From: Acidobacteriota bacterium
GTDB taxonomy: Bacteria; Acidobacteriota; Thermoanaerobaculia; Multivoradales; UBA5704
Assembly (NCBI GenBank): GCA_040005235.1
Contig: JBDTZG010000039.1
Coordinates: forward strand, 1 to 51,656
DNA length: 51,656 nt
Direction of reading: 5' to 3'
Shown: positions 1-51,656 of the stretch, piece by piece
Layout: each line of letters begins with the position of its first letter
Numbering within the stretch: the stretch's first letter is position 1
Notes under the pieces: model-generated
What the model was told of the DNA's origin: nothing
Seen by the model: the letters and a program-made list of their open reading frames with translations, nothing else
Database searches by the model: none
Translations under genes and position numbers: made by a program

Positions 1-644
1 CGTTCGAGCCGGGAGGCCAGGGCGTCGAGCGGCCCGCCGAACGCGAAGCGCTCGACATGGCCGTGGAGATGAGGCGAAAAAGGCTCTCGGAACGCCGGCC
101 GCGAGGTCACGGCGAGCGCGCCGAGAGAGAGGCCGTGGTAGCCAGGATCGAAGGCGACGACGCCCGGCTTTCGAGTCGCGGCGAGCGCGGTCTTGAGCGC
201 GATTTCGACCGCCTCCGCGCCGGAGACGGCAAAGAACACCTGGAGGTCGTCGCCGGCGGTTCCGACCGGCGCCCGCTCGGCGAGCCGGCGCGCGAGGTCG
301 AGTCGCGCGGGGTGGGCCGCCACGTCGCCCAGCGCATGGACCAGAAGGGCCGCCTGGGCAGCAACCGCGGCGACGACCTCAGGCCGGCGGTGGCCGATCG
401 AGGCGACGCTGAAACCGGCCGTGAGGTCGACGAAGACGTTGCCGTCGACGTCAAGGACGTTCGAGCCGAGCGCCTCTTCCCAGACCAGGGAAGGCTCCCC
501 GGCGACCACGGTCGAAAGCCCGGGCGCCAGGAAGCGATCGAGTCCGCGGGAAATTTCGCGGGACCGGGGTCCCGGGGGAGGCTCGACGATTCGCGGCGGG
601 AGGTCTCCCCGCGACAGCCTGGGGAAAACCTGGGGCGGAGCCAT
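1..644 (-). CDS. Class III (GABA/ornithine-type) PLP aminotransferase, runs off window edge
   Basis: Not in ORF track. Manual translation from ATG 644: MAPPQVFPRL...WEEALGSNVLDVDGNVFVDLTAGFSVASIGH...SGAEAVEIALK...GYHGLSLG, the class III aminotransferase signatures. Confidence 0.85.
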   Translation of the reverse strand, partial: MAPPQVFPRLSRGDLPPRIVEPPPGPRSREISRGLDRFLAPGLSTVVAGEPSLVWEEALGSNVLDVDGNVFVDLTAGFSVASIGHRRPEVVAAVAAQAALLVHALGDVAAHPARLDLARRLAERAPVGTAGDDLQVFFAVSGAEAVEIALKTALAATRKPGVVAFDPGYHGLSLGALAVTSRPAFREPFSPHLHGHVERFAFGGPLDALASRLE

Positions 645-648
645 TGCC

Positions 649-1233
649 TTAGAGAGCTCGGCGGCCGGAAAGAGAGCGGGCGAGCGTCACCTGGTCGGTG
701 TATTCGATGTCGCCGCCGATCGGCATGCCGAACGCGAGGCGGGTCACCAAGACGCCGCGGCTCTTGAGCAGGCGGGCGAGGTAGAGAGCGGTCGCCTCGC
801 CTTCGACGTTCGGGTTGGTTGCGACGATGACCTCTTCGATGCCGGCGAGGCGGTCGAGCAGGCCGGCGATCGACAACCGGTCGGGACCGATCCCGCGGTG
901 CGGCGAGAGAGCGCCGAGCAGGACGTGGTAGAGACCGCGAAATTCGCCGGTTCGCTCCATCGGGGCGATGTTGAACGGCTCCTCGACGACGCAGATTCGC
1001 GCCCGGTCGCGATCGGCGTCGGTGCAAATCGAGCAGGGCTCGACCGCCGTGATCGCGTTGCACAACGAACAGTGGAACAGCCGCTCCTTGACCTCGACGA
1101 TCGCCCGGGCGAGCGCCTCCGCCTCCGGCTTCGACACCTTGAGAAGGTGATGGGCCAGGCGGGTCGCCGTCTTCGGACCGATCGAAGGAAGGCGAGAGAG
1201 CTCGCCGACGAGGCGGGCGAGGGGATCGGACAT
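649..1233 (-). CDS. recR: Recombination mediator RecR
   Basis: HhH LPSIGPKTA, C4 zinc finger, Toprim ATNPNVEGEATA, YHVLLG; follows ybaB. Confidence 0.97.
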   Translation of the reverse strand: MSDPLARLVGELSRLPSIGPKTATRLAHHLLKVSKPEAEALARAIVEVKERLFHCSLCNAITAVEPCSICTDADRDRARICVVEEPFNIAPMERTGEFRGLYHVLLGALSPHRGIGPDRLSIAGLLDRLAGIEEVIVATNPNVEGEATALYLARLLKSRGVLVTRLAFGMPIGGDIEYTDQVTLARSLSGRRAL

Positions 1234-1254
1234 CGGGCTCCGTAAAAAGAACGC

Positions 1255-1551
1255 CTAGAACAAGCCGGGAAGGCTCGAAGCCATGGACCCGACCTTGGCC
1301 TGCATCGTCTCTTCGATCTTGCGGCCGGCTTCGTTGACCGCGGCGACGATCAGGTCTTCGAGCACGGAGGGATCTTCCGGATCGAGCACTTCCGGATCGA
1401 TCTTGGCCGACACGAGCTGCTTGTGGCCGTTCATCACCACGGTCACCATTCCGCCGCCGACGCTCGACTCGACCGTCGTTTCGCCGAGCTCGCGCTGTAG
1501 ACGCTCCTGCATCTCCTGGGCTTGTTTCATCAATTGACGCATGCTGCTCAT
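1255..1551 (-). CDS. ybaB: YbaB/EbfC nucleoid-associated protein
   Basis: MKQAQEMQ...GGGMVTV...LEDLIVAAVNEA; lies between dnaX and recR. Confidence 0.95.
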   Translation of the reverse strand: MSSMRQLMKQAQEMQERLQRELGETTVESSVGGGMVTVVMNGHKQLVSAKIDPEVLDPEDPSVLEDLIVAAVNEAGRKIEETMQAKVGSMASSLPGLF

Positions 1552-1572
1552 CGTGAAGCTCCTCCCTGGTGT

Positions 1573-3243
1573 CTAGCTTCCCTCGTTCGCTTCGATCTGG
1601 CCGCCGAAGAGCTCGAGGAGAGTTTGGACGGTGGGGTTGTCGACCTGGGCCGGCGGATCGGCTTTTGGCGTCTGGCTCGGCGGTCGGCTCGCGACGGCGG
1701 GCACTCCCTGGACCGCCCGCCAGACGACCTCGGCGCCCCAAATGGCGGCGATGGCCTCTTGCAGTATCTGAGGATTGCTACCGCGATTCAAGCCGTCGCG
1801 GAGTTGGAGATCGCCTTGATCGTAGGTGATCGTCAGCACGTCGTCTTCGATGCCGAGGGTGCCGCGGTCGAGGTGCGACGCGAGCGGCGGCTTGCGCTTG
1901 CGAACCTCGTCGAGGAATCGCTCGAGCGGAGTTCCCTGGGCGGTGCTTGCCGGGATTGCAGCCGGAGCGGGAGCGGAGAGCTTCTGTGCTGGAGGTTCGG
2001 CGACCGGGGCCGCGACCGGCGAGCTCACTGGCGGTGCCGCCGCCGGGAGGGGCGGCGCCGGGGTCGCGGCCCGCGACGCGGAGGGTCCGGCCGGGAATGC
2101 CGTCCGAGGTGCCGGCGGCGGTGCACCGCCCGCGAGAAGCTCTTCTACCCGTAAAAGCTTCGGCAGCTCCGCGGCCCGCAGCCAGGCGATCTCGACGGCG
2201 AGGACGCCGGTTTCGCTGCGCCGAACTACCGGCTCGCTCGCAAGCAGCTGGGAAAGCAGGCGAAGCAGGTTCTCGTAACCGGCCGACTCGGCGAGTTTCG
2301 CCAGGGCCTGCGCCTCCTCCTCGGGAAGGTCGATCGAGGAGGGAGAGCCGCCGAGGGCGAGGTGAAGCGCGTCTCGGCCGAAGGCGAGGAATTGGCTGAA
2401 GACGTTTCGCGCGTCCCACCCTTCGTCCTCGATCCGCCGCGCGGCCTCGCGGATGGCGAGCCGGTCTCCGGCCAGCATCGCCTGGAGCAGACGATGGAAC
2501 AGGGCGGTGTCCAAACCGCCGAGCAGGCGCACTGCGTCGTCGTCGGAGATGGTCCGGTTACCGAAGGTAGCGAGCTGGTCGAGAAGCGCCACGGCGTCGC
2601 GGACGCTCCCCTCGCCGGCCCGGGCGACGAGACGAAGCGCCGCTTCGCTGGCGGAAATCTCCTCCTCGGTGCAGATCTTGCGCAGCAGGGCGGCGACTTC
2701 GAGCGACGGGACGCGGCGAAAGCGAAACTCTTGGCAGCGCGAAAGAATGGTGACCGGAACCGCATCCGCTTCGGTGGTGGCGAAGATGAAGACCAGATGC
2801 GGCGGCGGTTCCTCGACGATCTTGAGCAGGGCGTCGAAAGCCTGGCGCGAGAGACGATGGATCTCGTCCAGCACTACCACCTTGTAGCGGTCGCGCGCCG
2901 GGCCGTAGCGCAGGCTCTCGGTCAGCTCCCGAACCTGCTCCACCTTGGAGTAGGTGGCGGCATCCACTTCGATGACGTCGAGATCGCCGCCGCGGGTGAT
3001 CTCGCGGCAGGGCGTGCAGTCGTTGCACGGGTCGCCGCCGAAGTTCGTCTCGCAGTTGAGAGCCTTGGCGAGAACCCGGGCGGCGGTGGTCTTACCGACG
3101 CCGCGAATCCCGGAGAACAGGTAGGCCTGGGCGATGCGCTTCTCGCGCAGAGCGTTGCGCAGCGCGGTGACGATGGCTTCCTGGCCGACGAGGCTCGAAA
3201 AATCCTGGGGCCGCCATTTGCGCGCGAGGACCTGATAGGCCAT
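1573..3243 (-). CDS. dnaX: DNA polymerase III subunit gamma/tau
   Basis: YQVLARKWRPQ, Walker A GIRGVGKTT, DEIH, SRC motif, Pro/Ala linker. Confidence 0.97.
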   Translation of the reverse strand: MAYQVLARKWRPQDFSSLVGQEAIVTALRNALREKRIAQAYLFSGIRGVGKTTAARVLAKALNCETNFGGDPCNDCTPCREITRGGDLDVIEVDAATYSKVEQVRELTESLRYGPARDRYKVVVLDEIHRLSRQAFDALLKIVEEPPPHLVFIFATTEADAVPVTILSRCQEFRFRRVPSLEVAALLRKICTEEEISASEAALRLVARAGEGSVRDAVALLDQLATFGNRTISDDDAVRLLGGLDTALFHRLLQAMLAGDRLAIREAARRIEDEGWDARNVFSQFLAFGRDALHLALGGSPSSIDLPEEEAQALAKLAESAGYENLLRLLSQLLASEPVVRRSETGVLAVEIAWLRAAELPKLLRVEELLAGGAPPPAPRTAFPAGPSASRAATPAPPLPAAAPPVSSPVAAPVAEPPAQKLSAPAPAAIPASTAQGTPLERFLDEVRKRKPPLASHLDRGTLGIEDDVLTITYDQGDLQLRDGLNRGSNPQILQEAIAAIWGAEVVWRAVQGVPAVASRPPSQTPKADPPAQVDNPTVQTLLELFGGQIEANEGS

Positions 3244-3281
3244 GGCTTGAGTGTCTGGAGGATCGGGTCGAGGCAGAGATT

Positions 3282-3394
3282 GACGAAGGGTTCCGGTTGA
3301 TCTGCGGCACTCGATCGCCCAACCTTATCGCTGCTCCCTTCCGGGCCTGACGAGGTTCGGTGAGGATCAATGCACAGGACCCGAACCCTTCGTC
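3282..3394 (-). ncRNA. ffs: Signal recognition particle 4.5S RNA
   Basis: Minus strand contains TCAGGCCCGGAAGGGAGCAGC (SRP helix 8) inside terminal stem GACGAAGGGTTC...GAACCCTTCGTC; directly upstream of dnaX. Confidence 0.93.
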
Positions 3395-3417
3395 GGTCCC
3401 TGCCGGAAAGAGAGGTG

Positions 3418-3447
3418 ATCCTATGTTCTCAGGCTGGACGCTGTAAA
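3418..3447 (-). promoter_or_regulatory. Putative sigma70 promoter of ffs-dnaX
   Basis: TTTACA-N18-TAGGAT on minus strand, about 23 nt before the ffs stem. Confidence 0.5.
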
Positions 3448-3902
3448 GGCGTGGTAGCGGCGAGGGTAGACCGCCGCCGGTCTTCTTGGCCGCGCTCCGG
3501 CGCGGGACCCACCCGCCGCTCGAAACGCACGGCGAGGCGCATCATTTCGCGCCGCTGCGCCAGGGCAAACTCGCAGAGCCGCCGGTCGGCCGGTTCGAGG
3601 GTCGCCCCTTGAGCGTCTTCCAGACCTTTCAGCCGGAGCGCCACCCGGGATAAATGCTCCTGAAGATGCCGCAGCTCGACCCCTGCGGCCCGAACCTCGG
3701 CGCGGACGACCGACTCGCCGAGGAGTTGCGGATCGGGCGGCGCTCCGGCCGCACTCACGAGCCCTTTGGTGACCCACTCGACGATTCGGAGAATGTGGGG
3801 AATTTGCCGGAGGCGGAGCATCACCGTCTCGCGCAACGGCCAGAGCCGGCTGTGCGCCGCCTTCTCCAGCTTTTCGACGTGCTTTTCGATCTTCTCGTTC
3901 AC
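3429..3902 (-). CDS. Hypothetical helical protein (157 aa)
   Basis: Fills gap, amphipathic helical composition; weak RBS, no recognised motif. Confidence 0.45.
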   Translation of the reverse strand: MNEKIEKHVEKLEKAAHSRLWPLRETVMLRLRQIPHILRIVEWVTKGLVSAAGAPPDPQLLGESVVRAEVRAAGVELRHLQEHLSRVALRLKGLEDAQGATLEPADRRLCEFALAQRREMMRLAVRFERRVGPAPERGQEDRRRSTLAATTPLQRPA

Positions 3903-4117
3903 GACGCCGCACTTTCAGCCCACGCGTTTCTTCGCGCAGCGCGGACCCGCCGCCGTTCGCGAATTAGATGGAGCAACGGGCCGGGTTCGATATAGGCCCG
4001 GCGCAGGATGGCGGCCCAGACGCGCAAGGAAACGTAGCCGCCCGGCGGTAGCGACGCTCCGGCCTCAGTGGCCGAATTGACGATCCGCCCGGCGAGCGCG
4101 GGAAGGCGGTCGGGGCA

Positions 4118-5020
4118 TTGCAAATAGAGGAGGCAACGTTGATCGAACGCACCCCCGGTTTCGCCACCTGGGCGCTGGTCGAAAAGCTGGCCCATCAGAG
4201 CGAAAAGGCTGCTGCGAGGGACGTTGAAGAAGCGCTCGCCCTTGGCGAGCTGGGCGTATGGACCGCCGATCGACTGCCCGACACCGCAGCATTTCAGGCG
4301 GAAGCCAGGGAGTACGCCTGGATCTACATCGGCAACGCCGGTCGCGTGAAGGGCTTGTTCGACGAGGCCTTTGCCGCGTTTGCCCGCGCCAAAGAGGTCG
4401 CTCCGCCGGAGGGGGAGGCGTTCAGCCCCTTCTCCCGTGCCCGCATGCTCGATCGCGAAGCGTCTCTTCACAGGGAGAAGAGGCAGTTTGTCACCGCACT
4501 CGATCTCCAGGACCGGGCTTTCGAAGTGGCACGCCCCGAAGAGCGGGGTTTTCTCTGGCTCAGTCGCGCGCTGCTCTTTCAACAGGACAACAATCCCGAG
4601 GGTGCGATCTCGGCACTCCAGAATGCGTGCGCGGCGTTGGACGAGCGGAGCGAGCCCCGCGACCGGTGGGGGGCGCTGTTCAGCCTCGGGGTGAACCTGG
4701 TCGAGCTCAACCGGGGCGGGGAAGCCGAGGCCCTTCTCCCGCAGATCCGTTCGCTCGCCGAGTTGCGACGGGATTCACTTGACCTCCTGCGCGTACTTTG
4801 GCTCGAAGGTAAGGCTGCACGCGCTCGATTCTCACCCCTTGGAAGACCGCAACGGTTTGGCGCGCGGGATCGAAGCCGCAACCGTTGTTCTGCACGAGCT
4901 GCTTTAGCGCACTGCTGCGTTGCCCGGCCGGATCGATCACGCACCGTTCCGGAGCCCAGAGTTGAGACAGGAATCCGAGCCAACTACCGAAGCGAAGGCT
5001 CACATCTTTTGGCGCGCTAA
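4118..5020 (+). pseudogene. Truncated TPR-like helical-repeat protein (paralog of the 5190-5821 C-terminal domain)
   Basis: FATWALVEKLAHQSEKAAARDVEEALALGELG...AWIYIGNAGRVKG...LDREASLHREKRQF...DLLRVLWLEGK; protein-like sequence is lost after ~4820; upstream in-frame ATG 3968 is interrupted by TAG 4049-4051. Confidence 0.6.
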
Positions 5021-5099
5021 ACACCGCCGAGGGAAGGGTGAGCTGGAGCGCATAGGCGAGCGCCACGGGAATGGCGAGACGGCGAAGAGGTGGCTTCAC
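4707..5099 (-). CDS. Small secreted peptide precursor with CxxDP(xG) repeats; 3' end uncertain/degenerate
   Basis: AAGGAGG RBS 6 nt before GTG; signal peptide MKPPLRRLAIPVALAYALQLTLPSAVFSA, amphipathic WLGFLSQLW, then CVIDPAG and NGCGFDPA. Confidence 0.6.
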   Translation of the reverse strand: MKPPLRRLAIPVALAYALQLTLPSAVFSAPKDVSLRFGSWLGFLSQLWAPERCVIDPAGQRSSALKQLVQNNGCGFDPARQTVAVFQGVRIERVQPYLRAKVRAGGQVNPVATRRANGSAGEGPRLPRPG

Positions 5100-5166
5100 G
5101 GCAATCCTCCTTGGGGATGTCGGCGCACCGGTAGACCCGGCGACCGGAGTGTCGCGGAAAGGAATT

Positions 5167-5180
5167 CCCGTTTAAACGGG
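5167..5180. promoter_or_regulatory. Perfect 14-bp palindrome, putative XRE operator
   Basis: CCCGTTTAAACGGG between the divergent peptide and XRE genes. Confidence 0.55.
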
Positions 5181-5189
5181 TGAAAGGCT

Positions 5190-5821
5190 ATGTCACGCTA
5201 CCCGAAAGGCAAGATACAGCCCGATCCGACGGTTTTGACGCTCCAGGGCGAGCCCGTCACCGAGGCGACGCTGGTGTTGATGCTTCGAGCGTCCCAAGGA
5301 ATGACGCAGGAAGAGTTTGGCCGGGCCGTGAAGATGCACCGGACGCAGATTTCGGCCTACGAAACGGGCGACAAGATCCCTCGCCCCAGCACCCTCGCCG
5401 GATGGCCGCCGCGTTGGGGACGACCGTCAAAGCGGTGGTCGAAGCGGCCGAATCCATTCGGCGACCGGCGGCGAACGGGATCAGCCCGTTGGATTCCGCC
5501 TGTGCCTCGGTGACCGGCGACCGGGTCCGAGAGATCGTGGAAGGCGCGCTCCTCCGGGTCGCCCTGGCCTTACAGCCTCGCGCCCGCTCGGCCGAGGAGC
5601 AACGCGTCGACGCCGAAGAGCTATGGCGCCGACTCTATGACCTCCCCAGGCACCAGCGCCTGGTTCTGGCCGAGCTCTCGCCGCCGTTTTGGAGCCCTGC
5701 GCTGGTCGAGCGGCTGGCCGAAGAAAGCAAGCGGGTGGCGCAGAGCGATCCAGACGAAGCGCACGCTCTCGCCGAGCTGGGCCTCCAAGTGGCAAAGCGG
5801 GCCGGTTCAGCCCACCGCTGA
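5190..5821 (+). pseudogene. XRE-family HTH regulator with helical/TPR-like C-terminus, frameshifted near 5399
   Basis: HTH LRASQGMTQEEFGRAVKMHRTQISAYETGDKIPRPSTLA continues in the -1 frame as RMAAALGTT...AEELWRRL...FWSPALVERLAEES; inserting one base restores a ~210-aa ORF. Confidence 0.75.
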
Positions 5822-6113
5822 TCTGGCCGGGACCACCACTGTTCCGGTCCAGATCACCACTGTTCCGGTCCAGATCACCACTGTTCTGGTCCAGGTCACC
5901 ACTGTTCTGGTCCAGGTCACCACTGTTCCGGTCCAGATCACCACTGTTCCGGTCCAGGTCACCACTGTTCCGGTCCAGGTCACCCCTGTTTTGTTCGGGG
6001 CCACCGCTGTTCCGGTCCAGATCACCACTGTTCTGGCCGGGACCACTGCTGGTCTGGATCACCTCACCGCCGTTCTCGGCGGGACCGCCGCCGTTCTCGT
6101 CCGGAACCGGACC
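5820..6113. repeat. Tandem 21-bp repeat array, ~14 units (consensus GTTCCGGTCCAGATCACCACT)
   Basis: Units start at 5820, 5841, 5862...6093 with exact 21-bp period; core units near-identical, distal units diverged. Confidence 0.95.
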
Positions 6114-6127
6114 GTCCGCGCGCGAGG

Positions 6128-6156
6128 TTTACGTGGCGTGGGACTTCGTCTATCAT
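6128..6156 (+). promoter_or_regulatory. Putative sigma70 promoter for tadA-tRNA-Ser
   Basis: TTTACG-N17-TATCAT. Confidence 0.55.
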
Positions 6157-6176
6157 CCCCCGCTCGTCAGCCGGTT

Positions 6177-6659
6177 GTGGAGGCGCTTTTGGAAGCTCCG
6201 TTCGCCGAAGTGGACAAGGCTTGGATGGAGCTGGCGCTGGCGGAGGCCCGTAGGGCCGAGGCGCTCGGCGAAGTTCCGATCGGCGCGGTGATCGTCCGCG
6301 GCGGCGAGGTGGTGGGGCGTGGTTACAATCGACGAGAGACCGACGGCGATCCTTTGGGCCACGCCGAGATCCTGGCGATTCGCGAGGCGGCAGAGCAGGT
6401 CGGCGGGTGGCGGCTGACGGGATGCACCCTCTACGTCACCCTCGAACCCTGCGCGATGTGCGCGGGGGCTCTGGTCGCGAGCCGCGTCGAGCGGTTGGTT
6501 TTCGGTGCTTCGGACCCGAAAGCCGGTTACTGCGGTAGTCTAGGCAATCTGGTTCAGGACGTTCGCTTGAACCATCGCCTCGAAGTGGTCGACGGCGTGC
6601 TGGGAGAGGAATGCGGGGACGTTCTCCGCCGATTCTTCGCCCGGCTGCGGGGCAAGTAG
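6177..6659 (+). CDS. tadA: tRNA adenosine(34) deaminase TadA
   Basis: GEVPIGAV, HAE, TLEPCAMC, FGASDPKAG; start GTG 6177 or ATG 6225. Confidence 0.93.
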   Translation: MEALLEAPFAEVDKAWMELALAEARRAEALGEVPIGAVIVRGGEVVGRGYNRRETDGDPLGHAEILAIREAAEQVGGWRLTGCTLYVTLEPCAMCAGALVASRVERLVFGASDPKAGYCGSLGNLVQDVRLNHRLEVVDGVLGEECGDVLRRFFARLRGK

Positions 6660-6677
6660 GGTTCTTTAAAAGCCGTG

Positions 6678-6767
6678 GGTGAGGTGTCCGAGTGGCTTAA
6701 GGAGCACGCTTGGAAAGCGTGTGTAGGGGAAACTCTACCGTGGGTTCGAATCCCACCCTCACCGCCA
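6678..6767 (+). tRNA. tRNA-Ser(GGA)
   Basis: Cloverleaf, anticodon arm CACGC-TTGGAAA-GCGTG, long variable arm, GTTCGAATC, encoded CCA. Confidence 0.97.
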
Positions 6768-6780
6768 AAATGTAGTAACT

Positions 6781-6870
6781 GGAGAGGTGCCAGAGCGGTC
6801 GAATGGGACGGTCTCGAAAACCGTTGACCGGGAAATCGGTCCGTGGGTTCGAATCCCACCCTCTCCGCCA
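6781..6870 (+). tRNA. tRNA-Ser(CGA)
   Basis: Anticodon arm ACGGT-CTCGAAA-ACCGT, long variable arm, encoded CCA. Confidence 0.97.
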
Positions 6871-6924
6871 TTCCTTCGCTCTCGACAGGAACGGGTCGCA
6901 GCCGTGGTTGGGTCGTGCCCGCTC

Positions 6925-6953
6925 TTGACGGAGATTGTTTTCTCGTCTAGTTT
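6925..6953 (+). promoter_or_regulatory. Putative sigma70 promoter of rpmH operon
   Basis: TTGACG-N17-TAGTTT. Confidence 0.6.
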
Positions 6954-7063
6954 TACGCCCCTGCCCGGCTCGGCGCCTGCAGGGGTGCCGATAGTGTCCG
7001 TCGTTGTTTCCATCAAAGACGGGCGGCCGAAGTCAAAAAAACTGTCAAGGAAAAAGGTGCAAC

Positions 7064-7198
7064 GTGAAGCGGACGTTTCAGCCCAACAACCGGCGGCGCA
7101 AGCGGACTCACGGATTTCTGGTTCGGATGCGTACCCGGAACGGCCGTGCGGTCATCGGACGTCGTCGCCGGAAGGGTCGTCACCGCCTAGCCGTCTGA
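7064..7198 (+). CDS. rpmH: 50S ribosomal protein L34
   Basis: [44 protein letters not shown]. Confidence 0.98.
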
Positions 7199-7620
7199 TG
7201 TCGGAAGCACAGGATCCGCCTCGGTCCTTCTCCCCTCTCAATTCTGCTCACGGGGCCTCTCGAAGCGAGAGATTTCGGAGCGAGGATCGTTTGAGGCGAA
7301 GGGCTGATTTCCTGCGCTGCTACCGAACCGGACGTCGACGGACCGGCTCTTTATCGATTTTATACTTCACCCCGAACATCGAAGGTCGGCCACGGCTGGG
7401 GGTAACCGCCAGCCGGAAGGTGGGTAACTCGGTGGTCCGACATCGCCTCAAGAGGCGGATTCGAGAGACGTATCGCCGCTGGCCGGAACGCGGCGGACTT
7501 CCCCCCTTGGATCTCGTGGTACATCTGAAACCGGAAGCCGCCAAGGCAGATCCTCGGACTTTCGTCGAGGATCTGATCCGTCTCTGGCGCGGCGCGATGC
7601 CGCGCGGAGGGTCCCGGTGA
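7198..7620 (+). CDS. rnpA: Ribonuclease P protein component
   Basis: [33 protein letters not shown]; TGATG overlap with rpmH. Confidence 0.95.
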
Positions 7621-7823
7621 AGCGCCTGGCGATCGCCGCGCTTAGGTTTTACAAGCGACGGATCTCGCCGTTTCTGCCGCGTTCGTGCCGTTTTACGCCG
7701 ACCTGCTCGGAGTACGCCCAGCTCGCCATTCTGGAGCATGGGCTGGCGCGCGGCGCCTGGCTCGCGGGCGGGCGACTGATGCGGTGTCAACCGTTTCATC
7801 CGGGCGGCATCGATCTGCCCTAA
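7617..7823 (+). CDS. yidD: Membrane protein insertion efficiency factor YidD
   Basis: [11 protein letters not shown]...[11 protein letters not shown]. Confidence 0.96.
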
Positions 7824-7844
7824 CTAAAGCGCAAGAGGCTCCCC

Positions 7845-9560
7845 TTGGATACCCGCCGCCTGATCGTTGCCGCCGCATTGTCGTTCGGCTTTCTAGTCCT
7901 TTGGCATTACTTCTTTCCGGCGGAAACGCCGGTTACCGCCCGCCCGATCCCGGCCGTTACGGAGCCTGCTCGACCGACGGCCGGCGTGCCGGTACCCCAG
8001 GCGACCGGTGCGCCCGAGCCGGGTGCCGCAGCGGTCGTGGCACCGGCGCCGATTCACGAAGCGGTTCAGGCCGCGGCCGCCGAGTCCGTGGTGATCGAGA
8101 CGAAGGACGCCCGGGTCGAGCTCAGCAATCGCGGCGGGGAGATTCGTTCCTACGCTCTCAAGAAGCAAGTCGATCCGACGGGCAAGCCCCTGGAGCTGGT
8201 GCGTAGCCGCAAGAGCGGCCCCTATCCTTTTGCGATCGTCGATGCCTCCGGGCAGGCGATCCCGCTTGGGAATGCGCTGTTTCATAGCGAGCGATCGCCG
8301 GACGGCAAGGGGGTGACGTTCGAATACGGCGACGGCAAGGTGTGGGCGCGGAAAGCGTTCAGCTTTCGACCCGACGGCCTGTTCGACTTCGATGTCGAAG
8401 TCGAAGGGCTAAAAGGGTGGGCGGTGGCCGTAGGACCGGGAATGCGGAACCTTACGGCCGACGAGCTGGGCAGCCGCTTCGAACGACGCGAGGGCCTGTA
8501 TCTCTCCGGGGGATCGGTGGAGGTGTTGGACCCCCAGAAGGTGAAAGACGTCAAAGAGGTCTCCGCTTCAGGGCTCGGCTGGGTCGCCCTCGACGACACC
8601 TACTTCCTCGCCGCGGTCGTCCCCTTCGAAGGTTTTCAAAAGGCGGTCTTCCAGCCCGTTCTGCTGACCCCCGGGCCGGACGGCCTAGCGGCGTTGCCGG
8701 TGCCGGCGGAATTGACCGGCGATCAGAAGAAGCTCAAGAGGGACTTCTGGGTTTTCCTTTATCCCTCGGGCGACCACATGAAGCTCGGCTCCTATTGGGG
8801 TTCCAAGGAGCGGAAGCAGTTGGCGTCTCTTCCTCACGATCTCGGCAAAGCGCTCCGCCTGGGAATGTTCTCGTTTCTCGCGCAGCCTCTGCTCTCGGCG
8901 CTCCATTGGATTTACGACCACGTGGTGCCCAACTATGGCTGGGCGATCATCCTGCTGACGGCGTTGATCAAGGTCGTGCTTCTGCCGCTCACCCATAGCT
9001 CGACGAAATCGATGCGCAAGATGCAGCAGCTGAACCCGAAACTGCAGGCCCTGCGCGAGCGGTATCGGTCGAAGCTGCGCGACAAGAACGGCCGGCCGAA
9101 CCTTGAGATGCAGCGCAAGATGAACGAAGAGATGATGGCAATCTACAAGGCGGAGGGGGTTCAGCCGACCGGCGGCTGCCTTCCGATGATCCTGCAGATG
9201 CCGATTTTCTTCGCCTTCTACAGCGTGCTGTATTCGGCGGTCGAGTTGCGCAACGCCCCCTGGATTTTCTGGATTCACGACCTGTCGGCAAAGGATTCGT
9301 TCTACATCCTGCCGTTGGTCATGGGGGCGACCCAATTTCTTCAGGTGCGGATGACCCCGAGCGTCGGCGACCCGATGCAACGCCGGCTGTTTCAGTTGAT
9401 GCCGGTGGTGATGACCTTCCTGTTTCTCGGCTTTCCGAGCGGCCTGGTCCTCTACTGGCTGACCAACAACGTCTTGACGATTGCCCAGCAGGCGGTTTAC
9501 AACCGATGGATTCTGCCGACCACGCCGGCCGGCAGCACTCTCCCGGCAAAAGCGAAATGA
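7845..9560 (+). CDS. yidC: Membrane protein insertase YidC
   Basis: NYGWAIILLT, GGCLPMILQMPIF, WIHDLS, PSGLVLYW. Confidence 0.97.
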   Translation: MDTRRLIVAAALSFGFLVLWHYFFPAETPVTARPIPAVTEPARPTAGVPVPQATGAPEPGAAAVVAPAPIHEAVQAAAAESVVIETKDARVELSNRGGEIRSYALKKQVDPTGKPLELVRSRKSGPYPFAIVDASGQAIPLGNALFHSERSPDGKGVTFEYGDGKVWARKAFSFRPDGLFDFDVEVEGLKGWAVAVGPGMRNLTADELGSRFERREGLYLSGGSVEVLDPQKVKDVKEVSASGLGWVALDDTYFLAAVVPFEGFQKAVFQPVLLTPGPDGLAALPVPAELTGDQKKLKRDFWVFLYPSGDHMKLGSYWGSKERKQLASLPHDLGKALRLGMFSFLAQPLLSALHWIYDHVVPNYGWAIILLTALIKVVLLPLTHSSTKSMRKMQQLNPKLQALRERYRSKLRDKNGRPNLEMQRKMNEEMMAIYKAEGVQPTGGCLPMILQMPIFFAFYSVLYSAVELRNAPWIFWIHDLSAKDSFYILPLVMGATQFLQVRMTPSVGDPMQRRLFQLMPVVMTFLFLGFPSGLVLYWLTNNVLTIAQQAVYNRWILPTTPAGSTLPAKAK

Positions 9561-10522
9561 GCGAAGACAAGCGAAAGTTCTTTTCGGCCGATAGCCTCGA
9601 ACGGGCGGTTCTGCAGGCCGCGAGCCACTTTGGGATCGATCCTGATCGGGTTGCGTATGAGAAGGTCGAGAAGAAGGGCATGACCCGAAGCGGGCGGAAG
9701 TTCTTGATCGAGGTCGACGTGACGCGCCCGGAAAGGGAGGCGGGAGTGCCGCAGCCAGCGCCCGGCCTCGCCCCAGCGGTGAGCCGGCCCGCGCCGGTGG
9801 GCGGCCGGCCGCGGGAAGAGCGGCCGGCGGCGGCCGGACGGAGCGATGCACGACGCCCCGGGCCGCGAGGTCGGGAGGATCGGGGTGGCAGTCACGGCGG
9901 TCGAGGTGACCGCGGTGGGCGTGGCGACAGCGGGGGGCGCGGTGATCGCGGGGCGCGCGACGGGCGCCGCCGCGAAGAGGATGCCCGGCGACCGAAGATC
10001 GAGTCGGTGGCGACCGAGCTGGTGCCGCTGCTGGAGGTTCCGCGTCAGATTTCGGAGCGCTTTCCGGCGGCGGAAGGATTGGCCGCGACGACGGCGCGCG
10101 AGGAAGCGGCGCGCCTTCTCTCGATTGCCGGCGCGCGACTGGACGCGAACGTCTTTCAAGGTGACGGCGAGCTGCTCGTCGACCTCGCTGGGCCGGATGC
10201 GGACATCTGCTTCAGGGACTCGGGCGAGCTGCTCCATTCGCTTGAGCACCTGTTGCCGCGGCTGATCCGCAGCCGTACGGGTGAGGCGGTCGCTTGCCGA
10301 GTGGATTGCGACAACTTCCACGAAATTCGCGAGGAGCAGCTGCGTAGCCTGGCCCAGCGCGTCGCTGCGGAAGTGGTTCGAGGGGGGGCGCCGAAGATCC
10401 TCGAGCCGATGAACCCTGCCGATCGTCGTGCTGTGCATATGGCGCTCGCGGATGACGCTACGGTGATGACCGAGAGCGAAGGTGACGGCTATTTCAAGCG
10501 CGTGGTGGTGCGCGGGGTTTAA
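9557..10522 (+). CDS. jag: Jag/EloR (KhpB) RNA-binding protein with Jag_N, KH and R3H domains
   Basis: Follows yidC; R3H-like PMNPADRRAVH...SEGDGYFKRVVV. Confidence 0.88.
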   Translation: MSEDKRKFFSADSLERAVLQAASHFGIDPDRVAYEKVEKKGMTRSGRKFLIEVDVTRPEREAGVPQPAPGLAPAVSRPAPVGGRPREERPAAAGRSDARRPGPRGREDRGGSHGGRGDRGGRGDSGGRGDRGARDGRRREEDARRPKIESVATELVPLLEVPRQISERFPAAEGLAATTAREEAARLLSIAGARLDANVFQGDGELLVDLAGPDADICFRDSGELLHSLEHLLPRLIRSRTGEAVACRVDCDNFHEIREEQLRSLAQRVAAEVVRGGAPKILEPMNPADRRAVHMALADDATVMTESEGDGYFKRVVVRGV

Positions 10523-10568
10523 GTCGTTTCACATTGGGGAAGTCTTTCGTGTAGCGCCCCAACGCTCA

Positions 10569-10584
10569 TGTTTCACGTGAAACG
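10569..10584. promoter_or_regulatory. parS: parS site
   Basis: TGTTTCACGTGAAACG, 15/16 match to the canonical palindrome. Confidence 0.9.
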
Positions 10585-10639
10585 TGCCGTTCTTACCCTT
10601 TGAACCGGCCACGTGCGAATCGCGACCTGCCGGCTCTCG

Positions 10640-10655
10640 TGTTTCACGTGAAACA
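10640..10655. promoter_or_regulatory. parS: parS site
   Basis: Perfect TGTTTCACGTGAAACA upstream of rsmG-parA-parB. Confidence 0.95.
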
Positions 10656-10697
10656 TACCGTCCTTGCCTCCCGACAGGCCACGTCCTACCATCAGGC

Positions 10698-11336
10698 GTG
10701 GCGTTCAACCTTCCCCAAATCTCCCTTCCGGAGCTCTCCGATCGGCTCTCTTCGCTTTCTCCGGAACCGCTTTCGGGGCAGGCTGTTCTCGTGCTCCACG
10801 CGCACTACGAGGAGCTTCGCCGCTGGAACCGTGCGCTCTCGTTGATCGGTCCCGGCACGTCCTCGGAGATTTTCGCCCGCCATTACGGCGAATCCCTGGC
10901 GGCGCTCCCGTTGATTCCTTTGGATGCCGGGACGGCGGTTGATCTTGGGTCCGGTGCGGGTTTTCCCGGGTTTCCGATCGCAGCGGCACGGCGCAACCTC
11001 CAAATGGTTCTCATTGAAGCGCGGGAGAAGAAGGCAAGCTTCCTTCTTGCGGCTGCGCGTCGCGCGGCGTTGCCGCTGCGATGTCTGGATGTTAAAGTCT
11101 CGGCTCCCTTGCCCGCGTCCTTTCCGGAATCGCCGGCTCTGATCACCGTTCGGGCGCTGAGGCTTCCTCCCGACCTTCTTGCAGACTTGGGCCGGCGACT
11201 GGACCCCAAAGGGAAAATTCTGATGTGGGCAGGCGCGGAAACGCCTTCTCCCCCCGCGGGGTTGGTCATCGCCAGGCAAATTCCTCTAGCGGGCAGCGAA
11301 AGGCGGCGGATCGTGGAGTTGGTTCGCGCGAGTTAA
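10698..11336 (+). CDS. rsmG: 16S rRNA m7G527 methyltransferase RsmG (GidB)
   Basis: WNRALSLI, RHYGES, DLGSGAGFPG, LIEAREKK. Confidence 0.92.
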   Translation: MAFNLPQISLPELSDRLSSLSPEPLSGQAVLVLHAHYEELRRWNRALSLIGPGTSSEIFARHYGESLAALPLIPLDAGTAVDLGSGAGFPGFPIAAARRNLQMVLIEAREKKASFLLAAARRAALPLRCLDVKVSAPLPASFPESPALITVRALRLPPDLLADLGRRLDPKGKILMWAGAETPSPPAGLVIARQIPLAGSERRRIVELVRAS

Positions 11337-11398
11337 TTCAGGTTCAACCCCATTGTCGAGCCCTCCCCGGGGCCTCCTCAGGAGAAAGTCGCCACAAC

Positions 11399-12166
11399 AT
11401 GGCCTCGACCAAAGCGCGGATTCTCGCGATCGCAAATCAAAAAGGGGGCGTGGGCAAGACGACCACCGCGATCAACCTCGGCGCGGCATTGGGAGCGCTC
11501 GAAAAGCGCGTCCTTCTGGTCGATAGCGATCCCCAAGGAAACGCCTCGCGCGGTGTCGGCTCGAACGCCTCGGCGCCTCACCTTTACCACGCCCTGATCG
11601 GCGAGGCTCCGCTCTCCGAAGTGATACGCCCCTCGGGTTTTCCCAACCTCGACCTGGCGCCTGCCCAGCGGGATCTCGTCGGCCTCGAAGTGGAGCTGGT
11701 GGGCGAACCGGGCTGGGAGCACCGCTTGCTGGAAATGCTCACCGGCGTCTCCGACCGCTACGACCTCATCCTGATCGACTGCCCGCCGTCGCTCGGCCAC
11801 CTCACCGTCATGGCGCTTTCCGCGGCCGACGGACTGCTCGTTCCTCTCCAATGCGAATACTTCGCCCTAGAAGGCATCAGCGAGCTGGTCGCGACCGTCG
11901 AGCGGATCCGCGAGGGCCTGAATCCGCGGCTCGACATTGCCGGCATCGTCCTTACTATGTTCGACGATCGGATGAACCTTTCGCGCGACGTGGCGGACGA
12001 GGTTCGTCGCCACTTTGCAGGAAAGGTGTTCGAAAGCGTGGTGCCCCGCAACGTACGGCTCGCCGAGGCGCCGAGCCACGGCATGCCGATCTTTCAATAC
12101 GACATCAAGTCGCGCGGCGCGGACGCCTACCTCGCCCTCGCCCGCGAATTTCTCCGGAGAAACTAA
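11399..12166 (+). CDS. parA: ParA/Soj ATPase
   Basis: NQKGGVGKTTT, DPQGN, DCPPSLG, PLQCEYFALEG. Confidence 0.97.
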   Translation: MASTKARILAIANQKGGVGKTTTAINLGAALGALEKRVLLVDSDPQGNASRGVGSNASAPHLYHALIGEAPLSEVIRPSGFPNLDLAPAQRDLVGLEVELVGEPGWEHRLLEMLTGVSDRYDLILIDCPPSLGHLTVMALSAADGLLVPLQCEYFALEGISELVATVERIREGLNPRLDIAGIVLTMFDDRMNLSRDVADEVRRHFAGKVFESVVPRNVRLAEAPSHGMPIFQYDIKSRGADAYLALAREFLRRN

Positions 12167-13084
12167 GTGAGCGTGCGCAAGAAAGGCGGCCTCGGCCGCG
12201 GGTTGGGGGCCTTGATTCAGGAGAAAACCGAAAAGGCGGGAGATCCGGCGCCGGCTGAGGCTAGCGAGGCTGCGGCCGGAGTCCCGGCGCTTCCGACGGT
12301 GCTACCGATCGATCTGCTCCAGCCCAATCGTCTCCAGCCCCGCGTTCGCTTCGACGACGACAAGCTCGAAGAGCTTGCCGATTCGATTCGGACCCAAGGG
12401 ATCATCCAGCCTTTGGTGGTCGCGGCGACAGGCGAAGGAAGGTTTTTGATCGTGGCCGGCGAACGGCGCTGGCGGGCCGCACGGCGCGCCGGTCTCACCG
12501 AAGTTCCCGTCGTCATTCGGGAGGTGAGCGGCGATCGCCACCTACTGGAGCTGGCATTGGTCGAAAACCTCCAGCGTTCGGACTTGAATCCGATCGAAGA
12601 GGCGGAAGCGCTGCTAGCCCTTCAGGGTTTCGGTTTGCAGCATGAGGAGATCGCAGCCCGCGTCGGAAAAAGCCGCTCCGCGGTCTCTAACTCCTTACGG
12701 CTCTTAAAGTTACCCGACGACGTCCGCGATCTCATGCGGAGCGGAGCGCTCACGGCCGGACAGGCGAGGCCTTTGCTTGGCCTGGCGTCGGAGGAGGCGC
12801 AGATCGCCCTGGCTGAGCGCGCCGTCTCCGAGAATCTCTCGGCGCGCGATCTTGAACGCATTACCGCGGAACCCGAGAAGGAACGACCGCCGGCGCCGTC
12901 GCGGGTGAAACCGCCGGTCGACGGCAACACGGCCGCTGCCCTGGAGAGCCTCACCCGAAAGCTGCAAACGCGCATCGAGATCCGCCGACGGGGCAAGGGA
13001 GGCCAACTGCAGGTGCACTTTCATTCCGAGGATGAGCTGATTCGGCTCTACGATCTCCTCATGGGCCGCGCGGAGGAGTCATGA
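12167..13084 (+). CDS. parB: ParB/Spo0J
   Basis: LGRGLGAL, QPR, AGERRWRA, ENLQRSDL, HTH GKSRSAVSNSLRLL. Confidence 0.97.
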   Translation: MSVRKKGGLGRGLGALIQEKTEKAGDPAPAEASEAAAGVPALPTVLPIDLLQPNRLQPRVRFDDDKLEELADSIRTQGIIQPLVVAATGEGRFLIVAGERRWRAARRAGLTEVPVVIREVSGDRHLLELALVENLQRSDLNPIEEAEALLALQGFGLQHEEIAARVGKSRSAVSNSLRLLKLPDDVRDLMRSGALTAGQARPLLGLASEEAQIALAERAVSENLSARDLERITAEPEKERPPAPSRVKPPVDGNTAAALESLTRKLQTRIEIRRRGKGGQLQVHFHSEDELIRLYDLLMGRAEES

Positions 13085-13503
13085 TCTTCAAGAACGACGG
13101 GAAACAGAGCGACCTGAACGGTTTTCTCGATACAGGAAGCCACATTAACGGCGAGCTCCGGTTTGAAACGACCTTCCGGGTCGACGGCAAGCTCACCGGA
13201 ATCGTCCGCTCGGGCGGAGACCTGGTGGTCGGAGAAGGCGGGGAGGTCGAAGGGGAGATCGAGGTCGGCCAGGTCTTCGTCTCCGGCGTGGTCCGGGGCA
13301 CGATCCGGGCGGCACGCCGGGTTCAGATCACCCCCACCGGCAAGGTGTTCGCCGACCTTGAAACTCCCGCCCTGATCGTCGAAGACGGCGCCCTGTTCGA
13401 AGGCCGGTGCGCCATGGCTCCGGCGGCTCCGGCATCAGGGACCACTCTTTCTGCCCAGCGCAAAGAAACGGCCAAGTCCGGCGGCCCGGCCAAGCCGGAA
13501 TGA
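13081..13503 (+). CDS. Bactofilin (polymer-forming cytoskeletal protein)
   Basis: GSHINGELRF...RVDGKLTG...LIVEDGALFEGRC beta-helix pattern. Confidence 0.9.
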   Translation: MIFKNDGKQSDLNGFLDTGSHINGELRFETTFRVDGKLTGIVRSGGDLVVGEGGEVEGEIEVGQVFVSGVVRGTIRAARRVQITPTGKVFADLETPALIVEDGALFEGRCAMAPAAPASGTTLSAQRKETAKSGGPAKPE

Positions 13504-13526
13504 GCCGAATCCTTAGGTGGTGCTAA

Positions 13527-15290
13527 TCACCGGGCGGCGGGCGGCGCTTGGGGCGAAAGCGGCTCGTACGAAGGGAAAAACGACAGGGGCCGCCGGCCGA
13601 GAAACGAAGCCTCGAACGCCCCGGTGAGCACGCGTCCGTCGAGATCGCGAGCCACCGGGAGCCCGAGCGCGTAAAGCAGCGTCGGCGCCACGTCGACCAG
13701 CCGGGGATCGGCGATCAGCGCCCCGGCGCGAATGCCTGGACCGGCCAGGATGAAAACCCCGTCCGGTGCCCCTTCAAAGGTCCCTCCGAGCGAGCCGCCC
13801 CCTTGTACCCGCTCCCACCACCCGATCGGCGCAGCGCCCTGAGCGGAGACGATCGCCACCAAGGTCTCGGCTCGGTCCGCGAGCAGCCGGCCGAGGAACC
13901 GATCGAGATGCTCGTAATACTCGGCCAGGCGACGGTCCGCCTCCTGCGCTCCTGCGCTCGCGGCGCCGCCGAATTGAGCGGCATAAAAACCGCCGAAGCT
14001 TTCCGCCGAGATCGTCGCGAGGCCCGGGAGCACCACGAAGGAAAGACTCGGCGGCGCCGTCCTTGAGCTTTCCCTAGGGAGAGCCAGTGCGACTTCCTCT
14101 CGCCAGAGATCTCCCGCCAGGGCCTCCTTGGAGTCTCTGGAGGGGCGCGGGCCAAGAATCTTGAGGGTCTCCGGGTCGAGATCCGTGGGCCGGACCTCAA
14201 GGCTCTTCGCGAGCCGGCCCAAAGCCGCCGGCTCCGCTTCGGAGAGTCCTCTCGGCGAACGAAAAAAGCGCTCCGAAACCGCGGCGCCGCCGCCCGTCGG
14301 CGGCCAGGTCGAAGGCCACGACAGCGACGCGGAGGAGAGTCCCAAGCGGGAAAAGATCTCCCACAATCCCAGGGCTCTACGCCGCGGCTCGCCGGGGGTG
14401 GGATCCGGTCCGAGCAGGCCCCAAAGCCGAAAACCGATACCGCGCGGCAGCAGGTTCAACTCGGCTCCCGGTACCGCGAAGCCCCCGGAGTGATCAATTT
14501 CACCGGTGATGCCGCTCTTCCAGGGATACTTTCCCGTCGCGAGGGTCGCCCAGAGCGCCGGTCGCCGGTTGGGACCGAGCGTTTCGAGCCGTCCATAGGC
14601 TCCTTCGCGAAGCAGCGCCGAGAACGCCGGAAGCCGGCCCTGGCCGGCGAGCGGCAGGATTGCGTCGAGCGTCGCGCTGTCGATCCCGACGACCCAAAGA
14701 TGGTGCCGCTCCGAGCGCTCGATCGCCGGAGGACCGGCGTTCGCCTCGGAAGGCGGCCGGAAGGCCTCTCGGCGCTCGACCGCCGCGAAGATCGAAAGGA
14801 AAGCGAGCAGCCCCAAGGCGCAACGGCTGCGCCAGCCGTACGCCCTCCTGTCCAGCGTATGGAGCAGGGCGGTATAAAATGCGATCAGCCCGCCGAGCGC
14901 GAGCCAAAGAGCCGTCTTCAGCAGCCGGACATTGATGCCAGGAGGCAAGAAGTAAGCGTAAAACGAGGCGTGAGCGGCATCCAGGATCGCTCCGAGGAAA
15001 AGCGCCAGGGTAAGTGTCCAGGGCAACCAACGAGCCGAGCGTTCCGGTCGCTGCCACAGCCAGGGCGTCTGAAGCGCGGAGCCCAAGGCGCCGAGCAGCG
15101 CGCCATAAAGAAGCACTGCCCTGCCGAACCCTAAGGGGGTGAAGGCGACGCGCGGGTTGAGGAAAAACAACAACCCTGCGACGTGGCCGCCGAGCAGGAG
15201 CCCCGGCAGCAGAGAGATGCCGAGCGCGCGCACCAAGGCCGGGCTTAGTCGCGTCCCTGCGGCCGAGCCCTGGCCGGACTCCCCAACCAA
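13527..15290 (-). CDS. Membrane-anchored alkaline phosphatase/nucleotide pyrophosphatase superfamily protein, probably inactive
   Basis: N-terminal TMs, VVGIDSAT, WATLATG, DVAPTLLYALG...DLDG. Confidence 0.75.
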   Translation of the reverse strand: MVGESGQGSAAGTRLSPALVRALGISLLPGLLLGGHVAGLLFFLNPRVAFTPLGFGRAVLLYGALLGALGSALQTPWLWQRPERSARWLPWTLTLALFLGAILDAAHASFYAYFLPPGINVRLLKTALWLALGGLIAFYTALLHTLDRRAYGWRSRCALGLLAFLSIFAAVERREAFRPPSEANAGPPAIERSERHHLWVVGIDSATLDAILPLAGQGRLPAFSALLREGAYGRLETLGPNRRPALWATLATGKYPWKSGITGEIDHSGGFAVPGAELNLLPRGIGFRLWGLLGPDPTPGEPRRRALGLWEIFSRLGLSSASLSWPSTWPPTGGGAAVSERFFRSPRGLSEAEPAALGRLAKSLEVRPTDLDPETLKILGPRPSRDSKEALAGDLWREEVALALPRESSRTAPPSLSFVVLPGLATISAESFGGFYAAQFGGAASAGAQEADRRLAEYYEHLDRFLGRLLADRAETLVAIVSAQGAAPIGWWERVQGGGSLGGTFEGAPDGVFILAGPGIRAGALIADPRLVDVAPTLLYALGLPVARDLDGRVLTGAFEASFLGRRPLSFFPSYEPLSPQAPPAAR

Positions 15291-15291
15291 C

Positions 15292-15660
15292 CTAGAAGAT
15301 GAAGATGGGACGATCGACCTCGTGGTGGAATTTCCACACGTAGGTTTTAAACGGGAACTCGATCGGAATCTGGTAGTCGGCTTTCATCCGGATCCGATCC
15401 CCGATGCGCTCGACGGTGACTTGATCCTTGTCCAAGGCGATTCCCAGCTGTTGGGCTTTGATGAGAATCTGTTTCTTCAGCTCTTCGTCCGGAGTCTGGG
15501 CGGCAAACTTCGCCTGCTCTTCCATGAAGTCGTACATCTCCGAGCTGTTGAGCTTCACGGGAATCGTTTTCCAGGCGAAGAGCGCCACCACCGCCAACAG
15601 CACGGCCCAGAGGATGCAGCCTAGATTTCCTTCGCCTCGCTGGCCTCTTCGTCGACGCAT
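15292..15660 (-). CDS. DUF4845-like small membrane protein downstream of lepB
   Basis: QRGEGNLGCIL plus TM helix; lepB-linked position. Confidence 0.65.
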   Translation of the reverse strand: MRRRRGQRGEGNLGCILWAVLLAVVALFAWKTIPVKLNSSEMYDFMEEQAKFAAQTPDEELKKQILIKAQQLGIALDKDQVTVERIGDRIRMKADYQIPIEFPFKTYVWKFHHEVDRPIFIF

Positions 15661-15771
15661 CCGAGCCTCCCTAAAGCCCTAAGTTCGATCCCCGACCTCG
15701 CCGGTCACGTTCTGTTGGTAGGAAGCATAGTCTAGCAGCCCCTCGTCCTTTCGCCAGCACCGTGGACTCGA

Positions 15772-16464
15772 TCAACGGACCCATCCGAAGGACCGGCTCC
15801 AGCGGGTAGCCCGAACCAGGCGTCCGAGCGACCGCAAGCTCCTGTCGAGCCAACCGCGCGGCTCCACGCCGAGATCCGGGTCGTCGACCGCCACCGACCA
15901 ATAGATCAGCAGGGCCCGTCCCTTGACCAGCTCGTCGGGCACCGTTCCCCAGTATCTTGAGTCTTGCGAGTTATCCCGGTTGTCGCCCAAGCAGAAGCTG
16001 TTGCCGGGCGGAACCCTCAAGGGACCGAAATTATCTCGCGGCCGCACCTCGTACAGCCCGACCGGATCGGACCGCGGATCGTCCCCGAAATGATAGGTGT
16101 ACGAGTGGTCGAGGACCGGCTTCTCGTTGAGCACCAGCTCGCGGTGGACGATCTCCACCAAGTCGCCGCCGACCCCGACACATCGCTTGATGAAGTCTTG
16201 AGAGGGATCTCTTGGGTAGCGGAAGACCACCACGTCGCCCCGCTCGATCGGGCGGAGCGGCAAAAGGCGCTTCTCGAAGTCGAAGTGCGCCGGTCCGAAA
16301 ATGAATTTGTTGACCAGGATGTGATCGCCGACCAGGAGATTCTTCTCCATCGAGCCGGTCGGAATCTCAAAGGCCTGAAAAAGGAAGGTCCGGGCGAACG
16401 TCGCGAAGATGAACGCGACCAGCAAAGCCTCCAGATACTCCCGCCCCGTGCTTCTCGCGGCCAT
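15772..16464 (-). CDS. lepB: Signal peptidase I
   Basis: IPTGSME, FIKR, GDNRDNSQDSRYWG. Confidence 0.95.
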   Translation of the reverse strand: MAARSTGREYLEALLVAFIFATFARTFLFQAFEIPTGSMEKNLLVGDHILVNKFIFGPAHFDFEKRLLPLRPIERGDVVVFRYPRDPSQDFIKRCVGVGGDLVEIVHRELVLNEKPVLDHSYTYHFGDDPRSDPVGLYEVRPRDNFGPLRVPPGNSFCLGDNRDNSQDSRYWGTVPDELVKGRALLIYWSVAVDDPDLGVEPRGWLDRSLRSLGRLVRATRWSRSFGWVR

Positions 16465-16476
16465 CGCCGAAACTCA

Positions 16477-17223
16477 CTAGCGGGGGGTGAGGAAGGAGCG
16501 GCTCCAGCGCGTGCGACCGAAGAATCCGATGGCGGTATCGGCGATCTGTCGCAGCTTGGCTCCCCAACCGGGCCAATGACCGTCGGAGGTCTCGCCGCCG
16601 TAGGACCAATAGATCGTCGACGCGCGGCCTTTGACCATGTGGGCGGGCAGCGTGCCCCAGAATCGGGAGTCGAAGGAGCGATCGCGATTGTCGCCCATGC
16701 AGAAGTAGTTTCCCGCCGGCACGGTGAAAGGTCCAAAGTTGTCGCGGATCCGTCCTTCGCTGTCGAAGTAGGGCTGGTCCTGGTAGAGATTCGGGTCCGT
16801 GTGGATCGCGTAGCCCGCATCCTCGACCTTCTTGTCGTTGATGTAGAGCTGCTTGTCCCGCACGTCGATCGTGTCGCCCGGCAGGCCGATGCAGCGCTTC
16901 ACCAGGTCGAGCTTCGGGTCCTGCGGCGACCGGAAGACGACAATGTCGCCGCGGTGGATCAACCGTCCGGGCAGGAGCTTGCCGAGGCCCGGCGTATCCG
17001 GCCCGAAGATGAACCGGTTGACGAACAGGTGGTCGCCGACCAACAGCGTGTTCTCCATAGAACCGCTCGGAATGTAGAAGGTCTGGACGACGAAGGTGTT
17101 GGCGAAGCGTAGAAAGATCGCGGCGATCACGAACGCCTCGGCATATTCGCGGAACAGGGACTTCGGGGGATTTTTGTCCGCCGGACTGCGCAGCACTTCC
17201 TCAAGTTTCGGGCTCTTCGACAT
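16477..17223 (-). CDS. lepB: Signal peptidase I (second paralog)
   Basis: IPSGSME, LVKR, GDNRDRSFDSRFWG. Confidence 0.95.
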   Translation of the reverse strand: MSKSPKLEEVLRSPADKNPPKSLFREYAEAFVIAAIFLRFANTFVVQTFYIPSGSMENTLLVGDHLFVNRFIFGPDTPGLGKLLPGRLIHRGDIVVFRSPQDPKLDLVKRCIGLPGDTIDVRDKQLYINDKKVEDAGYAIHTDPNLYQDQPYFDSEGRIRDNFGPFTVPAGNYFCMGDNRDRSFDSRFWGTLPAHMVKGRASTIYWSYGGETSDGHWPGWGAKLRQIADTAIGFFGRTRWSRSFLTPR

Positions 17224-17460
17224 GGCGGCCTAATCTACTCGAAAGGCCCCTTTCCGGCTACCGATCGACTCTACCTGCCCGACCCCCGCAAAAAATTGTG
17301 CGCTCGTCAAGTTCTTTTGCACCCCCCTTTTTCGCCAGCGGGGAGCGCCCGATCCCTTCCCTTGCCCGACAAGCTGACTGGACGCCAAGGCCCTCCTGGC
17401 GTGTCGGCAAAAACCCATCAAACCGTTTATTTGTCGTTGTTTGCGTCATTCCAAGAGGGC

Positions 17461-17476
17461 TGGCAGCCGCTTTGAT
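17461..17476 (+). promoter_or_regulatory. Putative sigma54 (-24/-12) promoter for comEA-fimT
   Basis: TGGCAGCCGCTTTGAT (GG-N10-GA variant), IHF-like CATCAAACCGTTT at 17416-17428, upstream TGTC/GACA inverted repeats. Confidence 0.45.
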
Positions 17477-17655
17477 CTACATCCCTCCCGAACTTGAACC
17501 GGAGGGGAGGTGGAGCGAGCCGCTTAAGGGAGACAAAAAACCGCCAGCGAAGGGCCGAGAGGGGCGCTTCAACCGCCCCCTCGAGCGAACCCACCCTCCT
17601 AAACCCGTTTTCCCACCCACCCACATCAAAACCAAATCAACCAAGGAGCAGACCC

Positions 17656-18015
17656 ATGAAACTCAATCGCATTCACGTTCCCGCCGTTCTCGTCCTTCTC
17701 GCCCTCGTCCTCGCCGTTATCTCTCCCCCGGCCGCCATGGCAGCGGCCCCCGCGGCTTCGAAAGTGGTGAACATCAATACCGCCGACGGTTCTCAGCTCG
17801 CCCTGCTTCCCCGGGTCGGACCCTCCGTCGCTCAGCGCATCGTCGAGCACCGCAAGGCCAACGGGGCCTTCAAGAAGGTCGAGGACCTGATGCTCGTCAA
17901 AGGGGTCGGCGAAAAGACCTTCGCGCTTCTTCGGCCCTACCTCGCGATCAGCGGCGAAACCACCCTCAAAGAAAAAGTGAAGGGTGCCAGCGCCGAAAAG
18001 GGCGCGAGCCGCTGA
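17656..18015 (+). CDS. comEA: ComEA-like helix-hairpin-helix DNA-binding protein
   Basis: AAGGAG RBS, signal peptide, VNINTA..QLALLPRVGPSVAQRIVEHR..GAFKKVEDLMLVKGVGEK. Confidence 0.92.
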   Translation: MKLNRIHVPAVLVLLALVLAVISPPAAMAAAPAASKVVNINTADGSQLALLPRVGPSVAQRIVEHRKANGAFKKVEDLMLVKGVGEKTFALLRPYLAISGETTLKEKVKGASAEKGASR

Positions 18016-18026
18016 GGTCGGGGTTT

Positions 18027-18057
18027 CCGAGCCGGAGCGGCGAACGCTCCGGCTCGG
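18027..18057. other. Perfect 13-bp GC hairpin between comEA and fimT
   Basis: CCGAGCCGGAGCG-GCGAA-CGCTCCGGCTCGG, no U-tract. Confidence 0.6.
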
Positions 18058-18075
18058 CCTTCCCCGGGAGCCGCA

Positions 18076-18702
18076 ATGGAGCTCTCTGCCCTCCCCCTCC
18101 GACGCCCTGCCCGATCTTCCAGAGGCTTTACCCTGGTCGAGCTTCTCGTGGTTTTCGCGCTCCTGGTCCTCTTGGGAACGCTGTTGGTTTCGCCGCTCCA
18201 CCGGGCGGTGAGCGCCCTTCGCCTTCGCCAGGCCGCCTCTGAGCTGGTCGGCGCCCTCCGCCTGGCACAATCGTTCGCAATTCGTCACTCGGCCAACGTC
18301 GCCGTCCGCTTCGCCGTCGATCCCAAGGGCGGGGTGAGCTTCTCCCTCTATCGCGACGGCAACGGAAACGGCGTTCGCAGCGCCGACATCCGCTCCGGCG
18401 CCGATCCGAAAATCGACGGTCCGAGGCGCCTGGGCGGCCTTGGTTTCGGCCTACGCTTCGGATTTCCGCCCGGGATTCGGCCGACCGATCCGGGAGATCC
18501 CAGCCATCGGCTCGACCGGCTCACCGACCCGGTTCGCTTCAATGGCTCCGATCTCGCCTCGTTCGATCCCCTGGGCGGTGCCACCCCCGGCTCGCTCTAC
18601 CTGACCGACGGGTACAAGGGCCTTGCCGCGATTCGGGTGCTCAGTCGAAGCGGCAGGGTGCGCGTTCTCACCTACAAGGCCGCGACCGGCCGGTGGAAAT
18701 AA
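18076..18702 (+). CDS. GspH/FimT-family minor (pseudo)pilin
   Basis: Prepilin site RG|FTLVELLVV, LRLAQSFAI, GSLYL..SRSGRVR. Confidence 0.88.
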   Translation: MELSALPLRRPARSSRGFTLVELLVVFALLVLLGTLLVSPLHRAVSALRLRQAASELVGALRLAQSFAIRHSANVAVRFAVDPKGGVSFSLYRDGNGNGVRSADIRSGADPKIDGPRRLGGLGFGLRFGFPPGIRPTDPGDPSHRLDRLTDPVRFNGSDLASFDPLGGATPGSLYLTDGYKGLAAIRVLSRSGRVRVLTYKAATGRWK

Positions 18703-18770
18703 CCGCCCGAGGCCGAATCCCGAAGCCGAAGAATGGTCGCGGGGGCCGCCAGGCTCCCGCGCTTCCGGCT

Positions 18771-19937
18771 CTAGGCCAGGACCGCGTCGAGCCCTTGCTC
18801 CAGGTCGGCGAGCAGATCCTCTACGGCCTCGATTCCGACCGAAAGGCGGACCAAGCCTTCCGTGATGCCGAGCGCGTTGCGCCGCTCCAGAGGGATCGAG
18901 GCGTGGGTCATCGAAGCCGGATGGCTGATCAGGCTCTCGACACCGCCCAGGCTCTCGGCGAGCGCCCACAGACGCATCGAATCGAGCATTGCCTTGGCGT
19001 TGGCGTAACTGCCGAGCTCGATCGAAATCATCGAGCCGAAACCGTTCGCCTGGCGCTTCTGAATTTCATGACCCGGATGGGTCGGCAATCCCGGAAAGAG
19101 GATTCCGCGAACCGCGCGGTGGCCGGTCAAGAAATCGACGATCGTCCGGGTATTCGCCTCGTGCCGTTCCATCCGGACCGCAAGGGTTTTGATCCCGCGC
19201 ATCACGAGGAAGCACTCGAAGGGCGCGAGAATGCCGCCCGCGGACTTTTGCGACAGGGTGAACCACTCGCCGTCCTCCACCGCCTTCGAGATCAGCGCGC
19301 CGCTGATCGAGTCGCTGTGGCCGTTCAAGAACTTGGTCGTCGAATGGACGACGAAATCGGCACCCAGCGCGAGCGGCTGCTGAAAGTAAGGCGACAGAAA
19401 CGTGTTGTCGACCGCCACCTTCGCGCCGTGAGCGTGGGCGATCTCGGCGACCGCCGCGATGTCGGTGACTTCCATCAAGGGATTCGACGGCGTCTCCAGA
19501 TACACCATGCGGGTCGAAGGCGTGATCGCCGCCTCCACCGCTTCGAGGCTCGTCGTGTCGATCCAACTGAACGACAGCCCGAATTTTTCGAGGACTCGGG
19601 TGAAGTAGCGAAACGTCCCGCCGTAGACGTTTTGGGAGACCAACACGTGGTCGCCCGCCTTGAGGATGGTCATCAAACAGGAGATCGCCGCCATGCCCGA
19701 AGCGAAGGCATGGCCCTTGGCGCCCCCTTCGAGGGAGGCCACGAGGTCTTCGAGCGCGAAGCGGGTTGGGTTCTGGCTGCGGGCGTATTCGAAGCCGGTG
19801 TTCTCGCCAAGGCTCGCCTGGGAGTAGGTCGAGGTCTGATAGATGGGCACCGTGACCGCACCGGTCGTCGGGTCGGGAGACTGCCCGGCGTGAATTGCGC
19901 GGGTCGCAAACGCGAGCTTCGAAGGATTACCTTTCAA
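18771..19937 (-). CDS. Cystathionine gamma-synthase/gamma-lyase family PLP enzyme
   Basis: PIYQTSTY, YARSQNPTR, ETPSNP, HSTTKFLNGHSD, ESLGGVES. Confidence 0.95.
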   Translation of the reverse strand: MKGNPSKLAFATRAIHAGQSPDPTTGAVTVPIYQTSTYSQASLGENTGFEYARSQNPTRFALEDLVASLEGGAKGHAFASGMAAISCLMTILKAGDHVLVSQNVYGGTFRYFTRVLEKFGLSFSWIDTTSLEAVEAAITPSTRMVYLETPSNPLMEVTDIAAVAEIAHAHGAKVAVDNTFLSPYFQQPLALGADFVVHSTTKFLNGHSDSISGALISKAVEDGEWFTLSQKSAGGILAPFECFLVMRGIKTLAVRMERHEANTRTIVDFLTGHRAVRGILFPGLPTHPGHEIQKRQANGFGSMISIELGSYANAKAMLDSMRLWALAESLGGVESLISHPASMTHASIPLERRNALGITEGLVRLSVGIEAVEDLLADLEQGLDAVLA

Positions 19938-20110
19938 GCGCTTCCCCTTTTTCGCGGAGCAGATCTCCGCTCGATCGAATTTTTTCGCGGCTTACCCCAA
20001 GGATCGCGGCGCATTGTAGCAGCCGCTTTTCGCTCCGAGTAAAGAGCGCGGCGATCGAACCTCGGGAGGGAGGGACCGAAGCCCTCCGCCCCGGGGTTAA
20101 GATAAGCGGC

Positions 20111-21163
20111 GTGAATCGGGAAGATATCTTCTCACCCTTGAGGTGGCACGACGGTGCGCTCGAGTTGCTCGAGCAAACCCTCTTGCCGCGCGAGGAGACC
20201 TGGCTTCGTTGCGAAAGCCCGGAACAGGTGGCGGACGCAATCTACCGCCTGGCGATTCGCGGCGCGCCCGCGATCGGCGTGGCGGCAGCCTACGGCTTGG
20301 TTTTGGGGGTGGCTCCGGCCCGCGACGAGCGGGAATCCGAACAGAGGTTCGAGTCCACGGTGGAGCTGCTAGGGGCGACGCGTCCGACGGCGGTCAACCT
20401 GCGTTGGGCGCTCGACCGGGGTCGCACACGCTTCGCGGCGAGCGCCGGCCGGCCACCCACTGAACGGGCGGCGGATCTGTTGGCCTGGGCCGAGGCGCTC
20501 CACCGCGACGACATCGCCGCAAACCTGCGGATGGGAGAATTCGGCGCGACGCTCTTTTGCGCCGGAGATCGGGTGCTCACCCACTGCAATACCGGCTCGC
20601 TCGCGACCGCCGGCTACGGCACGGCGCTCGGCGTGATCCAGTCCGCTTGGCGGCAAGGAAAAGTCTCGAAGGTCTGGGTAGACGAGACCCGTCCGCTGCT
20701 CCAGGGCGCGAGGCTCACCACCTGGGAGCTCAAAAGGCTGGGCATTCCCCACACCCTGGCGACCGATTCGAGCGCCGCGACGCTTCTGTCGCTCGGCCTG
20801 GTGGAGCGGGTCATCGTCGGCGCCGACCGGATCGCAGCGAACGGCGATGCGGCGAACAAGATCGGCACCTACCCGCTCGCGGTCCTCGCCGCCCGCCACG
20901 GGGTGCCGTTCTACGTCGCGGCCCCCCTCTCGACGATCGACCGAACGCTCGCCAACGGAACCGGGATCCTGATCGAGCAACGCAAGGCGATTGAAGTCAC
21001 CGAAGTGTTCGGCACCCAAATCGCTCCCGACGGCACCGAGGCGATCAACTTCGCTTTCGACGTCACTCCCGCCGAGCTGATCCGCGCGATCGTCACCGAC
21101 GCCGGGGTACTCGAAGCGCCGTACGGGCCGAGCATCGCCAAGGCATTCGCCGACGTCGAGTGA
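20111..21163 (+). CDS. mtnA: S-methyl-5-thioribose-1-phosphate isomerase
   Basis: IRGAPAIG, RPTAVNL, THCNTGSLAT, ETRPLLQGARLT, NKIGTY, FDVTP. Confidence 0.96.
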   Translation: MNREDIFSPLRWHDGALELLEQTLLPREETWLRCESPEQVADAIYRLAIRGAPAIGVAAAYGLVLGVAPARDERESEQRFESTVELLGATRPTAVNLRWALDRGRTRFAASAGRPPTERAADLLAWAEALHRDDIAANLRMGEFGATLFCAGDRVLTHCNTGSLATAGYGTALGVIQSAWRQGKVSKVWVDETRPLLQGARLTTWELKRLGIPHTLATDSSAATLLSLGLVERVIVGADRIAANGDAANKIGTYPLAVLAARHGVPFYVAAPLSTIDRTLANGTGILIEQRKAIEVTEVFGTQIAPDGTEAINFAFDVTPAELIRAIVTDAGVLEAPYGPSIAKAFADVE

Positions 21164-21217
21164 CGCCCGTGAACCGAAACGGTCTTAGAGGTAGGAACCC
21201 CCGGAAGAGGGAAGGAA

Positions 21218-21561
21218 TGGTGGAGGCGGTGGGAGTCGAACCCACGTCCGGAAAACGCGTCGCGGTGGCATCTACGTGCGTAGCCCTCACTTCTTTTTCA
21301 CCGCCGCGCTTCGAGTGAAGGCGCCGCGCGCGGCAGTTATCCTCGCTAGTATCTGGGTCCGTCGCGAGGCCTCCGGACCCATTGACCCGCATTGTCGGCG
21401 TCTTTAGAGGTGCAGCGGGTCAGAGCCCCTCTATTGACGTCACAGCCGTTTAGGCCGCGAGAGCGAAGTTGTCGTTCGCAGTTAAAAAATCGATTTTACG
21501 AGTCGACCTCGACACGCAACCCCCGCACCGCTTTGTTCCCCGTCGAAACCGGTACGCCCCC
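21218..21561 (-). ncRNA. ssrA: tmRNA; tag peptide ANDNFALAA (21479-21450)
   Basis: 5' GGGGGCG pairs with 3' CGCCTCC-ACCA (G3-U), T-arm GTTCGACTC, tag ORF GCGAACGACAACTTCGCTCTCGCGGCCTAA. Confidence 0.96.
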
Positions 21562-21684
21562 AGTTTCTATAGTGCTGCTTCTTCCGTTGGCAAAGAACCT
21601 GTCGCGCGCGTTCGAGACGGCAACGACGGACGCGCACCATAACAGACCTTGTGCCCGGCGGATTCCCCGACCTCGCTCCGCTGC

Positions 21685-22149
21685 CTATTCCGATTCCGGA
21701 GGAGCCTTTTCGCCGAGCAGCTCGACCGTGCGCAGGAAGTCGCCCGGACGGGAGGTTCGCAAGCGCGAGATCACCAGGAACCACCCTGAAAGCGCCAGCA
21801 CCGCGCCGAAAGGGGCCAGCGGTATGAGGCCCGGAAAGAACGGCCAAAGAGCCGCGACGATGCCGCCGGCCGCCGAAATCAGCAGCACGACCACGGCTGA
21901 GGCCTGGACCCGCCACTGCGAACGAATCTCGCGGAGGGCCAAGCGGGTACCGCTTTCGAGCGCTTCCGCCGTGATCTCCGCTTCGACCAACCCCTGGCGG
22001 AGCCCCGCGCGAACCGGCAGGACGACGCGCGCCCGCCCCGCTTCGAGCTGAACCTCCGCGCCCCACTCCTCCGCCGCCCGTTCGACCAGCGCGAGCGCGT
22101 GTTCGACCGACCGATCGACGTCGACCGTGTTTTCGTCCGTCGCCGCCAC
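21685..22149 (-). CDS. Hypothetical membrane protein (2 C-terminal TMs)
   Basis: Directly follows dusB, hydrophobic hairpin. Confidence 0.65.
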   Translation of the reverse strand: MAATDENTVDVDRSVEHALALVERAAEEWGAEVQLEAGRARVVLPVRAGLRQGLVEAEITAEALESGTRLALREIRSQWRVQASAVVVLLISAAGGIVAALWPFFPGLIPLAPFGAVLALSGWFLVISRLRTSRPGDFLRTVELLGEKAPPESE

Positions 22150-22150
22150 C

Positions 22151-23140
22151 TCAGGCCGCCATTTCGAACATCTCGGCGAAGAAGTCTTCGACCGCGGCCA
22201 AGAAGCTCGGTACGTCGGGCAGCTGGTTAATTTCCTGACGAAGCTTGCGCCCGTTCGGCAGGCCGTGGGTGTACCAACCGGTGAATTTGCGCAGCTTGTG
22301 GAGCGCCCAGGTGCCCCCCTCGCGTTCCGCCACCATGCGGAAGTGGCCGAGGATCAAGTCGCGCCGTTCCGCCAGCGACGGCTCGTGGAACCGGCTGCCG
22401 GTCATTTTTGCGGCGATCTGGCGAAACAGCCACGGGTTCTTGGTGGCACCTCGCCCGACCATCACGCCGTCGCAGCCGGTTTCGGCCATCATCCGCAGGG
22501 CATCCTCCGGCTCGTTCACGTCGCCGTTGCCGATCACCGGGATCGACAAGGTCTCCTTGAGCGTCGCGAGGTGAGTCCAGTCGGCCTCGCCAGAAAACAT
22601 CTGCCGCGCGGTCCGGGCATGCATCGCCACCGCGGCGACGCCGTTGGCCTCGCACATCCGGCCGAGGTCGAGATAGTTTCGGCGCGCGTCGTCGAGCCCA
22701 AGCCGGAACTTGACGGTCAACGGGATCGAGATCGCCTTCTTGACCGAGGAGACGATGTCTTCCGCAAGCGCGAGATCGCCCATCAGGGCCGCACCGGCGC
22801 AGCCCTTGAGAACTTTGTTCGCCGGGCAGCCCATGTTGATGTCACAGACGTCGGCGCCCAGCTCTTCGACCACCAGCGCCGCCTCGCGCATGGTGGCGGC
22901 GTCGGAGCCGTAGATCTGGATCGCCAGCGGCCGCTCCTCTTCGCTGAAATACATCAGCTCGCGCGTTCGCGGATTGCCGTTGACGATCGCCTTGGACGAT
23001 ACGAATTCCATCGACACGACGCCTACGCCGCCGATCCGCCGGACGATCAAGCGAAAATCGCGATCGGTGACCCCGGCCATCGGCGCGAGCCAAAGGGGTG
23101 GATCGACCCGAACGTCGTCGAGATACACAGGTGCCGCCAT
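22151..23140 (-). CDS. dusB: tRNA-dihydrouridine synthase DusB
   Basis: LAPMAGVTD, DINMGCP, TVKFRLG, HARTARQ, IGNGDV, MVGRG. Confidence 0.93.
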   Translation of the reverse strand: MAAPVYLDDVRVDPPLWLAPMAGVTDRDFRLIVRRIGGVGVVSMEFVSSKAIVNGNPRTRELMYFSEEERPLAIQIYGSDAATMREAALVVEELGADVCDINMGCPANKVLKGCAGAALMGDLALAEDIVSSVKKAISIPLTVKFRLGLDDARRNYLDLGRMCEANGVAAVAMHARTARQMFSGEADWTHLATLKETLSIPVIGNGDVNEPEDALRMMAETGCDGVMVGRGATKNPWLFRQIAAKMTGSRFHEPSLAERRDLILGHFRMVAEREGGTWALHKLRKFTGWYTHGLPNGRKLRQEINQLPDVPSFLAAVEDFFAEMFEMAA

Positions 23141-23275
23141 GCCGCCGATTTTACCCGGGCGACCGGAACTTCTCCTAACCGGCTGGATTTGCTGGCACTC
23201 TCCGGGGGTCTACTTCGCCTGCAGGTCAGCCCGCCGCTCGACCGCAGGGTCCGTTTGCGCGCAGAATCGAGCCCG

Positions 23276-24343
23276 ATGACGATTGAAGATCTCGGCTGGA
23301 CCCCGGCGCTCGCCGCGACTTTTGCGGAATTCGAGGCGAAAGGTTGCCTGCCCGGCCGGGTGATCGCCCAGCGCGGCATGTTGGTGGTGGCGACCGAGCG
23401 GGGGGATGTCCTGGCGACCAGCTCCGGAAGGATGCGTCACGACGCCCTTAGCGCGGGCGAGCTGCCGACGGTCGGAGACTGGGTGGCGATTCAGGTGCCT
23501 CCGGGGGGAAAGCAGGGCCGCATCCAGGCGGTGCTGCCGAGGAAGAGCGCCTTTTCCCGCAAGGCGGCCGGACGGCGCACCGAAGACCAGGTGGTGGCGG
23601 CGAACGTCGACGTGATCTTCCTGCTCTGCGGCCTCGACAACGATTTCAACCTGCGCCGGGTCGAGCGCTATCTCTCGGCGGCCTGGGAGAGCGGCGCCCA
23701 GCCGGTCCTGCTGCTCAACAAGGCGGACCTGTGCGAAGACCCGGCAGCGAGGCTCGCCGAGGTCGAAGCGATCGCGTTCGGCGCACCGGTTCACCTGCTT
23801 TCCGCCAAGAAAGGCGATGGCGTCGAGGCGATCTCTCCCTACCTCGCCCGGGGGGTGACGGTGGCTCTTCTCGGTTCCTCCGGGGTGGGCAAATCGACGC
23901 TGATCAATCGGCTGCTCGGACACGACGCCCAAACCACCCTCGAAGTTCGAGCGGGAGACGACCGCGGACGCCACACCACGACCCACCGCGAGATCTTCTT
24001 CGCCCCGAGCGGCGCCCTGGTGATCGACACCCCGGGGATGCGCGAGATCCAGCTCTGGGACGCCGAAGAGGGTACTGGCACCGCGTTTTCCGACATCGAA
24101 GAGCTGGCCCGCTCCTGCGCGTTCGGCGATTGCGCCCACGAAAGCGAGCCGGGCTGCGCCGTCCGAGAGGCGGCCGAACGGGGAGATCTCTCCGCCGAGC
24201 GCCTGGAAGGCTGGCGCAAGCTCCAGAAGGAGGCCGCGAGCCTGCGCGTCCGCAGCGACGCCCTCGCGCGGCGGAAGGACAAAGGGAAGGTGAAGGCGGT
24301 CGAGAAGTCGCTGCGCGAGCAGTACAAGCTGCGCGGCAGGTAG
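23276..24343 (+). CDS. rsgA: Ribosome small subunit-dependent GTPase A
   Basis: NKAD, GSSGVGKSTLIN, GRHTTT, DTPG, CAFGDCAHESEPGCAV. Confidence 0.96.
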   Translation: MTIEDLGWTPALAATFAEFEAKGCLPGRVIAQRGMLVVATERGDVLATSSGRMRHDALSAGELPTVGDWVAIQVPPGGKQGRIQAVLPRKSAFSRKAAGRRTEDQVVAANVDVIFLLCGLDNDFNLRRVERYLSAAWESGAQPVLLLNKADLCEDPAARLAEVEAIAFGAPVHLLSAKKGDGVEAISPYLARGVTVALLGSSGVGKSTLINRLLGHDAQTTLEVRAGDDRGRHTTTHREIFFAPSGALVIDTPGMREIQLWDAEEGTGTAFSDIEELARSCAFGDCAHESEPGCAVREAAERGDLSAERLEGWRKLQKEAASLRVRSDALARRKDKGKVKAVEKSLREQYKLRGR

Positions 24344-24361
24344 GGGAGCACAAAGATGAAT

Positions 24362-24453
24362 ACCTTGAAAAATGACAACACCAGCGTTAAGGTTTCAAGG
24401 TCTTTGCCAAAGCACCTTGAAAATTGAGAAGGCCACCGTTAAGATTTCAAGGT
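24362..24453. repeat. Two 40-bp direct-repeat units, each ACCTTGAAA-N22-TTTCAAGGT
   Basis: 24362-24401 and 24414-24453, 34/40 identical; the second overlaps the GTG start of the ATPase. Confidence 0.9.
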
Positions 24454-25609
24454 GATTTCTCGGCAACGACACCTCGAAGCGCTCCAAATTGGACTTGATC
24501 GATACCCTGTGGTCGCAATTCTCGGACCCCGGCAGGTCGGAAAAACCTCTATCGCTCGGAGCCTCGCCGCGGCCCACGAAGAAGGCGCCACCTTCTTCGA
24601 TCTCGAGAATCCTGTGGCGGTCGCGCGCCTCGCCGAACCGATGCTGGTGCTAGAGCCCCTCCGGGGGCTCGTCGTTCTGGACGAGATTCAGCGCCGCCCC
24701 GAACTGTTTCCGATCCTACGTGTGCTCGCCGATCGCCCAGGAAAGCCCGCACGATTTCTTGTCCTCGGCAGCGCATCTCCGGAGCTACTCCGCCAAACCT
24801 CGGAAACGCTCGCCGGTCGTATCCATTTTCACGACCTCGGAGGGTTCACGCTCGACGAGACCGGCCCCGGGACAATGGACCGCCTCTGGTTGCGCGGCGG
24901 CTTTCCTCTCTCGTTCCTCGCCGATTCGGAGGACGCGAGCTTCGACTGGCGGCGAGACTTCATCCGAACCTTTCTTGAACGCGATTTACCCCAACTCGGC
25001 GTCCAAACTCCCGGCGAAACCCTGCGCCGCTTTTGGACCATGCTGGCGCACGTTCACGGTCAGCTCTGGAACGGCTCGGAGTTTTCGCGCTCGTTTGGCG
25101 TATCGACACCGACAGTGCAGCGCTACCTGGATCTGCTCACTTCGACCTTCGTGGTACACCAACTCCGCCCTTGGTTTGAGAACCTCGGCAAGCGGCAGGT
25201 CAAGTCGCCAAAGGTCTACCTCTCGGACTCGGGGCTGGTGCATGCCCTGCTCGGAATTACCGACCGAGAAGACCTGGAGAGCCATCCCAGGCTGGGAGCC
25301 TCGTGGGAGGGATTTGCGATTCGCGAGATCGTCGAGAGGTTGGGTGCCCATCCGGAAGAGGCCTTCTTCTGGTCCACGCACGGCGGCGCGGAGCTGGACC
25401 TTCTGGTAATTCGCGGCAGGAGGCGGCTGGGGTTCGAAATCAAGCGTACCGACGCCCCCAAGGTCACCCCCTCCATGCGAATCGCCTTGAACGACCTGAA
25501 GCTCGATCGCCTGGACGTGATTCACGCCGGAGAATTCGCTTTCCCGATGACCGAAGGCATTCGGGCGATTCCGCTGGCTAAGATTTGGGAGCTGCTCGAC
25601 CCGCTTTGA
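24452..25609 (+). CDS. AAA_14-type ATPase with DUF4143 / HTH / PD-(D/E)XK-like C-terminus
   Basis: GPRQVGKT, LDEIQ, LGSAS, ETLAGR, RGGFP, KSPKVYLSDSG, ELDL...FEIK. Confidence 0.9.
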   Translation: MISRQRHLEALQIGLDRYPVVAILGPRQVGKTSIARSLAAAHEEGATFFDLENPVAVARLAEPMLVLEPLRGLVVLDEIQRRPELFPILRVLADRPGKPARFLVLGSASPELLRQTSETLAGRIHFHDLGGFTLDETGPGTMDRLWLRGGFPLSFLADSEDASFDWRRDFIRTFLERDLPQLGVQTPGETLRRFWTMLAHVHGQLWNGSEFSRSFGVSTPTVQRYLDLLTSTFVVHQLRPWFENLGKRQVKSPKVYLSDSGLVHALLGITDREDLESHPRLGASWEGFAIREIVERLGAHPEEAFFWSTHGGAELDLLVIRGRRRLGFEIKRTDAPKVTPSMRIALNDLKLDRLDVIHAGEFAFPMTEGIRAIPLAKIWELLDPL

Positions 25610-25622
25610 GGTTCACCCCTCA

Positions 25623-27422
25623 TCAATCCATCCGCAAAACCGCCAAAAACGCCTCCTGCGGGATGTCCACGCGGCCCACCCGCTTCATGCGCTTCTTGCC
25701 TTCCTTCTGCTTTTCGATCAGCTTGCGTTTGCGCGAGATGTCGCCGCCGTAGCATTTGGCGATGACGTTTTTGGAGACCGCCCGCACGGTTTCGCGCGAG
25801 ATGACTCGCGAGCCGATGGCGGCTTGGAGGACGACCTCGAACATCTGGCGGGGGATCAGGTCCTTCATCTTCTCGATCAGCATCCGGCCGCGGGGGTAGG
25901 CTTTCTCGCGGTGGATGATCAGCGAGAGCGCGTCGACCGGTTCGCCGTTCACCAGCACGTCGAGCTTCACCAGGTCGCTTCGGCGGTAGCCGATCAGCTG
26001 GTAGTCGAAGCTCGCATAGCCGCGCGAGCAGGACTTCAAGCGGTCGTAGAAATCGAGGATCACCTCTCCAAGAGGGAAGTCGTACTGAATCAGAACCCGG
26101 TCGGTCGACAGGTACTGCAGGCTCTTCTGCTCGCCGCGGCGGTCTTCCGCGAGCTGGAGGATCGCGCCCACGTATTCCGCGCGCGAAACGATGGTCGATG
26201 TGATGTAGGGCTCTTCCAGGTAGTCGAGCTTGCTCGGGTCGGGCAGCTTCGCCGGGCTGTCGACCTCGAACTGCTTGCCGTCGGTGGTCTTCGCCCAGTA
26301 GCGCACGCCCGGCGCGGTGGTGATCAGGTCGAGGTCGAACTCCCGTTCCAGGCGCGATTGGATGATCTCCATGTGCAGCAGACCGAGGAAGCCGCAGCGG
26401 AAGCCGAAACCGAGCGCGCCGGAGCTTTCCGGCTCGAAGCTGAACGAGGCGTCGTTCAGGCGCAGCTTGTCCACCGCGTCGCGCAACCCCTCGTAGTCGT
26501 CCGCCGAAACCGGATAGAGGCCGGCAAAGACCACCGGTTTAACCTCTTGGAAGCCGGGAAAAGCCTCGGCCGTCGGACGCTCGGAATGGGTGACGGTGTC
26601 GCCGATCTGCGCCTGGATCAGATCTTTGATTCCGGCGTAGAAGAAACCGACCTCGCCGACCGAAAGCGAGGTGACTCCGGCCGCCTTCGGGCTGAAGATT
26701 CCCATCTCGTCGACCGCGTAGACCCGCTTGCTCGCCATCAGCTGGATCTTTTCGCCCTTTTTGAGCGTGCCGTCGATCACCCGGATCATGCAGGCGACGC
26801 CGCGGTACGGGTCGTACCAGGAATCGAAAAGCAGCGCCTTCAAGGGGCCGTCCGGATTGCCCGCGGGCGCAGGGATGTCGCGCACCACCCGCTCAAGCAC
26901 GTCTTCGATGCCGATTCCGGCCTTCGCCGAGGCGAGCACCGCATCGTGGGCGTCGATCCCGATGACGTTTTCGATCTGTTCCTTGATCCTCTCCGGGTCC
27001 GCGGCGGGCAGGTCGATCTTGTTGATCACCGGGACGATCGCCAATTCCGCGTCCACCGCCAGGTAGGCGTTCGCGAGCGTTTGAGCCTCGACCCCTTGGA
27101 CGGCATCGACCACCAGGAGGGCGCCTTCACAGGCCGCGAGGCTGCGCGAGACCTCATAGGCGAAATCGACGTGGCCGGGGGTGTCGATCAGGTTGAACTG
27201 GTAGGTCTCGCCGTCGGCGGACTTGAAGTACAACCGGACCGCGCGGGCCTTAATGGTAATCCCGCGCTCGCGCTCGAGATCCATGTCGTCGAGCAGCTGA
27301 GCGACCATGTCGCGCGAGGAGACCGAGCCGGTCTTTTCGAGAATCCGGTCGGCGAGCGTCGACTTGCCGTGGTCGATGTGGGCGACGATCGAAAAGTTGC
27401 GGATGCGTTCGTGGGGAAACAT
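25623..27422 (-). CDS. lepA: Translation elongation factor 4 LepA
   Basis: [49 protein letters not shown]; start ATG 27422. Confidence 0.98.
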
Positions 27423-27524
27423 TCGATTCCGGCTCCTGCTCTGGGCGCCAGGTCGGCGCGGGCCGGGGAGCATACCAGGCCGCCCCGGCTTGCATCTCGG
27501 CGCGCCTTTCGGCACTCTCCGGGA

Positions 27525-29948
27525 ATGATCCAGTCGATCCGAAACACCGCCCGCCCTCTCGCCTTTGCGCTCCTCAGCTGTGCCGCGGTGGCTTTCGGCG
27601 CCCCTCCGGAAGATCCCGCCCGCCTGCCCACCGGGGCGCGGCTCGATCCGGCGGGCACGCTCTACGATCTGGGCAATCTGCCGGTGAACGCTTTGCTCAC
27701 CCCGGGCGGCGAGCGGCTGGTCGTCTTGTCGAGCGGCTGGCGCGAGCAGGGTATTCAGGTGGTCGATCGCCGTTCGGGGGCCGTCCTTCAGACGCTGCCC
27801 CAGACCGCCGCGTTCCTGGGGCTCGCTTTCTCGCGGGACGGCAAGACGCTTTACGCCTCCGGCGGCGATGCCGACGTGGTCTATCGCTACGCCTGGGACG
27901 GCGAGAGCGCCAAACCGCTCCCGCCGTTCGTTCTGGCGAAGAAGTTCGAGGGGAAAGACGCCACCCGCTACGCCGCGGGGCTGAGCCTGTCGCGCGACGG
28001 CGCCCGGCTTTACGTCGCCGAAAACCTCTCCGACACGCTCGCCGTTCTCGACGCCGTGACCGGCAAGGTGCTCGACCGGCTCGCCACGGGACTCTATCCG
28101 TACGCCGTGGCGGTGGCGCCGAACGGCACCGTCTACGTCTCGGCCTGGGGTGGAGACGGCGTCGCGGTCTTTCGCCCCGGAAAAACCGGCAAGCTTCAAG
28201 ACGCGGGCTCAATCGTGGTCGGACGCCACCCCTCGGCCCTGCTGTTGAACGCGAGCGGCTCGCGTCTGTTCGTCGCCTCGGCGAGCACCGACCGGGTGGC
28301 CGTGGTCGATACGGCGCGCCGCAAGGTGATCTCCACCCTCCTCGATCCGCCGCCGGCCGGCCCGCACGAGGGCTCGACGCCGAATGCCCTCGCGCTATCG
28401 AAAGACGGCCGACGGCTGTTCGTCGCCGAGGCCGACGCGAACGCCGTCGCGGTCTTCGATCTTTCGCCCCGCACTTGCGGGGTGACCGGAGGCGCGGCGA
28501 AGAAAGCGAAGGGGAGCGCCGACAAACTCGCCGGGCGTATTCCGGTCGGCTGGTACCCGACCGCGGTGATCGCCGATCGCGGCGACCTGCTGGTGATCGA
28601 CGCCAAGGGGCGCGGAACCGGGCCGAATTGGGGGATGGCGCAACCGCCGGTAAAGCTCGCCAAGGATTCCCACGACTACACCCTCGGCCAATTGAACGGC
28701 ACGCTCTCGGTGATTCCCGAGGCGGCGCTCGGCGACCTGCCCGCGCTCTCGGAGCGGGTGGCGCGCGCGAACGGCTGGGATCGCACCCGCTCGGCGGCCG
28801 CCTATCCCCCGTTCGAGCACGTGATCTACATCGTCAAAGAGAACCGCACCTACGACCAGGTCTTCGGCGACTTGCCTCAGGGCGACGGCGACACTTCGCT
28901 CCTGTTCTTCCCGCGAGAGATCTCGCCCAACCACCACGCGCTCGCCGAGCGCTTCGGCCTGTTCGACCGCTTCTTCGTCAACGCGGAGGTCAGTGCGCAA
29001 GGCCACCCCTGGTCCACCGCCGCCTATGTCACCGATTTCACCGAGAAGACGGTCTCCTCGTCCTACTCCGACCGGCGCCCCGGCCGCGACGAGGACGGGG
29101 ACGAGGAGGATTCCGCAAGCGGCTACCTCTGGAACCTGGCGATCGCCAAGCACTTGAGCCTGCGCGTCTACGGCGAATACGCCGAGCCGGTGAAGGATTC
29201 GAACCCGGTCACCTACCGCTCGACCAAGGCTGCTTTAAGGCCCTACACCAGCCCCGACTATCCGGCGTTCGACATGAAGATCCCCGACCAGAAGCGGCTG
29301 GCGGTTTGGCTGCGGGATTTCAACGGATTCGTAGCGGCGGGGAAGATGCCGGCGCTCCAGATCCTTCACCTGCCGAGCGATCACACCTCCGGCGCCCGGC
29401 CGGGCCAGATGACGCCCCGCGCCCACATGGCGGACAACGACCTCGCGCTCGGCCGAATCGTCGAGGCGCTGTCGACCAGCCCGTTCTGGAGCAACACAGT
29501 GATCTTCGCGCTCGAAGACGACGCGCAGGCGGGACCCGATCACGTCGACTCGCACAGGAGTGTGATGCTCGCGATCTCGGCGTACAACAACGGAGGCGTC
29601 AGCCACCGCTTCGTCAACACGACCGACGTCCTGGCGACGATCGAGGAGATCCTCCACCTCGGCAACCTCTCGCAGTTCGATCATTACGGCCGGCCGCTGC
29701 GCGAGATCTTCTGCCGCCAGGCGGATCTCACCCCCTACCACCCGCTAGTCCCCCCGGTACCGCTCGACGAGCTGAACCCCGCGGCGGGACCGGGAGCGCA
29801 GGCCTCGGCCCGGCTCAGGCTGGACATTCCCGATGCTTCCGACGACGACCTATTCAACCGCATCCTCTGGAGCGCCATCCGCGGCGAGGCCGTCCCCTAC
29901 CCCAAGCCGAAGCGGGTCTCGGTCAAAGATCTGACGCTCGCGCGTTGA
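27525..29948 (+). CDS. Secreted YVTN beta-propeller + phosphoesterase-family protein
   Basis: Signal peptide, repeats like [44 protein letters not shown]. Confidence 0.88.
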
Positions 29949-29972
29949 CGGCGCGCCCCTCGTCCCCTGCGG

Positions 29973-31817
29973 TCAGTTCTCTTTCAACCGGTTGCGGCTC
30001 GGGCCGCGCTCGCGCAGATTTTCCTCTTCGTGCAGTTGAACGCGGGCGCGCATGATTCCTGCCCGGCCCAGATAACCGACCAGGCGCCGGGGGTCGTGGC
30101 GGTCGACGATGGGCAGCCGGCCGATGTCGTTTCCGAGCATCCGCGAGACCGCATCCCGCAGGAGCTCGTCGGGAAAGGCGACGATGAGGTTTCGGGTCCC
30201 GGAGTCCAGTACGCTCGTGGCCCTTCCCCGGTCGTCCTCCATCGCCCGCATGAGATCGCTGCGCGTGATGATCCCCGCGAGCGCTCCCTCCGCATCGACG
30301 ATCGGGATGCCCTGACGGCCCATGAGGGCGGGGTTGCCGGCGGCGATCTCCGCCGCGAGCTCCGCGACGGTCATCGATTCGGGAATCGTGATCACGTCCC
30401 TGTCCATGACCTCGCCGATGCGATGGATCTCGAAAGGGTCCACGCTGTACTCGCGCACCAGGTGAAGGCCGCGGCGGGCTATTTTCTCCGTCAGGATCGA
30501 GCGGCGGAGCAGCAGGACCGTCGCGCCGTGTGCGACCACCGAACCCACCAGAAGGGCTGGCAAGACGTTCCAGTCGTGAGTCAGCTCGGCGGCGAAAAGA
30601 ATCGCGGTCAACGGCGAGCGCATCGTTCCGCCCATCATCGCGGACATGCTGACCATCGCCCAGAGGCCGGCGTCGCCCACCGGGATGAGCGTTGATTCGA
30701 GCGCACCCAGGCCGCCGCCCATGATGAGCAAGGGTGCGAGCACGCCTCCCGAAGTACCGGATCCCAGGGCCACGGACCAGACCACCGCTTTGATCAGAAG
30801 CAGCACCGCTGCGGAAGCGCCGACGAGATGGCCGGCGAGGAGATCCTGGATGGTGTCGTAACCTACGCCCAAGACGCGCGGGTCAATCAGGCCGCCGATG
30901 CCGACAGCGAGGCCGCCGAGGATCGGCCACCACATCCAGTGCACGGGAAGCTTGCTGAAGAGATCCTCGAAGGCGTAAACCAGCGCGGTGAGCAGCCCCG
31001 AGGCCAGCCCCGCCGCTAGCGCCACGAGAACCGCGAAGCCGATCGCCTCGGCGCCGAGCGGAGCGTGTGCGGAAACGGGAAAGATCGGACCCGCGCCAAG
31101 GAGCGGCACCCGCAGGAGCGCGGCGACGACGGAGGCCACCGCCACCGGAATGAAGCTCCGCGGCTTCCACTCGAAGAGCAGCAATTCCACCGCAAGCAAC
31201 ACCGCCGCCATCGGGGTCGCGAAAATGGCCGCCATGCCGGCCGCGGCGCCGGCCACCAGCAAGGTCTTCCGCTCTGCGGAAGACAGGTGAAACAGCTGGG
31301 CGACCAGAGAGCCCACGGCTCCGCCGGTCATGATGATCGGGCCTTCGGCGCCGAACGGACCGCCGGTGCCGATCGAGATCGCCGACGAAACCGGCTTGAG
31401 CAGCGCGACCTTCGGTTCGACCCGGCTGCGCCCGATGAGAATGGCTTCCAGGGCTTCGGGGATTCCGTGGCCGCGAATTTTCTCCGAGCCGTAGCGCGCC
31501 ATGATGCCGATCACCAAGCCGCCGACGGCGGGAACGAGCACGGCCCAATAACCAAGCGTATTGCCTGCCGGTGACGTGAAGTGCGACGAGAAGCGCTGGT
31601 AGTAGGCGAGGTTGGTGATAACGGCGATCAACCAGACCAGCGCCGAGGCGACGAAGGCCGCGAGCAAGCCGATCAGCGCCGCCAGTCCGGCTAAAACGAG
31701 AACGCGTCGATCGGTGCTGAAATCGGCCAGCCTGTCGTGCGATGCGTGGAGCCCTTGGCGGGCGGAATCATCGGCCTCGGGCCGGGATTGACGATCCGAT
31801 GCGACATCGACACTCAT
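29973..31817 (-). CDS. ClC-family chloride channel/transporter with tandem CBS domains
   Basis: GHGIPE, GPFGAEGP, GVGY motifs; C-terminal CBS pair. Confidence 0.93.
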   Translation of the reverse strand: MSVDVASDRQSRPEADDSARQGLHASHDRLADFSTDRRVLVLAGLAALIGLLAAFVASALVWLIAVITNLAYYQRFSSHFTSPAGNTLGYWAVLVPAVGGLVIGIMARYGSEKIRGHGIPEALEAILIGRSRVEPKVALLKPVSSAISIGTGGPFGAEGPIIMTGGAVGSLVAQLFHLSSAERKTLLVAGAAAGMAAIFATPMAAVLLAVELLLFEWKPRSFIPVAVASVVAALLRVPLLGAGPIFPVSAHAPLGAEAIGFAVLVALAAGLASGLLTALVYAFEDLFSKLPVHWMWWPILGGLAVGIGGLIDPRVLGVGYDTIQDLLAGHLVGASAAVLLLIKAVVWSVALGSGTSGGVLAPLLIMGGGLGALESTLIPVGDAGLWAMVSMSAMMGGTMRSPLTAILFAAELTHDWNVLPALLVGSVVAHGATVLLLRRSILTEKIARRGLHLVREYSVDPFEIHRIGEVMDRDVITIPESMTVAELAAEIAAGNPALMGRQGIPIVDAEGALAGIITRSDLMRAMEDDRGRATSVLDSGTRNLIVAFPDELLRDAVSRMLGNDIGRLPIVDRHDPRRLVGYLGRAGIMRARVQLHEEENLRERGPSRNRLKEN

Positions 31818-31882
31818 CGCTTGAGAGACCTCCAGAGGGTAGGGGCGCGTACGGGAAAATCGCGGCGTCGCGAGCCTATATA

Positions 31883-31897
31883 TATCGCAGCGCGATA
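31883..31897. promoter_or_regulatory. Inverted repeat, putative MarR operator
   Basis: TATCGC-AGC-GCGATA next to an AT-rich tract between divergent clc and marR. Confidence 0.55.
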
Positions 31898-31920
31898 CAA
31901 ACGAGAAGTAGAATGCCTCG

Positions 31921-32334
31921 GTGCCCGGACCGGTGAGCGACGAACAGTTCCGCATGCTGGCGCGATTCCGCGCCTCGTTACGGCGATTTCTCCGCTTCAG
32001 CGAAGAGGCAGCGCGCGTCGCGGGCCTGACGCCCCAGCAGCACCAGGCGCTACTCGCGATGAGGGGGAGCCCGGACGAGCCAATGACGATCGGCGAGATC
32101 GCGCTCGAGCTTGCGGTGCGTCCTCACAGCGCCGTGGGTCTGGTCGACCGCTTGGCCGCCAAGGATTTGGTCGAACGCGTGCGCTCCGAAGGCGATCGCC
32201 GCGTGGTACGCGTTCGGCTTACCACCGAAGGGCGAAGCTCGCTCGCCAGCCTCGCCGCCGCGCACCGCGCCGAGTTGCGGCGAATCGGACCGGAGCTGGC
32301 GGAGCTTTTGGCCGCGCTAGGGCAGGACTCGTAG
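31921..32334 (+). CDS. MarR-family transcriptional regulator
   Basis: GLTPQQHQALL, HSAVGLVDRL, DRRVVRVRLT. Confidence 0.92.
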   Translation: MPGPVSDEQFRMLARFRASLRRFLRFSEEAARVAGLTPQQHQALLAMRGSPDEPMTIGEIALELAVRPHSAVGLVDRLAAKDLVERVRSEGDRRVVRVRLTTEGRSSLASLAAAHRAELRRIGPELAELLAALGQDS

Positions 32335-32348
32335 CCGCCGATTCGGTC

Positions 32349-32642
32349 GGCGAATTCGATTTTCTGGTCCGCGAAATCGTTCATCCGGCCCCGAGATTCG
32401 ATTTCCTCATCGGCGAATTAGATTTTCTGGCCCGCGAAATCGAATTTCTCATCGGCGAAATCGTTCATCCGATTCGCGAAATCGAATTTCCCACCGGGAA
32501 AATCGTTCATCTGGCTCGCGAAATCAGTTTTCTCGCTGCGGAAATCGATTTCCTCACCCGCGAAATCGTTCATCCGGTCCGGAAATTCGATTTCCTCGTT
32601 CGCGAAATCGAATTTCTCTCCCGCGAAATCGAATTCCGCGAG
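32349..32642. repeat. Degenerate tandem 21-bp repeat array, 14 units (consensus ~CGCGAAATCGATTTTCTCATC)
   Basis: Units start at 32349, 32370, 32391...32622 with no indels; quasi-palindromic GAAATCGATTTC core. Confidence 0.93.
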
Positions 32643-32845
32643 CTTCATGCCCCTTCCCTGGGCCTTTCCGCCGATCCCGCTGGCCGCATTTTCCCCCGCT
32701 CTGAGAGTACAAAGCGGACCCCCCCAAAAAGAATGTTCGCCGACCTATCGTTTTCTCAGGGGTGTGTCCGTTACGGTCTGTCGCGTGATGTTTGTCGGGC
32801 ACCACCGGGCCGCATTTCGCGGTTCGTTTCTCAAAAGGAGGCAGC

Positions 32846-33208
32846 ATGAAAGACGCGACGTTCGGGGCCAAGATCAACCAGTGCGACGTGACGATCCAAA
32901 ACATCCAGGAGGCGATTCCCGGCATCCCGGGAGGCGAGGCTCACCTCGCCGAAATTCGCCGGCGGGTCGACGCTCTCCGCACCACCCAAGAAACCTGTCA
33001 GATGCTGCGCGGCCAGCTGACGGATGCGTTGGTCCTTCGCCGACGGCAGAACAAGGAGGCCAGCGAAGGCTTCCGGAAGCTCGCGGCCGTCGCCCGCGCT
33101 CAATACGGTTGGGCCAACCCGGTTCTCGAAAGCTTCAACATCCGCTCCGAGCACCGAGCCAAGCGCGGCCGTAAGAAGAAGGAGGAGAAGCCCGCACCGG
33201 CAGTCTGA
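32846..33208 (+). CDS. Hypothetical 120-aa helical protein with basic C-terminal tail
   Basis: AAGGAGG RBS; MKDATFGAKI...ARAQYGWANPVLESFNIRSEHRAKRGRKKKEEK. Confidence 0.8.
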   Translation: MKDATFGAKINQCDVTIQNIQEAIPGIPGGEAHLAEIRRRVDALRTTQETCQMLRGQLTDALVLRRRQNKEASEGFRKLAAVARAQYGWANPVLESFNIRSEHRAKRGRKKKEEKPAPAV

Positions 33209-33315
33209 TCTCGCAGGGTGTGCCGTGCGCACCGTCCAAAGGGAGCTCCCGCGGCCTGCAGGCAGGACACACCCATCGAAGCAAGCCGAGATCAATTTAG
33301 CTAGCCGTTCGAAGC

Positions 33316-33350
33316 AAGAGGGTGGGGCTTGGCCGGCCCCACCCTCTTTT
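33316..33350 (+). terminator. Intrinsic terminator (possibly bidirectional)
   Basis: AAGAGGGTGGGGC-N7-GCCCCACCCTCTT followed by TT, between convergent genes. Confidence 0.75.
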
Positions 33351-33475
33351 CCTCGGGCTCTCGCACGAGCCGGCTTGGCGAGGACTAAGAAGACACCATG
33401 GCCCCGATCCTCAAGGCGTCGCCGCAGCAAAGGTCTCCCGGGACTAGCGGCCTAGTGAGGTCGCGAGGGAGGTGC

Positions 33476-33613
33476 CTATTTTTCCTGGCACGTCATGCAG
33501 CTGGCCTCAACCATGCTGCAGGTCTGGCTGCCGCTGGCTCCTCCGTCCACACCCTGAAGAGCCTCCGTCAACGGTCGCACGGTTTCCTTTCGAAGCGTAA
33601 GTTTTTTCTTCAT
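33476..33613 (-). CDS. Lanthipeptide-like RiPP precursor (45 aa)
   Basis: GAGG RBS; leader MKKKLTLRKETVRPLTEALQGVDGG + core ASGSQTCSMVEASCMTCQEK. Confidence 0.72.
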   Translation of the reverse strand: MKKKLTLRKETVRPLTEALQGVDGGASGSQTCSMVEASCMTCQEK

Positions 33614-33797
33614 GGGATCCTCACTCGAAGCCAGGGCGGCGTCAGTGCCGACCACGAAAGCTAAGGACACCATGAACAGGCCGGCGTGTAGATTGCTGCG
33701 ACGGAGAGGCTGGACCGGTAGCACCCTCGGGTCGTTTTTTCGGGGAGCTCTTCTGGATCTCGACGCGATCTACCCGCAATCGAACGGCGCTTCGGTT

Positions 33798-34808
33798 CTA
33801 GCCGAGGTAGTCGAGCGCCTGGGCGCGTCGCGGCCGTGCGTCGCCGCCCTCGCGCCAGCGCTTGCATAGATCCCCCGCCGCCGTTGTCCACTCCGGAAAC
33901 TGAAACGTAAACCCGGCCTCCAGCAGCCTTCCCGGCACCACTCTCCGGCTCTTCAAAATCAGCTCGGTTTCCGTGCGCAGGAAGAGGGCTCCGATCTCCA
34001 ACATCCAGCGGTTGGCGGGAAGGCCGATGCGGGTTCCCCAGGCTTGGCGGATGGCGCGCATGAAGTCTGCGTTGGGGAGCGGGTTCGGCGAGGCGAGGTT
34101 GACGGCTCCGTCGATTTCCTCGTGGTCGAGGAGGAAGCGGATCGCGGCGAGGAAGTCGTTGCCGTGCATCCAAGAGACGTATTGCCGGCCGTCTCCGGAG
34201 GCTCCTCCGAGACCGCGGCGGACGAGGCCGAGGAGCACGTCGAAAATGCCTCCTCGATCGGGGCTCATCACCATGGCGGAGCGGAGGGCGACCTTGCGGG
34301 TTTGCGGCGTTTTGGCTTCGGCGAGCGTGGCTTCCCAGGCTTTGGCGACCTCGATGCTGAAGCGCCAGGTGTCCGGGACACCGGGCTCGTTGCCGCCGAG
34401 GATGCCGGTCGCCTCGTCGTTTCCCGCGTCGTAGCGGTGGGCGTAGATCGTCGCCGTGCTCATCTGCAGCCAGACGCGGGGAGGCCGAGCCGCCTGGGCG
34501 ATCGCTTCGCCGATCGTCCTCGTCGAATCGACGCGCGAAAGCACGATCCGCCGGCGGTTTTCTGCGGTGTAGCGGCAGTCGACGCTCCGTCCCGCGAGAT
34601 TCAGGACGACGTCCGCGCCTTCGATCTCCTCGGTCCAAGGTCCGAGCGTGCGGCCGTCCCAGGCGACCGTGCGCCAAGGCGCGGCGGGCGACTTCCCGCC
34701 CGCGCCAGGGTTTCGGCCAAGGACCACCACCTCGTGCCCCTCGGCGGAAAAAGAAACTGCGACCAGACGGCCCACCTGGCCGGAGCCTCCCGGCAGGATG
34801 ATCTTCAT
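33798..34808 (-). CDS. TIGR01777/DUF1731 NAD-dependent epimerase-family protein
   Basis: MKIILPGGSGQVG, NLAGRSV, AKAWE, SWMH..D, SRRVVPGRLLEAGFTFQFP. Confidence 0.92.
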   Translation of the reverse strand: MKIILPGGSGQVGRLVAVSFSAEGHEVVVLGRNPGAGGKSPAAPWRTVAWDGRTLGPWTEEIEGADVVLNLAGRSVDCRYTAENRRRIVLSRVDSTRTIGEAIAQAARPPRVWLQMSTATIYAHRYDAGNDEATGILGGNEPGVPDTWRFSIEVAKAWEATLAEAKTPQTRKVALRSAMVMSPDRGGIFDVLLGLVRRGLGGASGDGRQYVSWMHGNDFLAAIRFLLDHEEIDGAVNLASPNPLPNADFMRAIRQAWGTRIGLPANRWMLEIGALFLRTETELILKSRRVVPGRLLEAGFTFQFPEWTTAAGDLCKRWREGGDARPRRAQALDYLG

Positions 34809-35419
34809 GGGTTCGCTTCCCCCCAGCGCAGCCCTTCGCCCTCGGCGTCGATTCCCAGCTTGTCGAGGATGCGCAGGGCGTAGTGGTCGAGGAAACGCGG
34901 TAGGTTCTCCCCTCCGATGTAGAACGCCGGAACCGGCGGCAGGATCGTCGCCCCCGCGATCAGCAGACGCCGCATGTTTTCCAGGTGAACCAGGCTGTAG
35001 GGAGTCTCTCGAAAGCCGAGGATCAGCGGCCAGCGTTCTTTGAGCGCCACGGCCCCCGCGCGGTGGACCAGCGTGCGGGCCGAACCGGTCGCGAGGGCGC
35101 CCAGGGTTCCCGCGCTGCACGGCAGGACGACCGCGCCGGTCAGGCGATAGGAGCCGGAGGCGATCGGCGCGTCCAGCTCGTTGTCGCGGTGGATGCGGAT
35201 CTTCGCCCGGAGCGCATCGGGAAGGCCCGCCGCGTCCACCAGGTCGGCCGCGCCCGTCTTTTCCGGCCCCAGCTCGTGGCGCAGCACCTGGCTCGCTCCG
35301 GCGGAGACCGCGAGGTGTATCCGCTCGATGCCTGGATGCTCGGCGAGCCTGCCGAGCACGTGGCGCGGCAGCAGCATGCCGGACGCGCCGGAGACCAGCA
35401 GGGCGATGCGATGGGTCAT
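34805..35419 (-). CDS. ubiX: UbiX flavin prenyltransferase
   Basis: SGASG, APIASGS, PCSAGTL, LKER, RETP, PPVPAFY. Confidence 0.9.
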   Translation of the reverse strand: MTHRIALLVSGASGMLLPRHVLGRLAEHPGIERIHLAVSAGASQVLRHELGPEKTGAADLVDAAGLPDALRAKIRIHRDNELDAPIASGSYRLTGAVVLPCSAGTLGALATGSARTLVHRAGAVALKERWPLILGFRETPYSLVHLENMRRLLIAGATILPPVPAFYIGGENLPRFLDHYALRILDKLGIDAEGEGLRWGEANP

Positions 35420-36459
35420 GAGGTTTCGGGGGGTTGCGGCGAGGGAGGCGGTTGCGCCGCCGGGGGAGGAGCGGCCCCCGTGGCGAGAGAGAAGATCGAA
35501 GCTGCGCCGTCCGGCTGGATCACCCGCACCTCGTGCTGCGGGTAGGGGATCTCGATCTCCTCCTCGCGGAAGCGGCGGAAGATCGCGAAATAAAGCTCGC
35601 TTTTGAGCGTCTGCGGGGTGCGCAGGTGGCGCGAAGTCCAGACCCTGAGCTGAAAATTGAGGGCGCTGTCGCCAAAGCCGAAAAACACCACGTCCGGCGC
35701 CGGCTCCTTGAGCACTCCGTCGTTGGCGAGGGCGACCTCGATCAGCACCTCCCGCACCCGCTCGGGATCGCTCGAGTAGGCGACGCCCAGATCGAGCGAG
35801 AAGCGGGCATGCCGGCCGTGGGCGCTCCAGTTCGTCACCCGCTCGGTCAGCTCCGAATTCGGCACGATGATCACCACGTTGTCGTTGGTCTGCACCCAGG
35901 TGGTGCGCGCGCCGATCTGCTTGACGTCGCCGAGCAGGTTCGAGACCTCGATCCGGTCCCCCACCTTCACCCCGCGCTCGATCAGCAGGATCAGGCCGGA
36001 GACGAAATCCTTGGCCAACGACTGGAGGCCAAAGCCGATGCCGAAACCGATCGCGCCGCCGACGATCGCGAAGCTCGAAAGATCGATCCCCGCGGCTTGG
36101 AGGCCAACGAACAGCCCGCCCAGGAACACCGCGTAACCGACGCCGCGGGAGATCGCGTATTTCTGCCCCTCGTCGATCGAGGTGCGCGAGAGGATGCGCT
36201 TTTGAAGAAACTTCCCGCTGCCGCGGGAGACCAGGTTCAGAAGGATCAGAAAGATCGCCGCCTTGAGCAGGAAGGCGGGCGAGACGGGTAAGCTCCCGAG
36301 GTCGAACAGCGGCTGCGACCAGAGGTCTTGTGCGTCGGCCCGGAGGCGGCCGACCCCTCCCTCTAGGCGATTCTGTTGCCGCAGCAACCCGAATCCGATG
36401 CCGGCGGCCAGCAGGGCCACCCCCATTCCGAGCGTCCAGCGGCCGAGACCCTTGGTCAT
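35416..36459 (-). CDS. MscS-family mechanosensitive channel
   Basis: GIGFGLQSLAKDFVSG, VGDRIEV, IVPNS, FGDSALNF, IEIPYPQ. Confidence 0.93.
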   Translation of the reverse strand: MTKGLGRWTLGMGVALLAAGIGFGLLRQQNRLEGGVGRLRADAQDLWSQPLFDLGSLPVSPAFLLKAAIFLILLNLVSRGSGKFLQKRILSRTSIDEGQKYAISRGVGYAVFLGGLFVGLQAAGIDLSSFAIVGGAIGFGIGFGLQSLAKDFVSGLILLIERGVKVGDRIEVSNLLGDVKQIGARTTWVQTNDNVVIIVPNSELTERVTNWSAHGRHARFSLDLGVAYSSDPERVREVLIEVALANDGVLKEPAPDVVFFGFGDSALNFQLRVWTSRHLRTPQTLKSELYFAIFRRFREEEIEIPYPQHEVRVIQPDGAASIFSLATGAAPPPAAQPPPSPQPPETS

Positions 36460-36478
36460 CGAGCCCTCCGCCGCGGCG

Positions 36479-37852
36479 CTAGAACGGGAACTCCAGGTTG
36501 TACGAATACCGGCCCCGCTGGACCACCAGCGGCAGGCCGCCCCGGTCGAAGCCGCGGAGCACCTCTTCGCCCAGGTTGTCGAGATCCTTGAGCTCCCGGC
36601 CGTTGGCGCCGAGGATGCCGTCCCCGGCGCGGAGTCCGGCGTGCTCCGCGGCGCTGTTGCCTGCCACCTTTTGGACCAGGATCGAGCCGTGATCGATCTC
36701 GACCGACAGACCGATCTGATCTTCGAGGATGCGCAGGCCGAGGCCGCGCGGCGGAGCGGCCGGCGCGAGCGTCGCCTTGATTGGTTTGCCCGCGCGGCGC
36801 AGGTCGAGGGCCAGGCCGCGCCCGGCGGGGAGCGAATACAGCTCGGTGGTCACATCTTCGCGGGCCGCCACCGGTCGCCCACCGGCCGCCGTCACCAGGT
36901 CGCCTTCGGCGAGGCCGGCCTGGGCTGCGGGCGATCCGGGATAGACCTTGTAGACCAGGGCGCCGCGGGAGATGTCCAGGTCGTAGCGCCGGGCCAGCTC
37001 GGCGTCCACCGTCAGCAGCCGCAGGCCGGTCCAAAGCGGCCGCAACTCGCCGAAGCGGAGGAGATCGTCGACGATCCGGCGCGCCCGGTCGGCGGGGATC
37101 GCGAAACCGACGCTGTTGGCCCCCGAGACGATCGCCGTGTTGATGCCGATCACCTCACCCAGGATGTTGACTAGGGGACCGCCGGAGTTGCCCGGGTTGA
37201 TCGAGGCGTCGGTCTGGAGGAAATCGGTGAAGGTCCGCTCGCCGGTCTCGGAAGGAACCGATCGGCCGCGTGCCGAAAGTACGCCCGCGGTCACCGAGTT
37301 CGAGAGCCCGAACGGGTTGCCGATCGCGACCACGCTCTCGCCGATCATCAGATCGCCGCTGGTGCCGAGCGGCACCGAGGGGAGCCCTCTGACGTTGCGG
37401 ATGTTGAGCACCGCGAGGTCCGCGTCGTGGTCGAAACCGAGCACGTCGGCGTCCAGCTCCCGGCCATCGAGCAGGGTGACGACGATCTTCGAGGCTCCTT
37501 CGACCACATGGGCGTTGGTCACGACGATACCGGTCGAGTCGATCACGAACCCGGAGCCGAGCGATTGTGAGCGCCGGCTGCGCGAGCCGAAAAACTGGCC
37601 GAAGAACGGATCGACCTCGCGGACGATCGATTCTGCCGAGATGTTGACCACCGCAGGAGCGACCTTCTCGACCACCGCGACGACCGGAGTGCGCCGGGCG
37701 GCGAGGCCCTCCGAGCGGGGGGCGGCTGGGGCAGTCTGGGGGGCGGCGGAAGTCGCCGGCCGAGGGTTCGACCGGAGGGCGACGAGAGCGCAAAGCGCCG
37801 TGAGCAGCAAGAGGAGAACCAGAGGGGCGGCGACGGGAACAGACCTCTTCAT
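36479..37852 (-). CDS. HtrA/DegP-family serine protease with two PDZ domains
   Basis: GSGFV, TNAHVV, DLAV, QTDASINPGNSGGPL. Confidence 0.94.
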   Translation of the reverse strand: MKRSVPVAAPLVLLLLLTALCALVALRSNPRPATSAAPQTAPAAPRSEGLAARRTPVVAVVEKVAPAVVNISAESIVREVDPFFGQFFGSRSRRSQSLGSGFVIDSTGIVVTNAHVVEGASKIVVTLLDGRELDADVLGFDHDADLAVLNIRNVRGLPSVPLGTSGDLMIGESVVAIGNPFGLSNSVTAGVLSARGRSVPSETGERTFTDFLQTDASINPGNSGGPLVNILGEVIGINTAIVSGANSVGFAIPADRARRIVDDLLRFGELRPLWTGLRLLTVDAELARRYDLDISRGALVYKVYPGSPAAQAGLAEGDLVTAAGGRPVAAREDVTTELYSLPAGRGLALDLRRAGKPIKATLAPAAPPRGLGLRILEDQIGLSVEIDHGSILVQKVAGNSAAEHAGLRAGDGILGANGRELKDLDNLGEEVLRGFDRGGLPLVVQRGRYSYNLEFPF

Positions 37853-37930
37853 TCCCCGTAGATTAGGATACGTCGCGCTCCGGGTGGTAGTCCGAAGCGG
37901 CGAGCGTTTGCAGAAAAGGAGATCGCGATC

Positions 37931-39349
<1,419 letters not shown>

Positions 39350-39351
39350 AC

Positions 39352-40914
39352 ATGACGACCACCAAGATGGCCTGGGGAGTTCTCGCCGCCCTCGCCCTGG
39401 CCGGCCCGACCGCGGAGGCCGCCGCCCCGAAGAAGAAACCGCCGGTTCAAAAGCCGGCCCCCAAGGCGGTGCAGGCCGCTCCGATCGATCCGAAGATCGA
39501 GACGATCGCGGTGCCGAGCCCGAATTCGCCGATGGTCGCCGTCCGGTTGCTGTTCCGGGTCGGCTCCATGGACGATCCGGCCGGCAAGGAAGGGCTCGCG
39601 GCGCTCACCGGGCTGATGATCGGCCAGTCGGGAACGGCGGATCGGAGTTACGCCGACCTGGTCGAGGCGCTCTATCCGATGGCGGCCTCGGTCGACGTCT
39701 CGACCGATCGCGAGGTGACGACGATCACCGGGCAGGTGCATCGCGACAAGCTCGCGGACTACACGGCGCTGCTGGTCGAGGCGGTCACTCGGCCGGGATT
39801 CGCCGCGTCGGATTTCGAGCGCAACAAGGATCAGCTATCGGCGAGCCTCACGACTTCGCTCCGCTCCGCCAACGACGAGCTGCTCGGCCTGGAAGCGCTT
39901 CAGGGCGCGATCTTTCCGGGCCACCCGTACGCCCATGCCCAGGCGGGTACGGTGCAGGGCTTGAAGAACATCACGCTCGACGACGTGAAGCGTTTCTACG
40001 GAGAGAGCTTCACCCGCAGCCGTCTCCTGCTTGGCGTGGGCGGGGGGTATCCCGAAGGTTGGATTTCCCAGTTGAAGGCCGGCCTCGCCAAGCTGCCGCT
40101 TGGGGTTGCCGTTGCCCGCGATCTGCCGGCTCCGCAGCTCCCTTCGGGTCGGCGCATCACCCTGGTCGAGAAGGCGACCGATTCGGTGGGCATTCATTTC
40201 GGCTTCCCGATCCCCCTCACCCGGGCCGACGCGGACTACTACCCGCTGCTGGTCGCCACCAGCTTCCTGGGCGAGCACCGCACCTCTCACGGCGTGTTGT
40301 ACGAAGAGCTGCGCGAAAAGCGAGGGTTGAACTACGGCGATTACGCTTACGTCGAGTACTACCCGTTCCCGCCGTTCACCAACACCCCGACCCCGGGCTC
40401 GCCGCGGCGTCAGCAGTATTTTTCGCTCTGGGTGCGGCCGGTCAAGCCCGGCGATTCGCAGTTCGCCCTGCGCGGCGCTCTCTACGAGCTGGACAAGTTG
40501 ATCCGGAACGGCTTGGCGCCGGCCGATTTCGAGCTCACCCGCTCGTTCCTCACCAACTACACGAAGCTCTGGACCCAGACGCTCTCCGACCGCCTGGGCT
40601 TCGCGCTCGACAGCCGCTATTACGGCATGTCACCGTTCATCGACGAGATCGAGCAGCGGCTGACGAAGATAACGGTCGACGACGTCAACCGGGCGATCCG
40701 CAAATACCTGCAAACCGCCAACCTGCGCATCGTCCTGGTGACGAACAATGCAGCGGAGCTGAAAGCGGCACTCGAACGCGACCTGCCGGTACCGAAGAAA
40801 TACGGCACGGAAGTCTCGGCCGATCTGCTCGCCGAAGACGAGCTGATCCAGCGCACCAAAATCAAACCCGCCGCGATCGAGATCGTGCCGGTGGACCAGA
40901 TGTTCGAGAAATAG
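39352..40914 (+). CDS. Secreted M16 peptidase-like partner subunit (no HXXEH)
   Basis: DPAGKEGLAALT, LYEELREKRGLNY; adjacent to the catalytic subunit. Confidence 0.9.
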   Translation: MTTTKMAWGVLAALALAGPTAEAAAPKKKPPVQKPAPKAVQAAPIDPKIETIAVPSPNSPMVAVRLLFRVGSMDDPAGKEGLAALTGLMIGQSGTADRSYADLVEALYPMAASVDVSTDREVTTITGQVHRDKLADYTALLVEAVTRPGFAASDFERNKDQLSASLTTSLRSANDELLGLEALQGAIFPGHPYAHAQAGTVQGLKNITLDDVKRFYGESFTRSRLLLGVGGGYPEGWISQLKAGLAKLPLGVAVARDLPAPQLPSGRRITLVEKATDSVGIHFGFPIPLTRADADYYPLLVATSFLGEHRTSHGVLYEELREKRGLNYGDYAYVEYYPFPPFTNTPTPGSPRRQQYFSLWVRPVKPGDSQFALRGALYELDKLIRNGLAPADFELTRSFLTNYTKLWTQTLSDRLGFALDSRYYGMSPFIDEIEQRLTKITVDDVNRAIRKYLQTANLRIVLVTNNAAELKAALERDLPVPKKYGTEVSADLLAEDELIQRTKIKPAAIEIVPVDQMFEK

Positions 40915-40918
40915 GGGG

Positions 40919-42319
40919 TCAATCCTCGTCCGCGTCGGCGCCGCCCTTCAAGCCGGCTTTCTTCGCGTAGTAGCGGAACGAACGGAAGCTCATGCCGAGC
41001 AGCTCGGCGGCCTGGGTCTGGACGCCGCTGGTGCGGTCGAGCGCCTGCACCATCAGCTGGGCGCGGATGTCTTCGAGGTAGGCCTCAAGGTCGAGACCCT
41101 CCTCGGGGAGGGTGACGATCTCGGCGAGGCTCTTGCGGTGCGTGAGAAGCTGCACCGGCATGTCCTTGGTCGTGATGATCTCGGCATGAGCGAGCGCGAG
41201 CGTGCGCTCGATCATATTTTCCAGCTCCCGCACGTTGCCCGGCCAGTCGTACCCTTCGAGCATGCGCATCGCGTCGATCGAAATCTGGCGCGGCGAAAGG
41301 TTCATCTCCTCGCAATACTTGTGAAGGAAGAAGTCTACCAGCAGGGGAATGTCTTCCCGGCGCTGGCGCAGCGGCGGAAGCTGGATCGGGATGACGTTGA
41401 TCCGATAGAACAGATCCTCCCGGAAATCCCCTTTGGCGATCCGCTCCTCGAGATTCTGGTTGGTCGCCGCGATCACCCGCACGTCGACCGACTCCTCGGC
41501 GTTGCCGCCGACCTTCCGGATCTTCCGCTCCTGGAGCGCGCGCAGAAGCTTGACCTGCATGGTGAGCGACATCTCGCCGATCTCGTCGAGGAAGAGGGTG
41601 CCCCGATTGGCCTCTTGGAACAGGCCTTTCTTCTCGCGCACCGCGCCGGTGAACGCGCCGCGCTCGTGGCCGAACAGCTCGCTTTCGAGCAGGTTTTCCG
41701 GCAGCGCGCCGCAGTTGATCGCCAGGATTCGATTCGCCGCGCGCGGGCTGGCGTAATGGATCGCCCGGGCGATCAGCTCTTTGCCGGTGCCGCTCTCCCC
41801 TTGGATCAAGACGGTCGACGCGGTGCGCGCGATCCGCTCGATCAGCGAGAAAATCGCCTGCATGCGCGCGCTGCGCCCGATGATGTTGTTGAAGGTGTAT
41901 TTCTGTTCGAGCGCTTTGCGAAGGTAGACGTTTTCGTCCACCAGCTCGGCGCGCTCCAAGGCCTTCTGGACGATGATCTTCAGCTCATCGACGTCGAACG
42001 GTTTCGAGATGTAGTCGTAGGCGCCGAGCTTCATCGCGTCGATCGCCGACTTGGTGGAGGTATAGGCGGTCATCATGATGACCGGGGCGTCCGGGTTCGA
42101 GGTCTTGATCTCGCGCAGCAGATCGAGCCCGTTGCCGTCCGGCATCATGATGTCGCAGAGAACGAGATCGAGCCCGCCGTGCGCGAGCACCCTGCGGGCC
42201 TCTTCGGCCGACCGGGCGGTCTCGACCGCGTAGCCCTCATCGGCGAACAACAGGGTGAGCATGTCGAGCATGCTCGGTTCGTCGTCCACCACCAGCAGAC
42301 GCGCGTTGGTCGAGCTCAT
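40919..42319 (-). CDS. pilR: Sigma54-dependent response regulator PilR
   Basis: Receiver domain, GESGTGKE, GAFTGA, C-terminal AAELLGMSFRSFRY. Confidence 0.9.
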   Translation of the reverse strand: MSSTNARLLVVDDEPSMLDMLTLLFADEGYAVETARSAEEARRVLAHGGLDLVLCDIMMPDGNGLDLLREIKTSNPDAPVIMMTAYTSTKSAIDAMKLGAYDYISKPFDVDELKIIVQKALERAELVDENVYLRKALEQKYTFNNIIGRSARMQAIFSLIERIARTASTVLIQGESGTGKELIARAIHYASPRAANRILAINCGALPENLLESELFGHERGAFTGAVREKKGLFQEANRGTLFLDEIGEMSLTMQVKLLRALQERKIRKVGGNAEESVDVRVIAATNQNLEERIAKGDFREDLFYRINVIPIQLPPLRQRREDIPLLVDFFLHKYCEEMNLSPRQISIDAMRMLEGYDWPGNVRELENMIERTLALAHAEIITTKDMPVQLLTHRKSLAEIVTLPEEGLDLEAYLEDIRAQLMVQALDRTSGVQTQAAELLGMSFRSFRYYAKKAGLKGGADADED

Positions 42320-44103
42320 GGTTCTGCCTCCACGATGGCGAGCTCTGCGGTCGCCGGCCTTGAGGCCGGCAGGGGGGGCGAAAGGGGCAGCTCGACCGTG
42401 ATCGTCGCCCCCTCGCTCGGGCGGCTCTCGACCGAAACCTGGCCGCCATGCTCCTGGACGATCCGATAGACGATCGCCATGCCGATCCCGGTGCCGCCGT
42501 CGAAAAACGATCGGAACGGATGGAACAGATTCGCGCGTTGCTCGGGCGACATGCCGCGACCGGTATCGGCGAAGCGCAGCCGATAGGCCTCGGGACCCGA
42601 CCGTCCCGAGATGCGCAGATCGCCCCCTTCGGGCATGGCGCGCAAAGCGTTTTTCGCCAGGTTCCAGAAGATCTGGCTCACCTGGTCGGCATCGGCCACC
42701 AGCGTGACGCTTGCCGGGTCGAGGTCGAGGCTCAGGCGATGACGATCAGAGACCTCGCCGCTGTTTCGGAGCAGCTCGAAATTCTCGGTCAGAAGATGCC
42801 CGATGTCGAACGCCGAGGTCGACAGCTCGCGCGGCCGGGCGAAGCGCAGGAAGCCCTTGATCGTCCGATCGAGGCGCTGGCTCTCCTTGAGCAGGATGTC
42901 GAGCAGTCGGCGCTGCGAGGACTCGGTCGGCAGGTTCGCCGACAGCATCTGCACCGAGCCCGAGATCGCCGCGAGCGGATTGCCGATCTCGTGCGCCAAA
43001 CCGGCGGCCAGCTCGCCCACCGCGGCCATCCGGTCTTTGACCTGCATCTCCTCCTGGAGGCGCCGCCAGCGGGTGAGGTCCTGGAAGATCAGGATGTAGC
43101 CGCGCTGCACGCCGTCCGCATCGGCCAGGTGCGAGATCGAAAAGCCGACGTAGCCCGCGGTGCCGCCGTAGGTCAGCTCTACCTCGGACCGAACTCTGCC
43201 GCTCTGGCCGCTCGCATCGGCCAGCTCGGTCCAGCGGGTGGCGGAGAACAATCCGGAGCTCCAGATCGGCGCGCCGACCAGGTTGCTTTCGCCTTTCCTG
43301 AGGATTTCGGTGCCCGCCCGATTGACGCTCTTGATCACTCCGTCCAGATCGGTGGTGATCAGACCGCTGCTGATCGACTCGATCACGTCGCGATGGACCA
43401 CTTGGAGGTCCGCCAGGTCCTCCTTCTTCGCTTCCAGCTCCAGCTCGGCGCGGGCGATGTTGTGCGCGAGATACGAGGTGAGCAGGGCGACGGCGTAGAA
43501 GCCGAACAGGTGGACCGCGAGGTTGTAGGCCAGGCGCCAGGTCGACGCCTCGTCTCCGGCGAAAGCCGGCAGCGGCACCGAGTGGGAATGGAGCGACAGG
43601 AGCAGGCTCGCGTAGAGGACGTAGGCGGCGGTGGCGACCGCGAGACCGGCGCGCCGCCGAAGTAGCGTCGCGGCGACCGCGATGACGATCAGGTAGAGCA
43701 TCGAGAACGGGCTCGAAATACCCCCGAACTGATACACCAGCGCGGTGATCAGCAGCAGGTCGCCGAAAAATTGGATGTAAGCCTGAAGCTGGTAGAAGCC
43801 GGGCAATAGGCGCAGGAGCGCCAGGTAGATGAGCGTCGCGGCGAAGGTGAGAGCCGCGATGACGTACAGAAATCCGTAAGGAAACCCGGTGTCGGCGGCC
43901 GGTGTCGCCGGCTGAACGTTGGGGCTCGGTTCGATCGGCGGATGGACGACCGGGGCCGTCGCGGCCGGCGTGCTCAGCTCGGAAAGCTCGGCCGGTTGTC
44001 GCGTGTCAACCAGCTGCAACAGGAAAAAGAGCAGCAGCACACTGCCGACCGCCACCAGGCGAATCGCAATGTACCAGCGGAGTTGACGGGCGAGAGCGGG
44101 CAT
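42316..44103 (-). CDS. pilS: Sensor histidine kinase PilS
   Basis: Multi-TM N-terminus, PAS, AHEIGNPL, DTGRG, GTGIG; between pilC and pilR. Confidence 0.88.
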   Translation of the reverse strand: MPALARQLRWYIAIRLVAVGSVLLLFFLLQLVDTRQPAELSELSTPAATAPVVHPPIEPSPNVQPATPAADTGFPYGFLYVIAALTFAATLIYLALLRLLPGFYQLQAYIQFFGDLLLITALVYQFGGISSPFSMLYLIVIAVAATLLRRRAGLAVATAAYVLYASLLLSLHSHSVPLPAFAGDEASTWRLAYNLAVHLFGFYAVALLTSYLAHNIARAELELEAKKEDLADLQVVHRDVIESISSGLITTDLDGVIKSVNRAGTEILRKGESNLVGAPIWSSGLFSATRWTELADASGQSGRVRSEVELTYGGTAGYVGFSISHLADADGVQRGYILIFQDLTRWRRLQEEMQVKDRMAAVGELAAGLAHEIGNPLAAISGSVQMLSANLPTESSQRRLLDILLKESQRLDRTIKGFLRFARPRELSTSAFDIGHLLTENFELLRNSGEVSDRHRLSLDLDPASVTLVADADQVSQIFWNLAKNALRAMPEGGDLRISGRSGPEAYRLRFADTGRGMSPEQRANLFHPFRSFFDGGTGIGMAIVYRIVQEHGGQVSVESRPSEGATITVELPLSPPLPASRPATAELAIVEAEP

Positions 44104-44144
44104 CTGTGGCTGGTGGGTTCGAAGAGACGGCGGCGGTCTCCGAA

Positions 44145-44175
44145 GCGCCCGGGCGGCTTGGAGCCGTCCGGGCGC
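44145..44175. other. GC-rich hairpin between pilC and pilS
   Basis: GCGCCCGGGCGGCT...AGCCGTCCGGGCGC stem with one non-Watson-Crick pair. Confidence 0.5.
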
Positions 44176-44194
44176 GTTTCGGTTGGCCTTCGGC

Positions 44195-45400
<1,206 letters not shown>

Positions 45401-45423
45401 CGACTGACTCCTCGGGCTCCGCG

Positions 45424-46548
45424 CTAAGAAGTGCGCTGCGCCTCGCCCCTGGTCGGCGTGGTGGGTAGGGCAACCGCCGCCGGTCCGCGATTGATGATCT
45501 CTTGAAGCTCGTCGGCATGGGACGAACGGGCGAGAGCGGTCTGCAGGCTGATCAACCGTTTGAAGTACAGAGCCGCCAACGATTGGTTGAACGTCTGCAT
45601 GCCGTGCTTGGCCTGGCCCGCCTGCATCATGCCGTAGATCTGATGAATCTTGTCCTCGCGGATCAGGTTCCTGATCGCGGCGGTAGGCACCAGCACCTCC
45701 ATCGCCAGCGCCCGCCCTTTGCCCGAAGCTTTCGGCAGCAACGACTGGCACAAGATCCCTTCGAGAACGAACGACAACTGCACCCGAATCTGGCCCTGCT
45801 GGTGGGCCGGGAACATGTCGATGATCCGGTTGATCGTCTGCGCCGCGGAGTTCGTATGCAGGGTTGCGAACGTCAAATGGCCGGTCTCGGCGATGCGCAG
45901 CGCCGCCTCGACCGTTTCGAGGTCGCGCATCTCGCCGATCAGCACGACGTCGGGGTCCTGGCGGAGGGCGGAGCGCAGGGCATTGGAAAAGCTATGGGTG
46001 TCGGCGTGCAGCTCGCGCTGGTTGACGATGCACTTCTTGTGGCTGTGCAGGTACTCGACCGGGTCCTCGATGGTGACGATGTGCTCGTGACGCTCGCGGT
46101 TGACCTTGTCGAGCATCGAGGCGAGCGTCGTCGTCTTGCCCGAGCCGGTCGGCCCGGTGACCAGCAAAAGGCCGCGCGGCTTTTCGCACAGCTGCTCGAC
46201 CACCGCCGGCAGGCCGAGATCGCGAAAGGTCTTGATCTCGAACGGGATCTGGCGGAACGCAGCGGCGATCGCGCCGCGCTGGTGGAACACGTTCGCGCGG
46301 AAACGGGCCAAGCCCTTGATTCCGAACGAGAAGTCGATCTCCAAGTTCTCTTCCAGTCGGTGCTTCTGAGTATCGGTGAGGATCGAGTAAGCGAGCTGCT
46401 TGGTCTCGGTCGGCGTCATCGGCGGCAGGTTGAGCGGCCGCAGCACGCCGTCCACGCGGATCTGGGGCGGCGAGTTCGTCGTCACATGGAGGTCAGAGCC
46501 TCCCTGCTCGACCATGGACTTGAGCAGTTGGGTCAAACCCGGCGGCAT
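45424..46548 (-). CDS. pilT: Type IV pilus retraction ATPase PilT
   Basis: SDLH, GPTGSGKTTT, EDPVE, RQDPD, AETGH, AIRNLIRE, GMQT. Confidence 0.96.
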   Translation of the reverse strand: MPPGLTQLLKSMVEQGGSDLHVTTNSPPQIRVDGVLRPLNLPPMTPTETKQLAYSILTDTQKHRLEENLEIDFSFGIKGLARFRANVFHQRGAIAAAFRQIPFEIKTFRDLGLPAVVEQLCEKPRGLLLVTGPTGSGKTTTLASMLDKVNRERHEHIVTIEDPVEYLHSHKKCIVNQRELHADTHSFSNALRSALRQDPDVVLIGEMRDLETVEAALRIAETGHLTFATLHTNSAAQTINRIIDMFPAHQQGQIRVQLSFVLEGILCQSLLPKASGKGRALAMEVLVPTAAIRNLIREDKIHQIYGMMQAGQAKHGMQTFNQSLAALYFKRLISLQTALARSSHADELQEIINRGPAAVALPTTPTRGEAQRTS

Positions 46549-46729
46549 AAAGGCGCAACTCCTTCGATGCAATGACTTAAGGGCCTAAGGCTGCCAGATT
46601 CTACACCATTCAGAAGATCGACCAAAGAGAATAAGTTCCCCGCTGCGCTCAAACAGACTCGACCCGTCCTCGGAGAAGAGTCGCCGCCTTTGAGGTCGGT
46701 TCGGGCCTGCTAAGATCTTCCGCACTCCT

Positions 46730-48676
46730 ATGGCCGCCGATCCCCACGCCGAAGAGGCGATCGAAAAGTCGTACGACTCCCGGCTGATGCGCCGGTTGCT
46801 CGGCTATGTCCGGCCGTACCGGGGCATGACGGCCGCGGCCGTGGCGCTGATCCTCGGCGGCTCGCTGCTCCAGTTGATCGGCCCGCTCGCCACCTCGATC
46901 GCGATCGACCTGTTCATTCGCCCTCCCGGCGCGGCCGGCGGGATCTCGCCCGCGGCGATCGCCACTGGAGATGCGCTCCACCATTACGGTGTCGACCCCG
47001 GCGCGGTGCGGCTCCAGGGCGTCGCAGCCACCGCCCTGGTCTTCCTGGTCTCGATCGTGCTCTCGTTCGTCTGCACGTATTGGCAGGGCCGGGTGATGCA
47101 GGTGATGGGGCAGTACATCATGCGCGACCTGCGGGGACAGATCTTCCGCCAGCTCCAGCGCCTGCCGATCTCCTATTTCGACGCCAATCCGGTCGGCCGC
47201 CTGGTCACCCGGGTAACCACCGACGTGGACGCCCTCAACGAGCTGTTCGCCTCCGGCCTGGTCGCCGCGTTCGGGGATCTCGTGGTACTCGCCGGCATCG
47301 TCTGCGTCCTGTTCTGGCTCGATTGGCGCCTGGCGCTGATCGCGTTTGCCATCGTGCCGCTCCTGTTCGTACTGACGTTCTGGTTTCGCTCCAAAGTGCA
47401 GCGCAGCTTCCGCGAGGTCCGGGTGAAGATCGCAAAGATCAACTCGTTCCTTCAGGAGCACATCACCGGAATGTCGGTGGTCCAGCTCTTCGGCCGGGAG
47501 GCCAAGGCCTATGACGAGTTCTCGACCATCAACGACGAGCACCGCGAGGCGAACGTCCGTTCGATCTATTACTACGCGGTGTTCTTTCCCGGCGTCGAGC
47601 TGGTCAGCACGCTCGGCCTCGGTCTACTGCTCTGGTACGGCGGCGGCCGGGTGACCACCGGCTTCGCCTCGGTCGGCGCGCTGGTGGCTTTCTTCCAGTA
47701 CGCCCAGCGGTTCTACCAGCCGCTCTCCGACCTGGCCGAGAAGTACAACATCCTCCAAGGGGCGATGGCCGCCTCGGAGCGGATCTTCGAGCTGATCGAC
47801 ACGGATGTCGCGATCACCAGCCCGGAGGCGGCCTACCGGCCGGGCGCCGCGAGCGAGGCGCCGGGACCGAACCGGCCGGGCTCTGTGGCGCGCGGCGCGA
47901 TCGAGCTGGCCAACGTGACGTTTGCCTACAAAGTCGGCGAGCCGGTGCTGCGCGACGTGTCGTTCCGGGTCGAGCCCGGCCAGACGGTCGCGGTGGTTGG
48001 CCATACCGGAGCGGGAAAGAGCACGCTCGCCAACCTTCTGCTCCGCTTCTACGACGTCCAGCAGGGCGCGGTCAAAGTCGACGGCATCGACGTTCGCGAT
48101 TGGGATCTCTCCGAGCTGCGCCGGAGCATTGCCCTGGTGCTTCAGGACGTCTTCCTGTTTTCCGGATCGATCGGCGGCAACATTCGTCTCGGCGAGCCGT
48201 CGATCGACGAGGCGCGGCTGCGCTGGGCCGCCCGGGAGGTTCACGCCCTCGAATTCATCGAACGCCTTCCCGAAGGCTTCGACACGCTGGTGCAGGAGCG
48301 CGGCGCCGGCCTTTCGGTCGGCCAGAAACAGCTGGTGGCCTTCGCCCGGGCGCTCGCCTTCGATCCGCGGGTGCTGATCCTCGACGAGGCGACCTCGTCG
48401 ATCGACACCGAGACGGAGCAGTTGATCCAGGCGGCGCTCGAGCGGCTGCTGGTCGGCCGGACCAGTCTGGTGATCGCCCACCGTTTGTCGACGATCCAGC
48501 GGGCGGACAAGATCCTGGTCTTGCATAAAGGGGAGCTGCGCGAGCAGGGCACCCATCAGGAGCTGCTCGCCGCCCGCGGCATCTACCACCGCCTCTACCG
48601 CCTTCAGTACCAGGCCCAGGAGGGGGCTACCTGGCAACCGGGGTCGCTCGCGGCCGCCCAAGAGGTCACGATTTGA
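46730..48676 (+). CDS. ABC exporter (MsbA/MdlB-like, fused TMD-NBD)
   Basis: GHTGAGKST, LSVGQKQ, ILDEATS, IAHRLST. Confidence 0.94.
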   Translation: MAADPHAEEAIEKSYDSRLMRRLLGYVRPYRGMTAAAVALILGGSLLQLIGPLATSIAIDLFIRPPGAAGGISPAAIATGDALHHYGVDPGAVRLQGVAATALVFLVSIVLSFVCTYWQGRVMQVMGQYIMRDLRGQIFRQLQRLPISYFDANPVGRLVTRVTTDVDALNELFASGLVAAFGDLVVLAGIVCVLFWLDWRLALIAFAIVPLLFVLTFWFRSKVQRSFREVRVKIAKINSFLQEHITGMSVVQLFGREAKAYDEFSTINDEHREANVRSIYYYAVFFPGVELVSTLGLGLLLWYGGGRVTTGFASVGALVAFFQYAQRFYQPLSDLAEKYNILQGAMAASERIFELIDTDVAITSPEAAYRPGAASEAPGPNRPGSVARGAIELANVTFAYKVGEPVLRDVSFRVEPGQTVAVVGHTGAGKSTLANLLLRFYDVQQGAVKVDGIDVRDWDLSELRRSIALVLQDVFLFSGSIGGNIRLGEPSIDEARLRWAAREVHALEFIERLPEGFDTLVQERGAGLSVGQKQLVAFARALAFDPRVLILDEATSSIDTETEQLIQAALERLLVGRTSLVIAHRLSTIQRADKILVLHKGELREQGTHQELLAARGIYHRLYRLQYQAQEGATWQPGSLAAAQEVTI

Positions 48677-48809
48677 TCGCGGCCGGGTCGTTCTGCGCGT
48701 CTCCGACCGATCCCGTCCGGGGGCCCGCCTTGGCCCGCCCCCTCCGCTTTGCTACGATAGCGGCGAGCACCTCTGACTGCGGTAAGGAAACGGCGCCCCC
48801 TCCGACAAG

Positions 48810-50855
48810 ATGAACTATCCCGGCAACCCAGCGCTCGGCAGCGACGTGCAGCAACGAATCGTCGCGACGTTTGAGCAGACGCTCGACCTGGCGATCGCCG
48901 GCAACCGGCAGGAAGCCCTGCTCGGTTGCGATTTCGTCCTGCGCATGGATTCGCATTTCGACCCGGCGCGGCGCCTTCAGGAGCGAATCAACGCCAGCTC
49001 CGGCGCCCTCTCGCACGAGGCGCTCGCGGACCTGATGCCGGGGGGCACAGGCTCCGCGGCCGAAGACGACCTCGGTTTCCTGCCTCATCTGGATGAATTC
49101 GAGGGGGTGGGCGGTCTCGCCGGTTTCGTCGACGGCCAAGGGGGGCTGCGCGACGAGCTAGAGCAGCTGTTCGCAGAGCGCCGGTATGCCGAGTTGGTTG
49201 CCCGCGCCCATCAAGAGAGCGCCGCGCTGGCCAAGGATCCGAGCTTGGGCCAGCTCGCCATGAGCGCGCAGGAAAAGCTTGAATCGGCCCCCTACGTCGA
49301 AAAATTTCTGGTCGCCGCCCGCGCGGCTCTCGCCGCGGGTCAGACCGCCGAGGCGGAACGCAGCCTGGAAAAGGCTCGCTCGCTCGACCCCGACCATCCG
49401 GCAATCGGCGAGATCGTCCGCTCGATGCAGGCCCGGTCCTCTGGGGGAAGGGCGAACGTCAACGAAGCGTCGTTCTTCACCCTGGAATCCGGCGCCCCCC
49501 CTGTCGCCTTGCCGTCGCTCGAAGGGAAGCCGCTGGCACCCACGTTGCAGACCTATGCCTCCGAGAGCGACCGCCGCATCGCCCAGTTGCTCGCGGAGGG
49601 CGATGCCGCATTCGAGCGGGGCGACCCGCAGGCGGCGATCGACTCCTGGTCACGAATCTTCCTGATCGATATCGACCACGACGAAGCCGCGCGGCGGATC
49701 GAGCGGGCTCGCCGGCTGAAGGCCGAGAGCGAGCGCCAGGTCGAGGAGATCTTCCACGACGGTCTCTCTGCGGCTGAGGTGGGCGATTTCGTCGCGGCGC
49801 GCAAGGCATTCGAGCGGGTGCTGGAGCTTCAGCCGACGCACCTTGCGGCGCGCGAACAGTTGCAGTTGCTGGACGCCGGACAGGCTCCGGCGGCGCGCCC
49901 CGCGCCTCGCGGCGGCGAGGTGCTTGAGCCGCTCCCCTCCGGCTACGACAGCCCGGCCACGGCCGATCTCAAGGAAGAGATCCTCGTGCCGCCCGAAGGC
50001 GCCGCGGCCCAGCCGCGTAGGGTACGAAAAGAGAAAGTCGTTGCGGCGACGGCAACCCCGGCGGCCGCTCCCACCAAAGCGAAGCGAACCTTCATGCTGG
50101 TCGGTGCCGGAGTGCTGGTCCTGGCGCTGGTCGCGGGTTGGCTGCTGTTTCAGAACTGGGACAGCTGGTTCCCGAATTCGGACAGCGAAGGGCCGGTCCA
50201 ATCGTCATCCGCCGACTCGATCGCCCGGGCCAAAAAGCTCCAGGAACAGGGCAACACGGCGATCGCGGTCGCTCAGTTGAAACGGATTCCTCCGAGCGAT
50301 CCTCTGTACGCCAAGGCGCGCGAGCTGATCAAGACCTGGGAGGCGCCTACGGCACCGGCCGAGCCGGCGGGTCCCAGCCCCGAGCAGACGGCCGTTCGCG
50401 ACCAGGCGCTCGCCGCCGCGCGAGAGGCTTATACCTCACGGGCGTATCTGCTGGCCGCCGAGCGATTCAAACAGGGGGCGGACATTGCCGCGCTCGAAGG
50501 CACGGACGCCGAGCTGTTCGAGGACGCCCGGCGCCAACTGGTGCCGATGGCCTCGCAGCTCCAACTGTTTCGGGACCATGAGTGGGACATTGTCCTGCCG
50601 CAGCTCTGGCAGCTGCGCAAGAATTCACCCGGCCCGGACGTCGATCGACTGCTGCTCGACAGCTACTACAACTTAGGGATTCGCGAGCTGCAGCGGTCGA
50701 ATCCCGCCAAGGCGGTCGAGCAATTCCACGAGGCCGGCGAGCTGACCCACGGCGACGCGGAGCTCGATCGCAACCTTCAGTTCGCCCAGACCTACCAGGC
50801 TCGCGAGATCGACCTGCTGTACAAAATTTACGTCAAATACCTTAGGTTCCGCTGA
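48810..50855 (+). CDS. Single-TM TPR-repeat protein
   Basis: TPR-like helices flank the TM FMLVGAGVLVLALVAGWLLF. Confidence 0.8.
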   Translation: MNYPGNPALGSDVQQRIVATFEQTLDLAIAGNRQEALLGCDFVLRMDSHFDPARRLQERINASSGALSHEALADLMPGGTGSAAEDDLGFLPHLDEFEGVGGLAGFVDGQGGLRDELEQLFAERRYAELVARAHQESAALAKDPSLGQLAMSAQEKLESAPYVEKFLVAARAALAAGQTAEAERSLEKARSLDPDHPAIGEIVRSMQARSSGGRANVNEASFFTLESGAPPVALPSLEGKPLAPTLQTYASESDRRIAQLLAEGDAAFERGDPQAAIDSWSRIFLIDIDHDEAARRIERARRLKAESERQVEEIFHDGLSAAEVGDFVAARKAFERVLELQPTHLAAREQLQLLDAGQAPAARPAPRGGEVLEPLPSGYDSPATADLKEEILVPPEGAAAQPRRVRKEKVVAATATPAAAPTKAKRTFMLVGAGVLVLALVAGWLLFQNWDSWFPNSDSEGPVQSSSADSIARAKKLQEQGNTAIAVAQLKRIPPSDPLYAKARELIKTWEAPTAPAEPAGPSPEQTAVRDQALAAAREAYTSRAYLLAAERFKQGADIAALEGTDAELFEDARRQLVPMASQLQLFRDHEWDIVLPQLWQLRKNSPGPDVDRLLLDSYYNLGIRELQRSNPAKAVEQFHEAGELTHGDAELDRNLQFAQTYQAREIDLLYKIYVKYLRFR

Positions 50856-51604
50856 TGGCGCGTTCCGGTCGAGGTTCCAGACTTCCGCCGGACGAGCCCG
50901 TCCTCTTCGACCTTCCACTCGGCCTGCCCGAAGAGGAGCCTGAGCTGGAACTGCAGCCGCCGCCGCAGCAGCAAAAGCCGCGCGCCGCAGGAGCGGCTTC
51001 GACCGGATCCACCGGCAGAGCACCCCGGCCGGCTGCGAGCGACCTCCTGCCGTTCGAATCTCCCTCCGAGGCGCAGAGCTACCCTCGGGCGGTCCCATCG
51101 CCAAGAGCGGCCGGATTTTCACTCGAGGAGGAGGAGGAAGAGGAGCCGGTTACGGCGTCGGTCTCCTCGGTCTTCCCCTCCGGACGGGAGCGCTGGATTG
51201 CCGGGGCCGCGGATCTGGTGGTCCACGCTGCGGTGCTGGTCGTGGCGCTGATCGGCGTCCGGGCTTTGGGCATCCATCCGGCGCTTGCCCACGCCGCACC
51301 GTTCGGGTTGTTCCTGGCGTCGTTTTCTTTTCTCTACACCGTGATCCCGCTGGCCTTCTGGGGCCAGACGCTCGGCATGGGGTGGATGCGGACGATCGCC
51401 CGGGATCGCGACGGCCAGGCGCTGACGTTCGACCAAACCGCCCGTCGCTGGCTGGGCGGCCTGATCGTCGCCGGCCTGCTCGGCCTGCCCGTCTGGCTCG
51501 CGCGGCGCGGACGCTCTCTCGCCGACTGGCTGAGCGGCTCGATCACGCTCCGCGCCAACGGCGCTTCGGAATCAGATGGCGATCCGGACTACGGCGCCGC
51601 CTGA
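50855..51604 (+). CDS. RDD-family membrane protein
   Basis: RWIAGAADL, GQTLGM, RSLADWLSGS; acidic disordered N-terminus. Confidence 0.85.
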   Translation: MARSGRGSRLPPDEPVLFDLPLGLPEEEPELELQPPPQQQKPRAAGAASTGSTGRAPRPAASDLLPFESPSEAQSYPRAVPSPRAAGFSLEEEEEEEPVTASVSSVFPSGRERWIAGAADLVVHAAVLVVALIGVRALGIHPALAHAAPFGLFLASFSFLYTVIPLAFWGQTLGMGWMRTIARDRDGQALTFDQTARRWLGGLIVAGLLGLPVWLARRGRSLADWLSGSITLRANGASESDGDPDYGAA

Positions 51605-51656
51605 GCAAGCCGATCCAACGCGACACTCACCGCGCGCAGCCGGCCCGGAGACCCCG

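Follow-up and report, generated by a model that had tools for sequence, protein, structure and literature searches.

The locus raises the question of whether a small gene for an exported peptide, lying between two helix-turn-helix (HTH) regulators, belongs to a peptide-signal/receptor system analogous to RRNPP, and what state that system is in. The window, meaning the whole 51,656-nt stretch of DNA that was analyzed, comes from an acidobacterium, as the original prediction supposed, and its relatives are named Thermoanaerobaculia. That prediction read the locus as a decayed copy of an undescribed, RRNPP-like peptide communication (or RiPP-linked) system, an interpretation that overall is partly supported. 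Here, we describe the anatomy, conservation, linkage, decay, and presence/absence polymorphism of the cassette, and we consider what intact copies may do.

Decay and presence/absence of the window cassette

We confirmed that the locus is a decayed three-gene cassette made up of RegA, an exported repeat peptide, and RegB. Its features are listed below by position in the window.

3452..6125 (~2.7 kb), no strand: accessory island with the cassette, from alignment against the empty site of congener G007
3429..3902, minus strand: S157, a 157-aa gene of an unnamed family, divergent from RegA, from its ORF and genome matches
4052..4840, plus strand: RegA remnant (pseudogene), the middle of an XRE-HTH and TPR regulator, from the RegA profile
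4850..5099, minus strand: exported repeat-peptide remnant, from alignment with paralogs and the G003 ortholog
5105..5112, minus strand: Shine-Dalgarno sequence AAGGAGGA of the peptide gene, read from sequence 5 nt upstream of the GTG
5167..5180, no strand: perfect 14-bp palindrome CCCGTTTAAACGGG, probable operator of the cassette HTH regulators
5190..5821, plus strand: RegB, second XRE-HTH regulator, frameshifted, from an HTH_3 match and profile
5800..6105, no strand: 21-bp tandem repeat array at the RegB end of the island, from TRF and BLAST

The RegA remnant matched positions 147–377 of the 484-position RegA profile (E 8e-86) and was 64%, 61%, and 58% identical to full-length paralogs of ~500 aa. 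It has lost the HTH and linker as well as the last ~105 residues, leaving only the middle third, and an in-frame TAG is present at 4046–4048. The peptide ORF starts with GTG and spans 5099–4707 on the minus strand. Homology ends at 4850, with only residues 1–83 matching paralogs, and the rest is without homology. Compared with the intact ortholog in the congener G003, loop 1 carries changes of Gly to Arg and of the closing Cys to Arg, indels follow the D-P of loop 2, and loop 3 is missing. The peptide ORF also had a GC3 of 0.62, compared with 0.70–0.87 in 14 paralogs. RegB is split by a 1-nt frameshift near 5399, with its HTH_3 domain (E 7e-10) in the frame of 5190 and the remainder in the frame of 5180, and the gene ends at the tandem repeat. 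The two fragments matched profile positions 9–47 and 43–195. The G003 ortholog keeps a single frame across the frameshift point, and the letters at the frameshift were identical in a Logan contig from each of two runs. For positions 3300–6700, the listing of sequencing runs included no RNA run. The window copy is out of use, with both ends of RegA gone, the closing cysteines and tail of the peptide gone, and RegB frameshifted.

Most of what the original prediction described at this level was borne out, including the decay itself. The small gene with its ribosome-binding site is present, and paralogs have GGAG-type sites at the same place as AAGGAGGA; the gene encodes a signal-peptide-like N-terminus followed by WLGFLSQLW, CVIDPAG, and NGCGFDPA. 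We also recovered the TPR-like ORF (4118–5020) convergent with the peptide gene, the perfect palindrome between the divergent peptide and XRE genes, and the segment common to the two window regulators (46% and 45% identity, E 3.6e-4 and 3e-4). A degenerate third peptide copy, NRCGL, had been proposed as well and did not hold up: its codons exist in another frame, and in two DNA alignments with the intact ortholog, homology breaks off immediately past the loop 2 D-P codons and NRCGL falls at different places.

Palindromes of 14 nt are no rarity in themselves, with 11 perfect ones in the window against ~6 in shuffled sequences. The CCCGTTTAAACGGG word, by contrast with its class, has only two exact copies across the 6.2 Mb of the genome, each in the spacer that separates a peptide gene from a RegB gene. 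Thirteen copies occur when up to two mismatches are allowed, four of which lie within cassettes, and near-copies are found in the spacer of cassette C127 and upstream of the RegA of C76. Other cassettes have their own AT-centered palindromes in the same position. This placement points to CCCGTTTAAACGGG as the probable operator of the cassette HTH regulators.

Alignment with the empty site of G007 placed the island junctions at ~3451/3452 and ~6125/6126. The insertion site is intergenic, beside tadA and two tRNA-Ser genes. Four of seven congeners (G001, G004, G005, and G007) lack the island there, with the flanks 85–169 nt apart, and in two others the site is occupied by other cassette subfamilies, giving three different subfamilies at one site (G000/G003, G002, and G006). 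In G006, the cassette adjoins giant surface proteins. The decayed window copy, the intact G003 ortholog peptide, and the four empty sites form a natural series for dating gain and loss. At the RegB end, TRF reported the repeat array at 5834–6033 (period 21, 9.5 copies), while BLAST extended it to 5800–6105. Arrays of this repeat family numbered 14 in the genome when a real repeat stretch was searched with looser settings (a query of four consensus units returned only the window array); four are beside RegA-family ORFs and seven are at contig ends.

The gene S157, at the opposite end, matched no Pfam family. Six ORFs in the genome match it, four of them divergently upstream of a RegA, and an ortholog is present in G003. 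We rejected the idea that S157 is a free-standing piece of RegA because hhalign gave a probability of 0.2, with no profile similarity.

Another explanation of the island is a selfish or mobile accessory module, for instance a locus for exclusion, addiction, or kin discrimination; it would spread by recombination, and the regulators would serve as its own repressors. This explanation gains from the mixed occupancy of the tadA/tRNA-Ser site, the repeat arrays at cassette borders, and the unrelated housekeeping genes that neighbor the cassettes at 25 loci of the genome. It also gains from the finding, in the G003 and congener site comparison, that cassette copies decay independently. However, no integrase, transposase, or toxin-like gene was found in the islands examined (G006 and G002), nor was an integrase or transposase found beside the 25 loci. 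Such a module would explain cassette movement rather than function and is compatible with a peptide-switch reading; as a full account, we consider it improbable.

A cassette family in one family of soil Acidobacteria

Beside the window copy, the genome contains 14 further cassettes of the same layout. All 15 strong peptide genes have RegA-profile ORFs on both sides. Elsewhere, 11 other genomes gave 11 peptide-seeded loci, all of them linked to the regulators (10 with RegB), and the same layout occurred in all five regulator-seeded public contigs, which were found with the three closest RegA paralogs as query. The peptide family was present in 24 of 24 sampled genomes of the bacterial family and in none of 300 other Acidobacteriota, and these soil organisms carry dozens of intact cassette copies. 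The layout of HTH and TPR regulator, exported peptide, and operator is real, and the co-localization search that the original prediction had suggested gave a consistent result. Its view that the family is undescribed also stands as far as we searched: no Pfam or NCBIfam model matched the peptides, the literature search found no publication on them, and ESM Atlas matches were unnamed Acidobacteriota clusters only (score 0.89–0.90).

We also considered whether these are chance ORFs in GC-rich DNA rather than genes. High-GC DNA yields many long spurious ORFs, and the low GC3 of the window peptide ORF would fit. However, the peptides have 192 database relatives in addition to their matches in every sampled genome of the family, synteny is conserved, and the GC3 of the paralogs is in the higher range given above. 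The chance of this reading is vanishingly small; it is refuted for the family, and the window copy itself is a pseudogene.

Intact RegA is a soluble protein of ~480–500 aa in which a long linker helix connects the XRE helix-turn-helix to the TPR superhelix; none of the 14 RegA proteins has a 20-residue apolar stretch. HTH_3 or HTH_31 matched nine of nine regulators scanned, and TPR Pfam families matched eight; the exception is a RegB with two HTH domains, for which no TPR match was obtained. The precursor gene is on the opposite strand, convergent with RegA. It encodes ~100 aa with a Sec-type signal peptide (n-, h-, and c-regions judged by eye), an amphipathic W..FLSxLW helix, and two to five tandem nine-residue loops joined by Ala/Pro-rich linkers. 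RegB is often shortened and diverges from the peptide gene across a cassette-specific AT-centered palindrome.

The loop motif is C-x-h-D-P-x-G-x-C. The original prediction had taken CxxDPxG as the mature signal; its D-P-x-G part is kept in all 249 loops collected, but the family motif is a closed loop, the closing cysteines of which are lost in the window. Many members of the peptide family are without any cysteine. Among near-orthologs, the leader is conserved and the loop positions vary. Loops in one precursor are not identical, with variable-position identity of 0.46 within peptides versus 0.32 between them. Because the loops of a precursor differ, no single "code" per cassette was evident.

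One branch of the regulator tree (support 97/99) splits 14 RegA from 11 RegB, and cassette pairings match in both clades. On this tree, the RegA/RegB split is ancient, RegB is an anciently diverged RegA paralog, and cassettes duplicate as whole units. We note that any regulator and its target would be expected to stay linked and to duplicate together.

A second cassette type was found among the weaker peptide-profile matches, 14 of 20 of which adjoin TPR proteins that match RegA positions ~120–476 and have no HTH. In each of these 14 genome pairs, the neighbor of the zinc-motif/TPR protein is a DPxG repeat peptide without cysteines. An N-terminal H-x3/4-C-x2-C motif was present in 19 of 19 zinc-motif/TPR proteins versus 0 of 27 in the comparison, with the spacing H-x4-C-x2-C in 17 of the 19; Pfam zf-HC2 gave sub-threshold scores only, in 2 of 14. 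At locus C103, and at that locus only, Sigma70_r2 (ECF sigma) genes are directly upstream. The same TPR domain therefore occurs with a second output domain, and the constant pair is the peptide and the TPR domain.

How an intact cassette may work

We propose, and give about an even chance, that an intact cassette is a self-contained peptide-signal/receptor switch, by analogy with RRNPP. The precursor would be exported and then cut into loop peptides. These peptides, or their linear DPxG core, would re-enter the cytoplasm and lodge in the concave side of the TPR domain of RegA. Once there, they would alter how both regulators act at the palindromic operator and hence at the peptide-RegB promoter pair. 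Every cassette would thereby provide an autoinducing peptide channel of its own, much as RRNPP systems do. In this proposal, export, processing, re-import, binding, and regulatory logic are inferred.

The RegA model (pLDDT 85) agrees with the original expectation of a peptide-binding-type TPR domain. The TPR part models as a superhelix of that type, with Z scores of 22.5 to LGN-peptide complexes, 21.5 to RapJ-PhrC, 20.8 to NprR, and 19.9 to NprR-NprX, and the alignment to Rap and NprR spans ~290 residues. The LGN, Rap, and NprR scores are tied, and the modeled TPR match is generic, as helical repeats score high Z anyway. A co-fold of the TPR part (140–489) of RegA from a cassette on contig C8 with its cognate propeptide (30–101) scored 0.11 against a mark of 0.32, an uncontrolled value that weighs neither for nor against binding. 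A candidate for the import route is the one SBP_bac_5 (OppA family) gene in the genome (C8:64502-65602, E 4.7e-89).

Several points count against a switch, beside the generic TPR match, the differing loops within each precursor, the lack of RRNPP receptors among the best 60 PDB matches of the RegA profile, and the linkage and co-duplication expected of regulators and targets in general. The reducing cytoplasm would open a disulfide-closed loop, and in a diderm the peptides must also pass the outer membrane. Neither a transporter nor a protease gene was linked to the cassettes among 68 neighboring ORFs at 25 loci, which were called by a crude GC3 filter that may have missed some genes. Hypervariable core positions within a fixed cysteine frame would suit secreted toxins as well. 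This last pattern, with its conserved leader among near-orthologs, would favor a plain regulator-target module. Here, RegA and RegB would do no more than regulate expression of the peptide, itself an exported effector (antimicrobial, competitor-directed, adhesive, or metal-binding), and the TPR domain would respond to another cue. The gain and loss of cassettes as accessory elements between congeners and the giant surface proteins beside the G006 cassette point the same way. However, the 68 ORFs include no immunity, export, or processing gene, many peptide members have no cysteines to frame such a core, and the TPR partner of the peptide is constant across cassettes with HTH and with zinc-motif outputs. 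We therefore regard an effector module as unlikely, if far from negligible.

A leader followed by two to five tandem cores would also suit a multi-core RiPP precursor, with maturation enzymes encoded elsewhere and regulators that control production. Yet none of the 68 ORFs has a radical-SAM, YcaO, lanthipeptide, or C39/ABC export domain (E ≤ 1e-5), and a Sec-type signal peptide is unusual for precursors that are modified in the cytoplasm. A RiPP origin seems highly improbable.

Extending the switch reading, we tentatively suggest, with more doubt than confidence, that one diderm family of soil Acidobacteria may run dozens of orthogonal peptide channels per cell. Exported nine-residue D-P-x-G loops would be read in the cytoplasm by a TPR sensor wired to an XRE or an anti-sigma-like zinc domain. 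The system would either have arisen independently of RRNPP or be very distantly related to it, outside Bacillota, and its cassettes would be swapped between species at chromosomal hot spots. If this is true, the same architecture in an outer-membrane-bearing soil phylum would widen the view of TPR-receptor peptide signaling, and the family would offer many naturally orthogonal sets of peptide, regulator, and operator. So large, conserved, and rapidly turning-over a family would also raise the question of how peptides cross two membranes.

Comparison with known systems

Among diderm bacteria, filamentous cyanobacteria have the PatS/PatX-HetR system, in which a DNA-binding protein of the cytoplasm is the target of a short peptide encoded by a gene. 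HetR does not belong to the TPR proteins, however, PatS acts between cells of one filament, and the genes are not known to form multi-copy cassettes. The second cassette type resembles ECF sigma/ZAS pairs in its N-terminal His/Cys motif and in the sigma genes at C103. The ZAS anti-sigma motif is H-x3-C-x2-C, whereas the cassette motif is mostly H-x4-C-x2-C, and a sigma gene is present at one locus only.

In layout, the cassettes resemble RRNPP(A) systems (PlcR-PapR, NprR-NprX, Rgg-SHP, PrgX, and AimR-AimP, with Rap-Phr lacking the HTH). In both, the receptor is soluble and joins an N-terminal XRE-type HTH to a TPR superhelix at its C-terminus, an adjoining small gene, divergent or convergent, encodes an exported propeptide, and the shared promoter region contains a palindromic box. 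Modeled RegA aligned to Rap and NprR with VIA-align Z of 19.9–21.5. Some RRNPP propeptides likewise carry tandemly repeated pheromone units, with many paralogous cassettes per genome, in the part of the literature covered by PMC11343458. Unlike RRNPP, which PMC10075063 and PMC9765709 frame as Bacillota-specific, the cassettes belong to a diderm phylum and carry two paralogous regulators each. No sequence homology of RegA to these receptors emerged when a RegA profile of 15 sequences was compared with PDB and the best 60 of 142 matches were considered: these were generic TPR or XRE proteins and included no Rap, NprR, PlcR, Rgg, PrgX, or AimR. RegA also has an extra ~90-residue linker with a 45-residue helix, and each precursor contains up to five nine-residue loops that are closed by Cys and keep D-P-x-G invariant.

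A three-part arrangement is also described for conjugation control in pLS20 of Bacillus subtilis, where PMC7641744 and PMC7430634 present an XRE-type repressor (Rco), a peptide-responsive TPR protein (Rap), and a peptide gene (Phr*). In those accounts, an HTH is missing from the TPR protein, which works as an anti-repressor, whereas RegA and RegB both have an HTH and are paralogs. The short RegB may be a partner or a competitor of RegA.

Layout and decay of the window cassette

Reading of positions 3500-6500 together with an ORF listing bore out the layout of the original prediction, a small gene set among TPR and XRE genes and a palindrome. We refer to the XRE-HTH and TPR regulator as RegA, to the second XRE regulator as RegB, to the precursor with DPxG repeats, predicted to be exported, as the peptide, and to the three genes as a cassette.

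Features of the window cassette and its right flank
4118-5020, + strand: TPR-like ORF (RegA remnant), convergent with the peptide ORF; weak TPR hits
5099-4707, - strand: peptide ORF; GTG start, AAGGAGGA five bases upstream
5167-5180: perfect palindrome CCCGTTTAAACGGG, between the peptide ORF and the XRE gene
5190 (start) to 5821 (stop), + strand: XRE gene (RegB), divergent from the peptide ORF; HTH_3, E 7e-10
5834-6033: 21-bp tandem repeat, 9.5 copies, directly after the XRE gene
Beyond the 21-bp repeat: tadA and two tRNA-Ser genes

The translated peptide ORF has a basic and hydrophobic N-terminus followed by WLGFLSQLW, CVIDPAG, and NGCGFDPA. The window copy is a pseudogenised cassette member within a variable island. 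It had been predicted to be decayed, and the truncated RegA, damaged peptide loops, and frame-shifted RegB all agree. RegA covers just profile positions 147-377 of 484, with a TAG in its frame at 4046-4048, nothing HTH-like found upstream, and a frame that continues past LWLEGKAA without homology. The peptide ORF is homologous over residues 1-83 only, and its GC3 is 0.62, versus 0.70-0.87 in 14 paralogs. RegB changes frame near 5399: the frame of 5190 encodes the HTH, and that of 5180 encodes the remainder, to 5821.

The sister species (G003), with 87% DNA identity across window positions 4866-6700, has an intact peptide ortholog, whose 107-aa precursor contains three closed loops, and a RegB HTH in a single reading frame. 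Compared with this ortholog, window loop 1 carries G-to-R and closing Cys-to-R changes, loop 2 has indels directly after the D-P codons, and the third loop is missing. RegA of the sister species is damaged differently, with just the last ~110 profile positions left. Contigs of 1699 nt assembled independently from two runs span 4165-5863 with zero differences from the window, so the lesions are not MAG assembly slips; both runs are possibly sources of the window DNA and are therefore not independent samples of the species. The window contributes a map of the decay, lesion by lesion, relative to an intact ortholog.

Cassette family and peptide design

Across the source genome (6.2 Mb, 140 contigs, completeness 100%) the TPR ORF had 34 matches, of which the closest are 58-64% identical and sit within ~500-aa open frames; the small peptide ORF had 14 clear paralogs there. 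In this genome, a profile built from 15 peptides (alignment A1) recovered those 15 at E <= 2e-23 plus 20 weaker ORFs, and a full-length regulator profile matched 72 ORFs. The expected linkage was found at every strong peptide gene (15/15), each flanked by two regulator ORFs in the common order RegA forward, peptide reverse, RegB forward. Domain scans of intact RegA detected HTH_3/HTH_31 N-terminally and TPR repeats across the C-terminal 300 residues; an apolar 20-residue stretch was found in none of 14 RegA. RegB is full length in some cassettes and in others stops past the linker or first TPR.

In a phylogeny built on the first 200 residues, which omits the window fragments, C76_B and C137_B (miscalled ORFs), and C85_B (a pseudogene), a single branch parts 14 RegA from 11 RegB (support 97/99), and cassette pairings match between the two clades. 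This clade split with matching pairings shows an ancient RegA/RegB divergence and an old two-regulator unit that duplicates as a whole.

The paralogs, rather than the window copy, reveal the true peptide design. A signal-peptide-like N-terminus is followed by an amphipathic W..FLSxLW helix and then by 2-4 units of G-C-x-x-D-P-x-G-x-C with Ala/Pro-rich linkers between them, the last ending 2-4 residues ahead of the stop. Cysteine-free versions (IGLEADPNGRP) occur in 3 of 15 peptides. Near-orthologs share a nearly unchanged leader but differ at loop positions 2, 3, 6, and 8 and in unit number. A loop pattern with C1, G7, and C9 fixed, and with position 4 open to D/E/N/S and position 5 to P/G/S/T, matched 249 loops in 87 of 120 database proteins; the proposed DP conservation held in all 249, with D at position 4 and P at position 5. 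Identity at variable positions was 0.46 within precursors versus 0.32 between precursors.

The cassettes are surrounded by unrelated genes of housekeeping or miscellaneous function (SpoVG, MraZ, RecX, CysS, glucokinase, PhoU, and others), and no maturase, exporter, or immunity-like domain was seen in 68 neighbouring genes. The single OppA-family (SBP_bac_5) gene of the genome, C8:64502-65602, a candidate for peptide import, lies ~3.7 kb from the intact cassette C8:57982-60791, a closeness that may be coincidence.

Accessory island and palindrome

We searched window positions 3300-6700 in seven other genomes of the genus. Four (G001, G004, G005, G007) have an empty site, with 85-169 nt between the left flank (up to ~3451) and tadA (~6222 onward). 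Alignment with G007 placed the island junctions at ~3451/3452 and ~6125/6126, the right one just upstream of a promoter-like tadA site (6128-6156). The orthologous island is present in G003; at the same site, G002 has a cassette of a different subfamily with both regulators full length, and G006 has a cysteine-free subfamily cassette within a 19-kb insert that also encodes two giant surface proteins. The window cassette thus occupies an accessory island in a chromosomal hot spot, with empty-site and cassette-swap polymorphism among congeners. No integrase or transposase was seen in the G006 and G002 islands or beside 25 source-genome loci.

At this site in G006, RegB (L076, G006:C21, 17307-18853) occupies two overlapping frames, one matching profile positions 10-158 and the other 145-476, which looks like another independent RegB frameshift. 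The island also carries S157, a 157-aa gene (3429-3902, - strand) divergent from RegA. Its family profile hits six ORFs in the genome, four of them divergently upstream of a RegA. The gene matched no Pfam family, and its profile showed no resemblance to that of RegA. The 21-bp array family (window 5800-6105) has 14 arrays in the source genome, including C4:2-372, C10:25041-25444, C18:147064-147434, and C137:4051-4180; four directly adjoin RegA-family genes, and seven lie at contig ends, which indicates that the arrays break assembly. Many further arrays occur in all seven congeners.

Perfect 14-nt palindromes as such are not unusual in the window (11 versus about 6 in shuffles). CCCGTTTAAACGGG, even as its 10-nt core, has only two copies genome-wide, both in peptide-RegB spacers (the window and the C76 cassette). 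Copies with up to two mismatches number 13 in the genome versus about 21 expected from composition, and 4 of the 13 lie within cassettes of the window's subfamily, one ~120 nt upstream of C76 RegA. Other cassettes have differing AT-centred palindromes at the corresponding place, such as ACCCAAAATTTTGGGT. The window palindrome ends 9 nt ahead of the RegB start codon and probably overlaps the RegB promoter. Separately, the perfect 14-nt palindrome GTTTCACGTGAAAC occurs at 10570-10583 and 10641-10654, 71 nt apart; the two copies may form a paired operator for some unrelated regulator. The window also contributes the empty-site and cassette-swap polymorphism, the ancient RegA/RegB split, and the genome-wide rarity of the probable operator word.

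Taxonomic range, TPR partners, and comparison with known systems

Within the order, the peptide profile matched 31 of 41 genomes, the source genome counted: all 24 others of the same family (3-45 matches each) and 6 of 16 from other families. None of 300 other genomes of the phylum matched at E <= 1e-4 (16 candidates scored per genome). Co-localisation extended to related genomes, with RegA at 11/11 and RegB at 10/11 peptide-seeded loci (11 genomes); regulator-seeded public contigs held the peptide in 5/5 and RegB in 4/5, the fifth stopping at a contig end. Close RegA relatives on public contigs are from Thermoanaerobaculia or Holophagales MAGs. In a collection of 5.8 billion proteins, 192 match the peptide profile; among the matches listed, all are 'hypothetical protein' and, where an organism is given, it is Thermoanaerobaculia. 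Pfam and NCBIfam held no model matching the peptides, the ESM Atlas gave unnamed Acidobacteriota clusters only, and full-text literature on RRNPP in Acidobacteria or Thermoanaerobaculia quorum sensing yielded no such system.

Fourteen of the 20 weaker peptide-profile hits adjoin proteins with the same TPR domain and no HTH, mostly directly upstream on the same strand. An N-terminal H-x3/4-C-x2-C motif is present in 19/19 HTH-less TPR proteins (type II) versus 0/27 HTH and TPR regulators (type I); Pfam zf-HC2 was sub-threshold only, in 2 of 14. Since the same TPR domain occurs with an HTH or a zinc motif beside the peptide, the peptide keeps to the TPR domain irrespective of the output domain, which we regard as the strongest indirect argument for an interaction between them. 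C103, where ECF sigma genes lie directly upstream, has the clearest sigma-linked cassette of the source genome (G000 C103:11796-16838; L038:2797-7839), comprising in order an ECF sigma, a zinc-motif/TPR protein, a second ECF sigma, a Cys-free repeat peptide, and a second zinc-motif/TPR protein. At type II loci L065, L066, L068, and L069, several zinc-motif/TPR genes fall under a GC3 of 0.72, the analysis threshold, which the majority of genes in the source genome exceed; these genes may thus be atypical in composition.

The RegA model (pLDDT 85) comprises an HTH, a linker helix of 45 residues, and a TPR superhelix. Structural comparison by Foldseek and VIA-align gave Z of 22.5 for LGN-peptide complexes, 21.5 for Rap-Phr complexes, and 20.8 for NprR, all within about two Z units. 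The anticipated peptide-binding TPR groove is supported in that the modelled fold is of a peptide-binding type, but the match is generic, and no RRNPP receptor was among the best 60 PDB matches of the RegA sequence profile. A signalling mechanism, our preferred reading of the cassette, is drawn solely from architecture and linkage, and we hold it to be evenly balanced between right and wrong. In a phylum without any described RRNPP-type cassette, these loci have the RRNPP-type anatomy of the HTH and TPR receptor/propeptide signalling systems of Bacillota.
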